DNA from: Escherichia virus KFS-EC
Reading direction: 5' to 3' (one strand)
Sequence record: MH560358
DNA length: 64,000 nt
The notes below the pieces were generated by a model, which saw only the letters and a list, made by a program, of their open reading frames with translations, was not told the DNA's origin and made no database searches. How positions within the stretch are numbered: the stretch's first letter is position 1; the number at the start of each line of letters is the position of its first letter. The translations under genes were made by a program, and so were the position numbers. Positions 1 through 64,000 of the stretch are shown piece by piece.

Positions 1-147
1 GCAGGAAAAGACGAAATGCGGATCGCCTCCGAAATATTCCGAAAGGAATTAGATGAATTGGGGGAAGAATACGCGCCCGTGGTAATATATGACGGTGCAA
101 ACGGCATCGAAGAATATAGGCCGCGTGAAGGTCTAACAATGATATAA
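1..147 (+). CDS. 3' end of upstream gene (partial); terminase large subunit gp17 expected by T4 synteny
   Basis: Frame 1 is open from the window edge to TAA at 145-147 and sits directly upstream of gene 18 as gene 17 does in T4; fragment too short for motif confirmation. Confidence 0.35.
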   Translation, partial: AGKDEMRIASEIFRKELDELGEEYAPVVIYDGANGIEEYRPREGLTMI

Positions 148-150
148 ATA
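143..150 (+). promoter_or_regulatory. T4-type late promoter (TATAAATA) upstream of gene 18
   Basis: Exact TATAAATA about 30 nt upstream of the gene 18 ATG, overlapping the stop of the upstream ORF. Confidence 0.6.
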
Positions 151-181
151 CGATAATGCATAAAAAGATGAGGAAATTCTA

Positions 182-2185
182 ATGACTCTATTATCACCGG
201 GTTTCGAAACGAAAGAAACTACTCTCTCCACTACCATTGTGCAATCTGCGACTGGTCGCGCTGCACTGGTAGGTAAATTCCAATGGGGTCCAGCTTTCCA
301 GATTATTCAAGTAACTAATGAAGTTGAATTAGTTAATAAATTTGGTCAGCCGGATAATAACACCGCAGACTATTTCATGAGCGGGGCTAACTTCCTCCAG
401 TATGGCAATGACCTGCGTGTTGTTCGTGTATTGAATAAAGAAAAAGCGAAAAACGCAACTGCCCTAGCTGGTAACGTCGAGTTTGAAATCACAAACGAAG
501 GTTCAAACTATGAAGTAGGCGATACCATCAAGATTAAACATAACCGTCAAGATATTGAAACGGCTGGTAAAGTAACTAAAGTTGATGGTGATGGTAAAGT
601 TAAGGGCGTATTTATCCCAACTGGTAAAATTATCGCTCACGCTAAAGCAATCGGTGTATATCCAGAACTTGATGGCGGTTGGACGGCAGAGTTCACTTCT
701 TCGTCAGGTAACGGTAGTGCGGCGCTGTCAGTAACTAAAATTGTTACTGATTCCGGTCTTCTGTTAACGGATCTGGAAACTTCCCGCGCCAATATCACAA
801 ATCAGACTTTCTTGACTAAACTCCAGAAGTATGATATGCCAGCGGTAAGCGCGATCTATGCTGGTGAGATTGGCAACTCGCTGGAAGTTGAAATTCTGGC
901 ACGTAGCGCGTTCAGTGGCGCGGTAGCACCTGAATTAACTATGTATCCGTTCGGCGGAACTCGTGCCGCAGCACGCAACCTGATTCCATATGCACCGCAG
1001 AATGATAATCAATATGCATTTATTGTTCGTCGCGATGGTGTTGTGGTAGAATCCTATGTACTGTCTACTCTGAAAGGGGATAAAGACGTATACGGCAATT
1101 CTATCTACATGGACGACTTCTTTGCTCGTGGTTCTAGCCAGTACATCTATGCAACCGCTCAAGGGTGGGTAGATGGTTTCAGTGGTATTATCTCTCTTGC
1201 TGGTGGTGTTTCTGCTAACGAAGCAACGACTGGTGGAGTTGGTGCTGATCCGTTCATCGGTGCGATGATGCAAGGTTGGGATCTGTTTGCTGAACGAGAA
1301 TCTATTCACGTAAACCTGTTGATCGCTGGTGCATGTGCTGGCGAAGGCGATGCGTTCTCTACCGTACAGAAACATGCTGTTTCCATCGGTGATGAGCGTC
1401 AGGATTGCTTAGTAATGGTTTCTCCGCCGCGTAGCACTGTTGTTAATATTCCGGTGACTACCGCAATTGATAACCTGATTGCATGGCGCGAAGGTTCAGG
1501 AAACTATAATGAAAACAACATGAACATTAATACCACTTACGCGGTTATTGATGGTAACTACAAATATCAGTATGACAAATACAACGACGTAAACCGTTGG
1601 GTTCCGTTGGCTGCTGATATTGCTGGTTTGTGCGCTCGCACTGATGCTGTATCCCAGCCGTGGATGAGTCCGGCAGGTTATAACCGTGGTCAGATCATGA
1701 ACGTGGTTAAACTGGCAATTGAGCCTCGCAAGGCGCACCGCGATCGTCTGTATCAGGCCGCAATTAACCCGGTAATCGGTGCTGGTGGTGAAGGGTTTAT
1801 CCTGATGGGTGATAAAACCGCTACGACTGTTCCTAGCCCGTTTGACCGCATTAACGTTCGTCGTCTGTTTAACATGCTGAAAAAGAATATCGGCGATTCA
1901 AGCAAATACAAACTGTTTGAAAACAACGATAACTTTACTCGCGCTTCCTTCCGTATGGAGGTTTCGCAATATCTCAGCACGATTCGCTCTCTGGGTGGCA
2001 TTTATGACTTCCGAGTACAATGCGACACCACGAATAACACGCCGGATGTAATTGATCGTAACGAATTTGTTGCTAGTATGTTCATCAAACCAGCAAAATC
2101 GATCAACTATATCATGCTCAATTTCACTGCTGTTGCAACTGGTTCTGATTTTGACGAAATTATCGGTCCAGCTAACCAGGCATAA
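182..2185 (+). CDS. 18: Tail sheath protein gp18
   Basis: 667 aa ORF recognisably similar to T4 gp18 along its length; followed by gp19 as in T4. Confidence 0.95.
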   Translation: MTLLSPGFETKETTLSTTIVQSATGRAALVGKFQWGPAFQIIQVTNEVELVNKFGQPDNNTADYFMSGANFLQYGNDLRVVRVLNKEKAKNATALAGNVEFEITNEGSNYEVGDTIKIKHNRQDIETAGKVTKVDGDGKVKGVFIPTGKIIAHAKAIGVYPELDGGWTAEFTSSSGNGSAALSVTKIVTDSGLLLTDLETSRANITNQTFLTKLQKYDMPAVSAIYAGEIGNSLEVEILARSAFSGAVAPELTMYPFGGTRAAARNLIPYAPQNDNQYAFIVRRDGVVVESYVLSTLKGDKDVYGNSIYMDDFFARGSSQYIYATAQGWVDGFSGIISLAGGVSANEATTGGVGADPFIGAMMQGWDLFAERESIHVNLLIAGACAGEGDAFSTVQKHAVSIGDERQDCLVMVSPPRSTVVNIPVTTAIDNLIAWREGSGNYNENNMNINTTYAVIDGNYKYQYDKYNDVNRWVPLAADIAGLCARTDAVSQPWMSPAGYNRGQIMNVVKLAIEPRKAHRDRLYQAAINPVIGAGGEGFILMGDKTATTVPSPFDRINVRRLFNMLKKNIGDSSKYKLFENNDNFTRASFRMEVSQYLSTIRSLGGIYDFRVQCDTTNNTPDVIDRNEFVASMFIKPAKSINYIMLNFTAVATGSDFDEIIGPANQA

Positions 2186-2219
2186 TCAGTAAATTAGCAT
2201 AGATTAAAAGTTAAATCAA

Positions 2220-2238
2220 GCGGGGAGAAAATCCCCGC
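2220..2238 (+). terminator. GC stem-loop (GCGGGGAgaaaaTCCCCGC) after gene 18; weak terminator or attenuator
   Basis: Perfect inverted repeat directly after the gene 18 stop; downstream T-tract is poor, so probably partial readthrough into gene 19. Confidence 0.35.
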
Positions 2239-2258
2239 TCTATTAAGGAATATCAATT

Positions 2259-2753
2259 ATGGCACTCGATTTGAATGATATTACACGCGGTTTCGAGTCT
2301 GGCGATTTTGCTCGTCCTAACCTGTTTGAAGTTGAGATCCCGTATCTGGGGCAAAACTTTAAGCTGATGTGTAAGGCTGCGACTGTCCCGGCTGCTACCG
2401 TAGAAAAAATTGCTATAGGCTATCAAAACCGTAAAATTAACATCGCTGGCGACCGTGTATACGACGACTGGACCATCACTGTATTCAACGATGACGCACA
2501 CAAGATCCGTGATGCTATCGTTGCATGGAGCGATCAGACACACGGCACTGGTTCGGCGATCACGGGTGCAACTCCTGCACAATATAAGAAACAAGCTATT
2601 GTTCGTCAACTTAACCGTAACACCGAATCAACTAGCGAAAAAACATTGTACGGTATTTTCCCGACCAACGTTGGTGAAGTAACCCTCGATTGGGAACAAA
2701 ACAACGAAGTTGAAACGTTTGAAGTTACTTTTGCTATCGATTGGGTAGAATAA
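2259..2753 (+). CDS. 19: Tail tube protein gp19
   Basis: 164 aa; motifs GFESGDFARPNLFEVEIPYLGQNF and NRKINIAGDR match T4 gp19 closely. Confidence 0.95.
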   Translation: MALDLNDITRGFESGDFARPNLFEVEIPYLGQNFKLMCKAATVPAATVEKIAIGYQNRKINIAGDRVYDDWTITVFNDDAHKIRDAIVAWSDQTHGTGSAITGATPAQYKKQAIVRQLNRNTESTSEKTLYGIFPTNVGEVTLDWEQNNEVETFEVTFAIDWVE

Positions 2754-2765
2754 ATATATTATCAT

Positions 2766-2784
2766 GCGGGGAGAAGTTCCCCGC
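2766..2784 (+). terminator. GC stem-loop (GCGGGGAgaagtTCCCCGC) after gene 19
   Basis: Same palindrome family as after gene 18; weak T-tract. Confidence 0.3.
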
Positions 2785-2811
2785 CTAATTTCTCCCAATT
2801 CGAGGTGAATA

Positions 2812-4377
2812 ATGTTTAGTAGATTAAAAATGCTTGCGCGTTGGGCTGATTTTGACAACGACAAATACGAAGAACAAATTAAAGATAAAGCAGAGTCTAT
2901 CGCCGCACCTAAAAACAATGATGGTGCTACGGAAGTAGAAATTAATGATAATTTACCTGCTAGCGCGTGGAACTCTCTTACCCAGCAATTTTACAGCACC
3001 GACCAGAAAATCAGCACAACTAAGCAATTAGTTAACACATATCGCGGTTTGATGAATAACCATGAAGTCGAAAACGCTGTACAAAATATCGTTAACGATG
3101 CGATTGTATTTGAAGAAGGTCATGAAGTTGTTTCATTAAATCTTGAGGCGACTGGCTTTAGTGAATCTGTAAAAGAGCGCATTCATGAAGAATTTAAAGA
3201 TCTTTTAAACACTATCCAGTTTGATAGGCGCGGTCAGGATATGTTCCGTCGCTGGTATGTCGATTCGCGTATTTTCTTCCATAAAATCATCGGCAAAAAT
3301 CCAAAAGATGGTATCGTAGAATTACGCCAGCTTGACCCACGTAATCTTGAATACGTTCGAGAGATCATTACAGAAGACACACCGGAAGGTAAAATTTATA
3401 AAGCAACGAAAGAATATTTCATTTACACTGTAGGCAATAGCTCTTATTGCGCAGGTGGTCAAGTATTCTCTCCTAATAGTCGCGTTAAAATCCCGCGTAG
3501 TGCTATTACATACGCTCACAGCGGCTTGATGGATTGTGATGATAAATATATCATTGGTTATTTGCATCGGGCTGTTAAGCCAGCAAACCAGCTTAAATTG
3601 TTGGAAGACGCAATGGTCGTTTATCGTATCACGCGTGCACCGGAACGCCGAGTGTTCTTTATTGATACCGGAAACATGAACAACCGCAAGGCTGCACAGC
3701 ACATGAACTCAGTGGCACAGTCTTTTAAAAACCGCGTTGTTTATGATGCATCGACTGGTAAACTTAAAAACCAGCAAGCAAATCTATCAATGACAGAGGA
3801 CTACTGGTTACAGCGTCGAGATGGTAAAGCAATAACCGACGTTACTACTTTACCCGGTGCATCCGGTATGAGTGATATCGATGATATTCGCTACTTTAAC
3901 CGTAAATTGTATGAAGCGTTGCGTGTACCATTGTCACGCAGTAATCTCTCCGATGCTAATATGGTGATCGGTGGTGACGGTTCAGAAATTACTCGCGATG
4001 AGTTGGAATTTTCGAAATTCATTAGAACTCTGCAATCACAGTTTTCGGAAGTATTGCGCGATCCTCTGAAATATAATCTGATTCTCAAAAATGTAATTAC
4101 GGAAGACGATTGGGATCGTGAAATAAATAATATCAAGGTGGTTTTCCATCGGGACTCTTATTATACAGAAGTTAAAGACGCGGAAATTTTAGAACGTCGA
4201 ATCGGTCTAATCGAACGTATTACACCTTACATTGGTAAATATTTCTCTAACCAGACAGTGATGCGTGACATTCTGAAATATACCGATGACCAGATGGACA
4301 CCGAGAAGAAACAGATCGAAGAAGAAGCGAACGATCCGCGCTTTAAACAAACTCCCGATGAAATAGAGGATTTTTAA
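2812..4377 (+). CDS. 20: Portal vertex protein gp20
   Basis: 521 aa ORF in the gp20 position between gp19 and gp67, size as T4 gp20. Confidence 0.9.
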   Translation: MFSRLKMLARWADFDNDKYEEQIKDKAESIAAPKNNDGATEVEINDNLPASAWNSLTQQFYSTDQKISTTKQLVNTYRGLMNNHEVENAVQNIVNDAIVFEEGHEVVSLNLEATGFSESVKERIHEEFKDLLNTIQFDRRGQDMFRRWYVDSRIFFHKIIGKNPKDGIVELRQLDPRNLEYVREIITEDTPEGKIYKATKEYFIYTVGNSSYCAGGQVFSPNSRVKIPRSAITYAHSGLMDCDDKYIIGYLHRAVKPANQLKLLEDAMVVYRITRAPERRVFFIDTGNMNNRKAAQHMNSVAQSFKNRVVYDASTGKLKNQQANLSMTEDYWLQRRDGKAITDVTTLPGASGMSDIDDIRYFNRKLYEALRVPLSRSNLSDANMVIGGDGSEITRDELEFSKFIRTLQSQFSEVLRDPLKYNLILKNVITEDDWDREINNIKVVFHRDSYYTEVKDAEILERRIGLIERITPYIGKYFSNQTVMRDILKYTDDQMDTEKKQIEEEANDPRFKQTPDEIEDF

Positions 4378-4617
4378 ATGAAACAATTTATCGAAGCAAT
4401 TAAAACTCGCGATCTAACGCTGATCGAAAAAGAATTTGATAAGATCATGGAGGCTAAAAAAGCCCAGATCATCGAATCACAGCGTGTCGAAATCGCATCC
4501 AGTATCATGATCGAAGGTGAAGAAGAAAAAGACCGCGATGATGAAGATATGGATTATGAGGACGACGAAGACGAAGATCGCAAAGACGATAAAAAAGATA
4601 AAGAAGACGACGAATAA
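4378..4617 (+). CDS. 67: Prohead core protein gp67
   Basis: 79 aa, strongly acidic C-terminus, starts directly at the gp20 stop, T4 position of gene 67. Confidence 0.75.
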   Translation: MKQFIEAIKTRDLTLIEKEFDKIMEAKKAQIIESQRVEIASSIMIEGEEEKDRDDEDMDYEDDEDEDRKDDKKDKEDDE

Positions 4618-4629
4618 TAGGAAGCCAAC

Positions 4630-5037
4630 ATGATTAAAGATTTTACTCCTAAAGCTGACTTAGAAACTTTTCTGCCGGAAGCACAGGAAAAATTGGACAT
4701 GTTGGCTATGTTTGAGTCAGAAGAACTATTGAAAATCGTTGAAGGTATCTCCGAGGATGAGCCGGAACTGGCGGTAGCAATGCTGTCTATCATCGACGGA
4801 ATTACTGTAAATGAAGCAATGGTTAAACATGTAAACGCACGCGGGGAAGTTGCACGTAAGAAAGATCGCAAAACCCGTGAGCGTAATGCTTACATGACTA
4901 CTGGCCTAAGCAAAGCTAAACGCCGTCAAATTGCCCGTCGTGCTGCAAAAACCAAACGTGCAAATCCATCTATCGAACGTCATGCGGAACGTAAGCGCAA
5001 AAAAGCAATGCGTAAACGTAAGGCGTTAGGATTATAA
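4630..5037 (+). CDS. 68: Prohead core protein gp68
   Basis: 135 aa with highly basic C-terminus, T4 position of gene 68. Confidence 0.75.
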   Translation: MIKDFTPKADLETFLPEAQEKLDMLAMFESEELLKIVEGISEDEPELAVAMLSIIDGITVNEAMVKHVNARGEVARKKDRKTRERNAYMTTGLSKAKRRQIARRAAKTKRANPSIERHAERKRKKAMRKRKALGL

Positions 5038-5048
5038 CAGGAAACAAC

Positions 5049-5744
5049 ATGGAAAAGAACGAATTACTGATCGAACAATGGGGCGTTCCTTGTGCTCGCG
5101 GTAGTTCGTCATTGCTTGAATCATTTGATGATAAGGCTACAGGAAATCTCTATATTCAAGGGATTTTCCTGCAAGCCGAAACGGTAAACCGCAATAAACG
5201 CTGGTATCCTCGCAGTGTTCTAGAAAATGCGGTTACTAAATACATACATGAACAAGTTGAGACACATCAAGCTCTAGGCGAACTTAATCACCCAGCAAGA
5301 GCAATGCCAGATCCATCTAATGCTTGCATCATAATTGAAAAATTATGGTGGGAAGGTAATAACGTGATGGGTAAAGCCCGTGTTATTGAAGGGGATAAAG
5401 GCGCAGGTGATAAACTTGCTGCACTGATTCGCGCTGGCTGGATTCCTGGCGTTTCCTCCCGTGGGTTGGGTCGGTTGAAAGACTCTGGTCGCGGATACAA
5501 TATTGTACAGGAAGGTTTTGTGTTGACGGTTGGTGTTGATGTTGTATGGGGTCCGAGCGCACCTGATGCGTGGGTAACTCCTGTTGTTGAGTCAACGGAT
5601 AGCGATTCTAGCGCGTCAGACGCACCAGAAAGCGATAAAACCGAAAAAGTGACTAACCCTACAGCCTCACAACAAAACATCGTAGAATTGAATAATAGCG
5701 CGTTTATGGCGCTCGCAGAAGCGTTATCTAAACGCTATAAATAA
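5049..5744 (+). CDS. 21: Prohead core protease gp21
   Basis: 231 aa; position between 68 and 22; conserved stretches such as ELNHP and GVSSRGLGR as I recall for T4 gp21. Confidence 0.85.
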   Translation: MEKNELLIEQWGVPCARGSSSLLESFDDKATGNLYIQGIFLQAETVNRNKRWYPRSVLENAVTKYIHEQVETHQALGELNHPARAMPDPSNACIIIEKLWWEGNNVMGKARVIEGDKGAGDKLAALIRAGWIPGVSSRGLGRLKDSGRGYNIVQEGFVLTVGVDVVWGPSAPDAWVTPVVESTDSDSSASDAPESDKTEKVTNPTASQQNIVELNNSAFMALAEALSKRYK

Positions 5745-5775
5745 TAACGTCGTTATCAACAAGAAGGTTATAACC

Positions 5776-6570
5776 ATGCTTAAAGAAATGCTGCTCGAAG
5801 AAGCAAAACAGATCACCGTAGACGTTGCTCTCGATGACCTGTTTGAATCCGTCGAACTGTCGCCGGAAGTAAAAGAAAATTTTGGTACTATCTACGCTCA
5901 GGCGGTAAAAGCTAATGCTGTTGCTCTGGCAGAAAGCCACATTGAAAAAATCGCCGCTAAAGCCGATGAACTGGTAGAATCAAAGGTCGAAGAAGCACGC
6001 ACCGAGATTGAAACCAAACTGTACGAAGATGCAGATAAATTCCTGAATCACTTAGGCGCTAAATGGCTGGCAGAAAATAAAGAAGCCGTTACCCGTAATA
6101 TTAAAGCGGATCTGTGCGAATCCCTGATTGGTTCTCTGAAAGATGTTTTCGTTACTCACAATGTTGTAGTACCGGAAGAATCTGTAGACGTTGTTGCTGA
6201 ACTTGACGAAGCACTCAAAGAAGAAAAAGAAAAAACCTCTGAACTCTTTGATGCCAAACTGCAACTTGAAAGCGAAATTCGTGGCATGAAGCGCGAACAA
6301 GCGATCAATGAAAGCACTCGTGATCTTTCCGATACTCAGAAAGAAAAAGTAACCGCGCTGATTGAAGGTCTGGAATATAGCGAAACTTTCGATAAGAAAT
6401 TAACTGCAATTGTCGAAATGGTTGCTAAGAAAGAAGACAAACCAGCGAAGATTGAAGAATCACTAAATACTGATGCCGACAAGCTGAATGTTATTGCAGA
6501 AGCTGTCGAAGAATCAGAGAAAAAGGCAACTGTAGATTCCGGCGTATCCCGCTACCTGAATTTCATCTAA
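5776..6570 (+). CDS. 22: Prohead core scaffold protein gp22
   Basis: 264 aa acidic coiled-coil-like protein; N-terminus MLKEMLLEEAKQI...VALDDLFESVELSPEVKENFG matches T4 gp22. Confidence 0.85.
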   Translation: MLKEMLLEEAKQITVDVALDDLFESVELSPEVKENFGTIYAQAVKANAVALAESHIEKIAAKADELVESKVEEARTEIETKLYEDADKFLNHLGAKWLAENKEAVTRNIKADLCESLIGSLKDVFVTHNVVVPEESVDVVAELDEALKEEKEKTSELFDAKLQLESEIRGMKREQAINESTRDLSDTQKEKVTALIEGLEYSETFDKKLTAIVEMVAKKEDKPAKIEESLNTDADKLNVIAEAVEESEKKATVDSGVSRYLNFI

Positions 6571-6588
6571 TGTAATTCAAATCTACTT

Positions 6589-6596
6589 TATAAATA
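6589..6596 (+). promoter_or_regulatory. T4-type late promoter (TATAAATA) upstream of gene 23
   Basis: Exact TATAAATA about 35 nt upstream of the gp23 ATG. Confidence 0.65.
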
Positions 6597-6629
6597 CTTT
6601 AGGTTAACAACAAACAAGGTTTAAAGAAC

Positions 6630-8216
6630 ATGAAAACTACCAAAGAACTGATGGAAAAATGGTCCCCGCTGCTGGAAAACGAAAAACTGCCGGAAATCGC
6701 AACTGCGTCTAAGCAGAAACTGGTTGCTAAAATTCTGGAATCTCAGGAAGCGGATTTTGCTGTAGACCCGATCTATAAGGATGAAAAAGTTGTTGAAGCA
6801 TTCGGTGGCTTTATCGCAGAAGCCGAAGTTGCTGGCGACCACGGTTATGACGCATCTCAGATCGCGGCTGGTCAGACTACTGGTGCAATCACCAACGTAG
6901 GTCCGGCTGTTATCGGTATGGTTCGCCGTGCTATTCCTAACCTGATCGCATTTGATATTTGTGGCGTTCAGCCGATGAGCACTCCGACTAGCCAGATCTT
7001 TGCAATCCGTTCTGTATACGGTCCAGATCCGCTGAAATCTGGTGCTCGCGAAGCATTCCATCCGATGTATGCACCTGATGCGTTCCATAGCTCTCTTGCT
7101 GCTAAAGGTGCAACTGTAGGTTCACCAACTGGTACTGCATTCGCTAAACTAACTCTCAGCACTCCGATTGAAGCAGGTGATATTGTACACCACACCTTCG
7201 CAGAAACTGGCATTGCATATCTGCAAAACGTTACCGCAGGACAAGTAACCCCGACCCAAGCTGGCAGCGAGTCAGATGATGAAGTTGTCATGAAGCTGAT
7301 GGAAGAAGGTAAACTGGCTGAAATCGCTTTCGGTATGGCTACTTCCATTGCCGAAATTCAGGAAGGCTTTAACGGTTCCAGCAATAACCCGTGGGCTGAA
7401 ATGTCAATGCGTATTGACAAACAGGTTGTTGAAGCGAAATCTCGCCAACTGAAAGCCCGTTACTCTATCGAAGTTGCGCAGGATCTGCGTGCTGTACACG
7501 GTATGGATGCTGACGCTGAACTGAATGCTATCCTGGCTAACGAAGTTCTGCTGGAAATCAACCGTGAAATCGTTGACGTCATCAACTTTACCGCTCAGGT
7601 TGGTAAGACTGGTATGACTCAGACCGTTGGTTCTAAAGCTGGTGTATTTGACCTGCAAGATCCGATCGATACTCGCGGTGCTCGTTGGGCTGGTGAATCC
7701 TTCAAATCTCTGATCTACCAGATCGACAAAGAAGCTGCTGAAATCGCTCGTCAGACTGGTCGCGGTGCTGGTAACTTTGTTATCGCTTCCCGTAACGTTG
7801 TAAACATTCTGGCTTCTGCTGATCAGGGTATCAGTCTTGCTATGCAGGGTGCTGCAAAAGGTCTGAATACCGACACCACTAAAGCTGTTTTCGCTGGTGT
7901 TCTGGCTGGTAAGTACAAAGTATTCATCGACCAGTATGCTCGTCAGGACTACTTCACCGTAGGTTACAAAGGCGATAACGAAATGGATGCTGGTATCTAC
8001 TATGCTCCGTATGTTGCTCTGACTCCGCTGCGTGCAACTGATCCGCAGTCTTTCCACCCGGTTCTGGGCTTCAAGACTCGCTACGGCATCGGTATTAACC
8101 CGTTTGCAGACAGCAAATCCCAGGCACCGTCCGCTCGCATCACCTCCGGTATGTTGAGCAAAGACAGCGTAGGTAAAAACGCATACTTCCGTCGTGTATG
8201 GGTTAAAGGTTGCTAA
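6630..8216 (+). CDS. 23: Major capsid protein gp23
   Basis: 528 aa, extensive similarity to T4 gp23, flanked by 22 and 24. Confidence 0.95.
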   Translation: MKTTKELMEKWSPLLENEKLPEIATASKQKLVAKILESQEADFAVDPIYKDEKVVEAFGGFIAEAEVAGDHGYDASQIAAGQTTGAITNVGPAVIGMVRRAIPNLIAFDICGVQPMSTPTSQIFAIRSVYGPDPLKSGAREAFHPMYAPDAFHSSLAAKGATVGSPTGTAFAKLTLSTPIEAGDIVHHTFAETGIAYLQNVTAGQVTPTQAGSESDDEVVMKLMEEGKLAEIAFGMATSIAEIQEGFNGSSNNPWAEMSMRIDKQVVEAKSRQLKARYSIEVAQDLRAVHGMDADAELNAILANEVLLEINREIVDVINFTAQVGKTGMTQTVGSKAGVFDLQDPIDTRGARWAGESFKSLIYQIDKEAAEIARQTGRGAGNFVIASRNVVNILASADQGISLAMQGAAKGLNTDTTKAVFAGVLAGKYKVFIDQYARQDYFTVGYKGDNEMDAGIYYAPYVALTPLRATDPQSFHPVLGFKTRYGIGINPFADSKSQAPSARITSGMLSKDSVGKNAYFRRVWVKGC

Positions 8217-8302
8217 TATAAGCCAATTCCTGAAAAACTCCGGTCGGGTGAAATACCCGACTTATCATAAACCTTATGACAGTGTAAAGTGTTAATTCCA
8301 AA

Positions 8303-8331
8303 GGGAAGACTCGAAAGGGTCTTCCCTTTTT
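8303..8331 (+). terminator. Rho-independent terminator after gene 23
   Basis: GGGAAGAC-tcgaaag-GTCTTCCC hairpin followed by TTTTT. Confidence 0.7.
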
Positions 8332-8347
8332 GCGTATTATAACCTGT

Positions 8348-8355
8348 TATAAATA
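8348..8355 (+). promoter_or_regulatory. T4-type late promoter (TATAAATA)
   Basis: Exact TATAAATA immediately downstream of the gp23 terminator, ahead of two small ORFs. Confidence 0.5.
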
Positions 8356-8531
8356 AGGTTGCAAGCCTATATTCTATTGGGAGCGAAAATCGATACACAC
8401 AACAAAGACAGGAAGATGCGGAACATCGGTGGGTTGCTAGCCTAAATCCGGTGGATATGATATGTGATTTCTTTTGATGCTGGATTTATTAAAACACAAC
8501 AAACAATTCCACCAATTTTCGTAGTAACTGC

Positions 8532-8684
8532 ATGGCAAAGGGACCAATGAATGAAATGAGCGTTCATGTTGATATTGGGTCGGATAGATTTGGTAGATAT
8601 ACAGATCTGGTGTATGCCGACCTTGTTATGACATTCCAGCGTGACGCTAGCGATAATTTTTGGTTTTGGTACGCTGTTCCCTGA
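8532..8684 (+). CDS. Hypothetical small protein (50 aa)
   Basis: ATG-initiated 50-codon ORF between genes 23 and 24; weak ribosome binding site. Confidence 0.25.
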   Translation: MAKGPMNEMSVHVDIGSDRFGRYTDLVYADLVMTFQRDASDNFWFWYAVP

Positions 8685-8716
8685 ATTAACCCAAAATTCT
8701 CCATAAGGAGGAATGC

Positions 8717-8869
8717 ATGAGTAAGAAAGAAAACAGCTATGTTATGACTCGTAAGGAATACAACGAATTGATGTTAGCATTAGCTTATGCAATTATTCGT
8801 TCTGATCATGCAATTAATCTGGTAAACAAAGTTAACCGTAGCGTTGATAATGTTTCTAGGAAGAAGTAA
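8717..8869 (+). CDS. Hypothetical small protein (50 aa)
   Basis: ATG preceded by AGGAGG at good spacing; ends just before a hairpin terminator. Confidence 0.45.
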   Translation: MSKKENSYVMTRKEYNELMLALAYAIIRSDHAINLVNKVNRSVDNVSRKK

Positions 8870-8879
8870 GTTTATTTTT

Positions 8880-8901
8880 GGAATCCTTCGGATTCCTTTT
8901 T
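8880..8901 (+). terminator. Rho-independent terminator
   Basis: GGAATCC-ttcg-GGATTCC hairpin followed by TTTTT. Confidence 0.65.
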
Positions 8902-8908
8902 CTTTTTG

Positions 8909-8916
8909 TATAAATA
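8909..8916 (+). promoter_or_regulatory. T4-type late promoter (TATAAATA) upstream of gene 24
   Basis: Exact TATAAATA; it lies inside the ORF-track extension of gene 24, which argues that the real start is the downstream ATG. Confidence 0.65.
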
Positions 8917-8953
8917 TGATATATCCATTAAGGCAAATACAGGATTCATAAGC

Positions 8954-10195
8954 ATGACTCATATTTTTACTGAACTGTTGCGGGAATCTACTTCCTCAGT
9001 AGCTAACCAGACAGCGCGACCGCAACTATTATCATTAACTCGCGCGGTAAACAACCTGATTTTCTCTGATCTGGTAGCAATCCAACCAACGGATCAACCA
9101 GTATCTGCATTGTACGGCCTACGTTATCTTAATCGTGATGGTCAGATGACTTTCCGAACTGCTGCAACCTACGGTGGCGCGGCTGGTGATCGCACAGAGA
9201 TTGAAGAGTTTTCAAAAGAAAAATCTTATGACGAAGGCGCACTGTTCAAATCAGGCGATGTTGTATACGAAGTTGTGACCGCTGGTACAGTCGGTGAAGA
9301 TGCCGAAACTCCAGAATCTGCGATCTTTAAAGGCGTAATGACAAACAAAATTCGTTTCTATAGCGATTGTGCATCGGTAGAATACTTTGAAGATAAAAAC
9401 ACCGAAATTGTGTCTACCTCTATGCAGTTTGACAAGTGGCAAGTTAATGTAGGTTCTCGTAAACTGAAAACCTCGTTCACCACTGAATTAATGCAGGATC
9501 TTGAGGCAAGCCAAATCAACTCTGAAAACTCTGTAATTGATCTTCTGGCTACTGTTGCTTCCGAAGAGATCAACAAAGATATTATTCAGAAGTTGATCAC
9601 TGTATCATCTCGCTATAAAATTAAAGGGATCACCCCTGATGGCGTACTTTCTCTCGTTAGCGTTCAGGATGCACCATCACAAGCGCGTGAACTTTACCGC
9701 TATGCTTGCGAGATGAGCAATCAAATGTTGCGGACTTCCTCCTTTGCTGGTACATACGTTTTGGCGTCTTCTCGCGTGGTTGGCCTCCTGCAATCATCCG
9801 GTTGGATGGAAGAAACCGACAATGCTCTAAGCGAAGGTCGTCTACGTTGCGGTCTGGAAGTGTACGCAGACACGACAACACCTTTCGATTATATGCTCGT
9901 TGGTTGTAAGCACATGATCGGTGATATGGAGAGTGTAGGTTCTCTGTTCTACTCCCCATATACAGAAGCCGACGGCGCTGGCGCGTATAAGAGCGTAATT
10001 GACCCTAATAGCTTCCAGCATCATGTAGCTATTATGAATCGTTATTCACTCTCTGTCAACCCATACACATCAAAAGTTGATCAGGAAGAACACCAGGTCA
10101 TCAAGGGTGACGATTGGGGTAAAATGGCTGGACGTTCAGAAATGTCCTACATTTTAGGAATCGAACTGCCACCACTTGAGATTGACAACGCTTAA
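8954..10195 (+). CDS. 24: Capsid vertex protein gp24
   Basis: Similarity to T4 gp24 begins at the internal Met (MTHIFTELLREST); the track start at 8906 is probably TTG and overlaps the late promoter. Confidence 0.9.
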   Translation: MTHIFTELLRESTSSVANQTARPQLLSLTRAVNNLIFSDLVAIQPTDQPVSALYGLRYLNRDGQMTFRTAATYGGAAGDRTEIEEFSKEKSYDEGALFKSGDVVYEVVTAGTVGEDAETPESAIFKGVMTNKIRFYSDCASVEYFEDKNTEIVSTSMQFDKWQVNVGSRKLKTSFTTELMQDLEASQINSENSVIDLLATVASEEINKDIIQKLITVSSRYKIKGITPDGVLSLVSVQDAPSQARELYRYACEMSNQMLRTSSFAGTYVLASSRVVGLLQSSGWMEETDNALSEGRLRCGLEVYADTTTPFDYMLVGCKHMIGDMESVGSLFYSPYTEADGAGAYKSVIDPNSFQHHVAIMNRYSLSVNPYTSKVDQEEHQVIKGDDWGKMAGRSEMSYILGIELPPLEIDNA

Positions 10196-10783
10196 CTAAA
10201 TATCTAACCAAGACAAGTCAGATCCGCCCAAGATTTTTTCGACGGCGGATCTATTTTCTTGATGATATAAGTTAAAACATGGTATCCCATGTCTACGGGC
10301 AACATAAACAGCAATTCTAGTTCCTCCCGAAACGATTCCATTAACTTCTTTCGCCCAGAATATCACACAATCTACAGGATCATCAAGTGTCTCACCTAAG
10401 ACTTGAGCAACATTTCTAGAAAACAGATTTTGCATGTATAACGGTATAGAACGAGGATTATCATAAACGTGTTCTAATTCATCCATCGCCAGATTTTTTT
10501 GTTCTAAGGTTTGCCATGCAATCACATCATGACCGTTATGCTTGTGGTCATAAAACTTCCAATTTGGAATGAAAATTTTTCTATACTCTGGATCGTAATA
10601 CTTCATGAAAGCATTGTCCATACCGTAAGCCCCTCCAGAATGCGCTACAACGCGATTTTCTGACAATACCCTCCCAATGGTACTAGCCATTATCAAAATG
10701 TCGCTAGGCGCTTTTCTAGAGCCGATTAAAGCACATCTACGAAGTGGTTTTACTCCAAATAGATCTTGTAACTGGTCAAACAT
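10196..10783 (-). CDS. DprA/Smf-like Rossmann-fold protein
   Basis: 195 aa with GSR...HSGGAYGMDNAF resembling the DprA signature (GSR...SGxAxGxD); strong GGAGG ribosome binding site; occupies the position where T4 has rnlB. Confidence 0.5.
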   Translation of the reverse strand: MFDQLQDLFGVKPLRRCALIGSRKAPSDILIMASTIGRVLSENRVVAHSGGAYGMDNAFMKYYDPEYRKIFIPNWKFYDHKHNGHDVIAWQTLEQKNLAMDELEHVYDNPRSIPLYMQNLFSRNVAQVLGETLDDPVDCVIFWAKEVNGIVSGGTRIAVYVARRHGIPCFNLYHQENRSAVEKILGGSDLSWLDI

Positions 10784-10935
10784 AATATTTCCTCCATAGA
10801 AAGCAATATCATACTACAAGTTAATAACAAATACAAGTATCCGCGTAGCGGAAGCGAGCACAGCGAGCAATAAAACACTTCCAGTAATTGATTAATAAAT
10901 GTTCGAAACAAATTTTTATTATTCTATAAGATAAG

Positions 10936-10961
10936 TCTTCGTTTTGATCATAATTTAATCA
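10936..10961. repeat. 26-nt direct repeat copy 1 (TCTTCGTTTTGATCATAATTTAATCA)
   Basis: Identical copy found about 150 nt away in the same non-coding region. Confidence 0.7.
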
Positions 10962-11085
10962 TACATGTAAAAAACTACACAAAAGGATATCGCTTCGCGA
11001 ACTCCTACGGAGTATAACATTTGTGTTACAATATGTAGTGATTAATAATTAACCAAAGATACATTTTCTATGTTCTAAAGATCTT

Positions 11086-11111
11086 TCTTCGTTTTGATCA
11101 TAATTTAATCA
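11086..11111. repeat. 26-nt direct repeat copy 2
   Basis: Identical to copy 1; both are followed at similar distance by ACATGTAAA. Confidence 0.7.
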
Positions 11112-11162
11112 AACAGTATTAATATTGTGCACATGTAAACTAAAATTATGTTAATAACAGAT

Positions 11163-11188
11163 ACAAAAAGCCGCCCCTAAGGACGGCT
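11163..11188 (-). terminator. Rho-independent terminator downstream of the 11197..11634 gene
   Basis: Hairpin AGCCGtCC-ttag-GGGCGGCT with a U-tract on the minus strand. Confidence 0.55.
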
Positions 11189-11196
11189 AATGTTAA

Positions 11197-11634
11197 TTAT
11201 TTGTTGATAACGATCTGATTTCGGCGAATGGTAACATTACTCTTAGAGATGATCAGATCATCCGGCACTACGTTAGTTTTGTATGGCTGGAAGCGAACAA
11301 GCATCTGATTGCGTTTAGACCCTTCCTTAATCTTGATTTCCATCTGGATATTGTTGCCTACGTGAGCAACCGCAATTTCACCTTTATTCTCATAGACCCA
11401 CTTGCTGGTAACGTCTCCCGCAAAAGCCTTAATAACTTGCAATGCTTCGTCGTATGCGGTAGAGCTGTGAACTTTCAGAAGGCCAGCCGTAGCAAGACGG
11501 GAGCAGGTGATCGCCGGAGATTGCCAAACATCAACATTAATTTGCTCAATCAGCGTAACACCGCCCTGATCAACTGCTTTGAATGCTTCGAACATTGCCT
11601 TTTTCATTGCTACGTGGTTTTTACGGAATTTCAT
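11197..11634 (-). CDS. Hypothetical protein (145 aa)
   Basis: ORF with normal codon usage in a minus-strand gene series; no motif recognised. Confidence 0.55.
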   Translation of the reverse strand: MKFRKNHVAMKKAMFEAFKAVDQGGVTLIEQINVDVWQSPAITCSRLATAGLLKVHSSTAYDEALQVIKAFAGDVTSKWVYENKGEIAVAHVGNNIQMEIKIKEGSKRNQMLVRFQPYKTNVVPDDLIISKSNVTIRRNQIVINK

Positions 11635-11680
11635 AATTAGTCACCTCTATTGATTAGTTATTCAGAATATTAATTACAAA

Positions 11681-11956
11681 TCAGGACATTGCCCGTTTGA
11701 ATGCGTCCATTATAACAGTGTTATTTGGCATGTCAACACGTTTTTGAACTTTATTTTTAAATTTTTTGTTGATGTGGTGTTTACGATAAACAACCTTTTC
11801 ACGGTTGGCGTAAGCCTCTCGTGCATCTTTTACCATCAACCATGCCTTAGCCGCATCTTGTCCGCTGATCCCGCCAATCTTTTTAGCAATATCAACAAAA
11901 TTAAGACCGTGGTCTTCGCGTAGCATGTAAACCATTAACGCTGTTTTCTTGTCCAT
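11681..11956 (-). CDS. Hypothetical protein (91 aa; longer 127 aa alternative starts at 12064)
   Basis: Internal ATG at 11956 overlaps the stop of the upstream membrane-protein ORF in a TGATG arrangement typical of coupling. Confidence 0.45.
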   Translation of the reverse strand: MDKKTALMVYMLREDHGLNFVDIAKKIGGISGQDAAKAWLMVKDAREAYANREKVVYRKHHINKKFKNKVQKRVDMPNNTVIMDAFKRAMS

Positions 11957-12153
11957 CACTTCGCCCCATTGACGATTAACAGGATAGTGATCAGCACCGG
12001 AAACTGGATCATGACAGTACCAATAAACCGGATAAACGCATTTTCTGACTTCCACACATGACATGCGACTAGCTGATAGACCATTGTTGCAACCAAAGCC
12101 AGAAAATACATCTCGATTGGTGCTTCTTTGATCAATCGTACAATCTCATTCAT
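11956..12153 (-). CDS. Small hydrophobic membrane protein (65 aa)
   Basis: ATG start; strongly hydrophobic sequence predicted to span the membrane. Confidence 0.45.
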   Translation of the reverse strand: MNEIVRLIKEAPIEMYFLALVATMVYQLVACHVWKSENAFIRFIGTVMIQFPVLITILLIVNGAK

Positions 12154-12279
12154 ACTTCACCTCATACATTCATAAACACAACAACGAATAATACAGTAAC
12201 AGTTATTAAAGCCATTTTCAACCCCATATTCATAATATTTTCTTCGCCTCACTATGACAGTAGCATGTCGATGCGTGCC

Positions 12280-12307
12280 ATTATAGGCATCTAAATCGCT
12301 CTGTCAA
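12280..12307 (-). promoter_or_regulatory. Sigma70-like early promoter (TTGACA / TATAAT)
   Basis: Minus-strand TTGACA, 16-17 nt spacer, TATAAT between hoc and the 12153 gene. Confidence 0.45.
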
Positions 12308-12312
12308 GCACT

Positions 12313-12343
12313 AAAAACAAAAAAGCCACCCCGAAGGATGGCT
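12313..12343 (-). terminator. Rho-independent terminator downstream of hoc
   Basis: AGCCATCC-ttcg-GGGTGGCT hairpin followed by a U-tract on the minus strand. Confidence 0.7.
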
Positions 12344-12354
12344 GATAGATTTCA

Positions 12355-13581
12355 TTAAGCAGGATGCGTTTCACGAATGCGTAGAACTCGATCTGACGTC
12401 TCTCGGTCCAGTTTATGGAACTCTTTGGAATGATACATGAAACCATTGCGAGATTCCATGCAAGTGCAATCACTATATTTTTCTTCCGCTGCCGCGATTG
12501 TCTCCAGATCTTTGGCGTACTTGCTGGTAGAATAAACTTCTCGGTCACGCCACTCTAACCCAGCCTTATTGTATTTAACGATCTCGTCAAATACCCACCA
12601 TCCAATGTAGATAAATGAAGTTTTGCGCCACGGGATCGGGTGTACGTAACGAAACATTTTATGAAGAGATTCAACAACTTCCATTGAACATTTTCTGCTT
12701 GCACTTGATGCAACTTCTACTGTTTCCTCTTCGATCTGTTGATATAGTTTAGCAACACACCAGAATTTGGCTGTGTCATCGTAAGTAGCACGCTCTTTGA
12801 ATAGATGACCGTCTGGCATGATAGAAAATCCTTCCAGTGCTTCGCCGTCCTCACTACCGATCAGAGTCGGTGACGGTTGCCCTTCGCGCTGCAAATACCA
12901 GTTATGTTTGATCGTCAATTTAGGCATACCGCTAGAATCGCCTACAATGTCCTCTGACACAACATAATTAAGTAAGATCTCCTTACCTAGTGCCACGGTC
13001 TTTGATTCCACCACATCCTGATCTACGTTCATTGTTGCCAGCATGATTTTAGTCGATGCGCTATCGGCTGAATCTTCCGACTCACCCCACACTTTTACAG
13101 TATACACGCCGTTTTTATCTGCTGTAAATTCTTTGATTGTAATATTCTGTTTTGTGTCTATAACTTCTTCGCCCTTACTCCAACTATAATGTAGTTCATA
13201 GTTGTCTGCTGGAGTCTTCCCACCCGAAAATTTTACTGTTGCATGTAATTCTACGTCTTTTTGTGATGATACGTAGAAATGCGGCGGTTCGGTGATATTT
13301 ACGATTAATTCAGCTTCTTCCATGAGGAAAACGTCAGATTCTACTGATGTCGTCGTATCGGTATCTTGTACCGTTACTTTATAGCTACCCGCATTTTCAC
13401 TTGTTGCGTCTGCTACAGTTAGCGTAGCTGTGCTATTTTCATGCGGTTGGTCGTCTTTTGTCCATGTATATGTCAAATTGCTGGGTAATGGTTCGTCACC
13501 CGTTACAGTCGCCGTTAAGGTGAAACCATCGCCAGCAAGAAAACATCTTTTGTCAGATTTAATTGATACTGTGAAAGCCAT
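12355..13581 (-). CDS. hoc: Outer capsid decoration protein Hoc
   Basis: N-terminal Ig-like repeats; C-terminus YVHPIPWRKTSFIYIGWWVFDEI...ESRNGFMYH matches the T4 Hoc capsid-binding domain. Confidence 0.85.
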   Translation of the reverse strand: MAFTVSIKSDKRCFLAGDGFTLTATVTGDEPLPSNLTYTWTKDDQPHENSTATLTVADATSENAGSYKVTVQDTDTTTSVESDVFLMEEAELIVNITEPPHFYVSSQKDVELHATVKFSGGKTPADNYELHYSWSKGEEVIDTKQNITIKEFTADKNGVYTVKVWGESEDSADSASTKIMLATMNVDQDVVESKTVALGKEILLNYVVSEDIVGDSSGMPKLTIKHNWYLQREGQPSPTLIGSEDGEALEGFSIMPDGHLFKERATYDDTAKFWCVAKLYQQIEEETVEVASSASRKCSMEVVESLHKMFRYVHPIPWRKTSFIYIGWWVFDEIVKYNKAGLEWRDREVYSTSKYAKDLETIAAAEEKYSDCTCMESRNGFMYHSKEFHKLDRETSDRVLRIRETHPA

Positions 13582-13750
13582 ATAAAGCCACTCCCATAGA
13601 AAATCCGAATTTAATTAATTGAAATAGTTGATTGCCATCAACCAGATAACCATTGCGAGATTCCAATACATGAGTATTAGAATAGTGATGCAACGAGGCC
13701 GAAATAGTATCGATCTCGTCTGGGTATTTGTTCTGTTTGATGTAATACAT
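13559..13750 (-). CDS. Hypothetical 63 aa ORF with Hoc C-terminus-like ESRNGY motif (possible gene remnant)
   Basis: Contains YYIK...ESRNGYLV resembling the last part of the Hoc capsid-binding domain; overlaps the hoc start; no ribosome binding site; same frame as upstream gene but separated by two stops. Confidence 0.25.
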   Translation of the reverse strand: MYYIKQNKYPDEIDTISASLHHYSNTHVLESRNGYLVDGNQLFQLIKFGFSMGVALYGFHSIN

Positions 13751-13846
13751 TGATTTTGTTAGACATGTAGTATCCTCTTTTTAATTGCATAACGGAACTA
13801 CAATTAAAATTATAACAAATATTTCACAACTTTTATCACCCAAAAA

Positions 13847-14572
13847 TTACTTGAGTGTGTGGAATTGGCTATGTTTAGTCTCTCGCACCTTGACAGACCC
13901 ATCGCGTTTGATATAATAGATCAGTGACTTGAGGGTGTCGTGTACATACGCGTGCGGGAAACGCTCTGGATACTTCTTCCAATCTGGAGTATTAACGATC
14001 CAGTCGAAAATCCACCACGGGCAGGAGTAGTAACCACGACCGCCACCGATCAAGCAAATGGTCGGACGGAAGCCAGTAAGATCGCAAAATGAATCAGTGT
14101 CATGTGCTGGGGAACGATGCTCTGCTTCGTTAGAGAAAATGTTGGCTACCGGAGATTCCACTTTAACTTCCGGTGCTTCTTCAACATCTGACTTAACTTC
14201 TTCGACCACTGGTTCAACTGCTGGAGATTCTTCTTTTGTTTCTTCAATGGCGATCTCAGGTTCTTTCATTGCTTCAACCAGAGACGGATCAACTTCGTCG
14301 AATACCACTTTATCATCTGCGGTGTCTGCTGCCAGAATAAGATCGTTAATACTGGTTCCTTCTGCCGGAGTTTCTTCTTCCATTTCGGAAGCCAGTTTAG
14401 TTAATTCGGTTTCTACGAACTCGATCATGTTCTCTAGTGATAAAGTCTTTTTGACCTTAATATCAAATTGTTTTGCGTAGTCAGCTAATTCTGTTTTAGC
14501 TGTTTTCTGTGCTTCTTTGTCGTCGGACGCCGCAATAGCGCGGAGTTCTTCGAAATATTCTTTATCAAACAT
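13847..14572 (-). CDS. Hoc C-terminal-domain-like protein with acidic low-complexity N-terminal half (inh position)
   Basis: C-terminal CPWWIFDWIVNTPDWKK...YYIK resembles the Hoc capsid-binding region; N-terminal half is Glu/Pro/Val-rich; occupies the T4 inh position. Confidence 0.5.
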   Translation of the reverse strand: MFDKEYFEELRAIAASDDKEAQKTAKTELADYAKQFDIKVKKTLSLENMIEFVETELTKLASEMEEETPAEGTSINDLILAADTADDKVVFDEVDPSLVEAMKEPEIAIEETKEESPAVEPVVEEVKSDVEEAPEVKVESPVANIFSNEAEHRSPAHDTDSFCDLTGFRPTICLIGGGRGYYSCPWWIFDWIVNTPDWKKYPERFPHAYVHDTLKSLIYYIKRDGSVKVRETKHSQFHTLK

Positions 14573-14598
14573 GTTATTCTCCTGATTGGGGGTGTTTG

Positions 14599-14606
14599 TA
14601 TAAATA
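14599..14606 (+). promoter_or_regulatory. T4-type late promoter (TATAAATA) upstream of uvsW
   Basis: Exact TATAAATA about 35 nt upstream of the uvsW ATG. Confidence 0.5.
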
Positions 14607-14642
14607 TTTGTATACTGTATTTATTGAGTGAGGCTATTCGCT

Positions 14643-16145
14643 ATGCAAGATATTAAAATTCACTTTCTGAACTACTCCCATGTTCAAATTGAATGTAGCG
14701 ATTCAATTTTATTAGAAATGCGAGATTATTTTAGTTTTGAAGTCGAGGGAGCGCGGTTTCAAAAAAGATTTAAGTATGGTGGATGGGATGGGCGTATTCG
14801 TCTTTTAGATTACAACGGAAAGCTGCCAATCGGCCTAACTAAAACCGTGGGAATCTTCGCTAAAAATATGGGCTATAGCGTATGGGTAGATCCTCGCTTA
14901 TTCGAAAAAGAACAAGTTACAGAAGAAGAAATTACAAAATGGTGTAATGACTTAGAATTATATTCCGGTGCTAACAGGATCACCCCGCATTGGTATCAAT
15001 CAAAGGCTGTCTTTGAAGGTATCCATCATAAACGCCGTATGTTAGTTTTGCCTACGTCCGCTGGTAAATCTGCGATTGCTTGTATGTTGTCTCGCTGGTA
15101 CTTAGAGAACTACGAAGGGAAAGTGCTGATCATCGTTCCTACCACGTCGCTAGTGCTGCAAATGCGTGATGATTTTGTTGATTATCGCCAGTTTCCGTAT
15201 GAAGCAATTCATACTATCATGAGCGGTACTAGTAAACACGTAGGTGATCGCCTGATCGTTGTTAGTACGTGGCAATCAGCATGTAAACAGCCTCGTGAGT
15301 GGTTCCAACAATTTGGGATGGTAATTGTTGATGAATGTCACAAAGCCACTGCTAAAAACCTGCTAAACATCGTTACTGATATGGCTCATTGCCAATTTAA
15401 GATCGGCATGACTGGTTCCCCTCGTGACGGGAAAGCTAACATGATGCAGTATGTCGGGCTTTTCGGTGATATTTCCAAGATCGTGAGTATTGACCGCCTG
15501 ATGGAAGAAGGGCAGGTGACAAAACTGAAAATTAACTGTCTTTTCCTTCGTTATACCGATGAGGAATGTAGCGCGGTTAAGGGGCGAGAATATGCGGAAG
15601 AGATCAAGTATATTACGTCTAACCCACGACGAAATAAGTTTGCTTGTAATTTGGCGCTAAAACTCGCTAAGAAGGGCGAAAACGTATTCCTTATGTTCCG
15701 CAATACTAAGCACGGAAAACTTATGTATGACGCGTTACAGAAGGTACACGACAAGGTTTATTATATTGACGGTGGAGTTAAGACAGAAGAACGTGATGAA
15801 TTTAAGAAAATGGCGGAGGGTGACACCGGGATCATTTGTGTTGCGTCTTATGGTGTATTCTCTACTGGTGTTTCAATTAAGAATTTGCATCATGTTATTT
15901 TCGGTCATCCAGTGAAGGAATCAACTATCGTTCGTCAGAGTATCGGTCGTGCATTGCGTAAACATGGTTCGAAAGACATTGCAACGGTCTGGGATCTTAT
16001 AGATCATCTGGCGGTGAAGACAAAGAGCAAGAATGCTAAGAAACAGTTTAGCCACCTTAATTATGCTCTTAAACATGCGCTTGAAAGAATAAAAATTTAT
16101 AACACCGATCGATTCGAATATGTCACGAAAACAATCGAGATTTAA
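14643..16145 (+). CDS. uvsW: UvsW DNA/RNA helicase
   Basis: Start moved to MQDIKIHF to match T4 UvsW (MDIKVHFHDF); GTGAGG ribosome binding site; helicase motifs (LPTSAGKS, DECH). Confidence 0.9.
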   Translation: MQDIKIHFLNYSHVQIECSDSILLEMRDYFSFEVEGARFQKRFKYGGWDGRIRLLDYNGKLPIGLTKTVGIFAKNMGYSVWVDPRLFEKEQVTEEEITKWCNDLELYSGANRITPHWYQSKAVFEGIHHKRRMLVLPTSAGKSAIACMLSRWYLENYEGKVLIIVPTTSLVLQMRDDFVDYRQFPYEAIHTIMSGTSKHVGDRLIVVSTWQSACKQPREWFQQFGMVIVDECHKATAKNLLNIVTDMAHCQFKIGMTGSPRDGKANMMQYVGLFGDISKIVSIDRLMEEGQVTKLKINCLFLRYTDEECSAVKGREYAEEIKYITSNPRRNKFACNLALKLAKKGENVFLMFRNTKHGKLMYDALQKVHDKVYYIDGGVKTEERDEFKKMAEGDTGIICVASYGVFSTGVSIKNLHHVIFGHPVKESTIVRQSIGRALRKHGSKDIATVWDLIDHLAVKTKSKNAKKQFSHLNYALKHALERIKIYNTDRFEYVTKTIEI

Positions 16146-16150
16146 TAAAT

Positions 16151-16174
16151 AGGGGCTTTAATGCCCCTTTATTC
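16151..16174 (+). terminator. Rho-independent terminator after uvsW
   Basis: AGGGGC-tttaat-GCCCCT hairpin followed by TTATT. Confidence 0.6.
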
Positions 16175-16188
16175 TACGGAGATTAAAA

Positions 16189-16425
16189 ATGATTAGCTTT
16201 AAACGTTTTTTGGTTGAGGCCGCTATTGACGGTTTCATGCGTAAGATTTATTCTTGTAATACTATCGAGGGATTAAATGAACTTGAGGCATATTATGAGA
16301 AGCGCAAGAAAGAAACAGAATTGAAACCTGCTGATGATATTTCGATCCGTGATGCCATCGCCGGACGCCGTAAGCAATTGGAAGCGGACAACGAGCCAGA
16401 AGAGGAGCCGGAAGAAGATTTTTAA
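16189..16425 (+). CDS. uvsW.1: UvsW.1 small protein
   Basis: 78 aa ORF directly downstream of uvsW, as T4 uvsW.1. Confidence 0.75.
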   Translation: MISFKRFLVEAAIDGFMRKIYSCNTIEGLNELEAYYEKRKKETELKPADDISIRDAIAGRRKQLEADNEPEEEPEEDF

Positions 16426-16430
16426 GATAT

Positions 16431-16455
16431 AAAAAAGCCCCATCAATGATGGGGC
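16431..16455 (-). terminator. Rho-independent terminator for minus-strand uvsY transcription
   Basis: GCCCCATCA-a-TGATGGGGC hairpin with U-tract on the minus strand, in the convergent gap. Confidence 0.6.
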
Positions 16456-16488
16456 AAAATAAACCAATTAAAATCGGTTATCAACAAA

Positions 16489-16665
16489 TTACATTAACAG
16501 CATTGTTTGCTCTACGAGTTGTTCTTGTTCTTCGCCGTTCGCATCTTCACTAATCGAACGTTCTGTTACTAGCTGTAAGCAGTAGCCAGTGTGAACAACG
16601 CCGTTTTCTGTCTGGACGGCTAACGCATCCTCGACAGGTTGTTTACAACAAATACAGATTTTCAT
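16489..16665 (-). CDS. Small CxxC protein (58 aa), uvsY.-2-like by position
   Basis: ATG-initiated ORF MKICICCKQP...; ribosome binding site GCAGGAGGAAT; lies directly downstream of uvsY; not in the ORF track because under 60 aa. Confidence 0.45.
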   Translation of the reverse strand: MKICICCKQPVEDALAVQTENGVVHTGYCLQLVTERSISEDANGEEQEQLVEQTMLLM

Positions 16666-16686
16666 AAAAATTCCTCCTGCATGTAT

Positions 16687-17094
16687 TTAGCGTCCAGATT
16701 CCAGCATACGCAATTCTATAGCATTCTTGATCGCAAATCCACGAGATTTAACGATATCAAGTGCGCGACCAGCAAAATCCATTACCATCTGGTAATATGC
16801 AATTTTCGTATCAAGCGGTAAGATCTCGTCGTCTGCTGCCATGACAACTTTCAATTCTGATTTCTCATATTCAGCGCGACACCAGTCATCACTACGGTTA
16901 GTGTAAAAGTCAAGACGATTTTTCATAGCCTTTTTCTTTTTAGCCTCAAGAGCAATCGTCTCTCTTTTCGCCTCGCTGTAAATCCTTAACCACTTTGAGT
17001 ATACTACCGGATTATTCAGCGCCTCCCATTGCAACTTAGTCGCATCGATCTTCATGTCAGCTTCTAATTGTTCTTTCAAATCGTTTAGGTCCAT
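16687..17094 (-). CDS. uvsY: Recombination mediator UvsY
   Basis: 135 aa; alignable with T4 UvsY (KSRGFAIKNAIELRMLESG versus KSRGFAIKHIQDMRAFEAG). Confidence 0.9.
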   Translation of the reverse strand: MDLNDLKEQLEADMKIDATKLQWEALNNPVVYSKWLRIYSEAKRETIALEAKKKKAMKNRLDFYTNRSDDWCRAEYEKSELKVVMAADDEILPLDTKIAYYQMVMDFAGRALDIVKSRGFAIKNAIELRMLESGR

Positions 17095-17141
17095 AATATC
17101 CCCTTATTCACACTAAGACCTATATCATATCACACACAAAA

Positions 17142-17528
17142 TCACTTTGCAAGTCTTATGCGTAGTTGTTCAAGATCATCTGGGTTATCTATTACTGAAA
17201 AGTAGATTGATACTATGATCGAGTTGTCATCATACTGCGGAGTTACTTCTACTGTCAGGTTTCGGACCCGTGGTTCATAGTTTCGGATCGCCTCATTGAT
17301 GTTTTTTGATAAGGTATCCACTGTCAGTGGGTTCATGTTCTCAAACAGTGATTTATTGAGATCGCATCCAAACAGTGGATCAAATGGACGAGATCCCTTG
17401 CGAGTAGTCACGATCAGTAGAATAGAATCCTTAACCGCTTTAATCCCTATGTTCTTTTTAACGTCGTTATTCCACGATCTGGATATATTGAGATCCAAAT
17501 CAGTATACATCTGATTAATAGTTGCCAT
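17142..17528 (-). CDS. 25: Baseplate wedge subunit gp25
   Basis: Start moved to MATINQMY to match T4 gp25; TTRKGSRPFDP and SVIDNPDD motifs conserved. Confidence 0.9.
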   Translation of the reverse strand: MATINQMYTDLDLNISRSWNNDVKKNIGIKAVKDSILLIVTTRKGSRPFDPLFGCDLNKSLFENMNPLTVDTLSKNINEAIRNYEPRVRNLTVEVTPQYDDNSIIVSIYFSVIDNPDDLEQLRIRLAK

Positions 17529-17536
17529 GTTATACC

Positions 17537-18166
17537 TCAAAGAATTTTAAGGAAACTGGATAGACCTGATAATGAATATACACCAGATTCCCCGCATTCG
17601 CACTTGATCGGTACTGCCAGCGTGATTTGATTTCTTGTTAGCTCGTCGATCACTTCTTCCACTTTATCCGTGGTAAGCATATCCAGCACGCGGTCAAAGT
17701 CCTGTGCGTTCAGGTCGTCTATATTGAATTGCTGATCTCCGATCACGATATATTCGATACATGCAATTACCATCTGCATAATATCAACATCTTCTGTAAA
17801 CTTAGGTTGACGAAATTTGATTTTTACTTGCCCTAAGTCCAGAATATACGGTTCAACTTCTGGTATCTGTGTGCGTGAAACATCAAGAGAGTATACTTTC
17901 TCTTTATTGCATACACCACACACCCAAGTAGCATCAAATTTCATCTTATTGAGGCTGTGACACCATAAGAGAAGAAAAATATATTCTGCTTCGCATTTCT
18001 CTAGCTCTAATGCATTGATCCCCGTACATTCATGTATGATCTCTATAACAACCTCTGACAGCTTGCCAGTCTCTTTTGCTGCTACCAGTTTTTGAAATTC
18101 GCCGAAGGTGAAAGCACGGGCGTGTATCAACTTTTCGCCTAATTGGATCTTGAACAAGTATTGCAT
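17537..18166 (-). CDS. 26: Baseplate hub subunit gp26
   Basis: 209 aa ORF in the gp26 position, divergent from 51. Confidence 0.8.
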   Translation of the reverse strand: MQYLFKIQLGEKLIHARAFTFGEFQKLVAAKETGKLSEVVIEIIHECTGINALELEKCEAEYIFLLLWCHSLNKMKFDATWVCGVCNKEKVYSLDVSRTQIPEVEPYILDLGQVKIKFRQPKFTEDVDIMQMVIACIEYIVIGDQQFNIDDLNAQDFDRVLDMLTTDKVEEVIDELTRNQITLAVPIKCECGESGVYSLSGLSSFLKIL

Positions 18167-18208
18167 AATAAAACACCCTTTATAAACACATAGAATTATT
18201 TAGTATTT

Positions 18209-18216
18209 TATAAATA
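18209..18216 (+). promoter_or_regulatory. T4-type late promoter (TATAAATA) upstream of gene 51
   Basis: Exact TATAAATA about 20 nt upstream of the gp51 ATG in the divergent 26/51 intergenic region. Confidence 0.65.
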
Positions 18217-18236
18217 CCCGAAAGGGGGATTATACC

Positions 18237-19007
18237 ATGAATATTATCCGAATAAAACTACCGGAAGGTGTGCAGAGATTTAAACCATTCACGGTAAAAG
18301 ATTATAGAGATTTCCTTCTGGTGTCAACTGAAATTAAGATGAATCCAGAAGAAGAACAAACGATTCTTGATGAGCTATTAGAAGAAATATATCCAGACGT
18401 AGATCCGGCATTTCGTGAATATATTTTCCTGAATGTCTTTACTAGTTCAATTGGTAAAACTAAGATACCGCTTTGTTTTACTTGCCCGACTTGCAACAAA
18501 GAAAGAAGAATGTTGCTTAACTTACAGGTTGAAGCCCTAAAACCAATCGTTCTAGAGGCCGCAGGGCTTAAAATAACTTTCCGGTATGTTAAACCATCAA
18601 CCGACTATGCAAAAACGTTTCTGGATGCGATAGAGCGTGTATCTGATGGTATTAATGATTATCTATGGACTGAATTACCGGAAGAAGTTAGAGAACAGGT
18701 TATCGATTCAATCTCATTTGCTGAATTTGAAGAAGTTGTCAAGCAGATGCACACAATCAAGATCGAACAAAAGATATCTTGTTGTGAAAGTCATGACCTG
18801 AAATACATAGGTCTTCTTCCATTATTCAAATTGTTGTTGAATCCAGATGAGTTATTCATCTTTTATCGAATAAACCATCTATTGGCAAAATCAAATTATT
18901 CTATCAGTGATCTTATGGATATGTTACCCGTCGAGAGAAACATTGCACTGACACTGGTCGAGAAAGACGTAAAAGAGGCAAATAATGCAAAGAACGGGGT
19001 TTCCTAA
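18237..19007 (+). CDS. 51: Baseplate hub assembly protein gp51
   Basis: 256 aa; position and size as T4 gp51. Confidence 0.8.
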   Translation: MNIIRIKLPEGVQRFKPFTVKDYRDFLLVSTEIKMNPEEEQTILDELLEEIYPDVDPAFREYIFLNVFTSSIGKTKIPLCFTCPTCNKERRMLLNLQVEALKPIVLEAAGLKITFRYVKPSTDYAKTFLDAIERVSDGINDYLWTELPEEVREQVIDSISFAEFEEVVKQMHTIKIEQKISCCESHDLKYIGLLPLFKLLLNPDELFIFYRINHLLAKSNYSISDLMDMLPVERNIALTLVEKDVKEANNAKNGVS

Positions 19008-20094
19008 TGTCTCAATAAAACTTTATCAGGATTATGAGGCATTTCTAAATCATCGCTTTATAGAATTGGGCGCTACCTTTGTTACAATGACTCTGCGTGA
19101 TTCGATTCGTGGGGTGAACGAAGGATTGTTGCAATTCTATGATAATAAGGCGATGCATACAAAATTAAACGGGAGAGAGATCATTCAGATTTCGCTATCC
19201 ACTGCTAATACAGATGAAGTGTTTAACCGAATCTATGGGATCTCTCATAGTAATGTAACAATTGACCAAAAATCCGACAACATTTTAACATTCCAGTTAA
19301 AGAGCTATCACGAATCATTAAACCTTAAATTTTCTCGCTCATTGACAAATAACGCGGTTAATAACGTAACTAGCATGATTGATGCCATCTATAAGGAAGT
19401 TCCTTTATGGAAACCTACTATAAAGGGTGATAACGTTGTTATTCCTCGTTGTCCGTGGGTTAGTACCATAAATGACTATATGGATTTTGTGAGGGCATAC
19501 GGGCAAAGCGTAGAAACCGAGTCTTTCGTGTATTGCTGGGAAGATTTTGATGGTATAACGATCGCTGGACACGATACAATATTAAAAAATGAGCCAATAC
19601 CAGCTATAATCTGTGAGCCTAGACTCATGGGGCAGTTTATTGATATGTCGCCTAATCTGATGGTTTTTAATTTCGAGTGGCAGACTAAGAGCAATGCTAA
19701 AGTTAAAAATTCATTTAGCAATGTGACATACACAACTATTGATTTTGTTACTAAGCAGTATAATAAAATTATTGTTGGTAATGGGGATAATATTGCACAC
19801 TTTGCTCATGGTGGCGCTTATGGCGATTTAACTTATAAGAATGCGTTTTTGGAAGGTTCTAAACTTGCCACAATAGAACAATATGATTCATATGCTACCG
19901 CCGTGTGTCACGGTAATTTTTCGTTGCGCCCCGGCATGGTTATTCGATTCTTTGATGAGAAGCAACAAGCACGCAATGATTTTATTGTTGACGAAGTGGT
20001 GCATGAAATTAGCCGAGAGCAATCATTAACTCACCTGTATATGATCGGTAATAGCGAAGAATTACAGGAAGTCAACTTTGAAGGTAAGATATAA
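18985..20094 (+). CDS. 27: Baseplate hub subunit gp27
   Basis: N-terminus MQRTGFPNVSIKLYQDYEAF matches T4 gp27. Confidence 0.85.
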   Translation: MQRTGFPNVSIKLYQDYEAFLNHRFIELGATFVTMTLRDSIRGVNEGLLQFYDNKAMHTKLNGREIIQISLSTANTDEVFNRIYGISHSNVTIDQKSDNILTFQLKSYHESLNLKFSRSLTNNAVNNVTSMIDAIYKEVPLWKPTIKGDNVVIPRCPWVSTINDYMDFVRAYGQSVETESFVYCWEDFDGITIAGHDTILKNEPIPAIICEPRLMGQFIDMSPNLMVFNFEWQTKSNAKVKNSFSNVTYTTIDFVTKQYNKIIVGNGDNIAHFAHGGAYGDLTYKNAFLEGSKLATIEQYDSYATAVCHGNFSLRPGMVIRFFDEKQQARNDFIVDEVVHEISREQSLTHLYMIGNSEELQEVNFEGKI

Positions 20095-20612
20095 TGACAG
20101 AAACTAAACCTATGTTAAAATTTGTTGTTCCTGTAAAAAAAATAGAGATAAACGGGAAACATATCAAGATCCCAAAAATGGGGATTAAGCAACATCGATT
20201 ATTAAAAGATGTTCGTAGCTGTGATGAAACATTAAAGATTCTTCTTGATTCAATCTGTCCTGGGTTAAACGCTGCCGAGTCTGAATTGGTTATGCTTAAC
20301 CTTTGTGCGTTTAATGGTAAGTGTCTGGAAGAAAAAGATGGTCTTAAGCTGTCTGATGTGTATATTTGTACAGAGACTGAATTTACTTTAAATGGTAAAG
20401 TCTTTAAATTTAAAAATCCAATGTATACTTCTGACCCCATTATCGATGACGCTGATTTCTTGAGTCATCATTATCACGATCCTAGCGTAGACTTCCATGA
20501 TTTCCCAGCTTTTATTATGGATTGGGCTACAGGATTAAGAAAAACTATTGCACTGGATACACCGGAAGGTACTATCTATGGTGGAATTAACATATTGGAT
20601 CGCCTATCATGA
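20094..20612 (+). CDS. 28: Baseplate hub distal subunit gp28
   Basis: 172 aa, overlapping start with the gp27 stop, T4 synteny. Confidence 0.8.
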   Translation: MTETKPMLKFVVPVKKIEINGKHIKIPKMGIKQHRLLKDVRSCDETLKILLDSICPGLNAAESELVMLNLCAFNGKCLEEKDGLKLSDVYICTETEFTLNGKVFKFKNPMYTSDPIIDDADFLSHHYHDPSVDFHDFPAFIMDWATGLRKTIALDTPEGTIYGGINILDRLS

Positions 20613-22342
20613 ATGACGCATTAACATCATTTCGCGGGATGCGCAAGGAAGCGGAAGAAAACCCGATTGATAAACTTAACAAATTAGATAAACTTGATTC
20701 TATTGATAATTTGCAAGCCGCTACCGAATTGGTGGCTGAGACAGTGGAACAAAAATCTAATGAAGTTGTTGGTGCGGTAGAGGATAACACCGCAGCCAAT
20801 GAATTGACGGCAGAAAATACACAATCTACCGCTGGCAATACCCAAAAAACTTATGAAGAATTGCAAAAACTCAATAATTTCTCTTCTCAGATGAATGAGA
20901 AATTACGTGGTTTTGGTGTTATGATGGAACGTAGATTTGGTGTTGTCAGTAAAATGGCTAGCGGTATTGGTGCGATTGAAGAAGCATTGAAAAAACCGGA
21001 ACAACCGCAAACAATGCCATCACCTCAGCCAGTTTTGCCTACTGTGCCGGAACAGCCTAATAATGACAACTATCAAGGTCTTCCAAAGAAAAAACCAGAT
21101 GTTGAGGAACGGAAGAAAAAGAACGCCACAGATAAGCGTAATGCAGATTCTATGGAAAATCTTCTTAAAGTTGTTCGTGGAGGATTTAAAGAAACCATAG
21201 GTATCTCTAATAAGGTCTTAGGGATGTTATTTAAGATCACTTTGACCGCTATGGCAGAAGCCGCAAAATGGGGTGCTATTTTGATGGGTATTGTTTTTGT
21301 CATTGATACCCTGATGGTTCATTTCAGATATTGGAGCGATTTATTCGAGACAAAGTTCAGTGAATTTATGGATAAGGCCGGAGAATGGGCTGGTCCTATT
21401 AGCGATATTTTAACTACTGTTCGTCAGGTTCGAGATTATTGGTCTAAAGGCGAATATGGGGAGTTAATTAAATCTCTTGTTATGGGTATTGGTGATGCAT
21501 TCTATAAAACCTTTATCCAACTTGATCGAATTATCACTACTGGTATTGCTAAAATTCTTCGCATGATCCCTGGTATGGGTGATTATGCCGATAAGTTAGA
21601 ATATGGTGCTTTAAAATCTGCTGTCGCTCAAGGCTATACGCCAAATGAAAGAGAACTCGAATTAATGGATAAGATCGAGTCTGAACACGAAGAAGACAAA
21701 TATGGAGAGCGCACAGGATGGACAGGAAAAGCCCGTGATATTGGCGAAGCTATTGGGGATTCTATTAAGGATAAAGTTAACGAAGGTCTTGTTAGTCTGG
21801 GCTGGAGAGATCAAAAGGATGTTGACGCAGAGAAACGACAAGAAGAATTAAAACGCGGGGAATATAAGTCTGTTTCTGCTGAACAACGATCTGCTAGTCG
21901 TAAACTTAGAATTAAAAGCGAGGGCGCGATCAATAATATTAATGAAGTTATGGAGAATTTGAGCGGTGACTATGACAAAGAAAGAATGGGAGAGTTGAAA
22001 AAGGATATTGATGTTTACCGTGAGCAAGTTCAAGATCCTACATTAGTTGAAAGTGATCGTTCTCAGTTAGAGCGTCTTATTGAAAAATTTGATGAGATGT
22101 ATGCTGATAAAACTAAGGGTGTGGTTCCAACTAATCCTGTTCCTGCAACTGAAACGGAAACAGCAAAACAAGCGGAACGTACTGAACAAATGCAGAAACA
22201 AGCTGCAATCCAGCAACAAACGACAAATCAGACCTCAAACGTAAATAATACACAAATTGTAACAAACAATAGAACTATTAAACAGGGTGCACCAACAACT
22301 AGAATTGATGCTCCCGGTACAATTAATATGGGGAACTTTTAA
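20609..22342 (+). CDS. 29: Baseplate hub / tail length determinator gp29
   Basis: 577 aa, size and position as T4 gp29. Confidence 0.8.
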   Translation: MNDALTSFRGMRKEAEENPIDKLNKLDKLDSIDNLQAATELVAETVEQKSNEVVGAVEDNTAANELTAENTQSTAGNTQKTYEELQKLNNFSSQMNEKLRGFGVMMERRFGVVSKMASGIGAIEEALKKPEQPQTMPSPQPVLPTVPEQPNNDNYQGLPKKKPDVEERKKKNATDKRNADSMENLLKVVRGGFKETIGISNKVLGMLFKITLTAMAEAAKWGAILMGIVFVIDTLMVHFRYWSDLFETKFSEFMDKAGEWAGPISDILTTVRQVRDYWSKGEYGELIKSLVMGIGDAFYKTFIQLDRIITTGIAKILRMIPGMGDYADKLEYGALKSAVAQGYTPNERELELMDKIESEHEEDKYGERTGWTGKARDIGEAIGDSIKDKVNEGLVSLGWRDQKDVDAEKRQEELKRGEYKSVSAEQRSASRKLRIKSEGAINNINEVMENLSGDYDKERMGELKKDIDVYREQVQDPTLVESDRSQLERLIEKFDEMYADKTKGVVPTNPVPATETETAKQAERTEQMQKQAAIQQQTTNQTSNVNNTQIVTNNRTIKQGAPTTRIDAPGTINMGNF

Positions 22343-23400
22343 TGAAAATTAGTGTTATCAATGATGCCGTTGATAGCTTTAAAGCGGGGGTTAAAACCTC
22401 CGCTGGTTTTACCTCAAAAAATAAAGGGAAAACATTAACCGCTCAATTCCCCGCTGAACGTGCTAGCGGTAATGATGCTAGCGGTTATTATATCAACGAC
22501 TTATATAATAATGGTCTGTTATTCACTGCATACGATTATACATCTCGTACTACTGGTTCGTTGCGTGATTTCAGGAAAAAGAAAAATGTTGCTAGCGGTT
22601 TTGGCGGTAGCGTTAATATCGCTGGTTTTGATTTAAATTTGGGTGGGAGAAATGCTGCATTTGACCGAGAGGCAATTGCTAATATTCTTCTTCCTCGTAG
22701 TCAATCTGACGTTGACGCTGCCAGCCATAAGTTTAATGATGTTGGTGAATCTGTTATTTCTCGCGGCGGTGGTACTTTAGGCGGTGCTCTTTCTAATATG
22801 GCATCTACTGCCGTTTTTGGTGGTATCGAAAGTATTACTGGTGGATACCTTGCCGATCACGGTGAACAGATTTATAATACTGCGCGAAGCATGTATGCGG
22901 GTGCTGACGCACGAACGAAAAACTACGTATGGCATCTAACCCCACGTAGTATTGAAGACCTTCGCAATATTCTGATCATATACGAAACGTTTTTAGAATT
23001 GTCTTATGGTTCTAGTGGTATTTCCAGCACCGCAAAAGAATTAAAAGCGGAAGTTGATGCGTGGTATAAAAATACACTATTGAGAAAATCCACTCCAGAG
23101 GAAGCGAAGAGAAATGATACTCTGTTTGAAGGGATCACCGATTTTCTATCAAACGTAATTACTGTATCTAACCCGACAATATGGATGATCTCTAACTTCG
23201 GCAAGCGTACATCGTTTGAAGGGCGTAGCGATGCATTTGGTCCCGCTCAGATCTCAAGTGTACGTCTGGACAAGTCGCCTGATGGTAAGTTTAATGGCCT
23301 TGCTATTTCTCCTAACTTGCCGAGTACCTTTGTTCTGGAAGTATCATTTAGAGAGATCTTGACACTTTCCCGTGGTACTATATTTGGGAGTGCGGCATAA
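22342..23400 (+). CDS. 48: Baseplate tail tube cap gp48
   Basis: 352 aa, T4 synteny. Confidence 0.8.
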   Translation: MKISVINDAVDSFKAGVKTSAGFTSKNKGKTLTAQFPAERASGNDASGYYINDLYNNGLLFTAYDYTSRTTGSLRDFRKKKNVASGFGGSVNIAGFDLNLGGRNAAFDREAIANILLPRSQSDVDAASHKFNDVGESVISRGGGTLGGALSNMASTAVFGGIESITGGYLADHGEQIYNTARSMYAGADARTKNYVWHLTPRSIEDLRNILIIYETFLELSYGSSGISSTAKELKAEVDAWYKNTLLRKSTPEEAKRNDTLFEGITDFLSNVITVSNPTIWMISNFGKRTSFEGRSDAFGPAQISSVRLDKSPDGKFNGLAISPNLPSTFVLEVSFREILTLSRGTIFGSAA

Positions 23401-24332
23401 TGTTTGATTTAAATGACTTTAACGAACAAGCCGCTAACCTTGACTTTCAGCGATCTAACTTATTCAGCGTGGCATTTGCCACCACTCCAAGTAATAAGAC
23501 ACAAGCGATCCTAGAAAGTATGGGCGGTGCGGTATATGATATTATACCAAATGCATTAAATGACTATTTCGGGATTACTCGTGGTGATTATACTGACGCA
23601 TTAACAAATCTTGCTGTACAGGGTGTTAGGCGTGCTGTTGATTCATCTGGTGTCAAAAAGTATCTTTTAGGTGCAATGTCATCCCGCGTAGTTCAATCTC
23701 TTCTGGGGCAATTTGATGTTGGTACGTATGCTCTTGACTGGTTCAATATGGCATATAAGACAAGCGGTCTTCTGGTGTATGCTGTTAAGGTTCCAGAAAA
23801 CAGATTGAATTATGAAATGGACCGCAATCACAATGCACCAAACATTCGAATTACCGGACGTGATTTTGACCCGCTTGTATTGAGCTTTAGAATGGACTCT
23901 AGCGCATCAAACTATAGAGCAATGCAGGATTGGGTTAACTCAGTAGAAGACCCAGTTACAGGGCTTCGTGCGCTTCCTGTTGACGTTGAAGCAGATATTC
24001 AGGTTAACTTACATAACCGAATGGGAGTTCCTCACACGATCATGATGTTTAATGGTTGTGTTCCTGTTGGTGTGAGTGCACCGGAATTAAACTATGAAAA
24101 CAACAACGAAATCACAACATTCGATGTTACTTTCGCATATCGTTCTATGCAAACTGGTGCTGTAGGAGAGCAAGCCGCGCGAGAATGGATTGAGGATAAG
24201 GCAATAAACGCAATAACAAACACTTTCGGCAATAATTTACTTGATAGTGGGTTATCTGCTGCTGGTAATGCTTTATCGCGTCTAAATGGCGTTGGTGGGC
24301 GTGTGGTGAATACTGTCACTAACTGGTTCTGA
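23400..24332 (+). CDS. 54: Baseplate tail tube initiator gp54
   Basis: 310 aa; strong similarity to T4 gp54 (NRLNYEMD, RALPVDVEADIQVNLH). Confidence 0.9.
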   Translation: MFDLNDFNEQAANLDFQRSNLFSVAFATTPSNKTQAILESMGGAVYDIIPNALNDYFGITRGDYTDALTNLAVQGVRRAVDSSGVKKYLLGAMSSRVVQSLLGQFDVGTYALDWFNMAYKTSGLLVYAVKVPENRLNYEMDRNHNAPNIRITGRDFDPLVLSFRMDSSASNYRAMQDWVNSVEDPVTGLRALPVDVEADIQVNLHNRMGVPHTIMMFNGCVPVGVSAPELNYENNNEITTFDVTFAYRSMQTGAVGEQAAREWIEDKAINAITNTFGNNLLDSGLSAAGNALSRLNGVGGRVVNTVTNWF

Positions 24333-24342
24333 TGAACGAAAG

Positions 24343-24370
24343 GCGGGGATTATCCCCGCCTTTTTATTTT
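24343..24370 (+). terminator. Rho-independent terminator after gene 54
   Basis: GGCGGGGAttaTCCCCGCC hairpin followed by TTTTTATTTT; overlaps the stop of the convergent lipoprotein gene. Confidence 0.7.
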
Positions 24371-24834
24371 GCTAAATCATTGCAATATTTTAGTGCCTTA
24401 GTTTGAAATTCTGCGCTGTTAAGTTCTTCATAACGGTCATAATCACCGTTTAATGCTGCCTTTCTTGCTTCTTGCTCTATCTGCATGTCAGACATGATAA
24501 TACAGCGATCCCGCGCTTTCATCTTCTCAAGTTGTATAGACTCTTCTTTCTGCTTGCGCAATTCTTCTTGACGCTTCTTTTCTTCTTGTGCTTCTTTGAT
24601 TGCATCCTTGAACATCTGCGTTTGTGGTGCTAAACCAACTTTAACGCGATCCACGTCTCGACGTTCCATTTTAGAAATAAAGCACGATTCGATCTGATCA
24701 TCACTTGCATATGCTGCTTTACATTCACGAAGCAAGAAAACCGGATCTGATTTAGCATTCATCATAGCTTCCATGTTGGCACAACCAGTAAGCATGAATG
24801 CAGCCGCAAGACCAATCAGTTTAATCATTTTCAT
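24364..24834 (-). CDS. Putative lipoprotein (156 aa)
   Basis: N-terminal signal peptide with lipobox LTGC; charged coiled-coil-like remainder; ATGA overlap with the upstream ADP-ribosyltransferase gene. Confidence 0.55.
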   Translation of the reverse strand: MKMIKLIGLAAAFMLTGCANMEAMMNAKSDPVFLLRECKAAYASDDQIESCFISKMERRDVDRVKVGLAPQTQMFKDAIKEAQEEKKRQEELRKQKEESIQLEKMKARDRCIIMSDMQIEQEARKAALNGDYDRYEELNSAEFQTKALKYCNDLAK

Positions 24835-25655
24835 TTAGTCACCTCACCGAAAATTGTAAATTGTCTACGATTCTCATCGCCGAAAGATTCTACTACGTCG
24901 TTTACCTTGACGCAAGTCCCGCGCGGTAAAATTACTTCACATTCGCAAGGGTTCCATGCAATTGACCCAACAACAAAACCTTTATGATCTTTTACGTCAA
25001 TTACCCATGATACATTACAAGAATGTTGCATCTTTCCGGTCATTGATTCATATCGATTCTCACAATAAAGGCTAGTGCTGTTTGATAGCCATCCTCCAAA
25101 GATGATTGGTGTCATGCTGGTTGACACAAAGTTTTTAAAGGTAAATTCCTTATCTTCAATAATACGCTCTATTGTCTGAATGTCAAGATGTTGACCGCGA
25201 TAAAGAGTACCGTTTAACTTTTCGGTTTTATCCATGACACAATCCATCAAATCGACAATCTCTGATATCTCATCGGTCATGTCTTCTTCCCCTAAGAGAG
25301 CACCATTTACCCATTCGTATTGCTCAGACACATAATCACAGATTGCATTATATTCTGCTGGTGTTATGTTGTTATGTTTGTAATGTTTGAATACATTATC
25401 TCCAAAGTCTTCGGAGTGTACTTCATACATCACATTAATGATTTTCTTGACAAATCCATAATCTTGTGTCTCACGCTCAAGGAAGCGGATAACCTTCACA
25501 TAATCATCAAAGTTAATCTGATCGCTGATCATCTCAGTGATCATGTAACCATTAATCCCCTCAATGTCATATGTTTCGATGTAATTATCCATACGTTCCA
25601 TCATTGATTCGCGTGATTCTTCTGAAAGACGAAAATCCTGTAATTTCTTGAACAT
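24831..25655 (-). CDS. ADP-ribosyltransferase, Alt/Mod-like paralogue (274 aa)
   Basis: C-terminal half carries the R-S-E triad context (LYRG...FVSTS...CECEVILPRG) shared with the Alt catalytic domain. Confidence 0.65.
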   Translation of the reverse strand: MFKKLQDFRLSEESRESMMERMDNYIETYDIEGINGYMITEMISDQINFDDYVKVIRFLERETQDYGFVKKIINVMYEVHSEDFGDNVFKHYKHNNITPAEYNAICDYVSEQYEWVNGALLGEEDMTDEISEIVDLMDCVMDKTEKLNGTLYRGQHLDIQTIERIIEDKEFTFKNFVSTSMTPIIFGGWLSNSTSLYCENRYESMTGKMQHSCNVSWVIDVKDHKGFVVGSIAWNPCECEVILPRGTCVKVNDVVESFGDENRRQFTIFGEVTK

Positions 25656-25673
25656 TTTAAGCCTCCCATATAA

Positions 25674-25710
25674 CAGAAAACGGGGCTAGTATAAAACTAG
25701 TCCCCGTTTT
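25674..25710 (-). terminator. Imperfect hairpin between alt and the ADP-ribosyltransferase paralogue
   Basis: CGGGGCTAG...CTAGTCCCCG stem flanked by T/A tracts on both sides. Confidence 0.4.
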
Positions 25711-25733
25711 AGTCAACCATTATTTCTTAAAAA

Positions 25734-27785
25734 TTACATTTTAAATTTATCTGGCATTGCGTCTACAGATACCAGATCAGCGATAAGCTGACGTAGAGTT
25801 GCCTTATCTGCTTTCTTACGTTCGGTTTTAGCTTCGCTAATGAAGCTGGAGAAAGACAGGTCAGAAGCAGGTTTAACAACACCTTCACGGATGAATGCAT
25901 CACCGTCCGCGATCATCTCGCCAGATTCTTGTAATGCTGCCAGTTCATTTTTGTTCATAATATGTGCCTCAATGTAATAAGTTTCTTGTGAATCCGTCGA
26001 TGCCGTAGCACGAGTTACCGTATCAAAGGATAACACAACACCGCGAGGAAGTAAAATCTCGCATTCTTTGTAAGCAAATGCTTTGTTACCTACTGGCAAG
26101 ACAGGGAGGTTTTCCGCGCCAGCAATGGAGAAAGCAACATTAGCGCCACCTTCACCACGAGAGCCAGCCATAGAATCAACACCAGCAACGGCACTAGCCA
26201 CGTTTGCATTCCAGCCGCCAAAAATGTTAGGTGCAAGGGAAGTGCTCACATAGTTTTTAAAGTAAAACGCTTTTTGCTTACGTGCAGTTTCCCACATTTG
26301 CGACCGGAAGTCCATACCACGATACAGAATAGTACCCGGATCAAGTTTAACGCCATAGTTGGAGAAGGCATTATCCAGTGCATCGCACATCTTGACCAAT
26401 TCTTCTGGATCTGAGATGCCTTCAAACTCTTCCAGCTTACGGTCGGTTAGGAAGTTGTTCATATTGATGTATGCTGCATCGGCATATTCGCTCAACACAA
26501 AACCTTCCGCGCCTGGCAGATCAAGATCAATATCTGCCATCATTTCACCCATGTTGCTAGCAATTGCTTCAAACATACCGGAAGCAACATTACGTAGGGC
26601 ATCGGTTTTAATCTGGGTGATGTGACTACGCAGCATTTCAGCTTTTACATCTGCTGGCATAGACTGGTCTACTCGAACCATTGCTAGGGCGGTGATCTTG
26701 TTTTCGAATACTTCCTCGCTCATGATTTCTTTTAAGCGTTTGATTGATGCTGCGATAACTTCCGCAGACAACGGATCATATTGATCCTGAACTTTTACCA
26801 GTTCGCTTACTGCGTATTTTGCATCGGCTTCGCTTTCAAAAATAGTACGCATGAAACCATAGCGAGTGATAATATCACTTGTCCAGTCATTCAGAGAACG
26901 GGCGGTTGAACGTTCTAAGGCTTGACGATCAATCAGAGTATTAAACTGTTTCTTAGGTTCGGCTTCGGTGATATCTTCTTCCGGTTTAAGATTAATTTTT
27001 TCTGGATGATTCACATAGTCGCTGTTATAGGTCGCTTGAGTTTTCAGCATTTCTTCTTTAGTCAAACGAGATTTAGCCGCTACGCGTTGTTCCGCTTCCG
27101 CGTTTCGTTCTTCTTCTGACACAAGACTAGCCGCATACGCCTCATCTTTAGTCAGTGATTCACCAGTAGCCTTAGATACCCAGCGATCACCTAAATCACT
27201 TTCTACTTTAGTGAACAAGGATTCATCAAGTTTAATCCCTTTAATCTTATCAATCGCCATACCGCGACGCTTGACAACAACTAAAGCGATCTTTTTGCTG
27301 GTCATTACTTCCTGCTGGAATACTTCAAACTTCGGTGTACGACGCACCAAACGCTCTATAACGCGCTTAACCAGTTCGGTCTTACCTTTCATGCGGGATA
27401 CGTTAAAACGGAACATAACAGCGTCTAATTGCGCTTTACGGGCTGTTTCCATAACCACATCAAAAGCACTTGCCATGACTGCAATCGGGTTATCGCCTAG
27501 ACCATTTTTAAGCTGTACAATACGACCGCTTTTGTTCATTTCGCACAGTACAACATGTGCGGTCTTGTCACCCATACGAATGATTTTAGGTGTTTTGTTG
27601 GTGAAGTTACAAAGACGGACAATCACATCTTTATCGCGTGTCTGTACTGCAAAAAGCTGTTTAGGATTCTGCTTAGGCTTTAAGCACTGTACAGGAGCAA
27701 TACTGCCAAAGTTTTCTTCCTCTTCCGTCAACAGCCATTTCTCGAAAGATTCAATCATTAGATCGTCGATTTCTAAGTTAAACAT
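25734..27785 (-). CDS. alt: ADP-ribosyltransferase Alt
   Basis: 683 aa (T4 Alt is 682); C-terminal domain with ILYRG...YVSTS...ECEILLPRG. Confidence 0.9.
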   Translation of the reverse strand: MFNLEIDDLMIESFEKWLLTEEEENFGSIAPVQCLKPKQNPKQLFAVQTRDKDVIVRLCNFTNKTPKIIRMGDKTAHVVLCEMNKSGRIVQLKNGLGDNPIAVMASAFDVVMETARKAQLDAVMFRFNVSRMKGKTELVKRVIERLVRRTPKFEVFQQEVMTSKKIALVVVKRRGMAIDKIKGIKLDESLFTKVESDLGDRWVSKATGESLTKDEAYAASLVSEEERNAEAEQRVAAKSRLTKEEMLKTQATYNSDYVNHPEKINLKPEEDITEAEPKKQFNTLIDRQALERSTARSLNDWTSDIITRYGFMRTIFESEADAKYAVSELVKVQDQYDPLSAEVIAASIKRLKEIMSEEVFENKITALAMVRVDQSMPADVKAEMLRSHITQIKTDALRNVASGMFEAIASNMGEMMADIDLDLPGAEGFVLSEYADAAYINMNNFLTDRKLEEFEGISDPEELVKMCDALDNAFSNYGVKLDPGTILYRGMDFRSQMWETARKQKAFYFKNYVSTSLAPNIFGGWNANVASAVAGVDSMAGSRGEGGANVAFSIAGAENLPVLPVGNKAFAYKECEILLPRGVVLSFDTVTRATASTDSQETYYIEAHIMNKNELAALQESGEMIADGDAFIREGVVKPASDLSFSSFISEAKTERKKADKATLRQLIADLVSVDAMPDKFKM

Positions 27786-27853
27786 TTTATATCCTCTAGT
27801 TGATAACCTATAAACCTATATTTATGAAAACGGGGATTAACGCCCCCTTTTTA

Positions 27854-28066
27854 TTATAATGCACCATCAAGCAATTGCTCTAAGGTGTATCCTGAATAGT
27901 CTTTTTCAATCAGGATATATTTTCCTACTCGTTTAATACAACCACGCATTTCAACGTATTCTGCGTAGTTGATGGTACGAGTTGTTCCATCTTCCAGTAA
28001 TGCAGTACCGATTTCGTTAATGCGGTCATAAGTTACGTCGGTAATGATGATTTCGATGTTAGCCAT
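27854..28066 (-). CDS. Hypothetical protein (70 aa)
   Basis: Start moved to internal ATG (MANIEIIITD) with TAAGGAGT ribosome binding site; the track start lies inside the promoter. Confidence 0.5.
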   Translation of the reverse strand: MANIEIIITDVTYDRINEIGTALLEDGTTRTINYAEYVEMRGCIKRVGKYILIEKDYSGYTLEQLLDGAL

Positions 28067-28102
28067 TTGATACTCCTTAGTAGTTCGTTTCGGTATGTGT
28101 GC

Positions 28103-28131
28103 ATTATAGGGGATCACCGATCCCCTGTCAA
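28103..28131 (-). promoter_or_regulatory. PeSL-type early promoter (TTGACA, GGGGATCggtGATCCCC, TATAAT)
   Basis: Minus strand: -35 TTGACA, 17-nt spacer that is a perfect GC palindrome, -10 TATAAT, then conserved leader ending in a ribosome binding site. Confidence 0.6.
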
Positions 28132-28138
28132 CAACTTT

Positions 28139-28657
28139 TTAGTTATTTTTTAATTGTTCATCTTGCAATAATGCAATCACATGCTGGCGATGTTCTTCCG
28201 ATTGAGGTACACCGAAAAAGTTTGTTTTGTAGAAATACTCTAATCGGTCTTCTCGTGTGCTCTCTTCCATCATGATCGCGGGTAGTCCGAGATTTCGGAA
28301 ACGTCGCTTTTCTGCTGGCGTAAAATCACTGTAATACAACATAGAATCATCATTACAAGCAATGCTAAACTCATCTTTCATAAAGGAGAATATTGCGTTT
28401 AAACGCTGTTTACCGTCCACGATTTCGATCTCATAGCGAGAGCCATCATCAATCTTAGCCATTGCGATAGCACCAACCGGAAAATCATTAATCAGGTTTT
28501 CGATAAACATACGTTTGTTTTCGGTGTCCCATACCAAAGGACGCTGATAATCTGGGTTCATGTTGATATAGCCATCTTCTAACCATGCTTCGTAAACAGA
28601 GATGACAAAGTTTTTAGTATTGGTATAGTAACGGCGTTTAGGCGTTAAACGGTTCAT
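28139..28657 (-). CDS. ParB-like / DUF262-like protein (172 aa)
   Basis: DYQRPLVW and DGKQRL motifs typical of the DUF262 ParB/Srx-fold domain; ATG placed 1 nt after the upstream stop. Confidence 0.55.
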   Translation of the reverse strand: MNRLTPKRRYYTNTKNFVISVYEAWLEDGYINMNPDYQRPLVWDTENKRMFIENLINDFPVGAIAMAKIDDGSRYEIEIVDGKQRLNAIFSFMKDEFSIACNDDSMLYYSDFTPAEKRRFRNLGLPAIMMEESTREDRLEYFYKTNFFGVPQSEEHRQHVIALLQDEQLKNN

Positions 28658-28658
28658 G

Positions 28659-28991
28659 TTATAGTCTCCTGAATGGATCATCACGTAAATCAATATCTTT
28701 TAAGAACTCATCCCATGAATGGCGGATATTGTTCTTAATTCTCCAGATAAGCGCAGGGATTGAACGCTCTCCCATCTGGAAGTATGGATCATATGATCCG
28801 TATGACCAATATGCTACTACAATTCCACAATCAGCGCAATAGTATTCTATTTCACTTGCTGGCGACCAAAGTCCATCAATATGATCGGTGATCTTGCTTT
28901 CGATGTTATGGCTATGACAATCAGGGCAACGGATGCAATGACCTTGTTTATCGTAATTTGACGTTAGAGAATACTTAAACAATCTCATCAT
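28659..28991 (-). CDS. Zinc-ribbon protein (110 aa)
   Basis: CIRCPDCHSH ... YYCADCG, two CxxC pairs; ATGA overlap with the upstream methyltransferase-like gene. Confidence 0.5.
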   Translation of the reverse strand: MMRLFKYSLTSNYDKQGHCIRCPDCHSHNIESKITDHIDGLWSPASEIEYYCADCGIVVAYWSYGSYDPYFQMGERSIPALIWRIKNNIRHSWDEFLKDIDLRDDPFRRL

Positions 28992-29704
28992 GGATCCTTA
29001 TTTGCTTCAAATACTGCCTTTGCGAATCCTCGCGGGGTAAGTGACCTGATAGTCTTTGTTTTCGTTCCTTTCCCGCCTAGCTTAGAATGCTGTTTACTGT
29101 ACCCTTTATTAATCTGCACCGGTTTCTTTTCTGGCATTATAAAGCCTTGTCCGGTCCATAAGCAAGTCTTTTTTGGGTACATATCACGGGCGGCAATATA
29201 CTCAGGAAACGTAGGATGCTTATCATCTTCCGGCAAATAACCGCCATATTCCCACGGATGGAACATGTAATCAGGCTTACGCCACATGCTAGAGATAACG
29301 CTTACAGGATTCTCTATCATGTAGGGAACTCCTAGCCATTCACCCAAATAAGCGGTTATTTTAGCTGCCCGTACATCATGAACTTGAATCAATGGTCCTT
29401 GTTCTAGTTTCTTTCGTTCAAAGTGCGCAGCGCCACTAACAGCTAAATTGGTGCACGGTGGGAATGCAAAGATAATATCCGGTTTCCCCCATTCAAGGTC
29501 CATTGCTCTTTCCAGCCAGTTCAAATCAACCCAGGTGTTTACATAGGTAATGTTTTGATGTTCAAATCGGGTATTATATTTTTTGTATGTACCGTGGTCG
29601 CCATCGTCAGCATTAAAGCAGATCACCTTATGACCCGCTTTAGCCCATTCTAACCCCATTATCCCCGATCCGTCAAAGTTGCAGAATATTAATTTTTGTT
29701 TCAT
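28988..29704 (-). CDS. Cytosine-C5 methyltransferase-fold protein, minimal (238 aa)
   Basis: Motif I FCNFDGSGIMG, motif IV DIIFAFPPCTNLAVSG (PC catalytic dipeptide), motif VI YMIENPVSV (ENV-like), C-terminal TPRGFAKAV (motif IX/X-like); no room for a conventional target-recognition domain. Confidence 0.6.
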   Translation of the reverse strand: MKQKLIFCNFDGSGIMGLEWAKAGHKVICFNADDGDHGTYKKYNTRFEHQNITYVNTWVDLNWLERAMDLEWGKPDIIFAFPPCTNLAVSGAAHFERKKLEQGPLIQVHDVRAAKITAYLGEWLGVPYMIENPVSVISSMWRKPDYMFHPWEYGGYLPEDDKHPTFPEYIAARDMYPKKTCLWTGQGFIMPEKKPVQINKGYSKQHSKLGGKGTKTKTIRSLTPRGFAKAVFEANKDP

Positions 29705-29946
29705 ATACTCCCCTTTAATCCAACACAGATTTTAGAAGGTTCTTTGCCGTGCCACATTAAGTAAAGTCCGTTAATGCGGCCTTGTTTTGTATATGATTCT
29801 TTTCTGATCTTCTTATAGTGTCGTGTTTCCTCAGCCGATTGTTTAGAATACCAATCATAAAGGAAGATGAACAAAGGCCACCCATTAGCGGCCTTAATGC
29901 AGTTATTCAAAAATTCCTTATTGCGTTTAATTAATTTTCTTTTCAC
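29701..29946 (-). CDS. Hypothetical protein (81 aa)
   Basis: Start (possibly GTG) overlaps the upstream stop; basic N-terminus and hydrophobic WPLFIFLYDWY segment. Confidence 0.4.
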   Translation of the reverse strand: MKRKLIKRNKEFLNNCIKAANGWPLFIFLYDWYSKQSAEETRHYKKIRKESYTKQGRINGLYLMWHGKEPSKICVGLKGSI

Positions 29947-30194
29947 GCTGCCCCCATTGGTTTGATAGTAACAGAATCTAAAAGACCTTTGTTAGCCAGT
30001 TCGCGGCAAGTTTTCAGATCCGCAACTTCCCAGCCAGCCGCAATCAGGTTATCGATTAGGCTGTTAGCAACTTCTTCGCTCATGAAAGAGCACTGTTTGC
30101 CGATGGTGTAGCGTACACGCTGTAATTTCAGTTTACGGAAGCCTTTAACGTTCAGGTCTTTAGCGATTTTCTTTGCGGTTTCGATGTTAGCCAT
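29943..30194 (-). CDS. Hypothetical protein (83 aa), first gene of coupled operon
   Basis: ATG with ribosome binding site directly downstream of a PeSL promoter. Confidence 0.5.
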   Translation of the reverse strand: MANIETAKKIAKDLNVKGFRKLKLQRVRYTIGKQCSFMSEEVANSLIDNLIAAGWEVADLKTCRELANKGLLDSVTIKPMGAA

Positions 30195-30234
30195 TGTTTG
30201 ATTCTCCTAAGTGGTATCTCGTCTTGATGGTTGT

Positions 30235-30264
30235 ATTGTAGGGGGAGTTATCCTCCCCTGTCAA
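30235..30264 (-). promoter_or_regulatory. PeSL-type early promoter (TTGACA, GGGGAGGataaCTCCCCC, TACAAT)
   Basis: -35/-10 hexamers bracketing an 18-nt GC palindrome; leader almost identical to that at 31139-31173. Confidence 0.55.
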
Positions 30265-30278
30265 CACTTTTTATAAAA

Positions 30279-30446
30279 TTATTTGTTAATTTCTGGTGCG
30301 TTGCTAGGATAGTAACCTTCTTTAACTCCGAGATATTTCGCAACCATCCCTACAATCTTCTGTGCTACTACAATGTCAAATTTCAGATAATCTTCGCCGT
30401 GGGTTTCAATGATATATGCTTCACATGCTGCTTTAGTCTCGAACAT
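30279..30446 (-). CDS. Small protein (55 aa), copy 1 of duplicated gene
   Basis: ATG ORF MFETKAACEAYIIETHGEDYLKFDIVVAQKIVGMVAKYLGVKEGYYPSNAPEINK, about 90 percent identical to the 33560..33727 product; under 60 aa so absent from the track. Confidence 0.5.
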   Translation of the reverse strand: MFETKAACEAYIIETHGEDYLKFDIVVAQKIVGMVAKYLGVKEGYYPSNAPEINK

Positions 30447-30479
30447 TTTGATTCTCCTATTTCGTTTCGTTATGTGTGT

Positions 30480-30508
30480 ATTATAGGGGATCTCCCGATC
30501 CCCGTCAA
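30480..30508 (-). promoter_or_regulatory. PeSL-type early promoter (TTGACG, GGGGATCgggagATCCCC, TATAAT)
   Basis: Palindromic spacer between -35 and -10 on the minus strand. Confidence 0.55.
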
Positions 30509-30522
30509 CAACTTTTTTAAAA

Positions 30523-30804
30523 TTATTCGTGATTAGTTTCGATGTTGTGCATTTTGCACCAGTTCAGCCAATCACCCAGATCCTGATAGTTAATGCTTTT
30601 ATCTGCTGCCATCGTTTTTGTCTTGATACCCATATGTGCGTTATGAGTAAGCATTTTTACAGTGAACTCAATTTTATCACCTTTAGCTTTAACATCAACC
30701 AGTTTGGTCCACTGGCTACCAGCGCCGCGAATGTTCATACCAACGATGTTTCCGATGTATGCTTCTTTGTTTTTCAGGATTTCGGTTGCTTTGATGAATT
30801 TCAT
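30523..30804 (-). CDS. Hypothetical protein (93 aa)
   Basis: ATG ORF with upstream promoter and conserved leader. Confidence 0.5.
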   Translation of the reverse strand: MKFIKATEILKNKEAYIGNIVGMNIRGAGSQWTKLVDVKAKGDKIEFTVKMLTHNAHMGIKTKTMAADKSINYQDLGDWLNWCKMHNIETNHE

Positions 30805-30837
30805 TTTTGATTCTCCAGTTCGTTTCGGTATGTGTGT

Positions 30838-30866
30838 ATTATGCTATGTTCTTACTTTGGTGTCAA
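30838..30866 (-). promoter_or_regulatory. Sigma70-like early promoter (TTGACA / CATAAT), no palindrome
   Basis: Same -35 and conserved leader (ACACACATACCGAAACGAAC) as the PeSL promoters but a non-palindromic spacer. Confidence 0.5.
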
Positions 30867-30874
30867 CAACTTTT

Positions 30875-31144
30875 TTAGATATTTTCAGAAATAAATTTTA
30901 AAACTTGACGTAAATGTTTCTCATCTTTGATAGTCGCCGGAAGTTCTTCTTTTACTTCCTGTGCAAGATAGATATTTCCGTTCCAAGTGAAAGATCCGTC
31001 TTCGTTTACGCGATAGCTGAACATCCACTCGCAATCATTTTCGATTTCATATACACACAGAAGGGTGTAATCGTTAAAGTTATTGATTTCAAGGTCGAAG
31101 CCGTGACGTTTTGCAAAGTTGGTAGTGGTTTTAGTCAGCGCCAT
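30875..31144 (-). CDS. Hypothetical protein (89 aa)
   Basis: ATG ORF; 5' leader nearly identical to that of the 29943..30194 gene. Confidence 0.5.
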   Translation of the reverse strand: MALTKTTTNFAKRHGFDLEINNFNDYTLLCVYEIENDCEWMFSYRVNEDGSFTWNGNIYLAQEVKEELPATIKDEKHLRQVLKFISENI

Positions 31145-31184
31145 TGTTTGATTCTCCTAAGTGGTATCTCGTTTCGATGTGTGT

Positions 31185-31213
31185 ATTATGCTATAGGCGT
31201 GATTTGGTGTCAA
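31185..31213 (-). promoter_or_regulatory. Sigma70-like early promoter (TTGACA / CATAAT)
   Basis: -35 and -10 with 17-nt spacer on the minus strand. Confidence 0.5.
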
Positions 31214-31235
31214 TGCCTTTTTTAAAATTTTATGC

Positions 31236-31262
31236 AATAAAAAGCCGACGCTAAGGTCGGCT
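31236..31262 (-). terminator. Rho-independent terminator downstream of the 31270..31578 gene
   Basis: AGCCGAC-gctaag-GTCGGCT hairpin with U-tract on the minus strand. Confidence 0.6.
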
Positions 31263-31269
31263 AATAAAA

Positions 31270-31578
31270 TCATTTAGACAAATAATCATTCTGTGCAATC
31301 CGGTCGGCGTATGCTGGTGTTATGTCAATCGCCAACACTTTAACGCGTGCTTTCTTGCGACCTGGGTTTTCTCGTAACCAGTGCTCATGACCGTGAACAT
31401 TTTTATACTGAGATGCTTCTTCGAAGGTACGGATCGGACCTGGGTAATCAGCGTAAAGGATCTCTAGGTCATCGGTGATGTAAAAATATACATCATAATT
31501 ACTGTTCTCTAGTTTAAGCAGAGAGTTGCGAAATTGTGGTAAATTCTCGCGGGTAAATTCAACTACAAGATTTTTCAT
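31270..31578 (-). CDS. HxHW-VLAVDV family small protein (102 aa), paralogue 1
   Basis: Signature YFYITDD ... HGHEHWL ... VLAIDI shared with five neighbouring ORFs. Confidence 0.55.
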   Translation of the reverse strand: MKNLVVEFTRENLPQFRNSLLKLENSNYDVYFYITDDLEILYADYPGPIRTFEEASQYKNVHGHEHWLRENPGRKKARVKVLAIDITPAYADRIAQNDYLSK

Positions 31579-31628
31579 AGTGATATCCTCATTCAGATAG
31601 ATTAAAAGGGGGCTTAACGCCCCGTATA

Positions 31629-31916
31629 TTAAAACAGTCCTTCCTGTACACCGTAGTAGAGTTCGTCGCTGATAATTTCATTAATGCGACGGTGTGCATA
31701 TTCCTGATTTGCGAAGTTGTCAGCAAGTTCTACTTTAGTTTCGCCGTCATGAGTCCATTTAGTGATAACTTTACCATCTGCAAATTTGAAGTTGAACTCT
31801 TTAGCTACTGCATCGCGTACCAGACGTGCGAACTTGTTGTTACGGATTGCATTATCGGTTTCGTGTGCAGCGTGAGCGAATTTGTTAACTTTCAGAGTGA
31901 TAGTAATGTATGCCAT
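31629..31916 (-). CDS. Hypothetical protein (95 aa), related to the 34945..35256 product
   Basis: Shares ...VR.A.AKEFN.K... segment with the 34945..35256 ORF. Confidence 0.5.
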   Translation of the reverse strand: MAYITITLKVNKFAHAAHETDNAIRNNKFARLVRDAVAKEFNFKFADGKVITKWTHDGETKVELADNFANQEYAHRRINEIISDELYYGVQEGLF

Positions 31917-31962
31917 AATTTGATTCTCCTAGTTAGAAAGTGTATCTCGTTTCGATGGGGAT

Positions 31963-31991
31963 ATTATGCTATATCCCCGATCCGGTGTCAA
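31963..31991 (-). promoter_or_regulatory. PeSL-type early promoter with palindrome overlapping the -10
   Basis: TTGACA, 17-nt spacer, CATAAT; GGGGATAT...ATATCCCC inverted repeat spans the -10 region. Confidence 0.5.
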
Positions 31992-31997
31992 CACTTT

Positions 31998-32276
31998 TTA
32001 TAAAATAATTTTTTGATATTTTTCTATGATGTTTGTGTAGGTCACGTCAACCGCTAGCACCGTTGCTTCGAATCCACCGTTTAACCAATGGCTATGATCA
32101 TGATCGTGAAAGAAACCTAGACCAGTACGAAGACCTTCTTTATATTCGGCGCGTACATTTAGATCATCATCGATAAACAGATAAAACCATGAATTTTTAC
32201 TAGGATTGATGATACAACCTTTCAGATTAGGGAGAATATCACGACTAAGAATAAACTTATCACCTACTTTGAACAT
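31998..32276 (-). CDS. HxHW-VLAVDV family small protein (92 aa), paralogue 2
   Basis: Start moved to ATG (MFKVGDKF) with GAGGA ribosome binding site; motif FHDHDHSHWL ... VLAVDV. Confidence 0.55.
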   Translation of the reverse strand: MFKVGDKFILSRDILPNLKGCIINPSKNSWFYLFIDDDLNVRAEYKEGLRTGLGFFHDHDHSHWLNGGFEATVLAVDVTYTNIIEKYQKIIL

Positions 32277-32280
32277 AATA

Positions 32281-32601
32281 TTAGTCCTCACTTATAAGGT
32301 CAAACCAATTGTTTTTCGCATAATGCTTAATGCGTGCTTGATCTGCTTCCGCTGGTGATAGATTCCATGCAACCACTACAACTTCTGACGCATCGTCATC
32401 CGTTTCTGATACCCAATGATTGTGATTCATACAGTTATTTGCTATCGAGTGAGCAAATGATTTCATCACTGGAGACGTATAATCATAGTAACGGATTTTC
32501 AGATTTTCATCAACATACAAGTAGATCGTATAAGGTTTATATTCAGTAACCAGTAACAGACAGTTACGCAATTCTGGGAAAATCTTTTTAGTTAATTTCA
32601 T
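32281..32601 (-). CDS. HxHW family small protein (106 aa), paralogue 3
   Basis: Start moved to ATG (MKLTKKIF) one nt after the upstream stop; motif NHNHWV ... VVVVAWN. Confidence 0.5.
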   Translation of the reverse strand: MKLTKKIFPELRNCLLLVTEYKPYTIYLYVDENLKIRYYDYTSPVMKSFAHSIANNCMNHNHWVSETDDDASEVVVVAWNLSPAEADQARIKHYAKNNWFDLISED

Positions 32602-32602
32602 T

Positions 32603-32821
32603 TTATAATCCTCGGTCTCGGCTATAGTACACGGTACGCCATACAATTTCATGTTTCGTGTCGCTCCAGCACACGATCTCATTTACTCTTAAATCTTTGT
32701 TATCAACAAAAGATGAACATTGTGACGCTTCTTTCATCATTTTATCTGCTGTTTTCTCATCAAATACAGCACAGATTTCTTTATACACTCGATAATCTTT
32801 GAATTGACTCTGAATACCCAT
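32603..32821 (-). CDS. Hypothetical protein (about 72 aa), member of a two-gene paralogue pair
   Basis: SQFKDYRVYKEI...KMMKEASQCSSF parallels SKFKEYKAYQQI...KMMEDASKCPSF in the next ORF; start uncertain (41-nt overlap with upstream gene). Confidence 0.45.
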   Translation of the reverse strand: MGIQSQFKDYRVYKEICAVFDEKTADKMMKEASQCSSFVDNKDLRVNEIVCWSDTKHEIVWRTVYYSRDRGL

Positions 32822-33044
32822 AATTAACACCATTCCAACCAATTGTTTTTGAGAAAACGTTTATCCACTGTTGAGTGTAGCATGTTTCTTTCCATGATAC
32901 AATACGAGTGGAATAATGGTTTTTGTTTCCAGAAAAGGACGGGCATTTTGATGCATCTTCCATCATCTTTTCGGCGAACTCTGGTGCGTATACTCGCAGG
33001 ATCTGTTGATATGCTTTGTATTCTTTAAATTTGCTCATAATCAT
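32781..33044 (-). CDS. Hypothetical protein (87 aa), member of a two-gene paralogue pair
   Basis: ATG ORF; paralogue of 32603..32821. Confidence 0.45.
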   Translation of the reverse strand: MIMSKFKEYKAYQQILRVYAPEFAEKMMEDASKCPSFSGNKNHYSTRIVSWKETCYTQQWINVFSKTIGWNGVNYGYSESIQRLSSV

Positions 33045-33303
33045 TCACTACCTTATCAGCTTCTTTTGTTGTTTTTACATCAACTGCGATAACTCGTAAA
33101 GGTTCGTCATGGTTCCACCAGTGGTCATGAATATCAGCTTGTGATTTATCACCAAAGGAATCACGAATATCATTTTTACATTTATAGCTAATGTGACCTT
33201 CATAGTCAACATAAAGGTAATTATCGAAAATCGGCGTTTTTAAGATCATACCGAAAAATCTTTCTTTGTGTGTCTTATCCAGCGTTACAGTAATTCGCAT
33301 CAT
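33025..33303 (-). CDS. HxHW-VLAVDV family small protein (92 aa), paralogue 4
   Basis: Motif YLYVDYEG ... IHDHWW ... VIAVDV. Confidence 0.55.
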   Translation of the reverse strand: MMRITVTLDKTHKERFFGMILKTPIFDNYLYVDYEGHISYKCKNDIRDSFGDKSQADIHDHWWNHDEPLRVIAVDVKTTKEADKVVNDYEQI

Positions 33304-33315
33304 AATATATTCCTC

Positions 33316-33495
33316 TTAGAAAGGGATGGTCATTTCTTGAGCTTGTACATTCTCGTTAGGATTAAACTTCATCCAACCGATATTGTCTACCAGCATATGT
33401 ACATTTTTATCATATCCTACGTGAGTAGTCAACACTAAATGTGCTTTACCTTCAACGATGATTTCCATGTACTTCTGAACTTCGATAGCTTTCAT
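33316..33495 (-). CDS. Small protein (59 aa)
   Basis: ATG ORF MKAIEVQKYMEIIVEGK... with conserved leader and ribosome binding site; under 60 aa. Confidence 0.4.
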   Translation of the reverse strand: MKAIEVQKYMEIIVEGKAHLVLTTHVGYDKNVHMLVDNIGWMKFNPNENVQAQEMTIPF

Positions 33496-33559
33496 TTTGA
33501 TTCTCCGTTTGTTGTCTTGATGGGAGTATCTTACTACTCCCTTTAATCATTGTCAACTA

Positions 33560-33727
33560 TTATTTGTTAATTTCCGGTGCGTTGCTCGGATAGTAACCTT
33601 CTTTAACACCTAGATATTTTGCAACCATTCCGGTGATCTTCTGTGCTACTACGATATCGAATTTCAGGTAGTCTTCACCGTGGTTTGCTACAATGTATGC
33701 TTCGCATTCTGCTTTAGTCTGGAACAT
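33560..33727 (-). CDS. Small protein (55 aa), copy 2 of duplicated gene
   Basis: Start moved to ATG (MFQTKAECEAY); near-identical to the 30279..30446 product; preceded by PeSL promoter. Confidence 0.5.
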   Translation of the reverse strand: MFQTKAECEAYIVANHGEDYLKFDIVVAQKITGMVAKYLGVKEGYYPSNAPEINK

Positions 33728-33761
33728 TTTTGATTCTCCTATATCTCGTTGGTATGTGTGC

Positions 33762-33790
33762 ATTATAGGGGATCGGTGATCCCCTGTCAA
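33762..33790 (-). promoter_or_regulatory. PeSL-type early promoter (TTGACA, GGGGATCaccGATCCCC, TATAAT)
   Basis: Same architecture and almost the same palindrome as the promoter at 28103-28131. Confidence 0.6.
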
Positions 33791-33795
33791 CAACT

Positions 33796-34089
33796 TTATA
33801 ATGCTTTATATGCGTATTTCATAAATTTGTCTGCCACTTCATTGGCATGTTCAGATTCTACGCCTGATTCGAGAACAATAGCTAGGTCGGTTTCGTCATT
33901 CCCGCCGTACCAATGATTTGATGTTCGATTTTTTTCAATTGGAAATTGGTCACTTTTATCTGTGCGACAAAATACATCTAAATGCTCGTCGATGTAAAAG
34001 ATCCAATCTTCATAAAGAATAACGGTATTAGCAAGATTTTTATTGCCTTCAACGAAAGGTTCGGCTACAAACAAATTAGTATGTTCCAT
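33796..34089 (-). CDS. HxHW-related small protein (97 aa), paralogue 5
   Basis: Start moved to ATG (MEHTNLF) with GAGGAAA ribosome binding site; motif IFYIDEH ... SNHWY ... LAIVLE. Confidence 0.45.
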   Translation of the reverse strand: MEHTNLFVAEPFVEGNKNLANTVILYEDWIFYIDEHLDVFCRTDKSDQFPIEKNRTSNHWYGGNDETDLAIVLESGVESEHANEVADKFMKYAYKAL

Positions 34090-34105
34090 AGTATTTTCCT
34101 CAAAA

Positions 34106-34297
34106 TTATACAGCTTCGTAAACTTCCCAATGTCCAACACCAGCACGCTTAACGAAAAGGTTTTCTTTGATGTTATTCATAAACGTCTGGATGGATTTAA
34201 TGCGGTTTGAAGGTTTCCATTCTTCGTTGGCATTGCGTCGATACATCATAACATTACCAGTTCGCTTATATTCAGCAACCATTTTAAGACCACACAT
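34106..34297 (-). CDS. Hypothetical protein (63 aa)
   Basis: ATG with GAGGA ribosome binding site. Confidence 0.45.
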   Translation of the reverse strand: MCGLKMVAEYKRTGNVMMYRRNANEEWKPSNRIKSIQTFMNNIKENLFVKRAGVGHWEVYEAV

Positions 34298-34354
34298 AAT
34301 ATTATCCTCAATTTGTGGGAGAGTATTACCCCTCCCAATGATTGTTATGTTATA

Positions 34355-34675
34355 TCACACAAAATGGCGTGTCAATGCTTCTTTTGCGGTTCCGCTAAGA
34401 CTTTCGATCTCGCCTGGCATAACATCAACCGCCAGAACTTCTACAACATCCTCGGACCCTAACCAGTGAGTATGACCTTTGTAGAACTTGATAACCAGAC
34501 TACCTTCCTCGTCCCATTTAACGCTATCGCTAGCCCACCACACATCACCGTCGATAAAGTTGATGTAAAGCACACTACGCCACATTGAATTAATTACTTT
34601 CAATACTGCGCCTTTCATCTCTTCCACGGTATGGTCTTCCATTTTGAAGACCTCACCTACCTGAACTTTTGCCAT
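34355..34675 (-). CDS. HxHW-VLAVDV family small protein (106 aa), paralogue 6
   Basis: Motif YINFIDGD ... GHTHWL ... VLAVDV. Confidence 0.55.
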   Translation of the reverse strand: MAKVQVGEVFKMEDHTVEEMKGAVLKVINSMWRSVLYINFIDGDVWWASDSVKWDEEGSLVIKFYKGHTHWLGSEDVVEVLAVDVMPGEIESLSGTAKEALTRHFV

Positions 34676-34692
34676 TTAGTCACCTCTCTTTA

Positions 34693-34872
34693 TTACATAA
34701 CACTCACGCCAGCCGTTGAAAGTTGATGTTTCAACTGAGCATTTTCTGCTACCGTCAAATCAATGATTTCTTGTGACGCTGCAATCATATAGCCATTGGT
34801 GATATTGTTTTGCATCAGTTCAATGGTTTCTTCGTTGTAGCGGATTTTAGCGATGATTTCGTTGAAGTTCAT
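34693..34872 (-). CDS. Small protein (59 aa)
   Basis: ATG ORF MNFNEIIAKIRYNEETIELMQ... downstream of PeSL promoter; under 60 aa. Confidence 0.4.
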   Translation of the reverse strand: MNFNEIIAKIRYNEETIELMQNNITNGYMIAASQEIIDLTVAENAQLKHQLSTAGVSVM

Positions 34873-34906
34873 AATTGATTCTCCTAGTTCGTTTCGGTAT
34901 GTGTGT

Positions 34907-34936
34907 AGTATAGGGGAGTTTAACCTCCCCTGTCAA
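34907..34936 (-). promoter_or_regulatory. PeSL-type early promoter (TTGACA, GGGGAGGttaaaCTCCCC, TATACT)
   Basis: Palindromic 18-nt spacer between -35 and -10. Confidence 0.55.
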
Positions 34937-34944
34937 CAACTTTT

Positions 34945-35256
34945 TTAAAGTTTTTCCATGATAACGGTCATAATTACATCTTCTGCGCGAGCGGTCAGAT
35001 TATCAGCGTCAGCATGTGGGCGGTTGGTTGTTACAGAGATAACACCGTTGCGCACTGGTTTGATATTGATATCAAGATGATCCGCGAAACGTTCGCCAGT
35101 TACAGAATGAATTTTGGTGTTAAATTCTTTTGCCAGTGCCTTGCGAACTTCACGAATCAGGATAGCGTTTTTCAGTTGGTTCTCCGCGCTCATGGTCTTC
35201 TGGGTGTTCATGGTTCCGTCGAAGTCAATCATTGGCAGCGTTACGATGTATTTCAT
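34945..35256 (-). CDS. Hypothetical protein (103 aa)
   Basis: ATG ORF downstream of PeSL promoter; related to the 31629..31916 product. Confidence 0.5.
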   Translation of the reverse strand: MKYIVTLPMIDFDGTMNTQKTMSAENQLKNAILIREVRKALAKEFNTKIHSVTGERFADHLDINIKPVRNGVISVTTNRPHADADNLTARAEDVIMTVIMEKL

Positions 35257-35301
35257 TTTTGATTCTCCGTTTAAGAAAGTGTGTTTCGTTTTGATGTGTG
35301 T

Positions 35302-35330
35302 AGTATAGGGGATACGTGATCCCCTGTCAA
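35302..35330 (-). promoter_or_regulatory. PeSL-type early promoter (TTGACA, GGGGATCacgtaTCCCC, TATACT)
   Basis: Palindromic 17-nt spacer. Confidence 0.55.
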
Positions 35331-35343
35331 CAACTTTTTTGAA

Positions 35344-35688
35344 TTATTTTTTCATGAGCTTAATGGCTTCTTCCATAGCCAGCACATTTCGATAGTTAGG
35401 GTATCGTGTTAGATCGTCATACATTCGCTTAAGGGTGGAAACTTCCTCAAACTCTGGGTTTTCTAGATACAGTTGAACAAATTGTTTCTCTACCATCTCG
35501 GCTTTTAGCTTGTCTGCTTGTTCCTGTTCATATGATTTCGTTGGACCCAACACCAACAAAATGATAAAGGTGATCAACGGGCTAATGATCAATGATAGGA
35601 TAACATAACCGATAACGCTACGGTTTAAACGGCTTGCATACATGCCTACCAGGAAAACAAAAAGGATATAGATAAACAGAAAGAACAT
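35344..35688 (-). CDS. Membrane protein (114 aa)
   Basis: Two hydrophobic helices in the N-terminal half followed by a charged tail. Confidence 0.5.
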   Translation of the reverse strand: MFFLFIYILFVFLVGMYASRLNRSVIGYVILSLIISPLITFIILLVLGPTKSYEQEQADKLKAEMVEKQFVQLYLENPEFEEVSTLKRMYDDLTRYPNYRNVLAMEEAIKLMKK

Positions 35689-35695
35689 ATAATGG

Positions 35696-36169
35696 TTACT
35701 CCTTATTTTCGCGCTCGTACTTTTCGAAATAAAATTCTACTGGCTGGTCATGAATTGACAGCAAGCCAAAGCGTTTAGCCGCTCGCAATCCCATATTGCG
35801 CTGAATGTACTTCTGGAAGTTCTCGCGTATACACTTACGCCAGTATTCTAAGCCCATACAGCTTTTATAAAGATTGCATTGCACACACGCCGGATTCATG
35901 TTATCAAGTATATCATGTTCCGGTTTATGCATTCCTACAACCTTATACTTCCACGATCCATCATCATTACGGGCAATTCGTCCATTTTCATCATAGACTA
36001 CCTTTGAGCGTCGCAATACTGGTTTGATGTGGTCTGCGTGCCAGCGATCCCCTAGTTCCTCGCCACAATAGGCACAGCGTCCACCATATTTCATTTTCAG
36101 GATCTGGCGTTGCTCTTTCTTTGACAATTTTTTAGGTTTAGGGGCTTTCGACCCTTCATTATCACACAT
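35696..36169 (-). CDS. HNH endonuclease (157 aa)
   Basis: CAYCGEEL ... HADHIKP ... NMNPACVQCNLYK, classical HNH/His-Me finger with zinc ligands; start overlaps the ligase stop. Confidence 0.7.
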   Translation of the reverse strand: MCDNEGSKAPKPKKLSKKEQRQILKMKYGGRCAYCGEELGDRWHADHIKPVLRRSKVVYDENGRIARNDDGSWKYKVVGMHKPEHDILDNMNPACVQCNLYKSCMGLEYWRKCIRENFQKYIQRNMGLRAAKRFGLLSIHDQPVEFYFEKYERENKE

Positions 36170-37658
36170 CGAATACCTCTTTTACTGTATTTGCAGTGGT
36201 CTTGTCGTAGCGAATACGTTTGATGATCGGGAGAAATAAAGAGAACTCCGGTTCATCTTCTTTACGTGATTTGCTGCGAATGTACCCGTTGCATGTCATC
36301 TCAATGACTTTTCCAATCAGGTTATGACGGTCAGCCCATAACATTTCTCGGTCTAGTTCATTTCGACGATCGAACGGAATTACACGTTCAATACCATCAT
36401 CACCTTTTTCGGTTGTGGTGTCGGTTAATCCCGATCCGGTGTTAGTCATCATTCGTCCGCACGCACTACGGACAGTAAAACCGCCTACCTTATTAGGATC
36501 TTTACTATGCGGATATACATCAACAATTTCAGCGTCGAAGTCAATCACTTCTTTAAATTTAACCTGATCTTTACTGCGACGATCTTCAAATACACCATGT
36601 AAATTTTTAAGGATAATACCTTCTAAGCCCATGTTTACATAGCGATGATATACTTCGCGAGCTTCATCGATATTGTTAACTACAGTATTTTCGATTATCT
36701 GAACACGAGGATCGTTAAGTTCTTCAACAATCTGTTTTAGTTCTTCGAATCGATCTTTATATTGCTTCGTTGCTTTCTCGTTTCCGTAATACACATCACG
36801 GTCGATAACATCCCAGACAGTATAAACAATACATTGGGCTTCTTCTTTTGGAATAGTTCCTTTAAGTGATTTGTTGAGGATACCATTTCCGGTCTGACGG
36901 TCTGCAACAACGGATTCTTTTACTGCTTCCGCTACTGGCGTTAATGGCATTTCCTCTTCTTCAAATATCCATGACAGAGTACCATCATAAACGCTTTCAA
37001 CGAAGTTCTGCGCTGGTGTTTGCGAAAGGGTAGGCATATATACCAATTCGCCATCTAGAACAATTCCACGGCCTCGTAGACGCTCTAAAACCGCAAACAA
37101 ATCATCAAGTCCCTGATAGGTATTACCTGAACGGGTATAGATTGCTAATGTTTCCCCGTCAATATCAGCCATACCACGAGCGCCATCGCTTTTAAGTTGT
37201 GCATACGCCGGATACTTGATATTAGCAATAGTCTTATCAGAACATGACGATGCAAGGTGGCACGGCTGCTGGGGGATCAGTTTCTTCCATACCTTGTTTG
37301 CGGTGGTAGCGGAACAACCGCATTCCAAATCACGATTCAGGACCATCATTGCAACTTTAGCATCATCTTCTGACAAGCAGGTCAGAGTATCGGTAACTAG
37401 CTGTAATGCTGCGTTACCAGTTACTTGACGCGTGGCAAGTTTATTTTTAAAGACCTGTAATGCACCGGATAAAGACAATACAGACGAATAACGCGATGGT
37501 TTATCGTATTTCTTTACGCCAAACGTAACCTGTTTGCAATATGCCAGATAAAAGCATTCTTTCAGCGTTTCATTGCTCGCGGATTCTTTCAGGATCTTTT
37601 CTTTCAGCGATGTTTTGTCTGTTGCTGCAAGCTGGTTAATGATATTAAGAATTGACAT
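36162..37658 (-). CDS. 30: ATP-dependent DNA ligase gp30
   Basis: Motif I KSDGAR and similarity to T4 DNA ligase; start moved to ATG (MSILNI) with GAGGTGA ribosome binding site. Confidence 0.9.
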   Translation of the reverse strand: MSILNIINQLAATDKTSLKEKILKESASNETLKECFYLAYCKQVTFGVKKYDKPSRYSSVLSLSGALQVFKNKLATRQVTGNAALQLVTDTLTCLSEDDAKVAMMVLNRDLECGCSATTANKVWKKLIPQQPCHLASSCSDKTIANIKYPAYAQLKSDGARGMADIDGETLAIYTRSGNTYQGLDDLFAVLERLRGRGIVLDGELVYMPTLSQTPAQNFVESVYDGTLSWIFEEEEMPLTPVAEAVKESVVADRQTGNGILNKSLKGTIPKEEAQCIVYTVWDVIDRDVYYGNEKATKQYKDRFEELKQIVEELNDPRVQIIENTVVNNIDEAREVYHRYVNMGLEGIILKNLHGVFEDRRSKDQVKFKEVIDFDAEIVDVYPHSKDPNKVGGFTVRSACGRMMTNTGSGLTDTTTEKGDDGIERVIPFDRRNELDREMLWADRHNLIGKVIEMTCNGYIRSKSRKEDEPEFSLFLPIIKRIRYDKTTANTVKEVFDV

Positions 37659-38124
37659 TTTCACCTCGTTTTGTTAAACGTTCACGAATATCATTGAGGA
37701 TACTACAAAATTCCGATTCAGTCAATATAGTCTTTAACGGATCAGTTCCACCTATGCTATGACGTAATTTCTTATTTCCGGTAGCGAGTAATGCTTTACA
37801 AAATTCTGGGTTATTCCGTGCCATCGTAACAAATGCCAGATGTACCAGTCTGTAATAATGCTCACTCATTCGATGAATCGGGCGACCCTGAAAATATAAC
37901 ATGTGATTCTCAATCTTTTCAGATCTTCCGGTTCTTTTTGCTTTGCCACCGTGCATCAAAAAGATTTCTCTTTGTCTCTGAGGGTTCTTAAATCTTAGCC
38001 CCTGTAAAAATCCTTCTGTGCTGTTAATATCGCAACCAAATAGACGGAATGGTCTTTTATTGAAATTACTCAATTCACCCGATGGATAAGGTCCACCCGC
38101 ATAGATATCAATTTCAGAAGTCAT
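37645..38124 (-). CDS. NADAR / YbiA-like (DUF1768) protein
   Basis: IYAGGPYPSGELSNF ... STEGFLQGLRF ... KALLATGNKKL parallels E. coli YbiA (INFYS...GDFSNF ... SEHYFQAQKF ... RALLLATAPAKL). Confidence 0.6.
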   Translation of the reverse strand: MTSEIDIYAGGPYPSGELSNFNKRPFRLFGCDINSTEGFLQGLRFKNPQRQREIFLMHGGKAKRTGRSEKIENHMLYFQGRPIHRMSEHYYRLVHLAFVTMARNNPEFCKALLATGNKKLRHSIGGTDPLKTILTESEFCSILNDIRERLTKRGENVNS

Positions 38125-38278
38125 TGAAACTAATCTCGCTAATCAGAGAGAACGGATCATAATCGTCATTAGGAATATCGATAGTAATCGAATGAGGATT
38201 TACCCATACACCAAACTGGTCTTCATCGGTGAATACTTCGGTATGGATTTCGTGGATGTTTACATTCATAGTTTTCAT
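38114..38278 (-). CDS. Small protein (54 aa)
   Basis: ATG with AGGAA ribosome binding site; stop overlaps the start of the NADAR-like gene; under 60 aa. Confidence 0.35.
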   Translation of the reverse strand: MKTMNVNIHEIHTEVFTDEDQFGVWVNPHSITIDIPNDDYDPFSLISEISFNDF

Positions 38279-38320
38279 AATAAAATTCCTTAATAATCAA
38301 TAACTTACAAAATCATATAG

Positions 38321-38349
38321 CCAAAATATAGGCGGGATTATTTCCCGCC
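38321..38349 (-). terminator. Hairpin terminator downstream of gene 31
   Basis: GGCGGGAttattTCCCGCC with an A/T-rich tract on the minus strand. Confidence 0.45.
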
Positions 38350-38360
38350 GTTTAAAATCA

Positions 38361-38684
38361 TTAACCGTAAACTACAACAATATTCTGTTTGTGTGTTACA
38401 GTCCATTTCAGATCGATCTCTTCTTCCTTCTTAACGCCATTAATAACGTCTGGATGAGGAACTTTATTAAGTTTCCCATGAGGAAGCAATACAGTCTTGC
38501 CCAGCAATTCTTTATCAACGTTATCACCGATATCAATAATCTTACCGACTAAAGGAATCTCTCCCATAGTTCGTTTTTGCTCGATGATAATACCAAAATC
38601 GCTCTTTACTTCGGTCCCTGCGCTTTCCGCTTTAGCTTCAATGATCACATAGTCACCAAGTGCTTTAGGAGTTTTAACGGTCAT
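38361..38684 (-). CDS. 31: Co-chaperonin gp31 (GroES-like)
   Basis: 107 aa; GDYVII and VPHP motifs as in T4 gp31; AAGAGGT ribosome binding site. Confidence 0.75.
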   Translation of the reverse strand: MTVKTPKALGDYVIIEAKAESAGTEVKSDFGIIIEQKRTMGEIPLVGKIIDIGDNVDKELLGKTVLLPHGKLNKVPHPDVINGVKKEEEIDLKWTVTHKQNIVVVYG

Positions 38685-38720
38685 AATTTTCTTACCTCTT
38701 CAATTCATCTCAATAGTAAA

Positions 38721-39332
38721 TTATTTATATTTCGCGACCTTTGGATTTCTCCGCAGACCGGAATGTATTTGCGCTATACAACAATAAGAAACATTAAACA
38801 TATCAGCTATAATTTGCTTCTTAACTTTTCCTTTAAGCCGCATTATTTCTTCGACTTGCGCATTTGTCAGTTTTGCCCGTGAGTGGTTTTCACCGACATT
38901 GTTATTGAGTCCAGTTCTAAATGAATGTCTCATATTTTCTAGTAAGGTTACTATTTCTAGATTCCACACATAATTGCAGGTTTTTACACCATTGATGTGA
39001 TTAACCTCAAGTCCGGTAACGTCTCCTAGAAATGCATTTGCTACAAGTCGATGTATCTTTTCGGCTTTAACTGAGATTTTACCATTGTCTTTTTGTTTTG
39101 ACAATGTTGAATAATAATATCCATATCGGTCTAAAATTGGTTTTATTATTTTACCAGCACGTTTTTGTTTTACGAGCTTAATATTACCGGGAGAAACTTC
39201 TCTATAAAATTCGATACTTCGGTCAATAGATCTCAATCTACCATAATTAGAGATTTCATACCACGGATAACCTACAGCTTGTCTCCATTCTTCCGGCGCT
39301 GGTAATACGATATTATCATCTTTTGTTTCCAT
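38721..39332 (-). CDS. HNH homing endonuclease (NUMOD4-like N-terminus + HNH_3)
   Basis: WYEISNYGRLRS NUMOD4-like segment and HRLVANAF...VNHINGVKTCNYVWNLE HNH_3 segment; free-standing between gene 31 and cd. Confidence 0.65.
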   Translation of the reverse strand: METKDDNIVLPAPEEWRQAVGYPWYEISNYGRLRSIDRSIEFYREVSPGNIKLVKQKRAGKIIKPILDRYGYYYSTLSKQKDNGKISVKAEKIHRLVANAFLGDVTGLEVNHINGVKTCNYVWNLEIVTLLENMRHSFRTGLNNNVGENHSRAKLTNAQVEEIMRLKGKVKKQIIADMFNVSYCCIAQIHSGLRRNPKVAKYK

Positions 39333-39334
39333 TG

Positions 39335-39655
39335 TCAACTACCACCGTAAATTTCTACGATCTGTGCTGGAGTCAGCCCGTCTACATTAATCAGACTATC
39401 AAGCCCAAAACTACGGAAACCTTCAACTGCAATTTCATATACTGGCAAAGATGTTTCTGATTCTTTACGCGGTTTTTCAACATTAGGAACTAACCACTTT
39501 TCGTATGTTTCGAAAGGCATCAGTGCCGGATCTCGCGTGGCGATCATCTCGCGGACAGTACCATCTTTCTTAGTAAACTGCAAAGAGTGAGTACCGACCG
39601 AAAACATTTTCTTTAGTGCTTCACGAAGTGCGATATTATCAATTTGTTCGGTCAT
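39335..39655 (-). CDS. Hypothetical protein (106 aa)
   Basis: Start moved to ATG (MTEQID); overlaps the end of cd. Confidence 0.5.
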   Translation of the reverse strand: MTEQIDNIALREALKKMFSVGTHSLQFTKKDGTVREMIATRDPALMPFETYEKWLVPNVEKPRKESETSLPVYEIAVEGFRSFGLDSLINVDGLTPAQIVEIYGGS

Positions 39656-40154
39656 TATCAATACCCTTCAAATCAGTCAATAATGCTTTTGGAATACGCG
39701 TGATCGTAATATCTGCATTATTCAGAATATCAGCCCAATCACGCCCACCATTTCGATCATATGTGTCGCAATAGTATAGATGTTTAATTCCACTGTTTGC
39801 AATTGCTTTAGCGCAATCTGGACACGGTGAAGCAGTACACCACATACTAGCGCCTTCAATCGATACACCGCTACGGGCAGCAAACAAAATAGCATTTAAT
39901 TCAGCGTGGATCTCGTTTTTCTGTGACCATGCACTATGCTCTGGTCGTTTTTCTGGGATCATTTTGCCGTCATCATCCAGCCAACCGCTTTTATGTGCAT
40001 GACAGCTACAATTTATTTGCCCTGCTGGAGTTCCGTTAAATCCAGTAGAAATGATTCGCCCGTCTTTTTCGATCAGTGCGCCTACCTTCCACGAAACACA
40101 TTTAGAGTTCTTTGCGATCAGATAGGCGATCTGCATGTAAGTTTGTGACAACAT
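39639..40154 (-). CDS. cd: dCMP deaminase
   Basis: HAELNAIL and CTASPCPDCAKAI zinc-binding motifs of cytidine/dCMP deaminases. Confidence 0.85.
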   Translation of the reverse strand: MLSQTYMQIAYLIAKNSKCVSWKVGALIEKDGRIISTGFNGTPAGQINCSCHAHKSGWLDDDGKMIPEKRPEHSAWSQKNEIHAELNAILFAARSGVSIEGASMWCTASPCPDCAKAIANSGIKHLYYCDTYDRNGGRDWADILNNADITITRIPKALLTDLKGIDNDRTN

Positions 40155-40175
40155 AATATAATCCTCACATATTAA

Positions 40176-40379
40176 TTAACCGTATACGCGAAAGTATTCT
40201 ACTGATCCGTCGCTATACTGTTTTACATTGAATGTATTCACACCATGATTATTTCTCATGATGACATATACACTGCGACGTTCATCGCTAAACGGCATAA
40301 CTGGCGCTGGTTCAATATCAACACTAAAACCACGTTTAGCAAGTGCTTCGCCTAATTGCTTGAGTTTATCGGTAAACAT
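40176..40379 (-). CDS. Hypothetical protein (67 aa)
   Basis: ATG overlapping the pseT stop (TAATG). Confidence 0.45.
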   Translation of the reverse strand: MFTDKLKQLGEALAKRGFSVDIEPAPVMPFSDERRSVYVIMRNNHGVNTFNVKQYSDGSVEYFRVYG

Positions 40380-41278
40380 TAAAATTCTCCGTAGTTAACC
40401 TGAAAACATTCTACACCAATTGAGCGGTACATGTCAACCACTTGATCACGGTCATCTACCGCCAAAACAACATGATAACGCGGTGCAATTTCAGAGAAGA
40501 AGATCTCTTTCTTCACTTCATGATCAGGACGACGATCATTAGTTTCACGTTGAAAGTGATCACTAGGTTCAATACCCTGTTCACGCAACCATTGCAGAGT
40601 ATCTTCTTCGCAAACATCCTCACGCCCTGAGCATGTGATGATACGATAACCATTATCACGATACAGTTTAAGCATTTCGATCACTTGCGGACGCGGTTTA
40701 TCTTCTTTGACCTTTGTCCAGTCAAACGGATGACGACCGCCCTTATCCGCTAATGTCCCATCAATATCAAAGATCACTGCCTTTGGCAGCATGGTATTCG
40801 GTTTGTATACTTCTTGACCCATATATTCCTGCATCAGATAAAATTGGTTGCGCAAATGAGAAAGTGGGATTGCTTTCTCTCCGCGATAGAAATTACGTTT
40901 CTTTAGTGTCTCAAATGATTCATTGAACACTTGTTCAGTATACACCGCGTTAAATTCTTTTGCAAGTTCTTTGTAGAATACACGATGTTTTTCTTTCAGG
41001 TTAGTATCAGAGATAATGATACTTAATCCGCGTGATAGAGTCTCACGAGCAATCATTCTCTGAATAGACTCTACCAGCTTTTCTTTTTCCTTAGTATACT
41101 TGTATTTCAAATGTGAGTCAACACCAAACAACATAAGACGAAGGTCATCACGATTCACATTACGATAATTACTAAACCGGTTACATGTTTCCATAGCCCA
41201 TGTAGTTTTACCAGACCCAGAACAACCAACGGTTAAAATCACTTCACATTTCGGCATTATTTCTCCTTCGGTTTGCAC
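40379..41278 (-). CDS. pseT: Polynucleotide 5'-kinase / 3'-phosphatase PseT
   Basis: Walker A GCSGSGKTT, HAD motif VIFDIDGTLA, overall similarity to T4 PseT. Confidence 0.9.
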   Translation of the reverse strand: MQTEGEIMPKCEVILTVGCSGSGKTTWAMETCNRFSNYRNVNRDDLRLMLFGVDSHLKYKYTKEKEKLVESIQRMIARETLSRGLSIIISDTNLKEKHRVFYKELAKEFNAVYTEQVFNESFETLKKRNFYRGEKAIPLSHLRNQFYLMQEYMGQEVYKPNTMLPKAVIFDIDGTLADKGGRHPFDWTKVKEDKPRPQVIEMLKLYRDNGYRIITCSGREDVCEEDTLQWLREQGIEPSDHFQRETNDRRPDHEVKKEIFFSEIAPRYHVVLAVDDRDQVVDMYRSIGVECFQVNYGEF

Positions 41279-41709
41279 CGTTCCTCATTAAGTTCTTTGC
41301 GATAATAACACATGATCAACTTACTTTCAAGTGTATATCTCTTAATATCCGCAAGCCAGACTCTAAATTTTTGGGAGTCCTCCCACGACATAGAAACTCT
41401 AGGTTTACCGTCTATTGTATCCACTTTCAGGTCAATGTCAACTTTTTCTATTGGTGCTGGTAGTGAAGGATGTAATTTCGGTTCCTGTGAATAATGGTCC
41501 ATTGTACACGAAGAAAGCGCAAATACAATAGGCACAGCGAAGACGTGGATTATGGCGGTCTGGAAATTCTTATGTGCTTTCTTAAACATCCAGTGTATCA
41601 CGAAAATTGAAAACACCATCAGGATAATAATGCTTGCACCTATCCACAGATAATCAACCAGATTAAAATTGCTTATCTGCTCTTGTGTAGGCAATATTTC
41701 TATGCTCAT
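41257..41709 (-). CDS. Membrane protein (150 aa)
   Basis: Two N-terminal hydrophobic helices; ATGA overlap with the upstream gene. Confidence 0.5.
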   Translation of the reverse strand: MSIEILPTQEQISNFNLVDYLWIGASIIILMVFSIFVIHWMFKKAHKNFQTAIIHVFAVPIVFALSSCTMDHYSQEPKLHPSLPAPIEKVDIDLKVDTIDGKPRVSMSWEDSQKFRVWLADIKRYTLESKLIMCYYRKELNEERCKPKEK

Positions 41710-42029
41710 TTAGTAGCCTCCCTTAACTCTTCGGTAAACTCCTTAAATGAATCATTAAGCTGTTTCTCTACCAACTTGGGTTTTTGTGCTACTACATAGC
41801 CTCGTGTAGCGTCTTTCATTGCTTTGTTTTGTTCTTCTGCAAACTTAGTTCTTATTCCGTGCATCTCTTTTTGCAGCGAGTCTACAATCTTCATCTTCTC
41901 ATCGGTCTTTTTCTTATACTCTGTAAATTCCTGATTCAGTCGATCTACCTCCTTTTTATTTTCCCACCACATATTGCCACCTACCCCCAGCAATACAGAG
42001 ATGATAACAATGTATATCAGCTTTGACAT
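41706..42029 (-). CDS. Membrane-anchored protein (107 aa)
   Basis: Start moved to ATG (MSKLIYIVII) because the track start is TTG; single N-terminal hydrophobic helix then charged coiled-coil. Confidence 0.45.
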   Translation of the reverse strand: MSKLIYIVIISVLLGVGGNMWWENKKEVDRLNQEFTEYKKKTDEKMKIVDSLQKEMHGIRTKFAEEQNKAMKDATRGYVVAQKPKLVEKQLNDSFKEFTEELREATK

Positions 42030-42042
42030 ATTACCCCCAACG

Positions 42043-42067
42043 ACAAAAGGCGGGGAACTAGCCCCGC
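42043..42067 (-). terminator. Rho-independent terminator downstream of rnlA
   Basis: GCGGGGaactaGCCCCGC hairpin with U-tract on the minus strand. Confidence 0.6.
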
Positions 42068-42073
42068 TTATTA

Positions 42074-43243
42074 TTACCAATCAATCTTATCAGCCGGAAT
42101 CAGTTTCTTATAATTCCGTAGATAGTAAGTTTTCATTGAATCCAGAATACGGTCATAATCAAGACCATCAAATGCAATCATCAGACACATGAAAATATAT
42201 GCTTGTGCATCACCATGTTTACGTGATTCGATAGTCGCATTTGATGCATATGTCTTTCTGTCTTCTCCCGCGTGTGCGTTATAAAATTCTGTTGCTGTCG
42301 TGAAGGCATTGCGAAGAATAGACCTGAATGCTTCCTCGAATAGCTCGATTCTTTCCAGTGCTTCCGGTTCGCCTTCATATGCAGCACGCAAATCATCGGT
42401 TTCGCTTTCTACGACATAGTAGATCAGGTTATTAGGAAACATCGATGTGTTTTTAATGTTATGCACACCAATATACCATTCACTCTTCACTTTGAACAGT
42501 TGACCGTCTTTAGTGCGTGCAACAATTCCTTCGATACCTTCTGCGGTCCGAACTTCGTCAAGAATATTGCTAAAACGCGCTGAATCAACCTGTAACGCAT
42601 TTACCAGATGAGGACGTAGGATTGCGTCAGCAAATAGCATTTGATGCGGTACGTACTCTCCTGTGACGTTATGACGTACATTCAGAAGTGTTAGCGACGG
42701 TTCAGAATATTCTACAACAATTCGGTTGCTGGGCGCTGTATATTCAAAGTTGAAAGTATAATCAGACCCAATATCAGCAATCTTAGCGCGTAGATCCGCA
42801 TACTTCTCTGAATACAGAAGACCGTTTGCTCTCTCTGCCTGGCTTGAGTACAAGGCCGCTTTAGACTTCAACTGAACATAGCCGTTATCAATGTAGGTGC
42901 TTACTAGACTACCGTCCATTTTGTCCATGACCATTTCCACATCTTCCGGCTTAAAGCGAGCGCGATCATTCTCGCCTAAATTAAAAAACTTCTCCATAGG
43001 ACGAGATGCAATGCGGACTGGTCGGTCTTTATCGTCAATTTCAAACATGATCCCGCGACACTCTAACGCATCTGGTTTATTCCACATTTCAGGTTTGCTC
43101 AAGTACAGATAGCTAAAAATGCGCATACGGGTTTGCATCGCCGTAATTTCATCTTTGTAATAGAACGTATCAGATCCGTCACATAGTGCCATCAGATTTT
43201 TGAACAATGCTAAAACTTTTTTGTTGTTTTCTTTTGTTGACAT
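42074..43243 (-). CDS. rnlA: RNA ligase 1 (RnlA)
   Basis: ALECRGIMFE..RPVRIASRPMEKFFNL matches T4 RnlA nearly exactly. Confidence 0.9.
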   Translation of the reverse strand: MSTKENNKKVLALFKNLMALCDGSDTFYYKDEITAMQTRMRIFSYLYLSKPEMWNKPDALECRGIMFEIDDKDRPVRIASRPMEKFFNLGENDRARFKPEDVEMVMDKMDGSLVSTYIDNGYVQLKSKAALYSSQAERANGLLYSEKYADLRAKIADIGSDYTFNFEYTAPSNRIVVEYSEPSLTLLNVRHNVTGEYVPHQMLFADAILRPHLVNALQVDSARFSNILDEVRTAEGIEGIVARTKDGQLFKVKSEWYIGVHNIKNTSMFPNNLIYYVVESETDDLRAAYEGEPEALERIELFEEAFRSILRNAFTTATEFYNAHAGEDRKTYASNATIESRKHGDAQAYIFMCLMIAFDGLDYDRILDSMKTYYLRNYKKLIPADKIDW

Positions 43244-43640
43244 AATTTGTGTTCCATTCTGGTTTAAATTTGGTGATCAAAACAGGTTCTTCGATATCGG
43301 CAGTGCTTATAATATCCTTACCTGTTGGATTTTCTATGCACAACTCAAAGCACTGGCGGTAATAGAATGTTACTATCTTCCCTTCCTCTAGCGCCTTATG
43401 AATATTCTTACTCTTGCGAGTATCTGCCGTTGGTGTTTGTCTGTTAATGCTCGTCCGGTAATAATTGATCCGCTTTCTGAGATTGATAGTCTGACCAATG
43501 TATACCAGTTCATCATCAACCGCAATAGCATAAAGAACATTTAAACGGTTTTTCTGAGGAGGTAGAATCACATCACCATCTTTACACTCTAAACATGAAT
43601 ATTTAACGAATCCATAGTTTTCTATTAGCTCATTAATCAT
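43179..43640 (-). CDS. denA: Endonuclease II (DenA), GIY-YIG family
   Basis: NVLYAIAVDDELVYIGQTINLRKRINYYRT matches T4 DenA; C-terminal extension overlaps the rnlA start. Confidence 0.85.
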   Translation of the reverse strand: MINELIENYGFVKYSCLECKDGDVILPPQKNRLNVLYAIAVDDELVYIGQTINLRKRINYYRTSINRQTPTADTRKSKNIHKALEEGKIVTFYYRQCFELCIENPTGKDIISTADIEEPVLITKFKPEWNTNYVNKRKQQKSFSIVQKSDGTM

Positions 43641-43665
43641 TATCCTTTCCTCACGTCACAACAAA

Positions 43666-43683
43666 GGCGGGATTTCTCCCGCC
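43666..43683 (-). terminator. GC hairpin downstream of the 43691..44089 gene
   Basis: GGCGGGAtttcTCCCGCC; flanking U-tract is short. Confidence 0.35.
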
Positions 43684-43690
43684 CACCTTA

Positions 43691-44089
43691 TTAACTTTCC
43701 AGAATATCGCGAGCTTCGTTACGATCCTTGATGATTTTCAAGACAAATTCCAGTTTTTCTTTGTTCAGCGTTCCATTTTCCATTGCTTCTTTGACGGTAA
43801 ACACTCCGCCACCTTGCCCGTATACAGTGACAGTGATTTCACCTAACATCGTGGTATGAAAACCGCCAATTTTCGGTGATTCGAAAGAAACAATTACCTC
43901 GCGAACAGTATTACCGTCGTTGATTTCTGAGAGGGTAATGTCGTTTTTGTAGGCGGTTGCTTTAACCATACGGATCAGCATAGTCTGATCTGGGGAGATG
44001 GTCATTTTGTCCATTGTATGTTGCAATGCAGCGTAACCGAAAACTTTAACGAAGTCCAGAACGTCTTTGCGAGTTTGAAATTTAATCAT
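43691..44089 (-). CDS. Hypothetical protein (132 aa)
   Basis: ATG ORF downstream of PeSL promoter. Confidence 0.5.
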   Translation of the reverse strand: MIKFQTRKDVLDFVKVFGYAALQHTMDKMTISPDQTMLIRMVKATAYKNDITLSEINDGNTVREVIVSFESPKIGGFHTTMLGEITVTVYGQGGGVFTVKEAMENGTLNKEKLEFVLKIIKDRNEARDILES

Positions 44090-44115
44090 CTTGATACTCC
44101 TTAGTTGTTTTGGTA

Positions 44116-44150
44116 TGGGAGTATCTTACTACTCCCGTGATATGCTGTCA
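44116..44150 (-). promoter_or_regulatory. PeSL-type early promoter (GGGAGTAtcttacTACTCCC palindrome)
   Basis: TTGACA at 44145-44150 with a GC-clamped palindrome covering the -10 region. Confidence 0.45.
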
Positions 44151-44159
44151 ACTGCTTTT

Positions 44160-44309
44160 TTATGCAACCGCAAACATCAACATTTGAACATTCTTGGCTG
44201 TCTGGCTTTCAAAGTTCTGACATTCTTTGATAATGTCCTCTACTTTCTCGCCGGAGATCTCCGCGTAAGTTTCGATTGCCATTTTCAGTACCGCGTCAAA
44301 GTTGTTCAT
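44160..44309 (-). CDS. Small protein (49 aa)
   Basis: ATG ORF MNNFDAVLKMAIETYAEISGEK... between two PeSL elements; conserved leader and ribosome binding site. Confidence 0.35.
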   Translation of the reverse strand: MNNFDAVLKMAIETYAEISGEKVEDIIKECQNFESQTAKNVQMLMFAVA

Positions 44310-44341
44310 TTGATTCTCCTTAAAGTGTATTTCGTTTCGAT

Positions 44342-44376
44342 GGGGGTATATTACTACCCCCGTTTCATGCTGTCAA
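44342..44376 (-). promoter_or_regulatory. PeSL-type early promoter (GGGGGTAtattacTACCCCC palindrome)
   Basis: TTGACA followed by palindrome overlapping the -10. Confidence 0.45.
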
Positions 44377-44595
44377 CTACTTTTTAATGACAAGTTCGAA
44401 TTTTGCTACCTTGCGTCCTCGTTTATTGAAAGCAACCCACGGACGGTTTTCAATGTAGAACAATTCTTCGCCAATAATGAATACTGGCTGATTGTAAAGG
44501 CGACCCATCAGGTCACGCTGGCGAATGGTAGTAGATTCGTATACTTCGCCTACTACAAAGTGCTTGCTGATAGAGTCGGTGCAAGTAAATTTCAT
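44377..44595 (-). CDS. Hypothetical protein (72 aa)
   Basis: ATG ORF; stop abuts the next promoter. Confidence 0.5.
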   Translation of the reverse strand: MKFTCTDSISKHFVVGEVYESTTIRQRDLMGRLYNQPVFIIGEELFYIENRPWVAFNKRGRKVAKFELVIKK

Positions 44596-44622
44596 TTTGA
44601 TTCTCCTTTGTTTCGTTTCGAT

Positions 44623-44657
44623 GGGGGTATATTACTACCCCCGTTATTCAGTGTCAA
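44623..44657 (-). promoter_or_regulatory. PeSL-type early promoter (GGGGGTAtattacTACCCCC palindrome, second copy)
   Basis: Palindrome identical to the one at 44342-44361. Confidence 0.45.
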
Positions 44658-44664
44658 CTACTTT

Positions 44665-44883
44665 TTACTTGTTGTATTCATTCCACCATTGGGTTAGCTT
44701 ATCAATTATTTTTGTGTTTCTATCCAACTTCTCCCACCGTTTTCTAGGGTTTATCAACCGGAATAGGTAAGGTGTACTTGTTAAGTGAACTCGGTCAATG
44801 TAGTGATTGATGTACTGCTTTTCGATTCTAAGTTTCATCTTTTTACGATGAAAATATGCAATGACTTGTTCTTCTGTTTCCAT
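44665..44883 (-). CDS. Hypothetical protein (72 aa)
   Basis: ATG ORF with upstream sigma70-like promoter. Confidence 0.5.
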   Translation of the reverse strand: METEEQVIAYFHRKKMKLRIEKQYINHYIDRVHLTSTPYLFRLINPRKRWEKLDRNTKIIDKLTQWWNEYNK

Positions 44884-44905
44884 ATGTTCCTCCGTTTCGA
44901 TGTGT

Positions 44906-44934
44906 ATTATGCTATGGCAAGATCAGATTGTCAA
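44906..44934 (-). promoter_or_regulatory. Sigma70-like early promoter (TTGACA / CATAAT)
   Basis: -35 and -10 with 17-nt spacer. Confidence 0.5.
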
Positions 44935-44944
44935 CACCCAATAA

Positions 44945-44970
44945 CAAAAAAGTCGCCACTATGGGCGACT
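44945..44970 (-). terminator. Rho-independent terminator downstream of the HAD-like gene
   Basis: AGTCGCC-actatg-GGCGACT hairpin with U-tract on the minus strand. Confidence 0.6.
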
Positions 44971-44981
44971 TTGAACAAACA

Positions 44982-45458
44982 TTAATCATGACCGTGATTT
45001 GCAATATCCGCTCGCGTCTTATCTTTGTGATTTCCTACGTCAAAGACACGATAACCATTTTCACGCAAAACTTTAATCACTTCTGGGTTATCCTCAAAGA
45101 CTCCGACAACTTCATCTTTATCAAAGGATTTAATTACCTCTAATTTGATGTGATAGTCTTTACGGGAATCGGTACGGCCTCTCATAAAGATTTTATCAAA
45201 ACACACCCCGTTAGAAATTAACCAATCAATTGTTTCCATGTAAGCATGTGAACTTCGTCCGGTGAGGATGTAAATCAAATGCCCGTTGTCTGAAAGAGCA
45301 TTAATAACACGAATTACATCGTAAATGGGGGAATCTCCCCCACATGCCTTGTTATATTCGATCCATGACTCGACTTTATCAAGATTTTCGGTTGGCATCT
45401 TTGCTAGTCGATGTGTTGGATCTGTGATCGTAAAATCTAAATCGACAAAATATATCAT
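44982..45458 (-). CDS. HAD-family phosphatase-like protein (158 aa)
   Basis: DLDFT (DxDxT) motif I near the N-terminus and ILTGR motif; resembles the phosphatase half of PseT. Confidence 0.55.
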   Translation of the reverse strand: MIYFVDLDFTITDPTHRLAKMPTENLDKVESWIEYNKACGGDSPIYDVIRVINALSDNGHLIYILTGRSSHAYMETIDWLISNGVCFDKIFMRGRTDSRKDYHIKLEVIKSFDKDEVVGVFEDNPEVIKVLRENGYRVFDVGNHKDKTRADIANHGHD

Positions 45459-46618
45459 AGATATTTCCCGAATCGGTTGTAGTCTTCGTCTGTTAAATCG
45501 GTATTAACCTGAGATACCAGATACATAATCTCTACTTCCTGCGCTGCATTCTGTACTTCGTCAGAGTTCAACCATTTACGCATCCACGGTAACGGATGAC
45601 GACGAACACTAAACGGGCTTTTCAGTCCGGCAGCACGCATACGGGAATCTGCCAGGTATTCTACATAGGTTTTCAGAATTTCCGGTGACAAGCCAGGAAT
45701 TGCCCCCATTGCGAATAAGTGATCTACCCATTCTTTTTCTTGCTCGACAACATCCAGAAAGATTTTCGTTGCTTCGCCTTCAAGTTCTTCCGCAATCTGT
45801 TTCCACTCATCACCATCAGCCCCCGTTTGCCATTGACGAATAATGTATTGTGTTCCTTTTAAGTGAAGTTGTTCATCACGCGCAATAAATTTCATGATCT
45901 TCGCGTTACCTTCCAGCAAACCACGTTCGGCAAAGCTGAAAGTACATGCAAAAGACACATAAAAACGGATTGCTTCCAGTGCATTAACGCAATGCATACA
46001 CAGATAGAGTGAGTCCATCAGATTGCGTTTAGTTTCTTCCACGTACGAAATGCTATCAGAATATGCATCAAGGTCAAATTCATTTTCAGAAGAACGACTA
46101 AAACTTTCTTTAGCGTCCTCGTATTCACGGATTTTCACCAGAACATCATCATAATATTGCCCGATAGATTCCGCTCGCTTCATGATAGCAGGGTTATCGA
46201 TGATCTGGTCGAACTCACTAGCCGGATCAATGAAACAGTTACGCATAATGTGTGTATAGCTTCGGCTATGAATCGTTTCGCTGAATGTCCATGTTTGCAA
46301 CCATGTATCGAGAGTTGGATCAGATACAATTGGACCAAATGCTGCGGACGGTGCGCGACCTTGAATAGAATCAAGTAATGTCTGATACTTCAAGTTTTCA
46401 GTAAAGAAACGCTTTTCAACGTCACCCATATTAAGATATTGAATGCGGTCGGTTGCAAGTGAAATTTCTTCTGGACGCCAGAAAAATGACAGAGATTTTT
46501 CAATTAATTCTTCAAATACTTGATGACGCTGAATATCATAGCGAGCGATACCCAACCCACTACCCAGAAACATCGGTTCGTTCATAATATCAACATGTTC
46601 GCGGTTAAATACGCTCAT
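45455..46618 (-). CDS. nrdB: Ribonucleotide reductase small subunit NrdB
   Basis: 387 aa, similarity to T4 NrdB; uninterrupted (no intron). Confidence 0.9.
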   Translation of the reverse strand: MSVFNREHVDIMNEPMFLGSGLGIARYDIQRHQVFEELIEKSLSFFWRPEEISLATDRIQYLNMGDVEKRFFTENLKYQTLLDSIQGRAPSAAFGPIVSDPTLDTWLQTWTFSETIHSRSYTHIMRNCFIDPASEFDQIIDNPAIMKRAESIGQYYDDVLVKIREYEDAKESFSRSSENEFDLDAYSDSISYVEETKRNLMDSLYLCMHCVNALEAIRFYVSFACTFSFAERGLLEGNAKIMKFIARDEQLHLKGTQYIIRQWQTGADGDEWKQIAEELEGEATKIFLDVVEQEKEWVDHLFAMGAIPGLSPEILKTYVEYLADSRMRAAGLKSPFSVRRHPLPWMRKWLNSDEVQNAAQEVEIMYLVSQVNTDLTDEDYNRFGKYL

Positions 46619-46633
46619 TAATTCACCTCACTA

Positions 46634-46801
46634 TCACTTTTTAACACAAAAGAACTTAGTATTTCTGTTTATTTCGCTATCCTGCTGCAATTCCTGCACA
46701 GCTTCAAAACAATTTTGATGTGATGAAAACTCTACGCTGGTAACAGTTCCTTTATTATATACGCCTACGCTAACGGAAAGTAATAACCATATTGTAGCCA
46801 T
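46634..46801 (-). CDS. Small protein (55 aa) with hydrophobic N-terminus, paralogue B
   Basis: ATG ORF MATIWLLLSVSVGVYNKG...; start overlaps the upstream stop (TAATG). Confidence 0.4.
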   Translation of the reverse strand: MATIWLLLSVSVGVYNKGTVTSVEFSSHQNCFEAVQELQQDSEINRNTKFFCVKK

Positions 46802-46974
46802 TAGTTCACCTTCTGCTTTTCAACACAGTACAGATTCATAAAGCGTTTATTGTCTTCGCGGATAACCTCGCGAGCTTTAACGCAATCCTGCTTTGTTGCA
46901 AACTCAATGCTTGACATATTTCCGTAATTATACATTGAATTGCTGATTGCAATCAATAACCATACAGTAGCCAT
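46801..46974 (-). CDS. Small protein (57 aa) with hydrophobic N-terminus, paralogue A
   Basis: ATG ORF MATVWLLIAISNSMYNYG...; TAATG coupling at both ends. Confidence 0.4.
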   Translation of the reverse strand: MATVWLLIAISNSMYNYGNMSSIEFATKQDCVKAREVIREDNKRFMNLYCVEKQKVN

Positions 46975-47141
46975 TATTCGACAACCTCAAAGCATTTATC
47001 ATCAGGAAGAATAGCCCATTCTACGCCATATTCATCCTCAACGTAGTAGCAAGCCCCATCATGTCGAGCATCATATTCATCACCGACAACAAAGCTATCA
47101 GCTAGCTCAAAATCTACAGCAACACATTTTAATTTGGTCAT
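46974..47141 (-). CDS. Small acidic protein (55 aa)
   Basis: Start moved to ATG (MTKLKCVAVDF) with GTGAGGA ribosome binding site downstream of a PeSL promoter. Confidence 0.45.
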   Translation of the reverse strand: MTKLKCVAVDFELADSFVVGDEYDARHDGACYYVEDEYGVEWAILPDDKCFEVVE

Positions 47142-47172
47142 AATAAAATCCTCACTTGTTTTTGATGGTTGT

Positions 47173-47201
47173 ATTATAGCGGGGATTTCTCCCCGCGTCA
47201 A
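47173..47201 (-). promoter_or_regulatory. PeSL-type early promoter (TTGACG, GCGGGGAgaaaTCCCCGC, TATAAT)
   Basis: Palindromic spacer between -35 and -10, directly downstream of the nrdA stop. Confidence 0.55.
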
Positions 47202-47209
47202 CACTTATT

Positions 47210-49453
47210 TTACAGCTTGCAAGATGAGCACTCGCTAGCGTCTTCCGTACCATCTGCACCGTCGCGAACGTTCGCATAATACAGGGTTTTCAGACCGTAA
47301 TATTGAGCAAACAGCATATCATCTAACACATCAGCAATATCGACTTTACCAGTCTTATAAGTGCTTGGATCGTAGGATGTATTGGAACTAATCGCCTGAT
47401 CTACAAACTTCTGCATGATCGCTGCCAGTGTCAGATAAGGCTTGTTACCTTTCTTGATCAGTGTCCAAAGCAGGTCAATAACATCAGCATTATTCTCTAC
47501 GTTCGGAATAACCTGATTAAATTGCCCTTCTTTCGATCCTTTAACCGATACAATCCCGCGAGGCGGTTCAATACCGTTTGTGCTGTTAGATACCTGAGAA
47601 GACGACTCACAAGGCATCAGCGCCGAAAGCGTACTGTTACGAATGCCATATTTTTTCAGGTCTTCGCGCAGTTCTTCCCAATCCATCTCATACACCGGAT
47701 CAACCAGTTCATCTACTGTCTTTTTGTACCAGTCGATAGGCAGTTCACCGCGACCATAGCGTGTTTCGTGCATCAGTTCGCAAGCACCCTTCTCTTTAGC
47801 CAGTCGCACACTAGCCTTAATCAGAGCATATTGCAAGCGTTCAAACGTTTTATGCGTAAACTCGTTAGCGTCTTCATATGTGAAGAAATTATCTGCTAGA
47901 TATGATGCAAAGTTAGTAACACCAATACCCAGAGAGCGACGTTTTTTGGCTGTCAGAGCTTGTTCTACAGGATAATCCTGATAATCTAACAGGTTGTCAA
48001 GTGCACGCACCATAACCATAGCAATGCGTTCTACTTCTTCCATATTTTCGATATCAAAGTTTCCTAAAACATATGCTGCCAAAGTGCATAGGCTGATCTC
48101 TGAATCATCACGACCCATCGGTTTTGTTGGCAGAGCAATTTCACAACACAGGTTAGATTGTTTAATCGGTGCTACATTACGAATAAACGCCCCGTGATTG
48201 TTCATGTTGTCTGTGAACGTTGGGTAGATTCGACCAGTGTTAAAACGTTCAATTGCCACCGCTAAAAACAGGTCTTCGGCTTTAACACGAGTTTTACGAA
48301 CACTCGGATCTTTTTCCAGTTTTTCGTAAAGCTGGCGGAAACCTTCCTCATCTCGGAAGTATAGATCCCACAACAAGCCACCCGCAACATCTGGACTAAA
48401 CAGAGTAATGTAATCCCGTTTAAGGAATCGCTCTACCATCAGGTTATTAATCTGTACGCCGTAATCAAGATGACGAATGCGGTTATCTTCCACCCCCTTA
48501 TTGTTCTTTAACACAATCAGACTTTCAAACTCTAAATGCCACATTGGGTAATAGAGTGTCGCTGCCCCGCCACGAATACCGCCTTGTGAGCATGACTTAA
48601 CGGCAGTCTGAAAATGTTTCCAGAATGGGATAACGCCAGTATGACGAACTTCACCATGCCCGATCTTAGATCCTTCCGCGCGAATCATACCAGCATTGAT
48701 ACCGATGCCAGCACGCTTGCTAATATACTTGATGATTGCATTTGCTGTTTCGTTGATGCCCTGCAATGAGTCATCACTTTCAATCACCACACACGAACTA
48801 AATTGGCGTGTTGGGGTACGCACACCTGCCATAATCGGAGTAGGCAGAGAGATTTGCTTATTCGCAACAGCATTATAAAAATCAATCACATGTTCAAGTC
48901 GATTTTCTGTCTCTTCTTGATGCAAGCACATACCGATCAGCATATACGCAAATTGCGGTGTTTCAATGATTTTCTTAGTGCTGCGATCCTGAACAAGATA
49001 TTTCTCTTTTAACTGCATCGCACCAGCATAGGTCATTTTAAAATCAAGTTTATGGTCGATGAATTTCTCCAGATATTCCACTTCTTCACGGGAATATTTT
49101 TGCAGAATTTCGCGATCATATTTTCCGGTTGCAATATTACGCTCAATATGGCTATAAAAATCAATAGGTTGGAATTGACCGTATACTGATTTACGAAGCG
49201 CGAACATTGCAAGGTTACTTGCTACATATTGATAATCAGGTGTTTCTACAGTAATGTTATCTGCGGCGACCTTAATCAATACTTTCTGGATATCATTGGT
49301 AGACATACCTTCTGTCAGAAGTGGTTCAACCATATCAAACAATTCATATGGATCAACGTTATGACCTTCGGCTGCCGCTTCCAGAATTTTCATTACTTTT
49401 TCTTTTTCAAACGGAACAGTCAGACCGGAAGACTTAACAACATTTTTAATCAT
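47210..49453 (-). CDS. nrdA: Ribonucleotide reductase large subunit NrdA
   Basis: 747 aa, class I RNR alpha with C-terminal CSSC redox pair. Confidence 0.9.
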   Translation of the reverse strand: MIKNVVKSSGLTVPFEKEKVMKILEAAAEGHNVDPYELFDMVEPLLTEGMSTNDIQKVLIKVAADNITVETPDYQYVASNLAMFALRKSVYGQFQPIDFYSHIERNIATGKYDREILQKYSREEVEYLEKFIDHKLDFKMTYAGAMQLKEKYLVQDRSTKKIIETPQFAYMLIGMCLHQEETENRLEHVIDFYNAVANKQISLPTPIMAGVRTPTRQFSSCVVIESDDSLQGINETANAIIKYISKRAGIGINAGMIRAEGSKIGHGEVRHTGVIPFWKHFQTAVKSCSQGGIRGGAATLYYPMWHLEFESLIVLKNNKGVEDNRIRHLDYGVQINNLMVERFLKRDYITLFSPDVAGGLLWDLYFRDEEGFRQLYEKLEKDPSVRKTRVKAEDLFLAVAIERFNTGRIYPTFTDNMNNHGAFIRNVAPIKQSNLCCEIALPTKPMGRDDSEISLCTLAAYVLGNFDIENMEEVERIAMVMVRALDNLLDYQDYPVEQALTAKKRRSLGIGVTNFASYLADNFFTYEDANEFTHKTFERLQYALIKASVRLAKEKGACELMHETRYGRGELPIDWYKKTVDELVDPVYEMDWEELREDLKKYGIRNSTLSALMPCESSSQVSNSTNGIEPPRGIVSVKGSKEGQFNQVIPNVENNADVIDLLWTLIKKGNKPYLTLAAIMQKFVDQAISSNTSYDPSTYKTGKVDIADVLDDMLFAQYYGLKTLYYANVRDGADGTEDASECSSCKL

Positions 49454-49499
49454 ATTACCTCACTTCATATTTTAGCAGGAACAAGTTTATCCTCCATAT

Positions 49500-49530
49500 T
49501 GGGGGGCTTTCGCCCCCCCTTTTGTTTATA
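49500..49530. other. GC stem-loop (GGGGGGCtttcGCCCCCC) at the td / nrdA junction
   Basis: Perfect 7-bp G/C stem at or overlapping the td stop; T-tract lies on the plus-strand side, so orientation and function are ambiguous; coordinates approximate. Confidence 0.3.
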
Positions 49531-50761
49531 CTGCCATTTGAGCGGTGATTGCTGGATGGCTTTGATAGTTGTGAATTTTAAAATCTTTCGGAGTCTTTGT
49601 CAATACCTCATCTAAAGATTTAAATTCCGGCAACTCAATTGTTGGTTTATCAAACGGAACACGGCTTAACTGTTCCATAACTTGATCAAAATGGTTTTTG
49701 TAAATGTGGCAATCCCCACACTGATAAACCAGTTCGCCAACTTCTAACCCGCAAATCTTCGCGATGATATGCGTTAACAGTGCATAGCTCGCTACGTTGA
49801 ACGGATTCCCTAAAAAGAGATCATTCGAACGCATGAAAAATAAACAACTCAATTTGTTGTCGTTGGAAACATAAAACTGTACCATCGGATGACATACACC
49901 TAACACAGCATTATGCGTTTCCTGTACGTTCCATGAATCAATGATAATACGACGACTATACGGATCATTCTTGATCATGTCAATAACTTTTTGTAACTGG
50001 TCTTCCCAAATCTTCGGGCGATAGACATATTCTTCATCGTCTTTAGTGCTTGATGTGTCTACGTCCATACTAACAAACATCGTGGTATCTGGTGCTAAAA
50101 TATCCCCGCCCAGATAATCACTATCAAGCAGATAACCGAAATAACCATCATCTACCCATTCCTGGAATCCCCACAAGCAATATGCATCATTAACAAAATT
50201 AGATTGAGTCTTCCAGTGGTCTGCTACTAAGAATAGATTATATTCAGAATCAAACTCTTCATAACGCATACCACGCCAGATAGCACATAAACGGTCTTCT
50301 GTGTCATTGGTTGGCGTAAAGTCTTCTACCCACGGGTGCTTAAATGTATGTGTATATTTGCTCTTAACGCGCTTAATTTTGATTTCACCATGTGGATGAA
50401 TCGGTTTGCGTCGCCACGCCATACCATACATATTGCCGACATTATAACCATTGAATCGCAAAGGATTCTTTTCTTTCATATCAAGACAGTTACCGCGCCA
50501 AATGTCGAAGGCTTCTTCGTCAAACTGACCGCGTGTAATTTCCTGTAAGCGACGGCGGTCAAGTGATCCCTCCATAAACCATAGCAACTCGCCAATTATA
50601 GAGGCTGTAGCCATCTTTTTAGTGGTCAGTAATGGGAAACCCTTGCTTAAATCGATTCGCATCTCCGCGCCGAATTTAGAGAGCGTACCTACCCCCGTGC
50701 GGTCTTCACGAGGACAGCCATTATCAAGAACATCACGCAATAGTTTCAAATATTCTTTCAT
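49526..50761 (-). CDS. td: Thymidylate synthase with large internal insertion
   Basis: N- and C-terminal blocks match ThyA / T4 Td (DRTGVGT, DPYSRRIIIDSWNV, HPAITAQMAV); about 130 extra residues between the WRR and EDQLQ blocks. Confidence 0.85.
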   Translation of the reverse strand: MKEYLKLLRDVLDNGCPREDRTGVGTLSKFGAEMRIDLSKGFPLLTTKKMATASIIGELLWFMEGSLDRRRLQEITRGQFDEEAFDIWRGNCLDMKEKNPLRFNGYNVGNMYGMAWRRKPIHPHGEIKIKRVKSKYTHTFKHPWVEDFTPTNDTEDRLCAIWRGMRYEEFDSEYNLFLVADHWKTQSNFVNDAYCLWGFQEWVDDGYFGYLLDSDYLGGDILAPDTTMFVSMDVDTSSTKDDEEYVYRPKIWEDQLQKVIDMIKNDPYSRRIIIDSWNVQETHNAVLGVCHPMVQFYVSNDNKLSCLFFMRSNDLFLGNPFNVASYALLTHIIAKICGLEVGELVYQCGDCHIYKNHFDQVMEQLSRVPFDKPTIELPEFKSLDEVLTKTPKDFKIHNYQSHPAITAQMAV

Positions 50762-51002
50762 CCCACATCACCTTTTTCTTATTGATTGCTTTCTTACGCA
50801 GTTTTGCTACTGTCTCGTCAATGTCTATAAAGATAACACCACGGTCGAATATAGTAGCAGGTCTTGATATATCGCTATTTTCTTGCACAGGAAGCCATGA
50901 TGCGCTAGCTTCATCATAGAGATATTGTAAACCGTAATAATCTACGGCTACTGCGTAGTTTTCACTGGTAGCCGTCCATAATTGAATAATACCGACTTTC
51001 AT
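50733..51002 (-). CDS. Hypothetical protein (89 aa)
   Basis: Start moved to ATG (MKVGIIQLW); 3' end overlaps the td start by 29 nt. Confidence 0.4.
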   Translation of the reverse strand: MKVGIIQLWTATSENYAVAVDYYGLQYLYDEASASWLPVQENSDISRPATIFDRGVIFIDIDETVAKLRKKAINKKKVMWDERIFETIA

Positions 51003-51094
51003 TATTGTTCCCGTCCGCAATGTAAACACCGACTACCAGCAAACATCAAAGATTCACCACAATGTTTGCACTCATAATCTGTCAGAATTTTCAT
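51002..51094 (-). CDS. Zinc-ribbon micro-protein (30 aa)
   Basis: ATG ORF MKILTDYECKHCGESLMFAGSRCLHCGREQ; TAATG overlap with the downstream gene. Confidence 0.3.
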   Translation of the reverse strand: MKILTDYECKHCGESLMFAGSRCLHCGREQ

Positions 51095-51095
51095 G

Positions 51096-51665
51096 TTACA
51101 CCTTCTTACGTTCTAAAATTTGTTCGCTGATCAGGTAATCATCAAGGAAGTAACTATGTTCTTCTTTTGTTGCAAAGTCAAAATATAATTCCTGAATCAT
51201 TTCCTTAGAGATCCCAACATCATATTCGAACGGATCATTAATTCCTGCTCGTTGAACATATGTTAACACAATACGATCCGAAAAGTCAACCGCTTTTTCA
51301 ATCAGGGAAGGTCCGCCGATAACACTTACCAAACCTTGCGTTTTCTCTAGGGCTTTTAACAGATCCTTCAATTCAATTCCAGTATACACATCAGGTTGGT
51401 CGCCGTTTTTAGCTTTCGGTTCTGGCTTGTTGGTATCGGTGCTAACAACCACATTCAAACGTCCCCAAAGTGCTTTAGGCAGACTTTCAAAGGTATTGCG
51501 TCCCATTACTACCGCAGAAAAATCAACCTCGCCAATAGTGCGGATTTGAAAGTTTTCCATATCTTTTTTGATTGGACGACCCCACGGTAAACCGCCTTTA
51601 AAACCAAAAGCCCAATTTTCATCCGACATTTTAGTGTTACCAATCGCAAATACACATTGAATCAT
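51096..51665 (-). CDS. frd: Dihydrofolate reductase
   Basis: GGLPWGRPIKKDMENF matches the T4 Frd motif GLPWGRVKKDLQNF. Confidence 0.85.
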   Translation of the reverse strand: MIQCVFAIGNTKMSDENWAFGFKGGLPWGRPIKKDMENFQIRTIGEVDFSAVVMGRNTFESLPKALWGRLNVVVSTDTNKPEPKAKNGDQPDVYTGIELKDLLKALEKTQGLVSVIGGPSLIEKAVDFSDRIVLTYVQRAGINDPFEYDVGISKEMIQELYFDFATKEEHSYFLDDYLISEQILERKKV

Positions 51666-51681
51666 AATATATGATCTCCTA

Positions 51682-52011
51682 TTAAATCAGTTTAAAGAAG
51701 TTTTCGTTTACATTTTCTTCGGTGATTGCTGTCTTAAATTCAGTCCCATCATCAGGAGAAACATAATAGCGTTCGGAATAATCACGCCACATTTTCAGTA
51801 AGCTGACACCGACATTGACACCGTTTTCCCAGAAACGGAATACAATTTTATGTGCGGTGTAACGATAATCACTTTGAATCAAGCTACCATCACCGCGACG
51901 GGATTCATAAACAGTAATACATTCACGGTTAGCGGCTTTAAGGCATTCTTCAATAGTGCCGCACGAGATAATACTTACTTTTTCATCTACGATTTGTTCT
52001 ACAGTCCACAT
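51682..52011 (-). CDS. Hypothetical protein (109 aa)
   Basis: ATG ORF downstream of an early promoter. Confidence 0.5.
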   Translation of the reverse strand: MWTVEQIVDEKVSIISCGTIEECLKAANRECITVYESRRGDGSLIQSDYRYTAHKIVFRFWENGVNVGVSLLKMWRDYSERYYVSPDDGTEFKTAITEENVNENFFKLI

Positions 52012-52042
52012 AATATAGTCCTCTCTTTGTTTCGATGTTTGT

Positions 52043-52070
52043 ATTATACATCATCTGTGTTCGGCGTCAA
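52043..52070 (-). promoter_or_regulatory. Sigma70-like early promoter (TTGACG / TATAAT)
   Basis: -35/-10 with 16-nt spacer. Confidence 0.45.
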
Positions 52071-52396
52071 CCTTTTTGTTCCATGAAAAGCGGTGCTGTT
52101 TCTTCTTTCAGTTTAATAACTAGCGCGGAAACTTCATCAAGAAAATCTTTTTCCATATGAGCAAGCATTGATTTAGAATCTTTGATGACTCTCAAAGAAT
52201 ATTCACTTAGATTTCCTTTTCCTAACAATAATGCGGGACACACACTATGTGGGATCTCGATTTCATGATATTCACTCATAGTATAATATTTGTGAATTTT
52301 TAAATCTATATTTCTTCGTTGTACGTCTACATCAGCAATGACATACAGACGTTCGATTTTATCACTTTTTTGAGAAAGGGTAGCATTCAAAAACAT
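52067..52396 (-). CDS. Hypothetical protein (109 aa)
   Basis: ATG ORF downstream of an early promoter. Confidence 0.5.
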   Translation of the reverse strand: MFLNATLSQKSDKIERLYVIADVDVQRRNIDLKIHKYYTMSEYHEIEIPHSVCPALLLGKGNLSEYSLRVIKDSKSMLAHMEKDFLDEVSALVIKLKEETAPLFMEQKG

Positions 52397-52425
52397 TGTT
52401 AATCCTCCGTTGTTTCGATGTGTGT

Positions 52426-52453
52426 ATTATACATTACCACATCAGCATGTCAA
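52426..52453 (-). promoter_or_regulatory. Sigma70-like early promoter (TTGACA / TATAAT)
   Basis: -35/-10 with 16-nt spacer, just downstream of the gene 32 terminator. Confidence 0.45.
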
Positions 52454-52478
52454 CACCTTTTTCATAAAATTTTAGGCA

Positions 52479-52505
52479 ATAAAAAAGCCTCCCCGAAGGA
52501 AGGCT
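52479..52505 (-). terminator. Rho-independent terminator downstream of gene 32
   Basis: AGCCTTCC-ttcg-GGGAGGCT hairpin with U-tract on the minus strand. Confidence 0.7.
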
Positions 52506-52515
52506 TTAAAATTCA

Positions 52516-53484
52516 TTACATCCCTAACAGAGCGTCAAGATCATCCAGATCAGAAGCGGAGGAAGTACCGCCACCCAGGTCCAGAGATGCCATCAGGTCA
52601 TCAGCGGAAGAACTCGACGCTGCGATAGCTGCGGTAGAAACAGACGCGGCGATAGCTGAGGTAGTGCCAGCATCGAATGCATTCATCTGTGCGTCAAAAT
52701 CGTCAAGCTGGCTGTTAATCGCTGCCGCAGCACTGGAAGCCGCCGCACCAGCTACCATAGAAACGCCCATAGTTTTCTTAAATTTGGTTTCCAGTTCATC
52801 GAACGGTTTAAACTGGCTAGGCGCTACAATCTCACCCAGATCAACCATGTTTTCCATCAGATATTTCTGATATGCTTCGTCTTCAATCTTCGGAAGCTGT
52901 GATTGCTGCATGAAACGAGAATCATCATAGTTCTGGTGTTTATCAACCTTCTTAGCTTTCAGGAGGAAGTTAGCACCGGAGAACACACAAGTTACATCTA
53001 CCGGAACTTCGCCCATATCGGTATTCACGTTCACCATTGCAACGATCTTATCATAAATTTTCTGACCGAAGCGGAATTTGAATACATTACCTTCATTTTC
53101 TGGTGCTTGAGGATCTTTCAGTACCAGAATATTTGCGTAGTAAGAGGCTTTACGCTTAATCAGTTGCCATTCGGTTTTATCGGTATTGTACAGGTCTTTT
53201 TCGTTAATATATTTGCACACAGGGCAAGAATCAAAATCACCGTGGGTGCTTGAGCAGTTTTCCCAATACCATTTACCATTAACTTTGAAGGAATGGTTTA
53301 CCAGTTTCACAATCGGCAGACCGTCTTCTGTCTTAGACGGCAGGAAGCGAATCAGGGCTTCACCGTTACCTGCTGCATCAGTCTTAATCTTCCACTCTTT
53401 CGGGTCTTCTTTGGAGAAACCGTTGCCACCTTTCAGTGCGGCCAGTTGAGCTTGCAGTTTGGAAGAATCTTGGCGTTTAAACAT
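52516..53484 (-). CDS. 32: Single-stranded DNA-binding protein gp32
   Basis: Start moved to MFKRQ (T4 gp32 starts MFKRK); strong similarity including the zinc-binding region and acidic C-terminus. Confidence 0.9.
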
Positions 53485-53544
53485 ATTCACTATTCCTTCT
53501 TTTGATTAATTTACTAGACTATTATACAGATTTAAATTTACTTG

Positions 53545-54225
53545 TCAACTATTTGTTTCGGCTTTTAATTGAGATATTTCTTTACACTCTTTAACTACTT
53601 TAACAAATAATGCTCTTGCTTTTGCGGCGTCAATAACAAGTAGTTTCTTGTACGCCTTCATTTTAACACTATAAGTTTGCCAAATCAAGTCTTTGGCTAC
53701 CTTGTCGTGTGCGTCGATTATATTTAGAAAGCTATCTAACAACATAAACGACTCAAACGATATAATCCGATTTTGCAGTAGTTTAAAGATACCGCTAGTT
53801 TCGGTTGCGGGATTGTATGTAATTAGCTCTTTAAGAGTAACCCCGCGTTTCTCTGAGAAGTATACCAGACTTTTAATGTCATCGTCAAATCGTGTTGCCG
53901 CATCAGTGATTTTACCGATGTACTCCATGTAAAACCCGTATGCGTCAACATCAGTGATTTCACCTACCCATGCATCGGTATTAGCTACCAGATTGCTTAG
54001 GAATAGGAAGTATAATTCTCTTAGATTGTACTTTTCCGCTAATTTTGCGAAATAATACTTATCTCTGCGTTTATTGAATGCGGCATTAGACAACCGCATC
54101 CTCCAATTGTATTTTACGCAATCATAACGCCCGTTCATATGAGCTTTCATCATGCAATATAACATATACACAGATTTAGCATTAATTCGCATATCTGGAT
54201 CTGGAGGAAGACGGTTTCTGATCAT
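53545..54225 (-). CDS. 59: Helicase loader gp59
   Basis: 226 aa; similarity to T4 gp59 (KSVYMLYCMMKAHMNGRYD, FLSNLVANTDAW). Confidence 0.9.
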   Translation of the reverse strand: MIRNRLPPDPDMRINAKSVYMLYCMMKAHMNGRYDCVKYNWRMRLSNAAFNKRRDKYYFAKLAEKYNLRELYFLFLSNLVANTDAWVGEITDVDAYGFYMEYIGKITDAATRFDDDIKSLVYFSEKRGVTLKELITYNPATETSGIFKLLQNRIISFESFMLLDSFLNIIDAHDKVAKDLIWQTYSVKMKAYKKLLVIDAAKARALFVKVVKECKEISQLKAETNS

Positions 54226-54234
54226 ACATACCCC

Positions 54235-54489
54235 TTAAATATCGAGAGTGTTGGTCGGTTCGTCGATCACTCCCTTCCTGAGCGTTCTATTTACTATACA
54301 TTCTTGTGTGATCTTGTCAATAATGGACACCGGAATATACTTCTGATAGTGACCATATTCGATAGAGTTTTCCTCTACAAACTGCGTTGTCGCTTCAAGA
54401 TAAGTCAATCCCTTTTCAACAACCAGTTTTTCGATTGCAAGACCGTTTGCTGTTTTGTTCGCGGCTTTTACCGCATGTTCATTAAGCAT
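54235..54489 (-). CDS. 33: Late transcription accessory protein gp33-like (by position)
   Basis: Small acidic protein between dsbA and 59 as in T4; start moved to ATG 5 nt after the dsbA stop; sequence not verified. Confidence 0.45.
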   Translation of the reverse strand: MLNEHAVKAANKTANGLAIEKLVVEKGLTYLEATTQFVEENSIEYGHYQKYIPVSIIDKITQECIVNRTLRKGVIDEPTNTLDI

Positions 54490-54757
54490 TGAACACCCGA
54501 TCATAGAGTTCTACCGCTTCGTCGCGTTCTGCTTCGAAGGTTTCTCGCTGTTGCTGGTGATACAGTTTAAACAGAATGCCCCACATTTTACCATCTACGC
54601 CTAATTCTTCTTTAGCACGCTGTTTGATCTCTTTGATCTTATCGCCATATGCTTCTTGAATGGTTTTCTGATCACTGGCTTCTTTAATCAGTTGTGCCAG
54701 GGTATTTCCGTGCACTGCTTCGTCAAATACTACTTTTTCTTTTTTCTGTTCAGTCAT
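54482..54757 (-). CDS. dsbA: dsDNA-binding protein DsbA
   Basis: 91 aa; FDEAVHG ... ELGVDGKMW ... ELYDRVF align with T4 DsbA. Confidence 0.8.
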   Translation of the reverse strand: MTEQKKEKVVFDEAVHGNTLAQLIKEASDQKTIQEAYGDKIKEIKQRAKEELGVDGKMWGILFKLYHQQQRETFEAERDEAVELYDRVFNA

Positions 54758-54761
54758 AATA

Positions 54762-55358
54762 TTAACCCTCTTTCGTCATTAATTGAAAACCACGTTCAGC
54801 TTTTGAAATTTCGCTAGGACTTAAATCGTCACCAACATATTCTAGCATCATTTCTCGGATAATGTCAAGTGCTTTTTCATCACCTGATTTTAACTCGAAC
54901 TCAAGTTCATAGTGAGCCTCTCCCATTCTTTCGCCGACTTTGCAATAATAGAAAGTGTCTTTGCACATTTCCACTATAGCACCCTCAAGGTCAAGTGTCA
55001 ATGACTTGCGGTATGTCATTACTTGAAGTAAAGGAACGATAAGGTCGGAGTTTACGCCTAGACTATCAACATAGTGATAGAAATCATCCGTTGTTGAAAA
55101 AGTAATTTCTTCTCGGTTGAAGAGTCCAGATTCACTATCACCTATTTTGACCATGATCAATGATCTATTAACGTCAAGTCGAGCATAAATTCCTTTTCGA
55201 CGTAGTGCATGATCTTCGGTATCATAATAAAATTCGTGTTTTAGAGTGTTAGCACGATCTACTAGATTGTACCCGTCATACATTGCTACCCACAAATCAC
55301 AGATTGTTTCGACGCCAATTTGTGAGTGTGCATAGTATTTTAATTCAAGTTCTTTCAT
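54762..55358 (-). CDS. CYTH-domain (triphosphate tunnel metalloenzyme-like) protein
   Basis: N-terminal ELELK (ExExK), FYYDTEDHALRRKGIYARL and C-terminal YELEFELK match the CYTH signature. Confidence 0.55.
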   Translation of the reverse strand: MKELELKYYAHSQIGVETICDLWVAMYDGYNLVDRANTLKHEFYYDTEDHALRRKGIYARLDVNRSLIMVKIGDSESGLFNREEITFSTTDDFYHYVDSLGVNSDLIVPLLQVMTYRKSLTLDLEGAIVEMCKDTFYYCKVGERMGEAHYELEFELKSGDEKALDIIREMMLEYVGDDLSPSEISKAERGFQLMTKEG

Positions 55359-55368
55359 ATGTCAACCC

Positions 55369-56316
55369 TTAGAACTCACCAATTTTCTGCAACATTTTAA
55401 CCAACGCATTTGTTACAAAATAGTTATAAATTTTACCGCGTGGTGCTGGTTTAGATTTTTCCCATGCTAACAAAATTTCATATTCGATGTTATCGGGAAT
55501 AAATTCGAAATCAATAAGTTCGCGGTTTTCGTCAAAGCGTCGTGCTTCTTCCTCTGTCATCAAAGACTTTGGATCTTCGGCATCGAAAATTTGCTCTAAC
55601 CATTTGGTTGCAATTGGTTTAGCCCTTTCTCCTTCCAGTCGTGAGATAATGAAATCACTACGGCACTTGATAGAAGCTACACCGTCTTTTGCGTCACCCT
55701 TAACACATTTTACCATAAGGTCTTTGTAAGGGCTACCATATTTGCATTTCTTCCACGCTTTCTGTACTGGCGCCCACTGTTTCACGTTTTTGTATTTGTG
55801 CAACTGTGTGTAGTCACCATCGCCTGAGTTGATCAGCACCTGGCGACCTTCGACAGAAAACTTTTTAGTTAATACAGCGATTATATCATCTGCTTCAACT
55901 TTGTCAACCTTAATAACGTGATAAGGCATGTTCTCTTTAAACTCTTCGGTGATCTTATTGATCGCAGCAAAGATCATCTCCCAATCACGCGGATCTGCGT
56001 CTCGTTTTTCCTTACGGTTGCGTTTATAGTAAGGGGCGATATCACGTCGCCAGTAACCTTTGCTTGAATCAAAAGCAAGTACCGTAATAGGGTATTGCTC
56101 TTTGAATTTTGTCATATTATAACGCATGGTGTCAAGGATAAGATGACGGATCATGCCTTCATTAATAGGATCTTCCGGTTTAAAGGTATGTGAGATAGTA
56201 GCAATCATAAGCTGCGACATATCAATCAAATGCACACCTTCCGGCAGTTTATCTTCTGGATCATCAAAGAAATCATTAAGTGTAGCGGTAGTTTTTGTAA
56301 ACGGGTTATACGTCAT
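55369..56316 (-). CDS. rnh: RNase H / 5'-3' flap endonuclease
   Basis: 315 aa; similarity to T4 RNase H (RHLILDT, GDGDYTQLHKY, GKIYNYFV). Confidence 0.9.
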   Translation of the reverse strand: MTYNPFTKTTATLNDFFDDPEDKLPEGVHLIDMSQLMIATISHTFKPEDPINEGMIRHLILDTMRYNMTKFKEQYPITVLAFDSSKGYWRRDIAPYYKRNRKEKRDADPRDWEMIFAAINKITEEFKENMPYHVIKVDKVEADDIIAVLTKKFSVEGRQVLINSGDGDYTQLHKYKNVKQWAPVQKAWKKCKYGSPYKDLMVKCVKGDAKDGVASIKCRSDFIISRLEGERAKPIATKWLEQIFDAEDPKSLMTEEEARRFDENRELIDFEFIPDNIEYEILLAWEKSKPAPRGKIYNYFVTNALVKMLQKIGEF

Positions 56317-56318
56317 AA

Positions 56319-56504
56319 TTAAGTTCTCTCCACTCTCACAACAACATATTCGCCAAACGAGTTAGATACTTCACGATCATACCCGTATTTCTCCATAACT
56401 CGCAGAATTGCATTGTTTAATTCGGCACGGAAATAATTGTAATCCTTATCTGGGATTCTGTCAACTATCCATTTTGCACCGTCTGACAAATCAACTTTAA
56501 CCAT
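56319..56504 (-). CDS. Hypothetical protein (61 aa)
   Basis: ATG ORF immediately upstream of rnh. Confidence 0.45.
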   Translation of the reverse strand: MVKVDLSDGAKWIVDRIPDKDYNYFRAELNNAILRVMEKYGYDREVSNSFGEYVVVRVERT

Positions 56505-56510
56505 AATATA

Positions 56511-57092
56511 TCATCCTCTTTTTGGAAAATTTAAATAAGCATACTCGCCAACTATTTCATGTGCTGCACGGTCATAAGCCTTAGCCGCCTCAACTTCTGT
56601 CTCAAAGTATCCTAGATGTATATTCTTTCGATTGATAACAATATACGCCTTCCACGGCTTTTTCTTGCTTGGTGATAATGATACACCTTTATATTTGCTA
56701 TGGCAAGCCTTTTTCTTTGAGACGTTAAACTGATTTTGCTGTTCGGTTGCTTCTCTCATGTTTGACGGTCTATTGTTAGTTTTGTCTTGGTCTATGTGAT
56801 CTATTCGTTCAACCTGAGTACCATACTCTAAAAACCAGACAACTCTATGTACAAACAGATTAAGTTTATGACCATTGTTGTAAAATGTAAAGTATAAATA
56901 TCCTTCTTTATGGAGACATACCCTTACCACATCACCTTTTTTGTATATGGACCCTTCTTTTCGGAATCCAGCAGCTACAGAATCCTTTAAATGGTATAAT
57001 ATTCCATCGACATGATAGAATCTACCTTTTATCGCTTTCTGTGTCTCGATATCCCAAAATTTTGTTTTTGCCACAACAAACACCACACACAA
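56511..57092 (-). CDS. HNH-AP2 homing endonuclease
   Basis: HNH_3 segment (HRVVWF...IDHIDQDKTNNRPSNM) followed by AP2-like DNA-binding segment (YKGVS...KPWKAYIVINRKNIHLGYFETEVEAAKAYDRAA). Confidence 0.7.
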   Translation of the reverse strand: MCVVFVVAKTKFWDIETQKAIKGRFYHVDGILYHLKDSVAAGFRKEGSIYKKGDVVRVCLHKEGYLYFTFYNNGHKLNLFVHRVVWFLEYGTQVERIDHIDQDKTNNRPSNMREATEQQNQFNVSKKKACHSKYKGVSLSPSKKKPWKAYIVINRKNIHLGYFETEVEAAKAYDRAAHEIVGEYAYLNFPKRG

Positions 57093-57126
57093 TAAATAAT
57101 TTCATATTATAACAGGAGACCCAATA

Positions 57127-60100
57127 ATGGCAGATTTTTCTCAACATTTCAAGGCCACCTTTGGCTTTGACGCTGGTAATGAAAAGGTCGTCAATGTAGC
57201 ATACGCAGATAAAAACACATCAACGGATGCGGTCAACGTTGAATTTTTCAATTACCATAATGGTATTACTCAGTATGACACAACTCGCGGTTATGATCAA
57301 TACGGAACTACAATCTATCAAAACCGTCCGTATTATGCAAAAGAAGATATCACAAAGCCAGCAGGTGATTTTGACCCGACTAAATGGCAAGCACTGCGCA
57401 CGGACCCACGTTGGGATTATATTGCAGCAACTTCCGGTGATACTCCTTTAAAGTCTGGTGATTATATCGCAGCAGATGGTCAATTTGCAAACTTGACTTT
57501 CTCGATGCCAACTAAACCAGCAGAGGGAGACACTATAACAGTAAAAGATATCGGTGGCAAGTGTGGTGTTAACGAATTATCGTTCTTGAGTTCAGGACAT
57601 GAGTTTTACCATAACGGTAATGTGTATAACCGAAAATGGTATTGCACTACCCCGTATGCAATGAACTATTTCATCTTTGTTCGGAATCGTTGGCATGTTT
57701 ATCAGACGGGAACAGAGCCGCGCGGTGTGTACGCACAGCCAGCGATTGATGCTATTCAAATGCAGAATGGTGATCAGGTATTTCGTCGTAGTTCGTTGGG
57801 TAATATTACCTTAGTGCTTCCTAAGTTTGCCAACAATGGCGACATGATCCAGACTACAGACCTTGACGGATTAACCGCAACCAACCACGTTACGGTTAAA
57901 GTTCATGAGCACGCAGAAGAACAATCAATTGGCACGTCCGGTCTAAAAGAGATTATTGGTAAGCGTAGCGGTCATGGTGTATTCATCTTTGACAAGACGG
58001 AAAACTTATGGCGTTTGTGGGATGGTGATCAGTCTGTTCGTCTTAAACCGATCATCGATGACACTCGCTTGCAACCTAATAGCTATGTTGCTGTATTTGG
58101 TGGTCGTGATGTTACTCTGACGCTGCCAACCAATGTCGAGCCGGGTGATCGTATTCAAGTTTCTATGCAGTATATGCACGGAAACCAGAATTGCCGTATT
58201 ATCACCCCCACAGAGGATACAAAAATCCTTATGCCGAAAAACATGGTTCAGTTTCCGAAGCGTAGCGAGTACCCATTCAACGGGACCGACACATGGAAGG
58301 AAGTGTCTGAATTGTCGTTCAATGCGGCTAGTGATTATGTACCTTATCTGGAGTTCTCTTATTCAGAAGGTGATGATGGTAAGAAATACTGGTTGGTGGC
58401 ACACGCTCATCCGATCGTAGAACGAGTAGATCCGACTCGTAAAGCGCGTGTCGGTGTAATTGCACTGGCTACCCAGACTGAAACGAATAAAAACCATGAA
58501 GAGAATCCTAGCGACGAAGTTGCAGTAACACCAAAAATGCTGGCTAATAAAACAGCCAACGAAACTCGACGCGGTATTGCTCGCATTGCGACTCAAGCGG
58601 AAACGCATCAAGATACTGGTTCCAACTTCATGGATGATGTTATCGTTACGCCTAAAAAGTTAAATGACTGTGTTGCTACCGAAGCCCGTCGTGGTGTGAT
58701 GGAAATTGCAACCCAGCACGAAACCAATGAAGGTTTAGACGATACCCGCGCTATTACTCCTAAGAAATTAGAAGAACGTCGCGCTTCCGAAGATTTAGCT
58801 GGTATTGCTGAAATTGTTCAGGCTGGCGGTAGTGCTGCCGCTCGACGTGGCGAAGCTGGTACAGGGATCTATAACATCAACGACCATGCTAAAATTGTTA
58901 CTCCACAAAACATCAACGAAGTCAAGGCGACAGAAACTTCCCGTGGTGTTGGCTATCTGGCAACTGACGCGGAAGTGCAAGGGGCTACAGAATCAACCCC
59001 GCAAGATGCTTTACTAATCACGACTCGCACGCTAACGAAACGTACTGCTACCGAATCGCGCACTGGTATCGCTGAAATTGCAACCCAGGAAGAAACAAAC
59101 TTAGGTCAAAGTGATAACCATATCATCACGCCTAAAAAGCTGCATACTCGCCGCGCAACGGAAACTTTACATGGTTTAGCAGAAATTGCAACTCAGCCGG
59201 AATTTGATGCAGGTCTTGATGATGCTCGCATTTCTACCCCATTGAAGATTAAAACCTTCTTTGAGAATGCACAGCGTTTGAAAGTAGATCCGACTCAGGG
59301 GCTTAACCTTACTGGTGATTTGTGGCAAGGTATCATGATCAGCGGTCTGGATGCAACCGAAGACACAAAAGGTGTCGCTAAAGTTGCTACTACTCAGCTT
59401 ACGGATGCTGGTCAAGATGATACTACAATCATCACGCCTAAAAAGCTGCAAGGCAAAAAAGCCACCGAAGGTAAAGAAGGTATTATCCGCGTTGGTACTC
59501 AAGACGAAACCGTCGCTGGTACTATGGACAATGTAGCAATTTCGCCTAAAAACTTCAAATATGTTGTTCAGACAGAAGAAACATGGCAAGCAACGGAAGC
59601 CCGTCGCGGATTCCTGAAAGTAGCAACACAAGAAAACTGTTTTGTTGGTGATAATCTGCAAGGTTCTACTCAAGAGCTTGATGAATATCAGCATGATGGG
59701 ATTGCGGTAACTCCGAAAGGATTAAACTACGCACTTGCTAATTTCTTACCTAAAATGGCAACCGCTCAGAATAGTTTGAAATTGGGTAACGTAGAGGCCG
59801 CTAAATGGGCGCGTAGAGACATTGACCAGACCATTGAGAGCAATTACACGTTTAATAAAAACGTTAACTTGAAGGGCGATTTAGAGTGCTTAAAATCCGG
59901 TTCCTTTGAAACTCTGTTTGTGACTAAGAACTCGACTGACGATCCGAGTAATGGTCATCTGGTATTGGGTGAGCGTGGAGTTGACGGTCACACCGGAATT
60001 ACTCTGCATGGCACAACCTTGTCAGAAGGTATGGAAAACTCATGGTCTATTATCGTTGGTGGTACTGGAACGGCGCAAGCAGTTAATAGTGATGCTATCG

Positions 60101-60867
60101 CTTTCTGTAAGATTGACGATTCTGGATCTGTTGAGCATTATGCCTTTGCTATGGAACGTGACGGCGATGCGTTAGCATATAGAGACTTCATAGCAGGTCG
60201 TAACCTGTATGCGAAACAAGGCGGTTTATATATTGTAGACCACGCCAATCCGGCAATGACTCGCTCTACAGACGGTATGTTGAATATCGGTCACGGTGGA
60301 AGTGTTAACATCAAAGCCGGTTATCAGAATCTGACTACAGAGATCGCAGGACAGAAATACCAGATCGTTCACGCAGGAAACGCAGACGAAGTTCTCGACC
60401 GTCAGTTTGTCAAGAATGCTGGCGATACGATGACCGGAAAGCTGATTATGGATAATGCGCCTATTGTTTCTGTTAAGCATGAGGCTATCGCGGCAACCGC
60501 TCCGGCAATCGGTAACATCGGTTTCTGGAACATGCGAGTAACTACCCAAAACATCAAAGAAACCTATCCAGAGAAGAAAAACGGCACATTGATGCAATGG
60601 GGTACTGATGAAAACGGCCTTACCCAAATCTGGTCGCCTGATGGTACTCATAAGCATTATATCCGTTCCGGTACAGATGGTCAATGGACCGCATGGGGCG
60701 AAATTTACACCAAACAGAACAAGCCTACCGCTCAGGAAATCGGGGCAGTTGTTGCCGAAGGTGGATTGATGAACTCTATGACGGTTCGTGACTGGATCAA
60801 GGTTGGTAATGTTAAAATTATTGCCAATAATCTGACTCGTACCGTAGATTTTATCTGGGAAGACTAA
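57127..60867 (+). CDS. 34: Long tail fibre proximal subunit gp34
   Basis: 1246 aa; N-terminus similar to T4 gp34 (PTRGY, RALRTD); position after rnh. Confidence 0.85.
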   Translation: MADFSQHFKATFGFDAGNEKVVNVAYADKNTSTDAVNVEFFNYHNGITQYDTTRGYDQYGTTIYQNRPYYAKEDITKPAGDFDPTKWQALRTDPRWDYIAATSGDTPLKSGDYIAADGQFANLTFSMPTKPAEGDTITVKDIGGKCGVNELSFLSSGHEFYHNGNVYNRKWYCTTPYAMNYFIFVRNRWHVYQTGTEPRGVYAQPAIDAIQMQNGDQVFRRSSLGNITLVLPKFANNGDMIQTTDLDGLTATNHVTVKVHEHAEEQSIGTSGLKEIIGKRSGHGVFIFDKTENLWRLWDGDQSVRLKPIIDDTRLQPNSYVAVFGGRDVTLTLPTNVEPGDRIQVSMQYMHGNQNCRIITPTEDTKILMPKNMVQFPKRSEYPFNGTDTWKEVSELSFNAASDYVPYLEFSYSEGDDGKKYWLVAHAHPIVERVDPTRKARVGVIALATQTETNKNHEENPSDEVAVTPKMLANKTANETRRGIARIATQAETHQDTGSNFMDDVIVTPKKLNDCVATEARRGVMEIATQHETNEGLDDTRAITPKKLEERRASEDLAGIAEIVQAGGSAAARRGEAGTGIYNINDHAKIVTPQNINEVKATETSRGVGYLATDAEVQGATESTPQDALLITTRTLTKRTATESRTGIAEIATQEETNLGQSDNHIITPKKLHTRRATETLHGLAEIATQPEFDAGLDDARISTPLKIKTFFENAQRLKVDPTQGLNLTGDLWQGIMISGLDATEDTKGVAKVATTQLTDAGQDDTTIITPKKLQGKKATEGKEGIIRVGTQDETVAGTMDNVAISPKNFKYVVQTEETWQATEARRGFLKVATQENCFVGDNLQGSTQELDEYQHDGIAVTPKGLNYALANFLPKMATAQNSLKLGNVEAAKWARRDIDQTIESNYTFNKNVNLKGDLECLKSGSFETLFVTKNSTDDPSNGHLVLGERGVDGHTGITLHGTTLSEGMENSWSIIVGGTGTAQAVNSDAIAFCKIDDSGSVEHYAFAMERDGDALAYRDFIAGRNLYAKQGGLYIVDHANPAMTRSTDGMLNIGHGGSVNIKAGYQNLTTEIAGQKYQIVHAGNADEVLDRQFVKNAGDTMTGKLIMDNAPIVSVKHEAIAATAPAIGNIGFWNMRVTTQNIKETYPEKKNGTLMQWGTDENGLTQIWSPDGTHKHYIRSGTDGQWTAWGEIYTKQNKPTAQEIGAVVAEGGLMNSMTVRDWIKVGNVKIIANNLTRTVDFIWED

Positions 60868-60900
60868 TTAAAGGGGGCGAAAGCCCCCTATGGGGTTATT

Positions 60901-62040
60901 ATGACACAAGAGATAGAATTACGCAATACTGGAATTAAGTTTGCGCATTTCGACGAAGACTCCGCGACATTTACAAGCATTTCAGAAAACAACTCTGTGA
61001 TGTATAAGCTGGAAGTGCGCGGATCTAATGCGGATTCTTCCAAACCAGCAAGGATTAGATTTAATGGAGTGGAGATCGTCGGGACTGGCTATGAAACTGG
61101 CCTAAATTTTAAAGTTCTTACTCCAACTGGAAAACTACACGAAGAAAAGGTATTCTATGGTCGCGGTGCTGTTTTGGCAATGCGTGATTATCTTTCTTTG
61201 TTGAAAGGTGACTATATCATTGCGATGGCAACGCATGGAGAATTGTTTGCAGATCCGATAAGTGATGTTGTATTTTCTAAGATGGGATCTGTATCATTCC
61301 CGAATCACATTTTGTTACAGCAAATTCCTCGTGTATCCTATGCAGCAATTTATTCTACTAAAATGGGTAAAATTGTGTGCGAAGGGATGCAAGCAACGCA
61401 CGGAGAAGGTCAAGATTCGTCTATACAAATTGAGAAGGTTTATGATACTATAGATGATCTTGCGGTCACAGGAACACCACAACGATTTTTAGATTATCCG
61501 GTTGAGTATGTTAGCGAAGATGCCGAACATTTCGAGCTAATACAATGGCCTCATGATGAGATCAGCGCACCACTTGAATATTTTAACATAAAGGCAGGTG
61601 ACAAACTATCAATATCCTTTGAATTGTTCCGTGATAGTGCCGCAGCCGCAGCCAACGTAACAGCGCGTTTCTATCACAACTACTTCACTGATGGACAATA
61701 TCAAACTGGCGTTCGTTATAATGCCAGCCAGAAAGATCAATGGGAAAAGTTTGAAGCCGTCTATACCGTACCGGAAGGAGTTGATAGTGTTGCCACTGGT
61801 TGTATCAGATATCCAACCAACTCAAATGAAGGTATTGTTAAAATTAGAAACATACTAATAACGCCGATCAGTGGAGTCGTCAAAACTACTGGTCCTACTT
61901 CATTTGGTGTTAATGGTGTTAGAACAACTCATATTCAGGATAACGGTGATTTTACTAACCCTGTAATGAGTCTTCTTAAACTGCCTAGAGATAATAAACA
62001 CATCACATCCAACAACTTTAAAGAGTTCGATGTTGATTAA
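60901..62040 (+). CDS. 35: Long tail fibre hinge connector gp35
   Basis: 379 aa between 34 and 36 (T4 gp35 is 372 aa); assigned by synteny. Confidence 0.7.
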   Translation: MTQEIELRNTGIKFAHFDEDSATFTSISENNSVMYKLEVRGSNADSSKPARIRFNGVEIVGTGYETGLNFKVLTPTGKLHEEKVFYGRGAVLAMRDYLSLLKGDYIIAMATHGELFADPISDVVFSKMGSVSFPNHILLQQIPRVSYAAIYSTKMGKIVCEGMQATHGEGQDSSIQIEKVYDTIDDLAVTGTPQRFLDYPVEYVSEDAEHFELIQWPHDEISAPLEYFNIKAGDKLSISFELFRDSAAAAANVTARFYHNYFTDGQYQTGVRYNASQKDQWEKFEAVYTVPEGVDSVATGCIRYPTNSNEGIVKIRNILITPISGVVKTTGPTSFGVNGVRTTHIQDNGDFTNPVMSLLKLPRDNKHITSNNFKEFDVD

Positions 62041-62051
62041 CATTTTTAACA

Positions 62052-62080
62052 AGCCGATCCTCGTGGTCGGCTTTATTTTT
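62052..62080 (+). terminator. Rho-independent terminator after gene 35
   Basis: AGCCGAtCC-tcg-GGTCGGCT hairpin followed by TTATTTTT. Confidence 0.55.
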
Positions 62081-62202
62081 ATACAGTTGGTTAAAACATA
62101 ACCAAAACGAAGAAAGATCTTTAGAATAATAGAAAATTTGTTTCGGTTAAAAAATAGTCAGTGCCTACGGCACGTCGCGAAGCGATATTTTGTTAACATT
62201 CT

Positions 62203-62210
62203 ATAAATAC
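62203..62210 (+). promoter_or_regulatory. T4-type late promoter (TATAAATA) upstream of gene 36
   Basis: Exact TATAAATA about 32 nt upstream of the gp36 ATG. Confidence 0.65.
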
Positions 62211-62242
62211 TCGGAACTATAACTAATTTTTGAGGTTACTTT

Positions 62243-63733
62243 ATGGCAGATTTGAAACATGGATCTACTGTAGGCGGATCTCCCATTTGGACGCAAGGAA
62301 ACTTGACGATCCAGCCAGCGGGGGATCAGCTTTTCTACAAAGGTCATAAAATCTATACCGCTTTTGATAAACCTTCGGCTGCCGATTTTGATGCTGTTAG
62401 TGCTAAAGACGGTGGCACATTTCAAAAGCAGGTCCATTTTGAGGAAGGTTTAAGCGTCGGTAGTGCATCGGCTGGAGAAACCAAAAAGAACGGGATCTTT
62501 AAAGGAAATAGTGATGCGGCTAACTTTGATGGTGTAAGTTGGGGTTTCCATTCGTGGAAATCTATTGGTTTTGTTAATGCTCGTGATGATGTTATCATGG
62601 CTTATATTGACACTACCACAGGTGATTTTAAAACTAAAGGGACTATCGAAGGGACAACCATTAAAGACACAGGTCAACGCGTCTATAGCCCTGTTAATAA
62701 ACCAACGAATAATGATTTAGATTTGGTGTCTCGTCGCGGTGATACCCTCACAGGAACATATAATTTAAACACTGTCACTGTTAAACTATCGGTTGATTCG
62801 AAATTAATTGCAAGGGAACGTGATTTAATTAATTTTGATGCGACTAAGATCTATTATGGTAACGTTCTTGATACGTTGGTCTTCCGAAGTAAAGATGAGC
62901 CTACCATTTTTGTTAATGGCAGAGAAGGTCGTTTTTATCACACCAACAATAAACCAACTAAAGCCGATGTTGGGCTAGGCAATGTCACCAATGATGCACA
63001 GGTTAAACGTGCTGGTGATATTATGGAAGGTAACTTGCAAGCGCCTAGAATGTTGGCGACAAACGATCCGGCTGGTCCTAATGAATTGGTTCGTTTGAGC
63101 TACTTTGAGAGAAAATCAATGGTAGCAAATCCAACCATCATAGGAAACGTTGATTGGAACACTCTTATTAATCGCGGTATCTATCGTGTGGAAAATGCTG
63201 GGTCAGGTACTAATAAACCGTCTGATAGCTATTATAACGGCGTTTTGATGGTATATCGCCCAGAAGATGCGGTCGGTACTCGTCGAATTGTTCAGGTGTA
63301 TTATCCTGAATCTATTGACCATCCGATGTGCTGGCGTTCGTGTTCTAATGAATCATGGACTGCATGGAACTATGTAGATCACCGTAAATTGGCTGATATT
63401 CGCTATGTTAACGTAACTGGAGATACCATGACAGGACCGTTAACTGTTCCGGCTGCAAACGGTGTTAGCACAGCTAGAGGTGCATATAATGGTGATAACT
63501 ACTATGCTGGGTTAAATAGTGCCGATGGCACGGCTATGATTCACCGTATCAGCGATATTAAAGCCACTGAAAAATTGGGTATTACACATGATTCGAAAGC
63601 TGTTTTCGTTAAATCGCGTGGAAATACTCAAGCCACCGACCGCTATGAACTTTACCACGAAGGGCATAAACCTACCCCTGCCGAAGTTGGCGCGGTTCCG
63701 CTCAATGCGGTAATTGATTTTGGTACTTTCTAA
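62243..63733 (+). CDS. 36: Long tail fibre distal connector gp36 (extended, 496 aa)
   Basis: N-terminus MADLKHGSTVGGSPIWTQGN matches T4 gp36, but the protein is more than twice the T4 length. Confidence 0.75.
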   Translation: MADLKHGSTVGGSPIWTQGNLTIQPAGDQLFYKGHKIYTAFDKPSAADFDAVSAKDGGTFQKQVHFEEGLSVGSASAGETKKNGIFKGNSDAANFDGVSWGFHSWKSIGFVNARDDVIMAYIDTTTGDFKTKGTIEGTTIKDTGQRVYSPVNKPTNNDLDLVSRRGDTLTGTYNLNTVTVKLSVDSKLIARERDLINFDATKIYYGNVLDTLVFRSKDEPTIFVNGREGRFYHTNNKPTKADVGLGNVTNDAQVKRAGDIMEGNLQAPRMLATNDPAGPNELVRLSYFERKSMVANPTIIGNVDWNTLINRGIYRVENAGSGTNKPSDSYYNGVLMVYRPEDAVGTRRIVQVYYPESIDHPMCWRSCSNESWTAWNYVDHRKLADIRYVNVTGDTMTGPLTVPAANGVSTARGAYNGDNYYAGLNSADGTAMIHRISDIKATEKLGITHDSKAVFVKSRGNTQATDRYELYHEGHKPTPAEVGAVPLNAVIDFGTF

Positions 63734-63739
63734 TATTAG

Positions 63740-63764
63740 CGGGGATTATCTCCCCGCTTTTCTA
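63740..63764 (+). terminator. Hairpin terminator after gene 36
   Basis: GCGGGGAttatcTCCCCGC followed by TTTTCT. Confidence 0.5.
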
Positions 63765-63803
63765 AATAATATTATTCTAATAACCGTTTAAGGATTTTAT
63801 AAA

Positions 63804-64000
63804 ATGGCAGATTTAAACAGAATCCAGTTTAAACGCACTAGCGCAGCCGGACGTAAACCGGATGCTGGTACGATGAATCCGGGAGAGTTGGCAATTAACT
63901 TAGCAGACCAATATCTGCTTACAAAAAATGATGGTGGGCAAATTGTTAATTTAAGCTGCCCTCCAGTTTATGACAAGAGCGTTAATGTAAAAGGTCGTGT
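63804..64000 (+). CDS. 37: Long tail fibre distal subunit gp37, N-terminal fragment (runs off window)
   Basis: MADLNRIQFKRTSAAGRKP...GELAINL matches the T4 gp37 N-terminus. Confidence 0.7.
   Translation, partial: MADLNRIQFKRTSAAGRKPDAGTMNPGELAINLADQYLLTKNDGGQIVNLSCPPVYDKSVNVKGR

Follow-up and report, generated by a model that had tools for sequence, protein, structure and literature searches.

In T4, the td gene contains a group I intron with I-TevI, and an intron of thyA carries I-BmoI; both enzymes are of the GIY-YIG type and both introns are removed by RNA splicing. A different endonuclease, I-HmuI, is an HNH homing endonuclease encoded in the DNA polymerase intron of Bacillus phage SPO1 (PDB 1U3E), with a motif, DHKD, that includes the catalytic His. 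The usual view is that homing endonuclease genes persist in essential genes only through removal from the product by an intron or intein. Thymidylate synthase (TS) itself may be enlarged, and the enzymes of L. casei and S. aureus have a small-domain insertion of ~50 residues (PDB 1LCA, 4DQ1).

Homing with co-conversion of the flanking exons has been documented for the td/thyA intron systems of I-TevI and I-BmoI (PMC2988022). In an actinophage DNA methylase gene, an in-frame, non-splicing insertion named the ShiLan domain has been described, in which neither intron nor intein features can be detected, whose distribution is homing-like and which the host protein is believed to tolerate as a loop (PMC11855218). 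We found no published account of the RB49/Krischvirus td insert presented below, or of HNH modules lying in frame in thyA, in the literature.

An in-frame insert in the td gene

The analysed window is the whole stretch of 64,000 nucleotides of Escherichia virus KFS-EC (record MH560358). The td gene and its parts are located in it as follows:

49526..50761, minus strand: td, thymidylate synthase of the ThyA family, 411 aa plus stop (single listed open reading frame; PF00303 at 4e-84, PDB TS matches at 1e-66)
50411..50761, minus strand: N-terminal TS core, aa 1-117, with YGMAWR at its end (alignment to E. coli ThyA and to T4 Td)
50003..50410, minus strand: in-frame insert, aa 118-253 (R118-E253), a truncated HNH-homing-endonuclease-like module (tblastn, profile, AF2, dN/dS)
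50372..50404, minus strand: beta strand predicted at the N-terminus of the insert, PIHPHGEIKIK at aa 120-130 (AF2 secondary structure)
50150..50305, minus strand: helical core of the insert, aa 153-204, with the W..M..R helix, VADHW and NFVNDAYCLWGFQEWVD (model helices 38-54, 66-78, 84-89)
50069..50134, minus strand: beta-beta hairpin remnant of the beta-beta-alpha-metal motif, aa 210-231, YLLDSDY...APDTTMFV (model strands 95-98, 113-116)
50006..50029, minus strand: beta strand predicted at the C-terminus of the insert, YVYRPKIW at aa 245-252, returning to DQLQ (model)
49526..50002, minus strand: C-terminal TS core, aa 254-411 and the stop codon, including the catalytic C290 at 49892-49894 (Pfam, PDB matches, alignment)
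49714..50013, minus strand: divergent patch, td aa ~250-350, beginning at the 3' junction of the insert (sliding identity vs RB49)

The homologous gene is annotated as td in RB49, JSE and Phi1. The ThyA family profile PF00303 recognised Td over both halves of the fold, its match being split into two stretches of about aa 1-88 and 254-411 (4.1e-84; cutoff 24.3 bits). For alignment we used E. coli ThyA and T4 Td sequences that match PDB 1aob_A and 1tis_A exactly. The catalytic, dUMP-binding and folate-binding residues of E. coli TS are R21, E58, R126/R127, C146, H147, perhaps Q165, R166, S167, D169, N177, H207 and Y209; in Td the residues R21, E58, R270/R271, C290, H291, Q295, R311, S312, D314, N322, H352 and Y354 are invariant in the alignment with both references. 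The predicted 47-kDa Krischvirus TS would probably still be an active enzyme despite carrying the insert.

The alignment places 136 insert residues after W116-R117, which end the YGMAWR block, and before D254-Q255, which open the DQLQ block, while the same loop counts 10 residues in E. coli TS and 5 in T4, giving a net excess of ~126-131 in Td. The junctions read WR/RKPIH and PKIWE/DQLQ. In related thymidylate synthases this small-domain loop, bounded by the YGxxWR block and the DQL helix, holds from 5 to ~39 residues, and it is tolerant of added sequence. A previous sequence-only reading of this DNA had proposed an in-frame insertion of about 130 residues, placed at 50006-50407 (aa 119-252, the alignment boundaries being aa 118-253), with intact conserved TS blocks and no stop codons. 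All of this was borne out: every catalytic and binding residue was found in the alignment, the frame is open here and in 57 genomes, and the GC content of td is unremarkable.

Structure prediction, which covered the insert alone and one free-standing relative, gave the insert a confident fold (AF2, pLDDT 93.4), that of a helical/beta-hairpin domain. The N-terminal strand is expected to pair with the C-terminal one and is probably half of a two-stranded stalk. Both strand regions are marked by motifs kept in all site-B inserts, R.xP.xPHG..I.R in the N-terminal and V.RPKI[WY] in the C-terminal one.

Relatives of the insert and the loss of polar residues

Searching with the insert by tblastn, we obtained the td inserts of KP13-7 and UE-S1 (31-34% identity, 1e-11 to 4e-12) and of Vibrio phage D69 (1e-6), all three at the identical site and with junction motifs in common with the Krischvirus insert. 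These long inserts match two PHROG 'HNH endonuclease' families, phrog_2081 and phrog_953, at 2e-33 and 1.5e-25. The free-standing members of this family are phage proteins of ~225 aa with an 'LDKDY' motif. The insert of the window alone matched the same two families weakly (0.11 and 0.53), at homologous profile positions. In Pfam there was no match at E<=1 for the insert alone and none for the long jumbo-phage insert; none of the Pfam HNH models matches the 'LDKDY' family, of which Pfam covers only the C-terminal PF22083 module of free-standing members. Searches with the insert alone, as had been suggested, gave only these weak matches, and the clear link came through the longer inserts. A profile of 229 model positions, built from 32 free-standing members only, matched Td aa 151-240 with E 2e-4 over model positions 71-169, and the KP13-7 insert with 8e-41. 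The AF2 insert model resembles homing-endonuclease-like phage proteins and not Hint. The profile detected no second family member within the 64-kb window.

In other phages, full-length members of the family occupy the same td site in frame, and further members are free-standing inside split nrdD genes; for this reason the origin of the insert is ascribed to a mobile element needing no splicing and not to a novel domain for catalysis or regulation. Around the free-standing relatives in nrdD, Rfam gave nothing at the gathering threshold and one group I match of 15.7 bits; these relatives may be encoded in introns or may be free-standing ORFs that split the gene. The long form (~195-250 residues), present in the jumbo phages KP13-7 and UE-S1, Vibrio phage D69 and many metagenomic td genes, begins with a beta-barrel, continues with a helical domain and the beta-beta-alpha motif LDKDY...N, and ends in a NUMOD-like module. 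These long forms are presumed nucleases and would be expected to cleave DNA. In total, endonuclease-like modules were found in two TS loops and at least 90 distinct TS clusters, in sizes from full-length copies to minimal cores; the other loop entered by members of the same family is referred to as site A. The insert had previously been called a genuine inserted domain of unknown function. It is a real in-frame domain, but the description missed the link to mobile elements, as a family of I-HmuI-like HNH homing endonucleases is what the insert is homologous to, in truncated form.

The profile match to model positions 71-169 of 229 shows that the Krischvirus insert does not have the full architecture of the 'LDKDY' family. 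It has no N-terminal barrel, no helix following the hairpin and no C-terminal module, both in the alignment and in the model compared with the free-standing relative, and the hairpin motif is degenerated, the family pattern LDKDY...YS..TC.W.....N having become LDSDY...LA..TT.F.....D. Neither the first-strand catalytic His nor the metal-binding Asn/His of the helix, as in canonical HNH enzymes, is present. We scored six polar invariants (D137, K138, D139, Y150, C155 and N163, P0045 numbering), of which on average 5.9 are kept in free-standing members, 5.0 in long TS inserts and 2.4 in short ones. The insert of the window reads D, S, D, L, T, D at these positions and keeps two of the six, with the substitutions K138S, Y150L, C155T and N163D. 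Six hydrophobic core positions are preserved in all classes (5.8-5.9 on average), including all six in the insert of the window, and W183, F189 and D192 are invariant or almost so throughout the family. The polar positions of short inserts vary freely (LDSD, LDCD, LSCD, LSCK, LTQK). The residue pattern suggests that the Krischvirus insert is probably nuclease-dead and that this form would not cleave DNA.

Mobility, selection and competing explanations

In ~40 Asteriusvirus/Alcyoneusvirus genomes td is 309 aa long, whereas KP13-7, phiKp_21, UE-S1 and ph0011 have the module. KP13-7 shares 97-100% identity with RaK2 in the td flanks, as does UE-S1 with 121Q, and in both pairs a divergence of 50-78% is restricted to the insert and ~100-300 bp of exon on either side. 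This divergent patch is more alike between Asteriusvirus and Alcyoneusvirus than its surroundings are. Presence and absence together with a divergent td patch is the pattern left by homing with co-conversion, so the jumbo-phage long forms show the polymorphism of a homing element. Krischvirus does not, as the insert is in all 57 td genes. Two allele classes of td exist in Krischvirus, and the patch at 49714..50013 has 63-85% nucleotide identity to RB49, against 95-100% on both sides, with sharp edges. The same exon region co-diverged beside the insert in the jumbo phages. Ordinary mosaic recombination, instead of repair initiated by an endonuclease, could also have produced the divergent patches.

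The explanation that we consider the most probable, and hold with reasonable though not high confidence, is that the insert is a decayed I-HmuI-like HNH homing-endonuclease relic, which entered td in frame, was fixed and is translated within a catalytically intact TS. An I-HmuI-like HNH homing-endonuclease gene would have entered the YGxxWR-DQL loop of the TS small domain in frame; since that loop tolerates extra sequence, the element would need neither RNA nor protein splicing, and it would be translated as a TS domain held on probably two beta strands. The full-length module would act as a homing element, present or absent in near-identical genomes and accompanied by a foreign patch of flanking exon. 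In Krischvirus it would have become fixed in every genome examined, so that no empty targets remain, and afterwards both DNA-binding modules, the beta-beta-alpha helix and most polar invariants would have been lost. The remainder would be a compact, nuclease-dead folded core, kept, as we propose, because only deletions leaving a foldable core are tolerated.

Selection on the insert bears on this explanation from both sides. The insert is under purifying selection, with dN/dS of 0.12-0.16 (about 0.14) against P0004, from 21-24 nonsynonymous and 25-33 synonymous changes; the N-terminal TS core gives 0-0.04 in the same comparison. Values within Krischvirus are based on few substitutions, and the more distant P0004 comparison is the more reliable estimate. 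For a functionless passenger about 0.14 is low, and at least 16 separate TS clusters with short inserts, at two sites of insertion, keep the same minimal core. Both facts count against a mere relic and fit a kept or new function as well as they fit folding constraint. A former homing endonuclease may thus have been exapted and be maintained by selection because it serves the phage; its core might bind nucleic acid (td mRNA or DNA, in regulation) or a partner protein in nucleotide synthesis. Such a role would also suit the compact, confidently modelled fold, the strong conservation of D[AS][YF][CS]LWGFQE[WFY]VD in long and short site-B inserts, the independent retention of the core in many short-insert lineages and the fixation in all 57 Krischvirus genomes, but we regard it as rather unlikely. 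The insert varies far more than the TS core in length and sequence (49% amino acid identity to P0007, compared with ~70%), indels occur inside it, and the close TS relatives P0098, RaK2 and 121Q do without it. No conserved polar surface motif was identified in the insert beyond the family core residues, and folding constraint by itself can lower dN/dS in an essential enzyme.

A relic is also favoured over a still-active homing endonuclease, in which the Krischvirus Td fusion would cut the insert-less td of co-infecting T4-like phages and drive inheritance or marker exclusion. The insert does belong to a homing-endonuclease-like family, and the sharp divergent patch adjoins its 3' junction in comparison with RB49, as repair tracts would. 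Activity is nevertheless very improbable with the barrel, the NUMOD-like DNA-binding modules and the motif helix gone, with four of the scored polar residues replaced and these positions free to vary in short inserts, and with no insert-less Krischvirus td among 57 records. The chance that the segment is removed, whether as an intron that escaped recognition, by a reaction like that of inteins or by translational bypassing, leaving a mature enzyme of normal size, seems to us slighter still. While td is a classical host of introns (T4) and inteins (actinophages; bioRxiv 10.1101/2025.01.02.630785), and atypical in-frame elements with unclear processing exist (ShiLan domain, PMC11855218), Rfam covariance models found no intron at E<=1 in 49300-51100, and Pfam found no Hint splicing domain (blocks A, B, F, G) in the insert at E<=1. 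Intein residues (N-terminal Cys/Ser; C-terminal His-Asn followed by Cys/Ser/Thr) are absent at both junctions, so the sequence-only reading was right in seeing neither intein hallmarks nor a group I intron. The segment does not evolve as RNA, as codon constraint holds dN/dS well under 1 and the frame stays open, with amino acid motifs kept, in homologs down to 31% amino acid identity; its predicted structure is also that of a protein domain, with actual proteins as homologs. A sequencing or assembly artefact, or a pseudogene read through, is refuted: the same full-length open frame is present in 57 independently sequenced phage records, all Krischvirus/RB49-like with nucleotide identity of 80-99%, every TS catalytic residue is intact and the gene is under purifying selection. 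Sequencing error, named earlier as a condition for rejecting the insertion, is thereby excluded, and the proposed comparison of td among related phages revealed the insert common to Krischvirus as well as the long versions in jumbo phages and Vibrio phage D69. A hidden endonuclease in an alternate frame, of the ShiLan type, was ruled out separately, only mechanical ORFs of 41 aa and 70 aa overlapping the insert.

Significance and comparison with known systems

A decayed endonuclease in this place, a surface loop of the enzyme, would mean that selfish DNA can sit inside a key gene with neither intron nor intein. If that is true, permissive loops can stand in for splicing, a single gene family displays the proposed cycle of invasion, fixation and decay, and selfish elements are a possible source of new domains in metabolic enzymes. 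Tentatively, and with much less confidence than for the Krischvirus insert itself, HNH homing endonucleases may possess a third lifestyle beside introns and inteins, in frame in permissive surface loops of TS, at two or more sites and in many TS lineages, where the fusion homes and fixed remnants become non-catalytic TS domains. The same origin would explain why the td of Krischvirus is 120-130 codons longer than that of other T4-like phages, and the family points to candidate site-specific nucleases against a conserved gene. The TS homolog of Vibrio phage D69 is annotated 'HNH endonuclease', an annotation which our results correct.

With T4 td/I-TevI and thyA/I-BmoI the Krischvirus case shares the host gene and a selfish element in a conserved gene; in contrast to them, no intron is detectable here and the insert would stay in the protein. 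HNH and LAGLIDADG inteins are likewise endonuclease-bearing elements in frame inside a conserved protein, but the td insert has neither a Hint domain nor junction nucleophiles, and therefore no protein splicing is expected. Like the ShiLan domain, the insert is in frame with its host phage gene and intron or intein features were not detected. They differ in that the HNH endonuclease of ShiLan lies in another reading frame, whereas the td module is read in the TS frame as a TS domain, and in that the Krischvirus copy is decayed.

Compared with I-HmuI, the family has LDKD, with Asp in place of the catalytic His of DHKD, so that the canonical His is absent, and possesses an additional helical W..M..RCY domain. 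The Krischvirus copy moreover is without both flanking DNA-binding modules and the motif helix, and is embedded in frame in an enzyme, while I-HmuI resides in an intron. As in L. casei and S. aureus, the small domain of TS has grown in a particular lineage, apparently without harm to catalysis. In the alignment the insertion of those bacteria comes before the YGxQWR block and the td insert after it, and the two did not align; the td insert is therefore not at the classical small-domain insertion. The position of the latter is at, or close to, site A, a place also entered by other members of the endonuclease family.

The thymidylate synthase insertion and the integrity of the gene

The window comes from a member of the genus Krischvirus (RB49-like T4-type coliphages). 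Nucleotide identity over its td region is 80-99% to 57 phage records, every one of them assigned to Krischvirus or an unclassified relative. Local gene order is gp59, gp32, frd, td, nrdA. Two features are considered here:

49526..50761, minus strand: td, thymidylate synthase (TS), 411 aa (ORF listing, Pfam)
50003-50410, minus strand: insert of 136 residues, R118-E253 (alignment with E. coli ThyA and T4 Td)

The sequence-only reading had placed an in-frame insertion of about 130 residues at 50006-50407, i.e. aa 119-252 of Td. The insertion is real, and in our alignment with E. coli ThyA and T4 Td (reference sequences identical to PDB 1aob_A and 1tis_A) it is bounded by W116-R117 of YGMAWR and D254-Q255 of DQLQ, where E. 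coli has 10 residues and T4 has 5. All catalytic and substrate-binding residues are intact, an open frame is maintained and base composition is unremarkable; the earlier reading had described intact conserved blocks, normal codon usage and no stop codons. The enzyme is probably active with the insert in place. The Pfam thymidylate synthase model matches Td (4e-84) in two pieces, and solved TS structures align at aa 1-88 and 254-411 only. The small-domain expansion of L. casei and S. aureus TS precedes the YGxxWR block, whereas the window's insert follows it and is therefore not at that known expansion. An artefact is unlikely. The RB49 annotation has listed a 410-aa td product since 2003.

Removal of the segment by cryptic splicing is likewise improbable. 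Rfam gave no match over 49300-51100, even at E<=1, in keeping with the earlier view that this is not an intron. The junctions WR/RKPIH and PKIWE/DQLQ are devoid of intein nucleophiles, and Pfam found neither Hint nor any other domain in the insert, so that the reported absence of intein hallmarks holds. Judged from sequence alone, splicing does not remove the segment. The ORF listing has no alternate-frame ORF of notable size overlapping it, unlike the ShiLan insertion of actinophage methylases, which has an ORF in another frame (PMC11855218).

The td start overlaps the end of an upstream 98-aa ORF (50733..51029) by 29 nt (50733-50761), an arrangement also annotated in RB49 (RB49ORF236c/td), which suggests translational coupling.

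Endonuclease-like relatives and their decay series

Beyond Krischvirus, tblastn with the insert alone matched td of the jumbo phages KP13-7 and phiKp_21 (1e-11) and UE-S1 (4e-12), and a Vibrio phage gene labelled 'HNH endonuclease' (D69, D148, D181; 1e-6). All are TS-family proteins of 477-517 aa with a larger insert at exactly the window's site, and the two junctions carry the motifs seen in the window, R.xP.xPHG..I.R and V.RPKI[WY].DQL. The window insert aligns with the middle of these inserts, without an N-terminal block of ~58 aa and a C-terminal one of ~45 aa. In PHROGs, the long inserts score against families labelled HNH endonuclease (2e-33, 1.5e-25, 1.6e-20); a domain search with the window insert, as the earlier reading had proposed, gave no Pfam hit and weak matches to the first two of these families, at homologous profile positions. 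Of the 'inserted domain of unknown function', the in-frame domain stands, while its relatives belong to families annotated as HNH endonucleases.

Profile searches of 5.8 billion proteins returned two classes: many more insert-bearing TS proteins, and free-standing proteins of ~195-240 aa which share the motifs Y..W..M..RCY, VC.RW..F.NF..D, LDKDY and YS..TC.W.....N and often end in a PF22083 'I-HmuI NUMOD-like' domain. The family has Asp at the position of the catalytic His of I-HmuI. Two free-standing members, P0045 and P0052, sit between N- and C-terminal nrdD fragments on phage contigs of about 100 kb (L010 2996-6492; L013 3289-6436), which is the classical position for an intron-encoded or gene-splitting homing endonuclease; the best Rfam match at these loci, a group I intron at 15.7 bits, leaves an intron unconfirmed. 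About 320 nt of non-coding sequence lies upstream of both genes. A profile of 32 free-standing members matches window Td at aa 151-240 (model 71-169 of 229, E 2e-4) and nothing else in the 64-kb window.

With whole Td as query against 1.84 billion representative proteins, the best 150 matches included many TS proteins of 400-585 aa, and scanning all 209 collected proteins with the free-standing-family profile found the module in 91 TS proteins. It occupies two positions. Site B is the window's; site A, seen in E. coli-like TS cores of 461-484 aa, lies between IWDxW and GDLGPVYGxQWR. The endonuclease model is covered almost completely (5-222), to an intermediate extent (57-170) or in its core only (about 71-169 or 104-175). 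The free-standing proteins have six invariant polar residues: D137, K138, D139, Y150, C155 and N163.

Polar invariants and hydrophobic core positions kept, out of 6 (averages for protein classes)
Free-standing proteins: polar 5.9; core 5.8-5.9
TS of at least 460 aa: polar 5.0; core 5.8-5.9
TS below 460 aa: polar 2.4; core 5.8-5.9
Window: polar 2 (D, S, D, L, T, D); core 6

Only two 'short' entries have all six polar residues, and both are truncated long forms; at the LDKDY position short inserts read LDSDY, LDCDY, LSCDY, LSCKY or LTQKY. Polar decay beside a kept core indicates that the fold is conserved and the putative functional residues are free to change, which is what loss of the nuclease with retention of a foldable core would produce. 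The long forms are putative nucleases and the short form probably lacks the activity; continued endonuclease activity of the Krischvirus insert is unlikely.

Modelled alone with the family alignment (pLDDT 93.4, pTM 0.85), the insert has a strand at each end (aa 120-130, 245-252), and these two probably pair to form a stalk. Between them lie three helical segments (aa 153-169, 181-193, 199-204) and short strands at aa 210-213 and 228-231, the counterpart of the hairpin in the family's beta-beta-alpha motif. In the models the helix after this hairpin is present in P0045 (residues 160-169) and absent from the window insert.

Several further observations concern these genes. The D69 'HNH endonuclease' CDS (L001 2644-4077) encodes a 477-aa TS-family protein (PF00303, 2e-47) holding the endonuclease-like module in frame, as does the same gene in D148 and D181; the annotation fits the insert, not the host enzyme, whose core is divergent (RETRSGK instead of DRTGxGT). 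A ~550-aa td of Bacillus phage 015DV002 (MW419086.1, 133522-135171) aligns with jumbo-phage insert-bearing Td over the full length of the latter (36.7% identity), so the module appears to occur in phages of Firmicutes as well. At L017 4689-7876, in a metagenomic T4-like phage whose td also bears a short insert, a 237-aa ORF with the canonical HNH motif HHVIPRCMGGTNDKSNIVVLTPEEHYLAH interrupts nrdA; it is a mobE-like endonuclease from a family other than that of the td insert.

Probable mobility of the long forms and fixation in Krischvirus

Within the phage collection searched, td is 309 aa long and lacks the module in about 40 Asteriusvirus/Alcyoneusvirus jumbo phages (121Q, PBECO4, RaK2, K64-1 and others), while UE-S1, KP13-7, phiKp_21 and ph0011 carry it. 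UE-S1 and 121Q are 93-99% identical over the upstream genes and the first ~95 td codons; between codons ~97 and ~450, the insert included, identity is about 50-65%, and beyond that it is again 94-99%. KP13-7 and RaK2 give the same pattern, with flanks 98-100% identical. When the two genera are compared, the patch that carries the insert shows 78-96% identity and the flanking genes 45-75%. A foreign element with a short foreign exon tract in a near-identical genome is the signature of endonuclease-initiated double-strand-break repair with co-conversion, as established for the T4 td intron and free-standing phage endonucleases (PMC2988022), though ordinary mosaic recombination could also have produced such patches. 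At site B the insert-less alleles of RaK2 (L015 2501-3430) and 121Q (L016 2501-3430) have a ~39-residue loop of unrelated sequence (DWVDYKFSS...GVVMHRST), and loops of 25-40 residues occur in P0087, P0094 and P0095; this TS loop is a general hot spot for expansion.

The short insert is present in 57/57 Krischvirus genomes, which leaves no empty allele to home into. In metagenome-only T4-like phages (P0006-P0008) td has a short insert with about 50% identity to that of the window, and the context in L017 is gp59-gp32-frd-td-nrdA. Between the window and RB49 the insert is 97-100% and the flanks 95-100% identical, except for one tract:

49714-50013: divergent patch, 300 bp, sharply bounded, adjoining the insert on its 3' side (td aa ~250-350; the active-site Cys lies within it)

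Here identity is 63-85% only, and two allele classes exist in Krischvirus, window/JSE and RB49/Phi1/JK32/phiS/PHB13. The same exon region has co-diverged beside the insert in jumbo phages, and the patch may be the trace of an old repair or recombination at the junction. Further along, 52053-52400, between the frd-proximal ORF (51682..52011) and gp32 (52516..53490), is not alignable with RB49 (30-45% identity); the window has only a 109-aa ORF without Pfam match (52067..52396), where RB49 has the 485-aa ORF239c and P0004 contigs a 340-405-aa CapR/DUF4379 gene. This may be another mobile-gene presence/absence polymorphism.

Against P0004, a Krischvirus-like metagenomic relative (contig L019), insert dN/dS is 0.12-0.16 (21-24 nonsynonymous and 25-33 synonymous changes), compared with 0-0.04 for the N-terminal TS core and about 0.05 for the C-terminal end; within-genus pairs give 0.11-0.6, based on few substitutions. 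The insert thus evolves as protein. It also tolerates length change, as seen in a four-codon indel at 50231-50248 (td aa 172-177; SEYNLF in the window and RB49, Y/C----I in JSE, Phi1, JK32, phiS and PHB13).

Origin of the insert and comparison with known systems

The best-supported reading of these sequence comparisons is that a homing endonuclease gene of the I-HmuI-like family colonised td in frame, spread, became fixed in Krischvirus and decayed. It would have entered a length-variable loop (25-39 unrelated residues in P0087, RaK2 and 121Q; no module in P0098), spread by homing and, after fixation, lost its DNA-binding modules and polar invariants, the remaining folded core being translated as part of an active TS. 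Such an account agrees with the cycle of invasion, fixation and degeneration that has been proposed for homing endonuclease genes (reviewed in PMC2988022). The main rival is exaptation, to which we give about one chance in four: behind the dN/dS of about 0.14 and the repeated retention of the same core there could be a new binding function instead of folding constraint.

On its own, the insert in the window is a fixed relic, of interest because it exposes a widespread, splicing-free lifestyle of homing endonucleases in TS genes, together with a complete decay series. Our limited literature search, which did not include the original RB49 paper, found nothing on the RB49 td insert or on HNH-like modules within thyA. 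A jumbo-phage genome paper lists homing endonucleases as 'fusions with host proteins', a known category (PMC5259590), citing Edgell et al. 2010, in which review itself we did not find the statement. Of the cases described, the ShiLan domain comes closest: it is inserted in frame in a phage methylase and is neither intron nor intein (PMC11855218); there the HNH enzyme is encoded out of frame, whereas in the window the endonuclease-like module lies in the TS frame. Given this precedent and the listed category, the feature is not categorically new.

What the first reader, a model, noticed from the sequence alone, without database searches (positions are those of the whole stretch)
54762..55358. 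CYTH-domain protein inserted between rnh and dsbA
A 198 aa ORF with an N-terminal ExExK motif, a YYDT...RRKG..R segment and a C-terminal ExExE-like strand (YELEFELK) sits inside the otherwise T4-syntenic rnh-dsbA-33-59-32 cluster. CYTH enzymes act on triphosphate substrates (class IV adenylate cyclases, thiamine triphosphatases, RNA triphosphatases), so this could manipulate nucleotide signalling or RNA 5' ends during infection. T4 has no gene here as far as I recall.
Basis: partly seen in the sequence, partly recalled or inferred. Interest (0 to 1): 0.6.

Follow-up and report, generated by a model that had tools for sequence, protein, structure and literature searches.

The report
Phage triphosphate-tunnel (CYTH) enzyme gene
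This is a real gene for a small triphosphate-cleaving "tunnel" enzyme that RB49-like (Krischvirus) coliphages carry between two replication genes where T4 has nothing; the domain call was already on record, its job in infection is untested, and its middle part varies unusually much between otherwise near-identical phages.

Summary

The window is a Krischvirus. All 57 Krischvirus records carry the gene at this site. So do four more distant metagenomic relatives.

The call is not new. The RB49 GenBank record says "similar to ... ygiF", and Nolan 2006 lists RB49ORF244c as CYTH.

Published motif tests argue against a class IV adenylate cyclase. There is no HF motif, the catalytic Arg (R60) is kept, and both Glu of ExE are kept. 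The tunnel lining is invariant, so a two-metal phosphohydrolase is most likely. One deviation stands out: Y58-x-R60-x-D62 replaces the usual small-x-R-x-R. This hints at a substrate other than plain triphosphate.

One apparently undescribed feature emerged. The core (54891-55334) is a hypervariable cassette, with alleles only ~58% identical in genomes whose neighbouring genes are 97-99% identical. The biological role is unknown. Interest is modest.

The parts
54762..55358 (-). CYTH/TTM gene (198 aa); orthologue of RB49ORF244c and Phi1 ORF245; member of phrog_14893
55338..55352 (-). ExExK motif (E3, E5, K7) on strand beta1. The two Glu are predicted ligands of metal site 2.
   Evidence: Invariant in 45 of 45 clade members. 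Aligns to YgiF Glu-4/Glu-6. Residue roles from Martinez 2015, PMC4641920.
55173..55187 (-). Y58-A-R60-L-D62, an atypical version of the [small]-x-R-x-R strand. R60 is the predicted catalytic Arg. Y58 is at the ThTPase-type aromatic position. D62 replaces the second Arg.
   Evidence: The Asp(YYD)-to-first-Arg spacing is 14 in 86 of 87 generic CYTH proteins, and D46 to R60 is also 14. Motif definitions are from Vogt 2021, PMC8233210.
54894..54908 (-). E151-x-E153-x-E155 on strand beta8. E153 is predicted to bind metal site 1 and E155 metal site 2.
   Evidence: Invariant. Aligns to YgiF Glu-160/Glu-162.
54789..54806 (-). SKAERG, the start of the C-terminal plug helix (S185, K186, R189, G190)
   Evidence: Invariant. 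Aligns to YgiF SKAARG. Helix 186-194 in the model.
54891..55334 (-). Hypervariable core cassette (codons ~9-156), bounded by the DNA encoding the two catalytic motifs
   Evidence: 45-nt windows fall to 36-64% identity against the Skers and P0042-type alleles, and to 69-91% against Phi1, Brandy and MIZ6. The flanks stay at 93-100%. Core dS is 0.42-0.49 against 0.04-0.17 in the flanks, and core dN/dS is 0.26-0.41.
54762..54890 (-). Strictly conserved 3' segment of the gene (last ~43 codons). dN is about 0 across all Krischvirus alleles. It contains the Shine-Dalgarno sequence of dsbA.
   Evidence: junction sequence.
55880..55907 (-). Candidate early promoter inside rnh (TTGACA, 16 nt, TATAAT with a TG extension), ~520 nt upstream of the CYTH start
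   Evidence: 12 of 12 consensus match; sequence read. Function is not shown.
55369..56316 (-). rnh (T4-type RNase H / 5'-3' exonuclease), the upstream neighbour; its stop is 10 nt before the CYTH start
   Evidence: Pfam RNaseH_C 2.6e-37 and 5_3_exonuc_N 6e-18.
54482..54757 (-). dsbA (dsDNA-binding late-transcription factor), the downstream neighbour; its start is 4 nt after the CYTH stop
   Evidence: Pfam Phage_DsbA 5.4e-22.

Best explanation
The ORF encodes a stand-alone triphosphate tunnel metalloenzyme (CYTH family, YgiF-like branch). It is a fixed accessory gene of Krischvirus phages and their relatives, lying between rnh and dsbA. It is most likely a Mg2+/Mn2+-dependent phosphohydrolase that uses the two-metal TTM mechanism. 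In this model a triphosphate-bearing substrate is held in the tunnel by K7, R60, K71, R82, R117, K186 and R189. Metal 1 is bound through E153. Metal 2, bound by E3, E5 and E155, activates a water molecule that attacks the terminal phosphate. It is probably transcribed early, together with the replication genes. The replacement of the usual small-x-R-x-R strand by Y58-x-R60-x-D62 suggests that the natural substrate carries an organic group (a nucleoside or something similar) rather than being bare tripolyphosphate. The fold, the residue conservation and the gene's position are shown here. The catalytic activity, the substrate and the timing are inferred. The role in infection is unknown.
For: - Catalytic residues: every residue that Martinez 2015 assigns to metal sites 1 and 2, the catalytic Arg and the orienting Lys aligns with an invariant phage residue.
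- Tunnel conservation: tunnel-facing strand positions are far more conserved than outward-facing ones, with mean entropy 0.64 against 1.44, p = 5e-6. Strand codons have dN/dS 0.10-0.27.
- Vogt 2021 discriminators: no HF motif is possible because ExExK starts at residue 3. The first Arg is kept. The second Glu of ExE is kept. All three point to a hydrolase, not a cyclase.
- Distribution: the gene is present in 57 of 57 Krischvirus records. It is at the same site in relatives whose CYTH is only 34-48% identical.
- Expression signals: a perfect sigma70-type promoter lies upstream inside rnh, and there is no TATAAATA late promoter on this strand nearby.
Against: - No enzyme assay exists for any member of this clade, and literature searches found nothing.
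- The second Arg of the RxR pair is an invariant Asp, and an aromatic residue sits where TTMs have Ala/Ser/Gly. Only 1 of 146 retrieved cellular relatives shows Y-x-R-x-[D/E]. The substrate could therefore be something not yet considered.
- The pairwise HMMER alignment to YgiF gives a different register, with Y58 opposite the catalytic Arg. I rejected this on spacing statistics, not on a coordinate superposition, which the tools do not allow.
- The core shows relaxed constraint (dN/dS 0.26-0.41), and one isolate (G2494) has a frameshifted copy. The gene is therefore not essential.
Confidence: 0.72

Rival explanations
1. It is a class IV (CyaB-like) adenylate or nucleotidyl cyclase that makes cAMP or another cyclic nucleotide in the infected cell, rewiring host CRP control or interfering with cyclic-nucleotide signalling.
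For: CYTH is the family of CyaB. Several GenBank records label the orthologue 'adenylate cyclase' (PHB13, AV108, KMB43). The tunnel has lost one of the two strand Arg residues (D62).
Confidence: 0.05
2. It is a counter-defence or host-takeover enzyme in an arms race. It would destroy a triphosphate-containing immune signal, alarmone or defence by-product. An example is the tripolyphosphate released by dNTP triphosphohydrolases. Its exterior diversifies to escape recognition or inhibition by the host.
For: The core cassette is hypervariable in a near-identical backbone, with several old allele classes maintained. Helices and loops have dN/dS 0.5-0.6, and 1.4 in the closest pair on few changes. 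The tunnel stays invariant. The gene is an accessory gene confined to one phage lineage. The gene is apparently dispensable.
Against: There is no match to any PADLOC defence model and no known anti-defence family. No experimental link was found. Overall dN/dS is below 1, and the elevated dS shows that much of the pattern is old alleles plus recombination, which neutral mosaicism near homing endonucleases could also produce. The proposed targets are my own conjecture.
Confidence: 0.13
3. It is an RNA 5'-triphosphatase that converts ppp-RNA to pp-RNA (or p-RNA), feeding host mRNA decay or phage RNA processing.
For: The TTM fold is shared with Cet1-type RNA triphosphatases. The gene sits in a nucleic-acid enzyme cluster (rnh, dsbA, 33, 59, 32).
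Confidence: 0.07
4. It is a non-catalytic binder ('sponge') of a triphosphate ligand, or a structural or regulatory partner of neighbouring proteins through its invariant C-terminal ~50 residues.
For: The C-terminal 49 codons have dN about 0 in all Krischvirus alleles, while the rest of the protein diverges to 58% identity. This could reflect a conserved protein-protein interface.
Against: The invariant C-terminal part contains the metal-binding ExExE strand and the plug helix, so catalysis explains its conservation. All metal ligands and the catalytic Arg are invariant even in 34%-identical relatives. That would not be needed for mere binding.
Confidence: 0.03

Closest known systems
E. coli YgiF N-terminal TTM domain (inorganic triphosphatase; PDB 5a60/5a61)
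   Different: The phage protein has no CHAD domain (198 aa against 433 aa). Identity is only ~23-24%, so this is not a recent capture of the host gene. The strand motif is Y-x-R-x-D instead of G/A-x-R-x-R. The beta-hairpin after that strand is shorter.
Thiamine triphosphatase (mammalian ThTPase; PDB 3bhd, 5a64)
   Different: The second Arg of the motif is Asp in the phage protein. Identity is 14-18%. The more distant clade members have Val or Ile rather than an aromatic residue at this position. There is no evidence for a thiamine substrate.
Class IV adenylate cyclase CyaB (Y. pestis, PDB 2fjt/3n0y)
   Same: Same superfamily and tunnel fold. Some database records give the phage gene this name.
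   Different: It lacks the HF motif, keeps the Arg that cyclases replace, and keeps the Glu that cyclases replace with Ala. The structural match is much weaker.
RB49ORF244c / Phi1 ORF245 / phrog_14893 (orthologues in public phage genomes)
   Same: It is the same gene, at 83-99% identity and in the same position. The RB49 record notes 'similar to ... ygiF'. Nolan 2006 lists a CYTH hit at E 0.0026.
   Different: Nothing substantive differs. Those records give no function, and PHROGs lists the family as unknown function.

Membership tests
CYTH / triphosphate tunnel metalloenzyme superfamily (Pfam PF01928) | Profile match above the curated threshold | tested here: met
   27.9 bits against a gathering score of 23.2, E 2.5e-6, covering profile positions 36-178 of 179.
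CYTH / triphosphate tunnel metalloenzyme superfamily (Pfam PF01928) | N-terminal ExExK motif on strand beta1 | tested here: met
   E3-L-E5-L-K7 is invariant in the clade.
CYTH / triphosphate tunnel metalloenzyme superfamily (Pfam PF01928) | Eight-stranded beta-barrel tunnel fold with a C-terminal plug helix | tested here: met
CYTH / triphosphate tunnel metalloenzyme superfamily (Pfam PF01928) | Opposed acidic and basic residues lining the tunnel, conserved across homologues | tested here: met
   E3, E5, K7, R60, K71, R82, E84, R117, E130, D134, E151, E153, E155, K186 and R189 are invariant or nearly so. In-facing parity positions have entropy 0.64 against 1.44 for outward ones, p = 5e-6.
TTM phosphohydrolases (YgiF / NeuTTM / AtTTM3 type) | ExE on beta8 with both Glu present (metal sites 1 and 2) | tested here: met
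   E153 and E155 are invariant and align to YgiF Glu-160 and Glu-162.
TTM phosphohydrolases (YgiF / NeuTTM / AtTTM3 type) | Catalytic first Arg of the RxR strand (YgiF Arg-56, AtTTM3 Arg-52) | tested here: met
   R60 is invariant. The D46-to-R60 spacing of 14 equals that in 86 of 87 generic CYTH proteins. The caveat is that pairwise HMMER to YgiF gave the other register, and no coordinate superposition was possible.
TTM phosphohydrolases (YgiF / NeuTTM / AtTTM3 type) | Full [small]-x-R-x-R strand (small residue, then two Arg) | tested here: not met
   The phage clade has Y58 (generic proteins: A 67, S 22, G 16, T 12; Y 3 of 146) and D62 (generic proteins: R 114 of 146). In AtTTM3, mutating the second Arg to Ala did not strongly impair activity.
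TTM phosphohydrolases (YgiF / NeuTTM / AtTTM3 type) | Metal-dependent hydrolysis of PPPi or other triphosphates | not testable with these tools
   This needs an enzyme assay, and none has been reported for this clade.
Class IV adenylate cyclase (CyaB, AC-IV) | HFxxxxExExK extension for adenine stacking | tested here: not met
   ExExK begins at residue 3 of the protein, so there is no room for the HF motif. The criterion is from PMC8233210.
Class IV adenylate cyclase (CyaB, AC-IV) | First Arg of the RxR strand replaced by a small residue (C, V or L) | tested here: not met
   R60 is retained at the canonical spacing.
Class IV adenylate cyclase (CyaB, AC-IV) | Second Glu of ExE replaced by Ala | tested here: not met
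   E155 is invariant.
Thiamine triphosphatase | W/Y-x-R-x-R motif | tested here: inconclusive
   The aromatic Y58 and the first Arg are present, but the second Arg is Asp. The distant clade members have V or I instead of Y.
Cet1-type RNA triphosphatase (PF02940) | Closest sequence or structure relatives are Cet1-like enzymes | tested here: not met
Known anti-phage defence or anti-defence protein families | Match to a curated defence model | tested here: not met
   PADLOC gave 0 families at E up to 1, and NCBIfam gave 0 families.

The most novel reading that the evidence does not exclude
The CYTH protein is an arms-race gene. It would be a phage enzyme that removes a triphosphate-bearing host immune signal, alarmone or defence by-product, or that is itself sensed by a defence system. 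Several ancient core alleles would be kept in circulation and swapped by recombination at the two catalytic-motif-coding ends, so that the catalytic tunnel stays fixed while the exterior changes. The unusual Y-x-R-x-D strand would mark a substrate not yet described for any TTM.
Probability: 0.13. Interest if true: 0.7.

Novelty: new member of a known kind. Interest (0 to 1): 0.32.

Why it matters
No phage CYTH/TTM enzyme has a demonstrated role, and even the cellular family has few known physiological functions. This gene is fixed in a whole genus of therapeutic-candidate coliphages. It sits in the core replication and late-transcription cluster and keeps a fully intact catalytic tunnel, so it presumably does something useful during infection. 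If it acts on a signalling or stress nucleotide, it would add a new enzyme class to phage host-takeover or counter-defence. If it is only a tripolyphosphate or NTP housekeeping hydrolase, it is an ordinary accessory gene. On the practical side, the 'adenylate cyclase' label in several GenBank records should not be propagated.

Tried and rejected
- Register A, in which Y58 replaces the catalytic Arg. The pairwise and profile HMMER alignments to YgiF suggested it, and it would have implied a dead or cyclase-like site. I rejected it because the spacing from the YYD Asp to the first Arg is 14 in 86 of 87 CYTH proteins and D46 to R60 is also 14. In addition, the nearest non-clade relative, P0046, aligns without gaps between both anchors with its RxR on positions 60 and 62.
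- Adenylate cyclase. Rejected on three motif tests.
- The idea that the enzyme clears canonical NTPs to favour modified DNA bases (Iyer et al. 2021). This is unlikely here because RB49 DNA has unmodified cytosine (PMC4041780).
- Recent capture of host ygiF. Rejected: identity is only 23-24% and there is no CHAD domain. The nearest non-clade relative is archaeal at E 7e-13.
- An RNA element or a gene on the other strand. Rfam found nothing in 53400-57300, and the only plus-strand ORF is a 53-aa overlap.
- NCBIfam and PADLOC scans gave no hits.
- Literature searches for phage CYTH/TTM function, RB49 with ygiF, and Krischvirus anti-defence found nothing relevant.
- A late promoter was searched for and none was found on this strand.
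- The contexts of P0046 and P0108 were uninformative for the phage role.

Full report
**Observation**

The window has a 198-codon ORF on the minus strand at 54762-55358.
- ELELK at residues 3-7.
- YYDT at residues 44-47.
- RRKG at residues 53-56, followed by R60.
- YELEFELK at residues 150-157.

The neighbours are rnh (55369-56316), dsbA (54482-54757), gene 33, gene 59 and gene 32. All are on the same strand and each has a strong Pfam or PHROG match. The ORF starts 10 nt after the rnh stop, behind an AAGGG Shine-Dalgarno sequence. It ends 4 nt before the dsbA start.

**Source of the window**

The region is 96-98% identical to Krischvirus genomes such as FL15, JSE and RB49.
- tblastn finds the protein in 57 phage records, all Krischvirus.
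- The same number of records carry an rnh that is at least 95% identical, so the gene is universal in the genus.
- Most records call it hypothetical. A few say "adenylate cyclase" or "inorganic triphosphatase".
- The original RB49 record notes "similar to P45267, P30871, HI1598, ygiF".
- Nolan et al. 2006 list RB49ORF244c with a CYTH hit at E 0.0026 (PMC1524935).

The domain assignment is therefore already on record, though without any function. PHROGs lists the family (phrog_14893) as unknown function.

**Family and fold**

- Pfam CYTH scores 27.9 bits against a gathering score of 23.2.
- The only PDB sequence match is E. coli YgiF.
- An AlphaFold2 model built on 21 family members has pLDDT 91.2 and pTM 0.84. 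It shows eight long strands and a C-terminal helix.
- Foldseek against the PDB returns only TTM/CYTH proteins at the top, with YgiF best at E 1e-12 and TMq 0.77.
- A profile search of 1.84 billion representative proteins finds only four clade representatives at E of 1e-15 or better. Beyond those there is a tail of generic CYTH and CYTH-CHAD proteins. This is a small, isolated phage clade and not a recent copy of the host gene.

**Active site**

Martinez et al. 2015 (PMC4641920) assign these roles in YgiF:
- Glu-160 binds metal site 1.
- Glu-4, Glu-6 and Glu-162 bind metal site 2, which activates the attacking water.
- Arg-56 is the catalytic Arg.
- Lys-69 is an orienting and substrate-binding residue.

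The phage equivalents are E153, then E3/E5/E155, then R60, then K71. All are invariant in the clade, as are K7, R82, E84, R117, E130, D134, K186 and R189.

One point needed care. The HMMER alignments to YgiF put Y58 opposite Arg-56. Three observations argue against that register:
- The spacing from the conserved Asp of the "YYD" strand to the first Arg is 14 in 86 of 87 generic CYTH proteins. In the phage protein D46 to R60 is also 14.
- The nearest non-clade relative, P0046, aligns without gaps between both flanking anchors, with its RxR on positions 60 and 62.
- 114 of 146 generic proteins align in the same way.

I therefore take R60 as the catalytic Arg. I could not superpose coordinates, so this remains an inference from sequence.

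**Discriminating motifs**

Vogt et al. 2021 (PMC8233210) define class IV cyclases by three features: an HFxxxxExExK extension, replacement of the first Arg by a small residue, and replacement of the second Glu of ExE by Ala. None holds here. The protein starts M-K-E-L-E-L-K, R60 is kept, and E155 is kept. The "adenylate cyclase" label is therefore not supported.

The same paper defines ThTPases by W/Y-x-R-x-R and ordinary TTMs by small-x-R-x-R. The phage clade has Y58-x-R60-x-D62.
- Tyr at that position occurs in 3 of 146 generic relatives.
- Asp at the second Arg position occurs in 9 of 146.
- The combination Y-x-R-x-[D/E] occurs in one.
- The more distant clade members have Val or Ile at position 58, and Asp or Asn at position 62.

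In ThTPase the aromatic residue stacks on the organic part of the substrate. My inference is that the phage enzyme may prefer an organic triphosphate over bare PPPi. This is not shown.

**Conservation pattern**

Across 12 non-redundant clade members, strand positions with the parity of known tunnel residues have mean entropy 0.64. Outward-facing positions have 1.44 (Mann-Whitney p = 5e-6). This is the pattern expected for a working tunnel enzyme.

**Position and age**

These homologues all sit directly between rnh (where the contig reaches it) and dsbA-33:
- P0042, 58% identical.
- P0043, 48% identical.
- P0044, 40% identical.
- P0045, 34% identical.

The gene is therefore an old resident of this site in the lineage. 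It is an insertion only relative to T4.

**An unexpected feature: a hypervariable core**

Against phage Skers, and against metagenomic contigs carrying P0042, the neighbouring proteins are 97-99% identical but the CYTH protein is 58% identical.
- At the DNA level, identity drops from 93-100% to 36-64% between about 55334 and 54891. The same two boundaries appear in every allele comparison.
- The boundaries coincide with the DNA encoding ExExK and ExExE.
- Against the Phi1, Brandy and MIZ6 alleles, core dS is 0.42-0.49 compared with 0.04-0.17 in rnh, dsbA and gene 59. Core dN/dS is 0.26-0.41 compared with 0.01-0.14.
- The last 49 codons have dN of about 0.
- Within the core, strand codons have dN/dS 0.10-0.27. 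Helices and loops have 0.5-0.6, and 1.4 in the closest pair on only 12 substitutions.

My reading is as follows. Several old core alleles circulate and are moved between nearly identical backbones by recombination at the conserved ends. The exterior is under relaxed or partly diversifying selection, and the tunnel is fixed.

Homing endonuclease genes come and go next to this cluster, which could promote such exchange:
- HNH-AP2 at 56511-57092 in this window.
- An HNH gene between genes 59 and 32 in Skers.
- SegG in T4.

This link to homing endonucleases is an inference. The data do not prove positive selection.

**Dispensability and expression**

Phage G2494 has a frameshifted copy annotated as 66-aa and 130-aa ORFs. 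If that is not a sequencing error, the gene is not essential in culture.

No TATAAATA late promoter lies on the minus strand nearer than 38722. A perfect TTGACA-16-TATAAT promoter with a TG extension lies inside rnh at 55880-55907. This suggests early transcription with the replication genes, but it has not been tested.

**Role**

Nothing in the searched literature addresses the function. Iyer et al. 2021 suggested that CYTH triphosphatases in jumbo phages might remove canonical nucleotides. RB49 DNA has unmodified cytosine (PMC4041780), so that rationale does not fit here. There is no match to defence-related models. The arms-race reading rests only on the variability pattern, and I give it about 0.13.

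**Verdict**

The gene is a divergent, uncharacterised member of a well-known enzyme family whose domain assignment was already public. It is most likely a two-metal phosphohydrolase (confidence 0.72) and is unlikely to be a cyclase (0.05). The atypical Y-x-R-x-D strand and the cassette-like allelic diversity are the only points that go beyond routine annotation. They justify a modest interest score.

Noticed in passing
window 56511-57092 (-): An HNH-AP2 homing endonuclease gene lies between the 61-aa ORF and gene 34 (Pfam HNH_3 1.6e-12, AP2 3.6e-8). It is present in only some close relatives: 7 of the 30 listed records cover the query through 56600, and the rest stop at about 56522. It is absent from Skers, RB49 and Phi1. 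Skers instead has an HNH gene between genes 59 and 32, and T4 has SegG there.
   Followed up: partly
window 55470-55514 (inside rnh): A short mosaic patch in rnh. It is 60-67% identical to Skers, Phi1, GEC-3S and RB49, but 91-98% identical to Brandy, MIZ6 and the P0042 contig, within an otherwise 93-100% identical gene.
   Followed up: no
window 52590-52680 (C-terminal part of gene 32): A patch of 68-73% DNA identity to Skers in the acidic, Ala/Ser-rich C-terminal tail of gp32, in an otherwise 97-100% identical gene.
   Followed up: no
window 56319-56504 (-): A conserved 61-aa ORF of unknown function (phrog_3594, E 1e-30) lies between rnh and gene 34 (in this window, between rnh and the HNH-AP2 gene). 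It is present in all Krischvirus loci examined. The 85-aa ORF at that position in the more distant L003 phage is only 27% identical.
   Followed up: no
window 54000-57300, minus strand: There is an excess of sigma70-like promoter matches: 20 found against 10.8 +/- 2.8 expected. Three lie inside the CYTH gene (55365-55337, 55001-54973, 54868-54839). The last lies in the conserved 3' segment about 80 nt upstream of dsbA.
   Followed up: no
L015 (MK327935, phage vB_EcoM_G2494) 301-896: The CYTH orthologue is split by a frameshift into 66-aa and 130-aa ORFs. The same 130-aa fragment appears as P0034, and as a BFVD entry of the same length (130 aa, 96% identical).
   Followed up: partly
L016/L017 5001-5606: The nearest non-phage relative, P0046, is in an archaeal-looking contig (Sec61beta, RIO1). 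It lies directly downstream of a PRK/uridine-kinase-family gene and near an RNA ligase and a NUDIX gene. This echoes the PRK-CYTH fusion of plant TTM1/2.
   Followed up: no
window 54482-54504: dsbA and gene 33 overlap by 23 nt, as in RB49 and T4. In Brandy, MIZ6, Skers and L004 a shorter gene 33 is annotated (84 aa), with a smaller overlap.
   Followed up: no

Follow-up and report, generated by a model that had tools for sequence, protein, structure and literature searches.

The window analyzed here is a 64,000-nucleotide (nt) stretch of Escherichia virus KFS-EC (sequence record MH560358), a Krischvirus, i.e., an RB49/JSE-like T4-type coliphage. Its minus strand carries, in this order, gp32, gp59, gp33, dsbA, a CYTH-domain open reading frame (ORF), rnh, a 61-amino-acid (aa) ORF, and the ORF of a predicted endonuclease, and genes 34 and 35 follow on the plus strand (Table 1). 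The endonuclease gene has the same orientation as rnh, is divergent from gene 34, and lies 52 nt from the gene 34 ATG. The original prediction placed it between rnh and gene 34, which is accurate for gene 34, as the endonuclease gene is immediately upstream of it and on the opposite strand, but not for rnh, which is separated from the endonuclease gene by the conserved 61-aa ORF and is not its direct neighbor. The stop codon of the endonuclease gene is only 6 nt from the 61-aa ORF, and its GC content is 36%, compared with 40 to 45% in neighboring genes. The gene is free-standing, because its site is intergenic (a 43-nt spacer in phages that lack it) and an Rfam scan of positions 55300 to 58000 returned no intron and no other RNA family.

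Two further features of the left flank were recorded. The CYTH-domain ORF between dsbA and rnh (198 aa; phrog_14893; positions 54762 to 55358, minus strand) is kept across Krischvirus and is labeled “adenylate cyclase” in some records. Nowhere else does the left flank vary as much, pairwise differences here reaching 13%. T4 is not known to have a gene at this position. A near-consensus σ70 promoter (TTGACA, 17 nt, TACAAT; 11 of 12 matches) is located at positions 56436 to 56464 on the minus strand, within the 61-aa ORF and directed toward rnh.

The interval given for the endonuclease in the original prediction, 56511 to 57092, is exactly that of a 193-aa minus-strand ORF with a TTG start in the ORF listing of the window, but the coding sequence is likely to be shorter. 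The GTG at 57074, rather than the TTG at 57092, is probably the true start, because it is used in four to five GenBank records and in the gene calls of >30 assemblies, all with near-identical copies, and because a GAGG Shine-Dalgarno sequence precedes it in 13 other copies, at a distance of 8 nt (7 nt in the three copies of haplotype B, described below). The window is alone among 14 copies in having GTGG at this position, through a single A-to-T change at 57085 that may lower translation of the endonuclease.

Table 1. Features of the endonuclease locus and its surroundings (positions in the 64,000-nt window)
Feature	Position	Strand	Basis or remarks
gp32	52516-53490	-	First in the local minus-strand order
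rnh (T4 RNase H/5'-3' exonuclease)	55369-56316	-	Pfam RNaseH_C (2.6e-37) and 5_3_exonuc_N (6.1e-18)
Conserved 61-aa ORF, function unassigned	56319-56504	-	phrog_3594; between rnh and endonuclease gene
Maximal endonuclease ORF	56511-57092	-	TTG start; interval of the original prediction
Endonuclease coding sequence, 187 aa (probable)	56511-57074	-	GTG start; same 564-nt coding sequence annotated in ELT4, PTE-Eco09, FL15, pEJ01, and G37-3
Inserted cassette	56523-57113		591 nt in place of 43 nt of empty allele (GTTTCTATCAAGCCTYATTTTATAAATATGAWCATACTATAAA); anchored comparison
C-terminal AP2 DNA-binding domain, aa 126-176	56547-56699	-	Pfam; phmmer; Foldseek
HNH_3 catalytic motif, aa 74-115 of the 187-aa protein	56730-56855	-	Pfam; family alignment; I-HmuI superposition
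Perfect late-promoter motif TATAAATA	56893-56900	+	Within endonuclease gene, antisense, toward gene 34
Endonuclease Shine-Dalgarno sequence	57083-57086	-	GTGG in window versus GAGG in 13 other copies
Gene 34 late-promoter motif AATAAATA	57091-57098	+	28 nt before ATG; empty allele has TATAAATA at the same spacing
Extended -10 promoter-like element TGTTATAAT	57106-57114	-	10 of 12 matches, TG present; empty allele has TTTTATAGT
Gene 34, long tail fiber proximal subunit	57127-60867	+	phrog_972, full-length match
Two-allele patch, gene 34 codons 26-33	57203-57225	+	Type I (window) TACGCAGATAAAAACACATCAACG; type II TTGGCTGATAAGAATGTCAACACC
Gene 35	60901-62040	+	Downstream of gene 34

The assignment of the product as a free-standing endonuclease with HNH_3 and AP2 domains, also made in the original prediction, is well supported. 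Both Pfam matches exceed their gathering cutoffs (HNH_3, E = 1.6e-12 and 47.3 bits versus 24.8; AP2, E = 3.6e-8 and 34.0 bits versus 33.3), and the protein matches phrog_99, “HNH endonuclease,” in PHROGs (E = 2.5e-46). Residues D92-H93, N101, N105, N114, and N117 are invariant in a 21-member family alignment and are all intact in the window protein. An AlphaFold model based on this alignment (pLDDT of 91.8) has I-HmuI (1u3e) as its best PDB match for residues ~40 to 140, with 102 aligned columns, an rmsd of 2.8, and 22% identity, and phmmer also detects I-HmuI (E = 3.9e-4). The C-terminal 60 residues of the model superpose on plant AP2/ERF domains with an rmsd of 1.4 to 1.8 (Foldseek against 1gcc, rmsd of 1.7 and TM of 0.81), and phmmer matches this part to the plant AP2/ERF structures WRI1, ERF096, and ATERF1 (E = 3.4e-8). 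The protein thus combines an N-terminal beta domain like that of I-HmuI with an HNH_3 active site that is intact and an AP2 domain at the C terminus. In its beta domain and HNH core it is closest in structure to I-HmuI, an HNH nicking homing endonuclease of Bacillus phage SPO1, but that enzyme is intron encoded and has a helix-turn-helix C terminus, whereas the window protein is free-standing and ends in AP2. The protein has no GIY-YIG Pfam match, which rules out a Seg identity. A role as a defense system was also rejected, as PADLOC returned only “homing endonuclease” models and NCBIfam returned nothing.

A 2.8-kb query over the region retrieved 57 phage records at 91 to 99% identity, all Krischvirus or unclassified relatives; these include duplicates (RB49 three times and JSE, Phi1, GEC-3S, and ECD7 twice each) and are phylogenetically nonindependent. 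The gene is present in seven of the 57 (~12%; ELT4, PTE-Eco09, FL15, FL20, PHB13, pEJ01, and G37-3), at an identical site in all seven, and the remaining 50 have the empty 43-nt allele. The original prediction had proposed a comparison of the rnh-34 junction in related phages, with an endonuclease at the same place in every relative as the outcome that would count against it. The junction is instead polymorphic, and the gene thus behaves like a mobile homing endonuclease gene. The exact 187-aa protein is encoded in at least 30 further assemblies, each time between gene 34 and the 61-aa ORF. Among 5.8 billion proteins, the closest cluster other than its own has only 53% identity, no second site holds this endonuclease lineage, and a scan of IMG/VR for relatives of the protein returned no copy.

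The gene is an ordinary mobile member of the published HNH-AP2 class, and near-identical copies are already annotated as “homing endonuclease” in GenBank. This class of homing endonuclease genes was reportedly defined by Magnani et al. in 2004 and is said to have received the name “IPA-HNH” from Barth et al. in 2023. Members are listed for RB49 (ORF040c), JSE, RB16, and RB43 (PMC1524935; PMC2839356; PMC2993671, Table 5) and occur in ICP1-like phages (PMC10448857). The HNH-AP2 genes of T4-related phages (RB49 ORF040c and those of JSE, RB16, RB43, and KP15) have the same N-terminal HNH_3 and C-terminal AP2 domains and, like the window gene, lie free-standing between genes and have a patchy distribution in close relatives. 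The RB49, JSE, and RB16 paralogues share 46 to 53% protein identity with the window endonuclease, which represents a distinct lineage, and they differ from it in insertion site: ORF040 in RB49, vs.8/endolysin in JSE, and beside gene 46 in RB16, rather than upstream of gene 34. A literature search found no biochemical characterization of this widespread class in T4-related phages.

The boundaries of the junction were defined by anchored comparison of eight occupied and 12 empty alleles, the empty allele being the 43-nt spacer between the 61-aa ORF and gene 34. At the left edge, occupied and empty alleles match through ...TCATCCTCTTTT, and because this sequence is shared, the final codons and stop of the endonuclease gene overlap the Shine-Dalgarno sequence of the 61-aa ORF. 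The right ~50 nt of the cassette (57064 to 57113) correspond to the resident intergenic DNA at ~65% identity, and full identity resumes abruptly at AGGAGACCC. Outside the insert, the sole fixed difference between carriers and noncarriers is at 57113. The empty allele was also considered as a deletion remnant, but this was rejected, as it contains no endonuclease-derived sequence except AAAAGAGGATGA, the final three codons and stop that both alleles share and that also serve as the Shine-Dalgarno sequence of the 61-aa ORF. No terminator-like hairpin was found at either cassette border. Mobility mediated by PeSL elements, the promoter/stem-loop cassettes of RB49 and phi1 (Arbiol et al. 2010, PMC2839356), was likewise rejected. 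These belong to the same phage group and contain small accessory ORFs that are gained and lost along with their own σ70-type promoter, but PeSL cassettes have flanking stem-loops, whereas the window cassette has neither a GGGG...CCCC stem-loop nor a PeSL repeat pair and encodes a nuclease able to explain its own mobility.

The diverged ~50-nt right segment holds the GTG start and the Shine-Dalgarno sequence of the endonuclease gene, the extended -10 promoter-like element, and, on the other strand, the late-promoter motif of gene 34. The extended -10 element is paired with a -35-like CTGCCA at 57133 to 57128 on the minus strand, and we infer that it is the endonuclease promoter, with a predicted transcript start near 57099. 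RB49-type late promoters usually have A or T at position -13, the first position of the motif (PMC1524935), and because either is tolerated there, gene 34 probably retains a late promoter despite the cassette. The perfect motif within the endonuclease gene, at a distance of 227 nt from gene 34, is one of just nine on the plus strand of the 64 kb and has no variable column across copies. Late transcription of gene 34 could start here as well (~56906), in addition to a possible start at ~57104, and the resulting RNA would be antisense to the 5' third of the endonuclease gene. In T4, promoters of neighboring genes are often embedded in endonuclease genes (PMC2988022).

Another reading is that the gene has a domesticated or competitive function rather than plain selfish homing, either as an AP2-mediated regulator where the divergent promoters of gene 34 and of the rnh operon overlap or as a nuclease that damages coinfecting relatives. 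The gene overlies the gene 34 late promoter and contains the perfect TATAAATA, and AP2 domains are sequence-specific repressors in phage CasPR proteins (bioRxiv 10.64898/2026.02.23.707548). For the competitive role, one report describes an intron endonuclease that aids competition between coinfecting phages (PMC11620839). However, the intact HNH site argues against a pure DNA binder, and 88% of relatives live without the gene. A domesticated function is considered very improbable.

Copies of the gene fall into two haplotypes. The ten haplotype A copies have a mean pairwise difference of 0.0007 (0.07%) within the gene, while the 600 nt on each side differ by 0.022 to 0.023 in the same carriers, so that internal diversity is ~30-fold below that of the flanks, across many backgrounds. 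These near-identical copies amid ~2% diverged surrounding DNA indicate recent horizontal spread of the endonuclease gene. Haplotype B, represented by FL20, PHB13, and one intact metagenomic copy, differs from haplotype A by ~2%. FL20 and PHB13 each have a +1 frameshift of their own, and 12 of 14 copies are intact. Between the two haplotypes, pN/pS is 0.38 (six nonsynonymous and four synonymous differences), compared with 0.03 for rnh.

Linkage to the gene was followed outward in a fully aligned set of 12 empty and 13 to 14 occupied alleles. On the left, 13 carriers have nine distinct haplotypes within 100 nt, several of which are identical to noncarrier haplotypes, with breakpoints ≤39 nt from the junction; r2 with gene presence is ≤0.15, and linkage is lost within ~40 nt. 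On the right, all 13 to 14 carriers are identical from the cassette through 57225, except for a private synonymous C/A at 57159, and diversity resumes ~40 nt past the two-allele patch in gene 34. Within gene 34, r2 is ~0.5 (0.51 at the patch) over the initial 100 nt only, falls to ≤0.08 at 100 to 200 nt into the gene, a level reached 40 nt past the patch, and is at background level afterwards. Krischvirus genomes are finely mosaic throughout the regions compared. The sequence comparisons indicate that the element has recently entered many genomic backgrounds via very short exchanged tracts. The diversity pattern alone fits active homing and a young insertion moved by intense general recombination alike, and a young neutral insertion on a type I background (see below), spread by ordinary recombination, would show low internal diversity too.

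The further suggestion in the original prediction, that an endonuclease at the border of host range determinants can drive exchange of tail fiber alleles during coinfection, is not supported. Long coconversion or hitchhiking into gene 34 or rnh was rejected: r2 drops to background once 100 nt of gene 34 have been passed, no site past 57113 is fixed between carriers and noncarriers, and from a few hundred nucleotides outward the diversity of carriers equals that of the population. Linkage in gene 34 ends ~140 nt into the gene, and at most codons 26 to 33 of gp34 would travel with the element. In addition, gp34 is the proximal half-fiber, and the receptor-binding genes 37 and 38 lie beyond gene 35, >6 kb from the endonuclease gene. 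For phage therapy genomics, this implies that the element apparently does not move receptor-binding tail fiber modules.

The patch at codons 26 to 33 of gene 34 is the sole strictly two-haplotype, sharply bordered dense cluster of variation in 8 kb of alignment, with no variable column within 25 nt on either side. The two alleles differ at 12 of 23 nt, giving Y26L, T31V, and S32N (type I peptide, AYADKNTSTD; type II peptide, ALADKNVNTD), and four of the differing codons are synonymous. Type II is found in 36 of the 57 records, all without the gene (72% of the 50 noncarriers), and type I in 20, comprising all seven carriers and 13 noncarriers; the additional metagenomic carriers are all type I. 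Of the reference phages, RB49 is empty with a type II patch and JSE is empty with a type I patch. The one remaining record, Makalu_002, lacks the gene and has a chimeric patch, in which the cassette-proximal third is type II and the remainder type I (TTGGCT followed by AAAAACACATCAACG). The combination of gene and type II patch was thus found in none of 13 to 14 carriers spanning at least nine left-flank backgrounds, whereas type I without the gene is common. A pattern scan of JGI metagenomes for cassette plus type II returned nothing, but it was uninformative, as the positive control (cassette plus type I) also returned nothing.

Several genomes provide nearly isogenic comparisons. Neither kaaroe nor AV108 has the gene, and over ~1.5 kb all that separates the type II kaaroe from the type I AV108 is the patch plus one single nucleotide polymorphism. 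AV108 in turn matches the type I carrier PTE-Eco09 over ~1.5 kb except for the cassette. The alleles also differ in predicted local RNA folding (57199 to 57236): as a plus-strand 43-mer, type II has a folding energy of -12.6 kcal/mol and type I one of -6.6 kcal/mol. The type I patch also creates a weak terminator-like hairpin and T-run on the minus strand at 57231 to 57216, which was given little weight, as shuffled sequences yield 0.8 such sites by chance in the region.

The best explanation, with a probability of roughly 0.5, combines a mobile HNH-AP2 homing endonuclease gene with the gene 34 patch as the likeliest determinant of homing. Its components differ in strength. The gene is very probably a homing endonuclease gene that has been mobile recently. 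That the patch is the cleavage or immunity target is suggested more tentatively, at a little under even odds, by its distribution among carriers and noncarriers, and slightly greater caution applies to the proposal that the enzyme recognizes this 23-bp stretch in the 5' end of gene 34, ~130 bp away, rather than its own insertion site.

In the proposed mechanism, the enzyme would nick or cut genomes without the gene during mixed infection, and T4-type recombinational repair would then copy the cassette from the carrier genome, as in the intronless homing of SegF, SegG, and MobE. The likeliest recognition or immunity determinant would be the 23-nt patch, ~130 nt from the cassette, with type II being sensitive and type I immune and obligatorily coconverted; the diverged 50 nt at the junction could be an alternative or additional determinant. 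Short repairs would yield immunized genomes that have gained the type I patch without acquiring the gene. Endonuclease expression would probably be early and low, given the extended -10 σ70-like promoter, GTG start, and short Shine-Dalgarno sequence (mutated in the window), while gene 34 would keep a usable late promoter at its original spacing. Homing from a distant site predicts coconversion of the interval between cut and gene, which matches both the exclusive occurrence of type I in carriers and the frequency of type I without the gene. If this model is correct, each homing event overwrites gp34 codons 26 to 33 (Y26L, T31V, and S32N), about a quarter of the noncarrier phages are “immunized” survivors with the resistant patch but without the gene, and these genomes are a natural record of both outcomes of distant-site homing by a member of the HNH-AP2 class.

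The main competing explanation is an active homing endonuclease whose target is the empty intergenic site itself, i.e., the disrupted 43 nt, with the gene 34 patch as an older micromosaic polymorphism that has hitchhiked. The type I patch is not diagnostic of the gene, as 13 noncarrier records have it, whereas the junction segment separates carriers from noncarriers perfectly and is alone in doing so. In two other polymorphic HNH genes of these phages (see below), the cluster of diagnostic substitutions directly abuts the insertion, which favors a target made up wholly or partly of the junction segment. However, the left tract ends ≤40 nt from the cassette, and if a break at the insertion site produced equally short tracts on the right, the type II patch of 72% of noncarriers should often have been left in place and type II carriers should be common. 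None was seen on the nine or more left-flank backgrounds, while the reciprocal class is common. The recombination count on the right side alone is weak (P of ~0.1), and the argument leans on the comparison with the left side. Cleavage at the insertion site, with an incidental patch, is regarded as possible but rather unlikely.

A third explanation is that the gene is a passive or decaying remnant that no longer homes, a neutral insertion polymorphism shuffled by the frequent general recombination of Krischvirus. The independent +1 frameshifts in FL20 and PHB13, the mutated Shine-Dalgarno sequence in the window, the relaxed pN/pS of 0.38, and the low frequency of the gene (7 of 57 records; ~12%) are all compatible with a decaying element, and the fine mosaicism seen everywhere in these phages would supply the shuffling. 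Nevertheless, the great majority of copies are intact and all catalytic residues are present, and the deficit of internal diversity relative to the flanks extends over many backgrounds. Nor would a neutral marker whose left-hand linkage vanishes within 40 nt be expected to show a complete, one-sided association with type I. A remnant that has ceased to home is judged improbable.

Homing from a target in a flanking gene has precedents in T4. SegG sits between genes 32 and 59 and cuts in 32, and SegF and MobE likewise act at a distance, in a gene next to their own. MobE and MobA, which are HNH enzymes, nick rather than cut (PMC2988022). Like the window gene, segG, segF, and mobE are free-standing endonuclease genes between conserved genes. 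Their targets lie in a flanking essential gene 100 to 300 nt away; for the window gene, a target of this kind is suggested by population patterns only. A resistant variant in the carrier genome and coconversion of the interval between cut and gene are features of the T4 systems and are proposed likewise here. The proteins are of different types, however, as SegF and SegG are GIY-YIG enzymes and the T4 Mob proteins have other C-terminal domains, while the window protein is HNH_3-AP2. A literature search returned no paper that describes the insertion site of the window gene or the two-allele patch. The value of the locus lies in its population pattern: public genomes hold carriers, empty type II alleles, empty type I alleles, one chimeric patch, and two frameshifted copies. 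With several of these allele classes in nearly isogenic local backgrounds, the locus offers a test case for target choice and coconversion tract length in HNH-AP2 enzymes.

Two other polymorphic HNH genes of the same phages, with dense diagnostic substitutions in adjoining genes, provide a supporting analogy for homing. A 198-aa HNH gene lies between gp32 and gp59 in FL20, pEJ01, and G2494 (L005, L008, and L018; ~1597 to 2193), a site (53476 to 53572) that is empty in the window and in most relatives. Its carriers have dense, fully diagnostic substitutions where gp32 begins and gp59 ends, within the first and last few codons, respectively, and the niche is the same one held in T4 by the unrelated GIY-YIG gene segG. 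A paralogous HNH-AP2 gene (~51% identical) is located between vs.8 and endolysin in 14 of the 57 Krischvirus records (JSE EpJSE_00105; L032, 1561 to 2136), with 11 to 12 fixed differences in ~38 nt of the endolysin 3' end, adjoining the insertion. This gene is present in OZ035808.1, a record named RB49, and absent from the original RB49 records (AY343333.1/NC_005066.1); either the stocks differ or one of the records is mislabeled.
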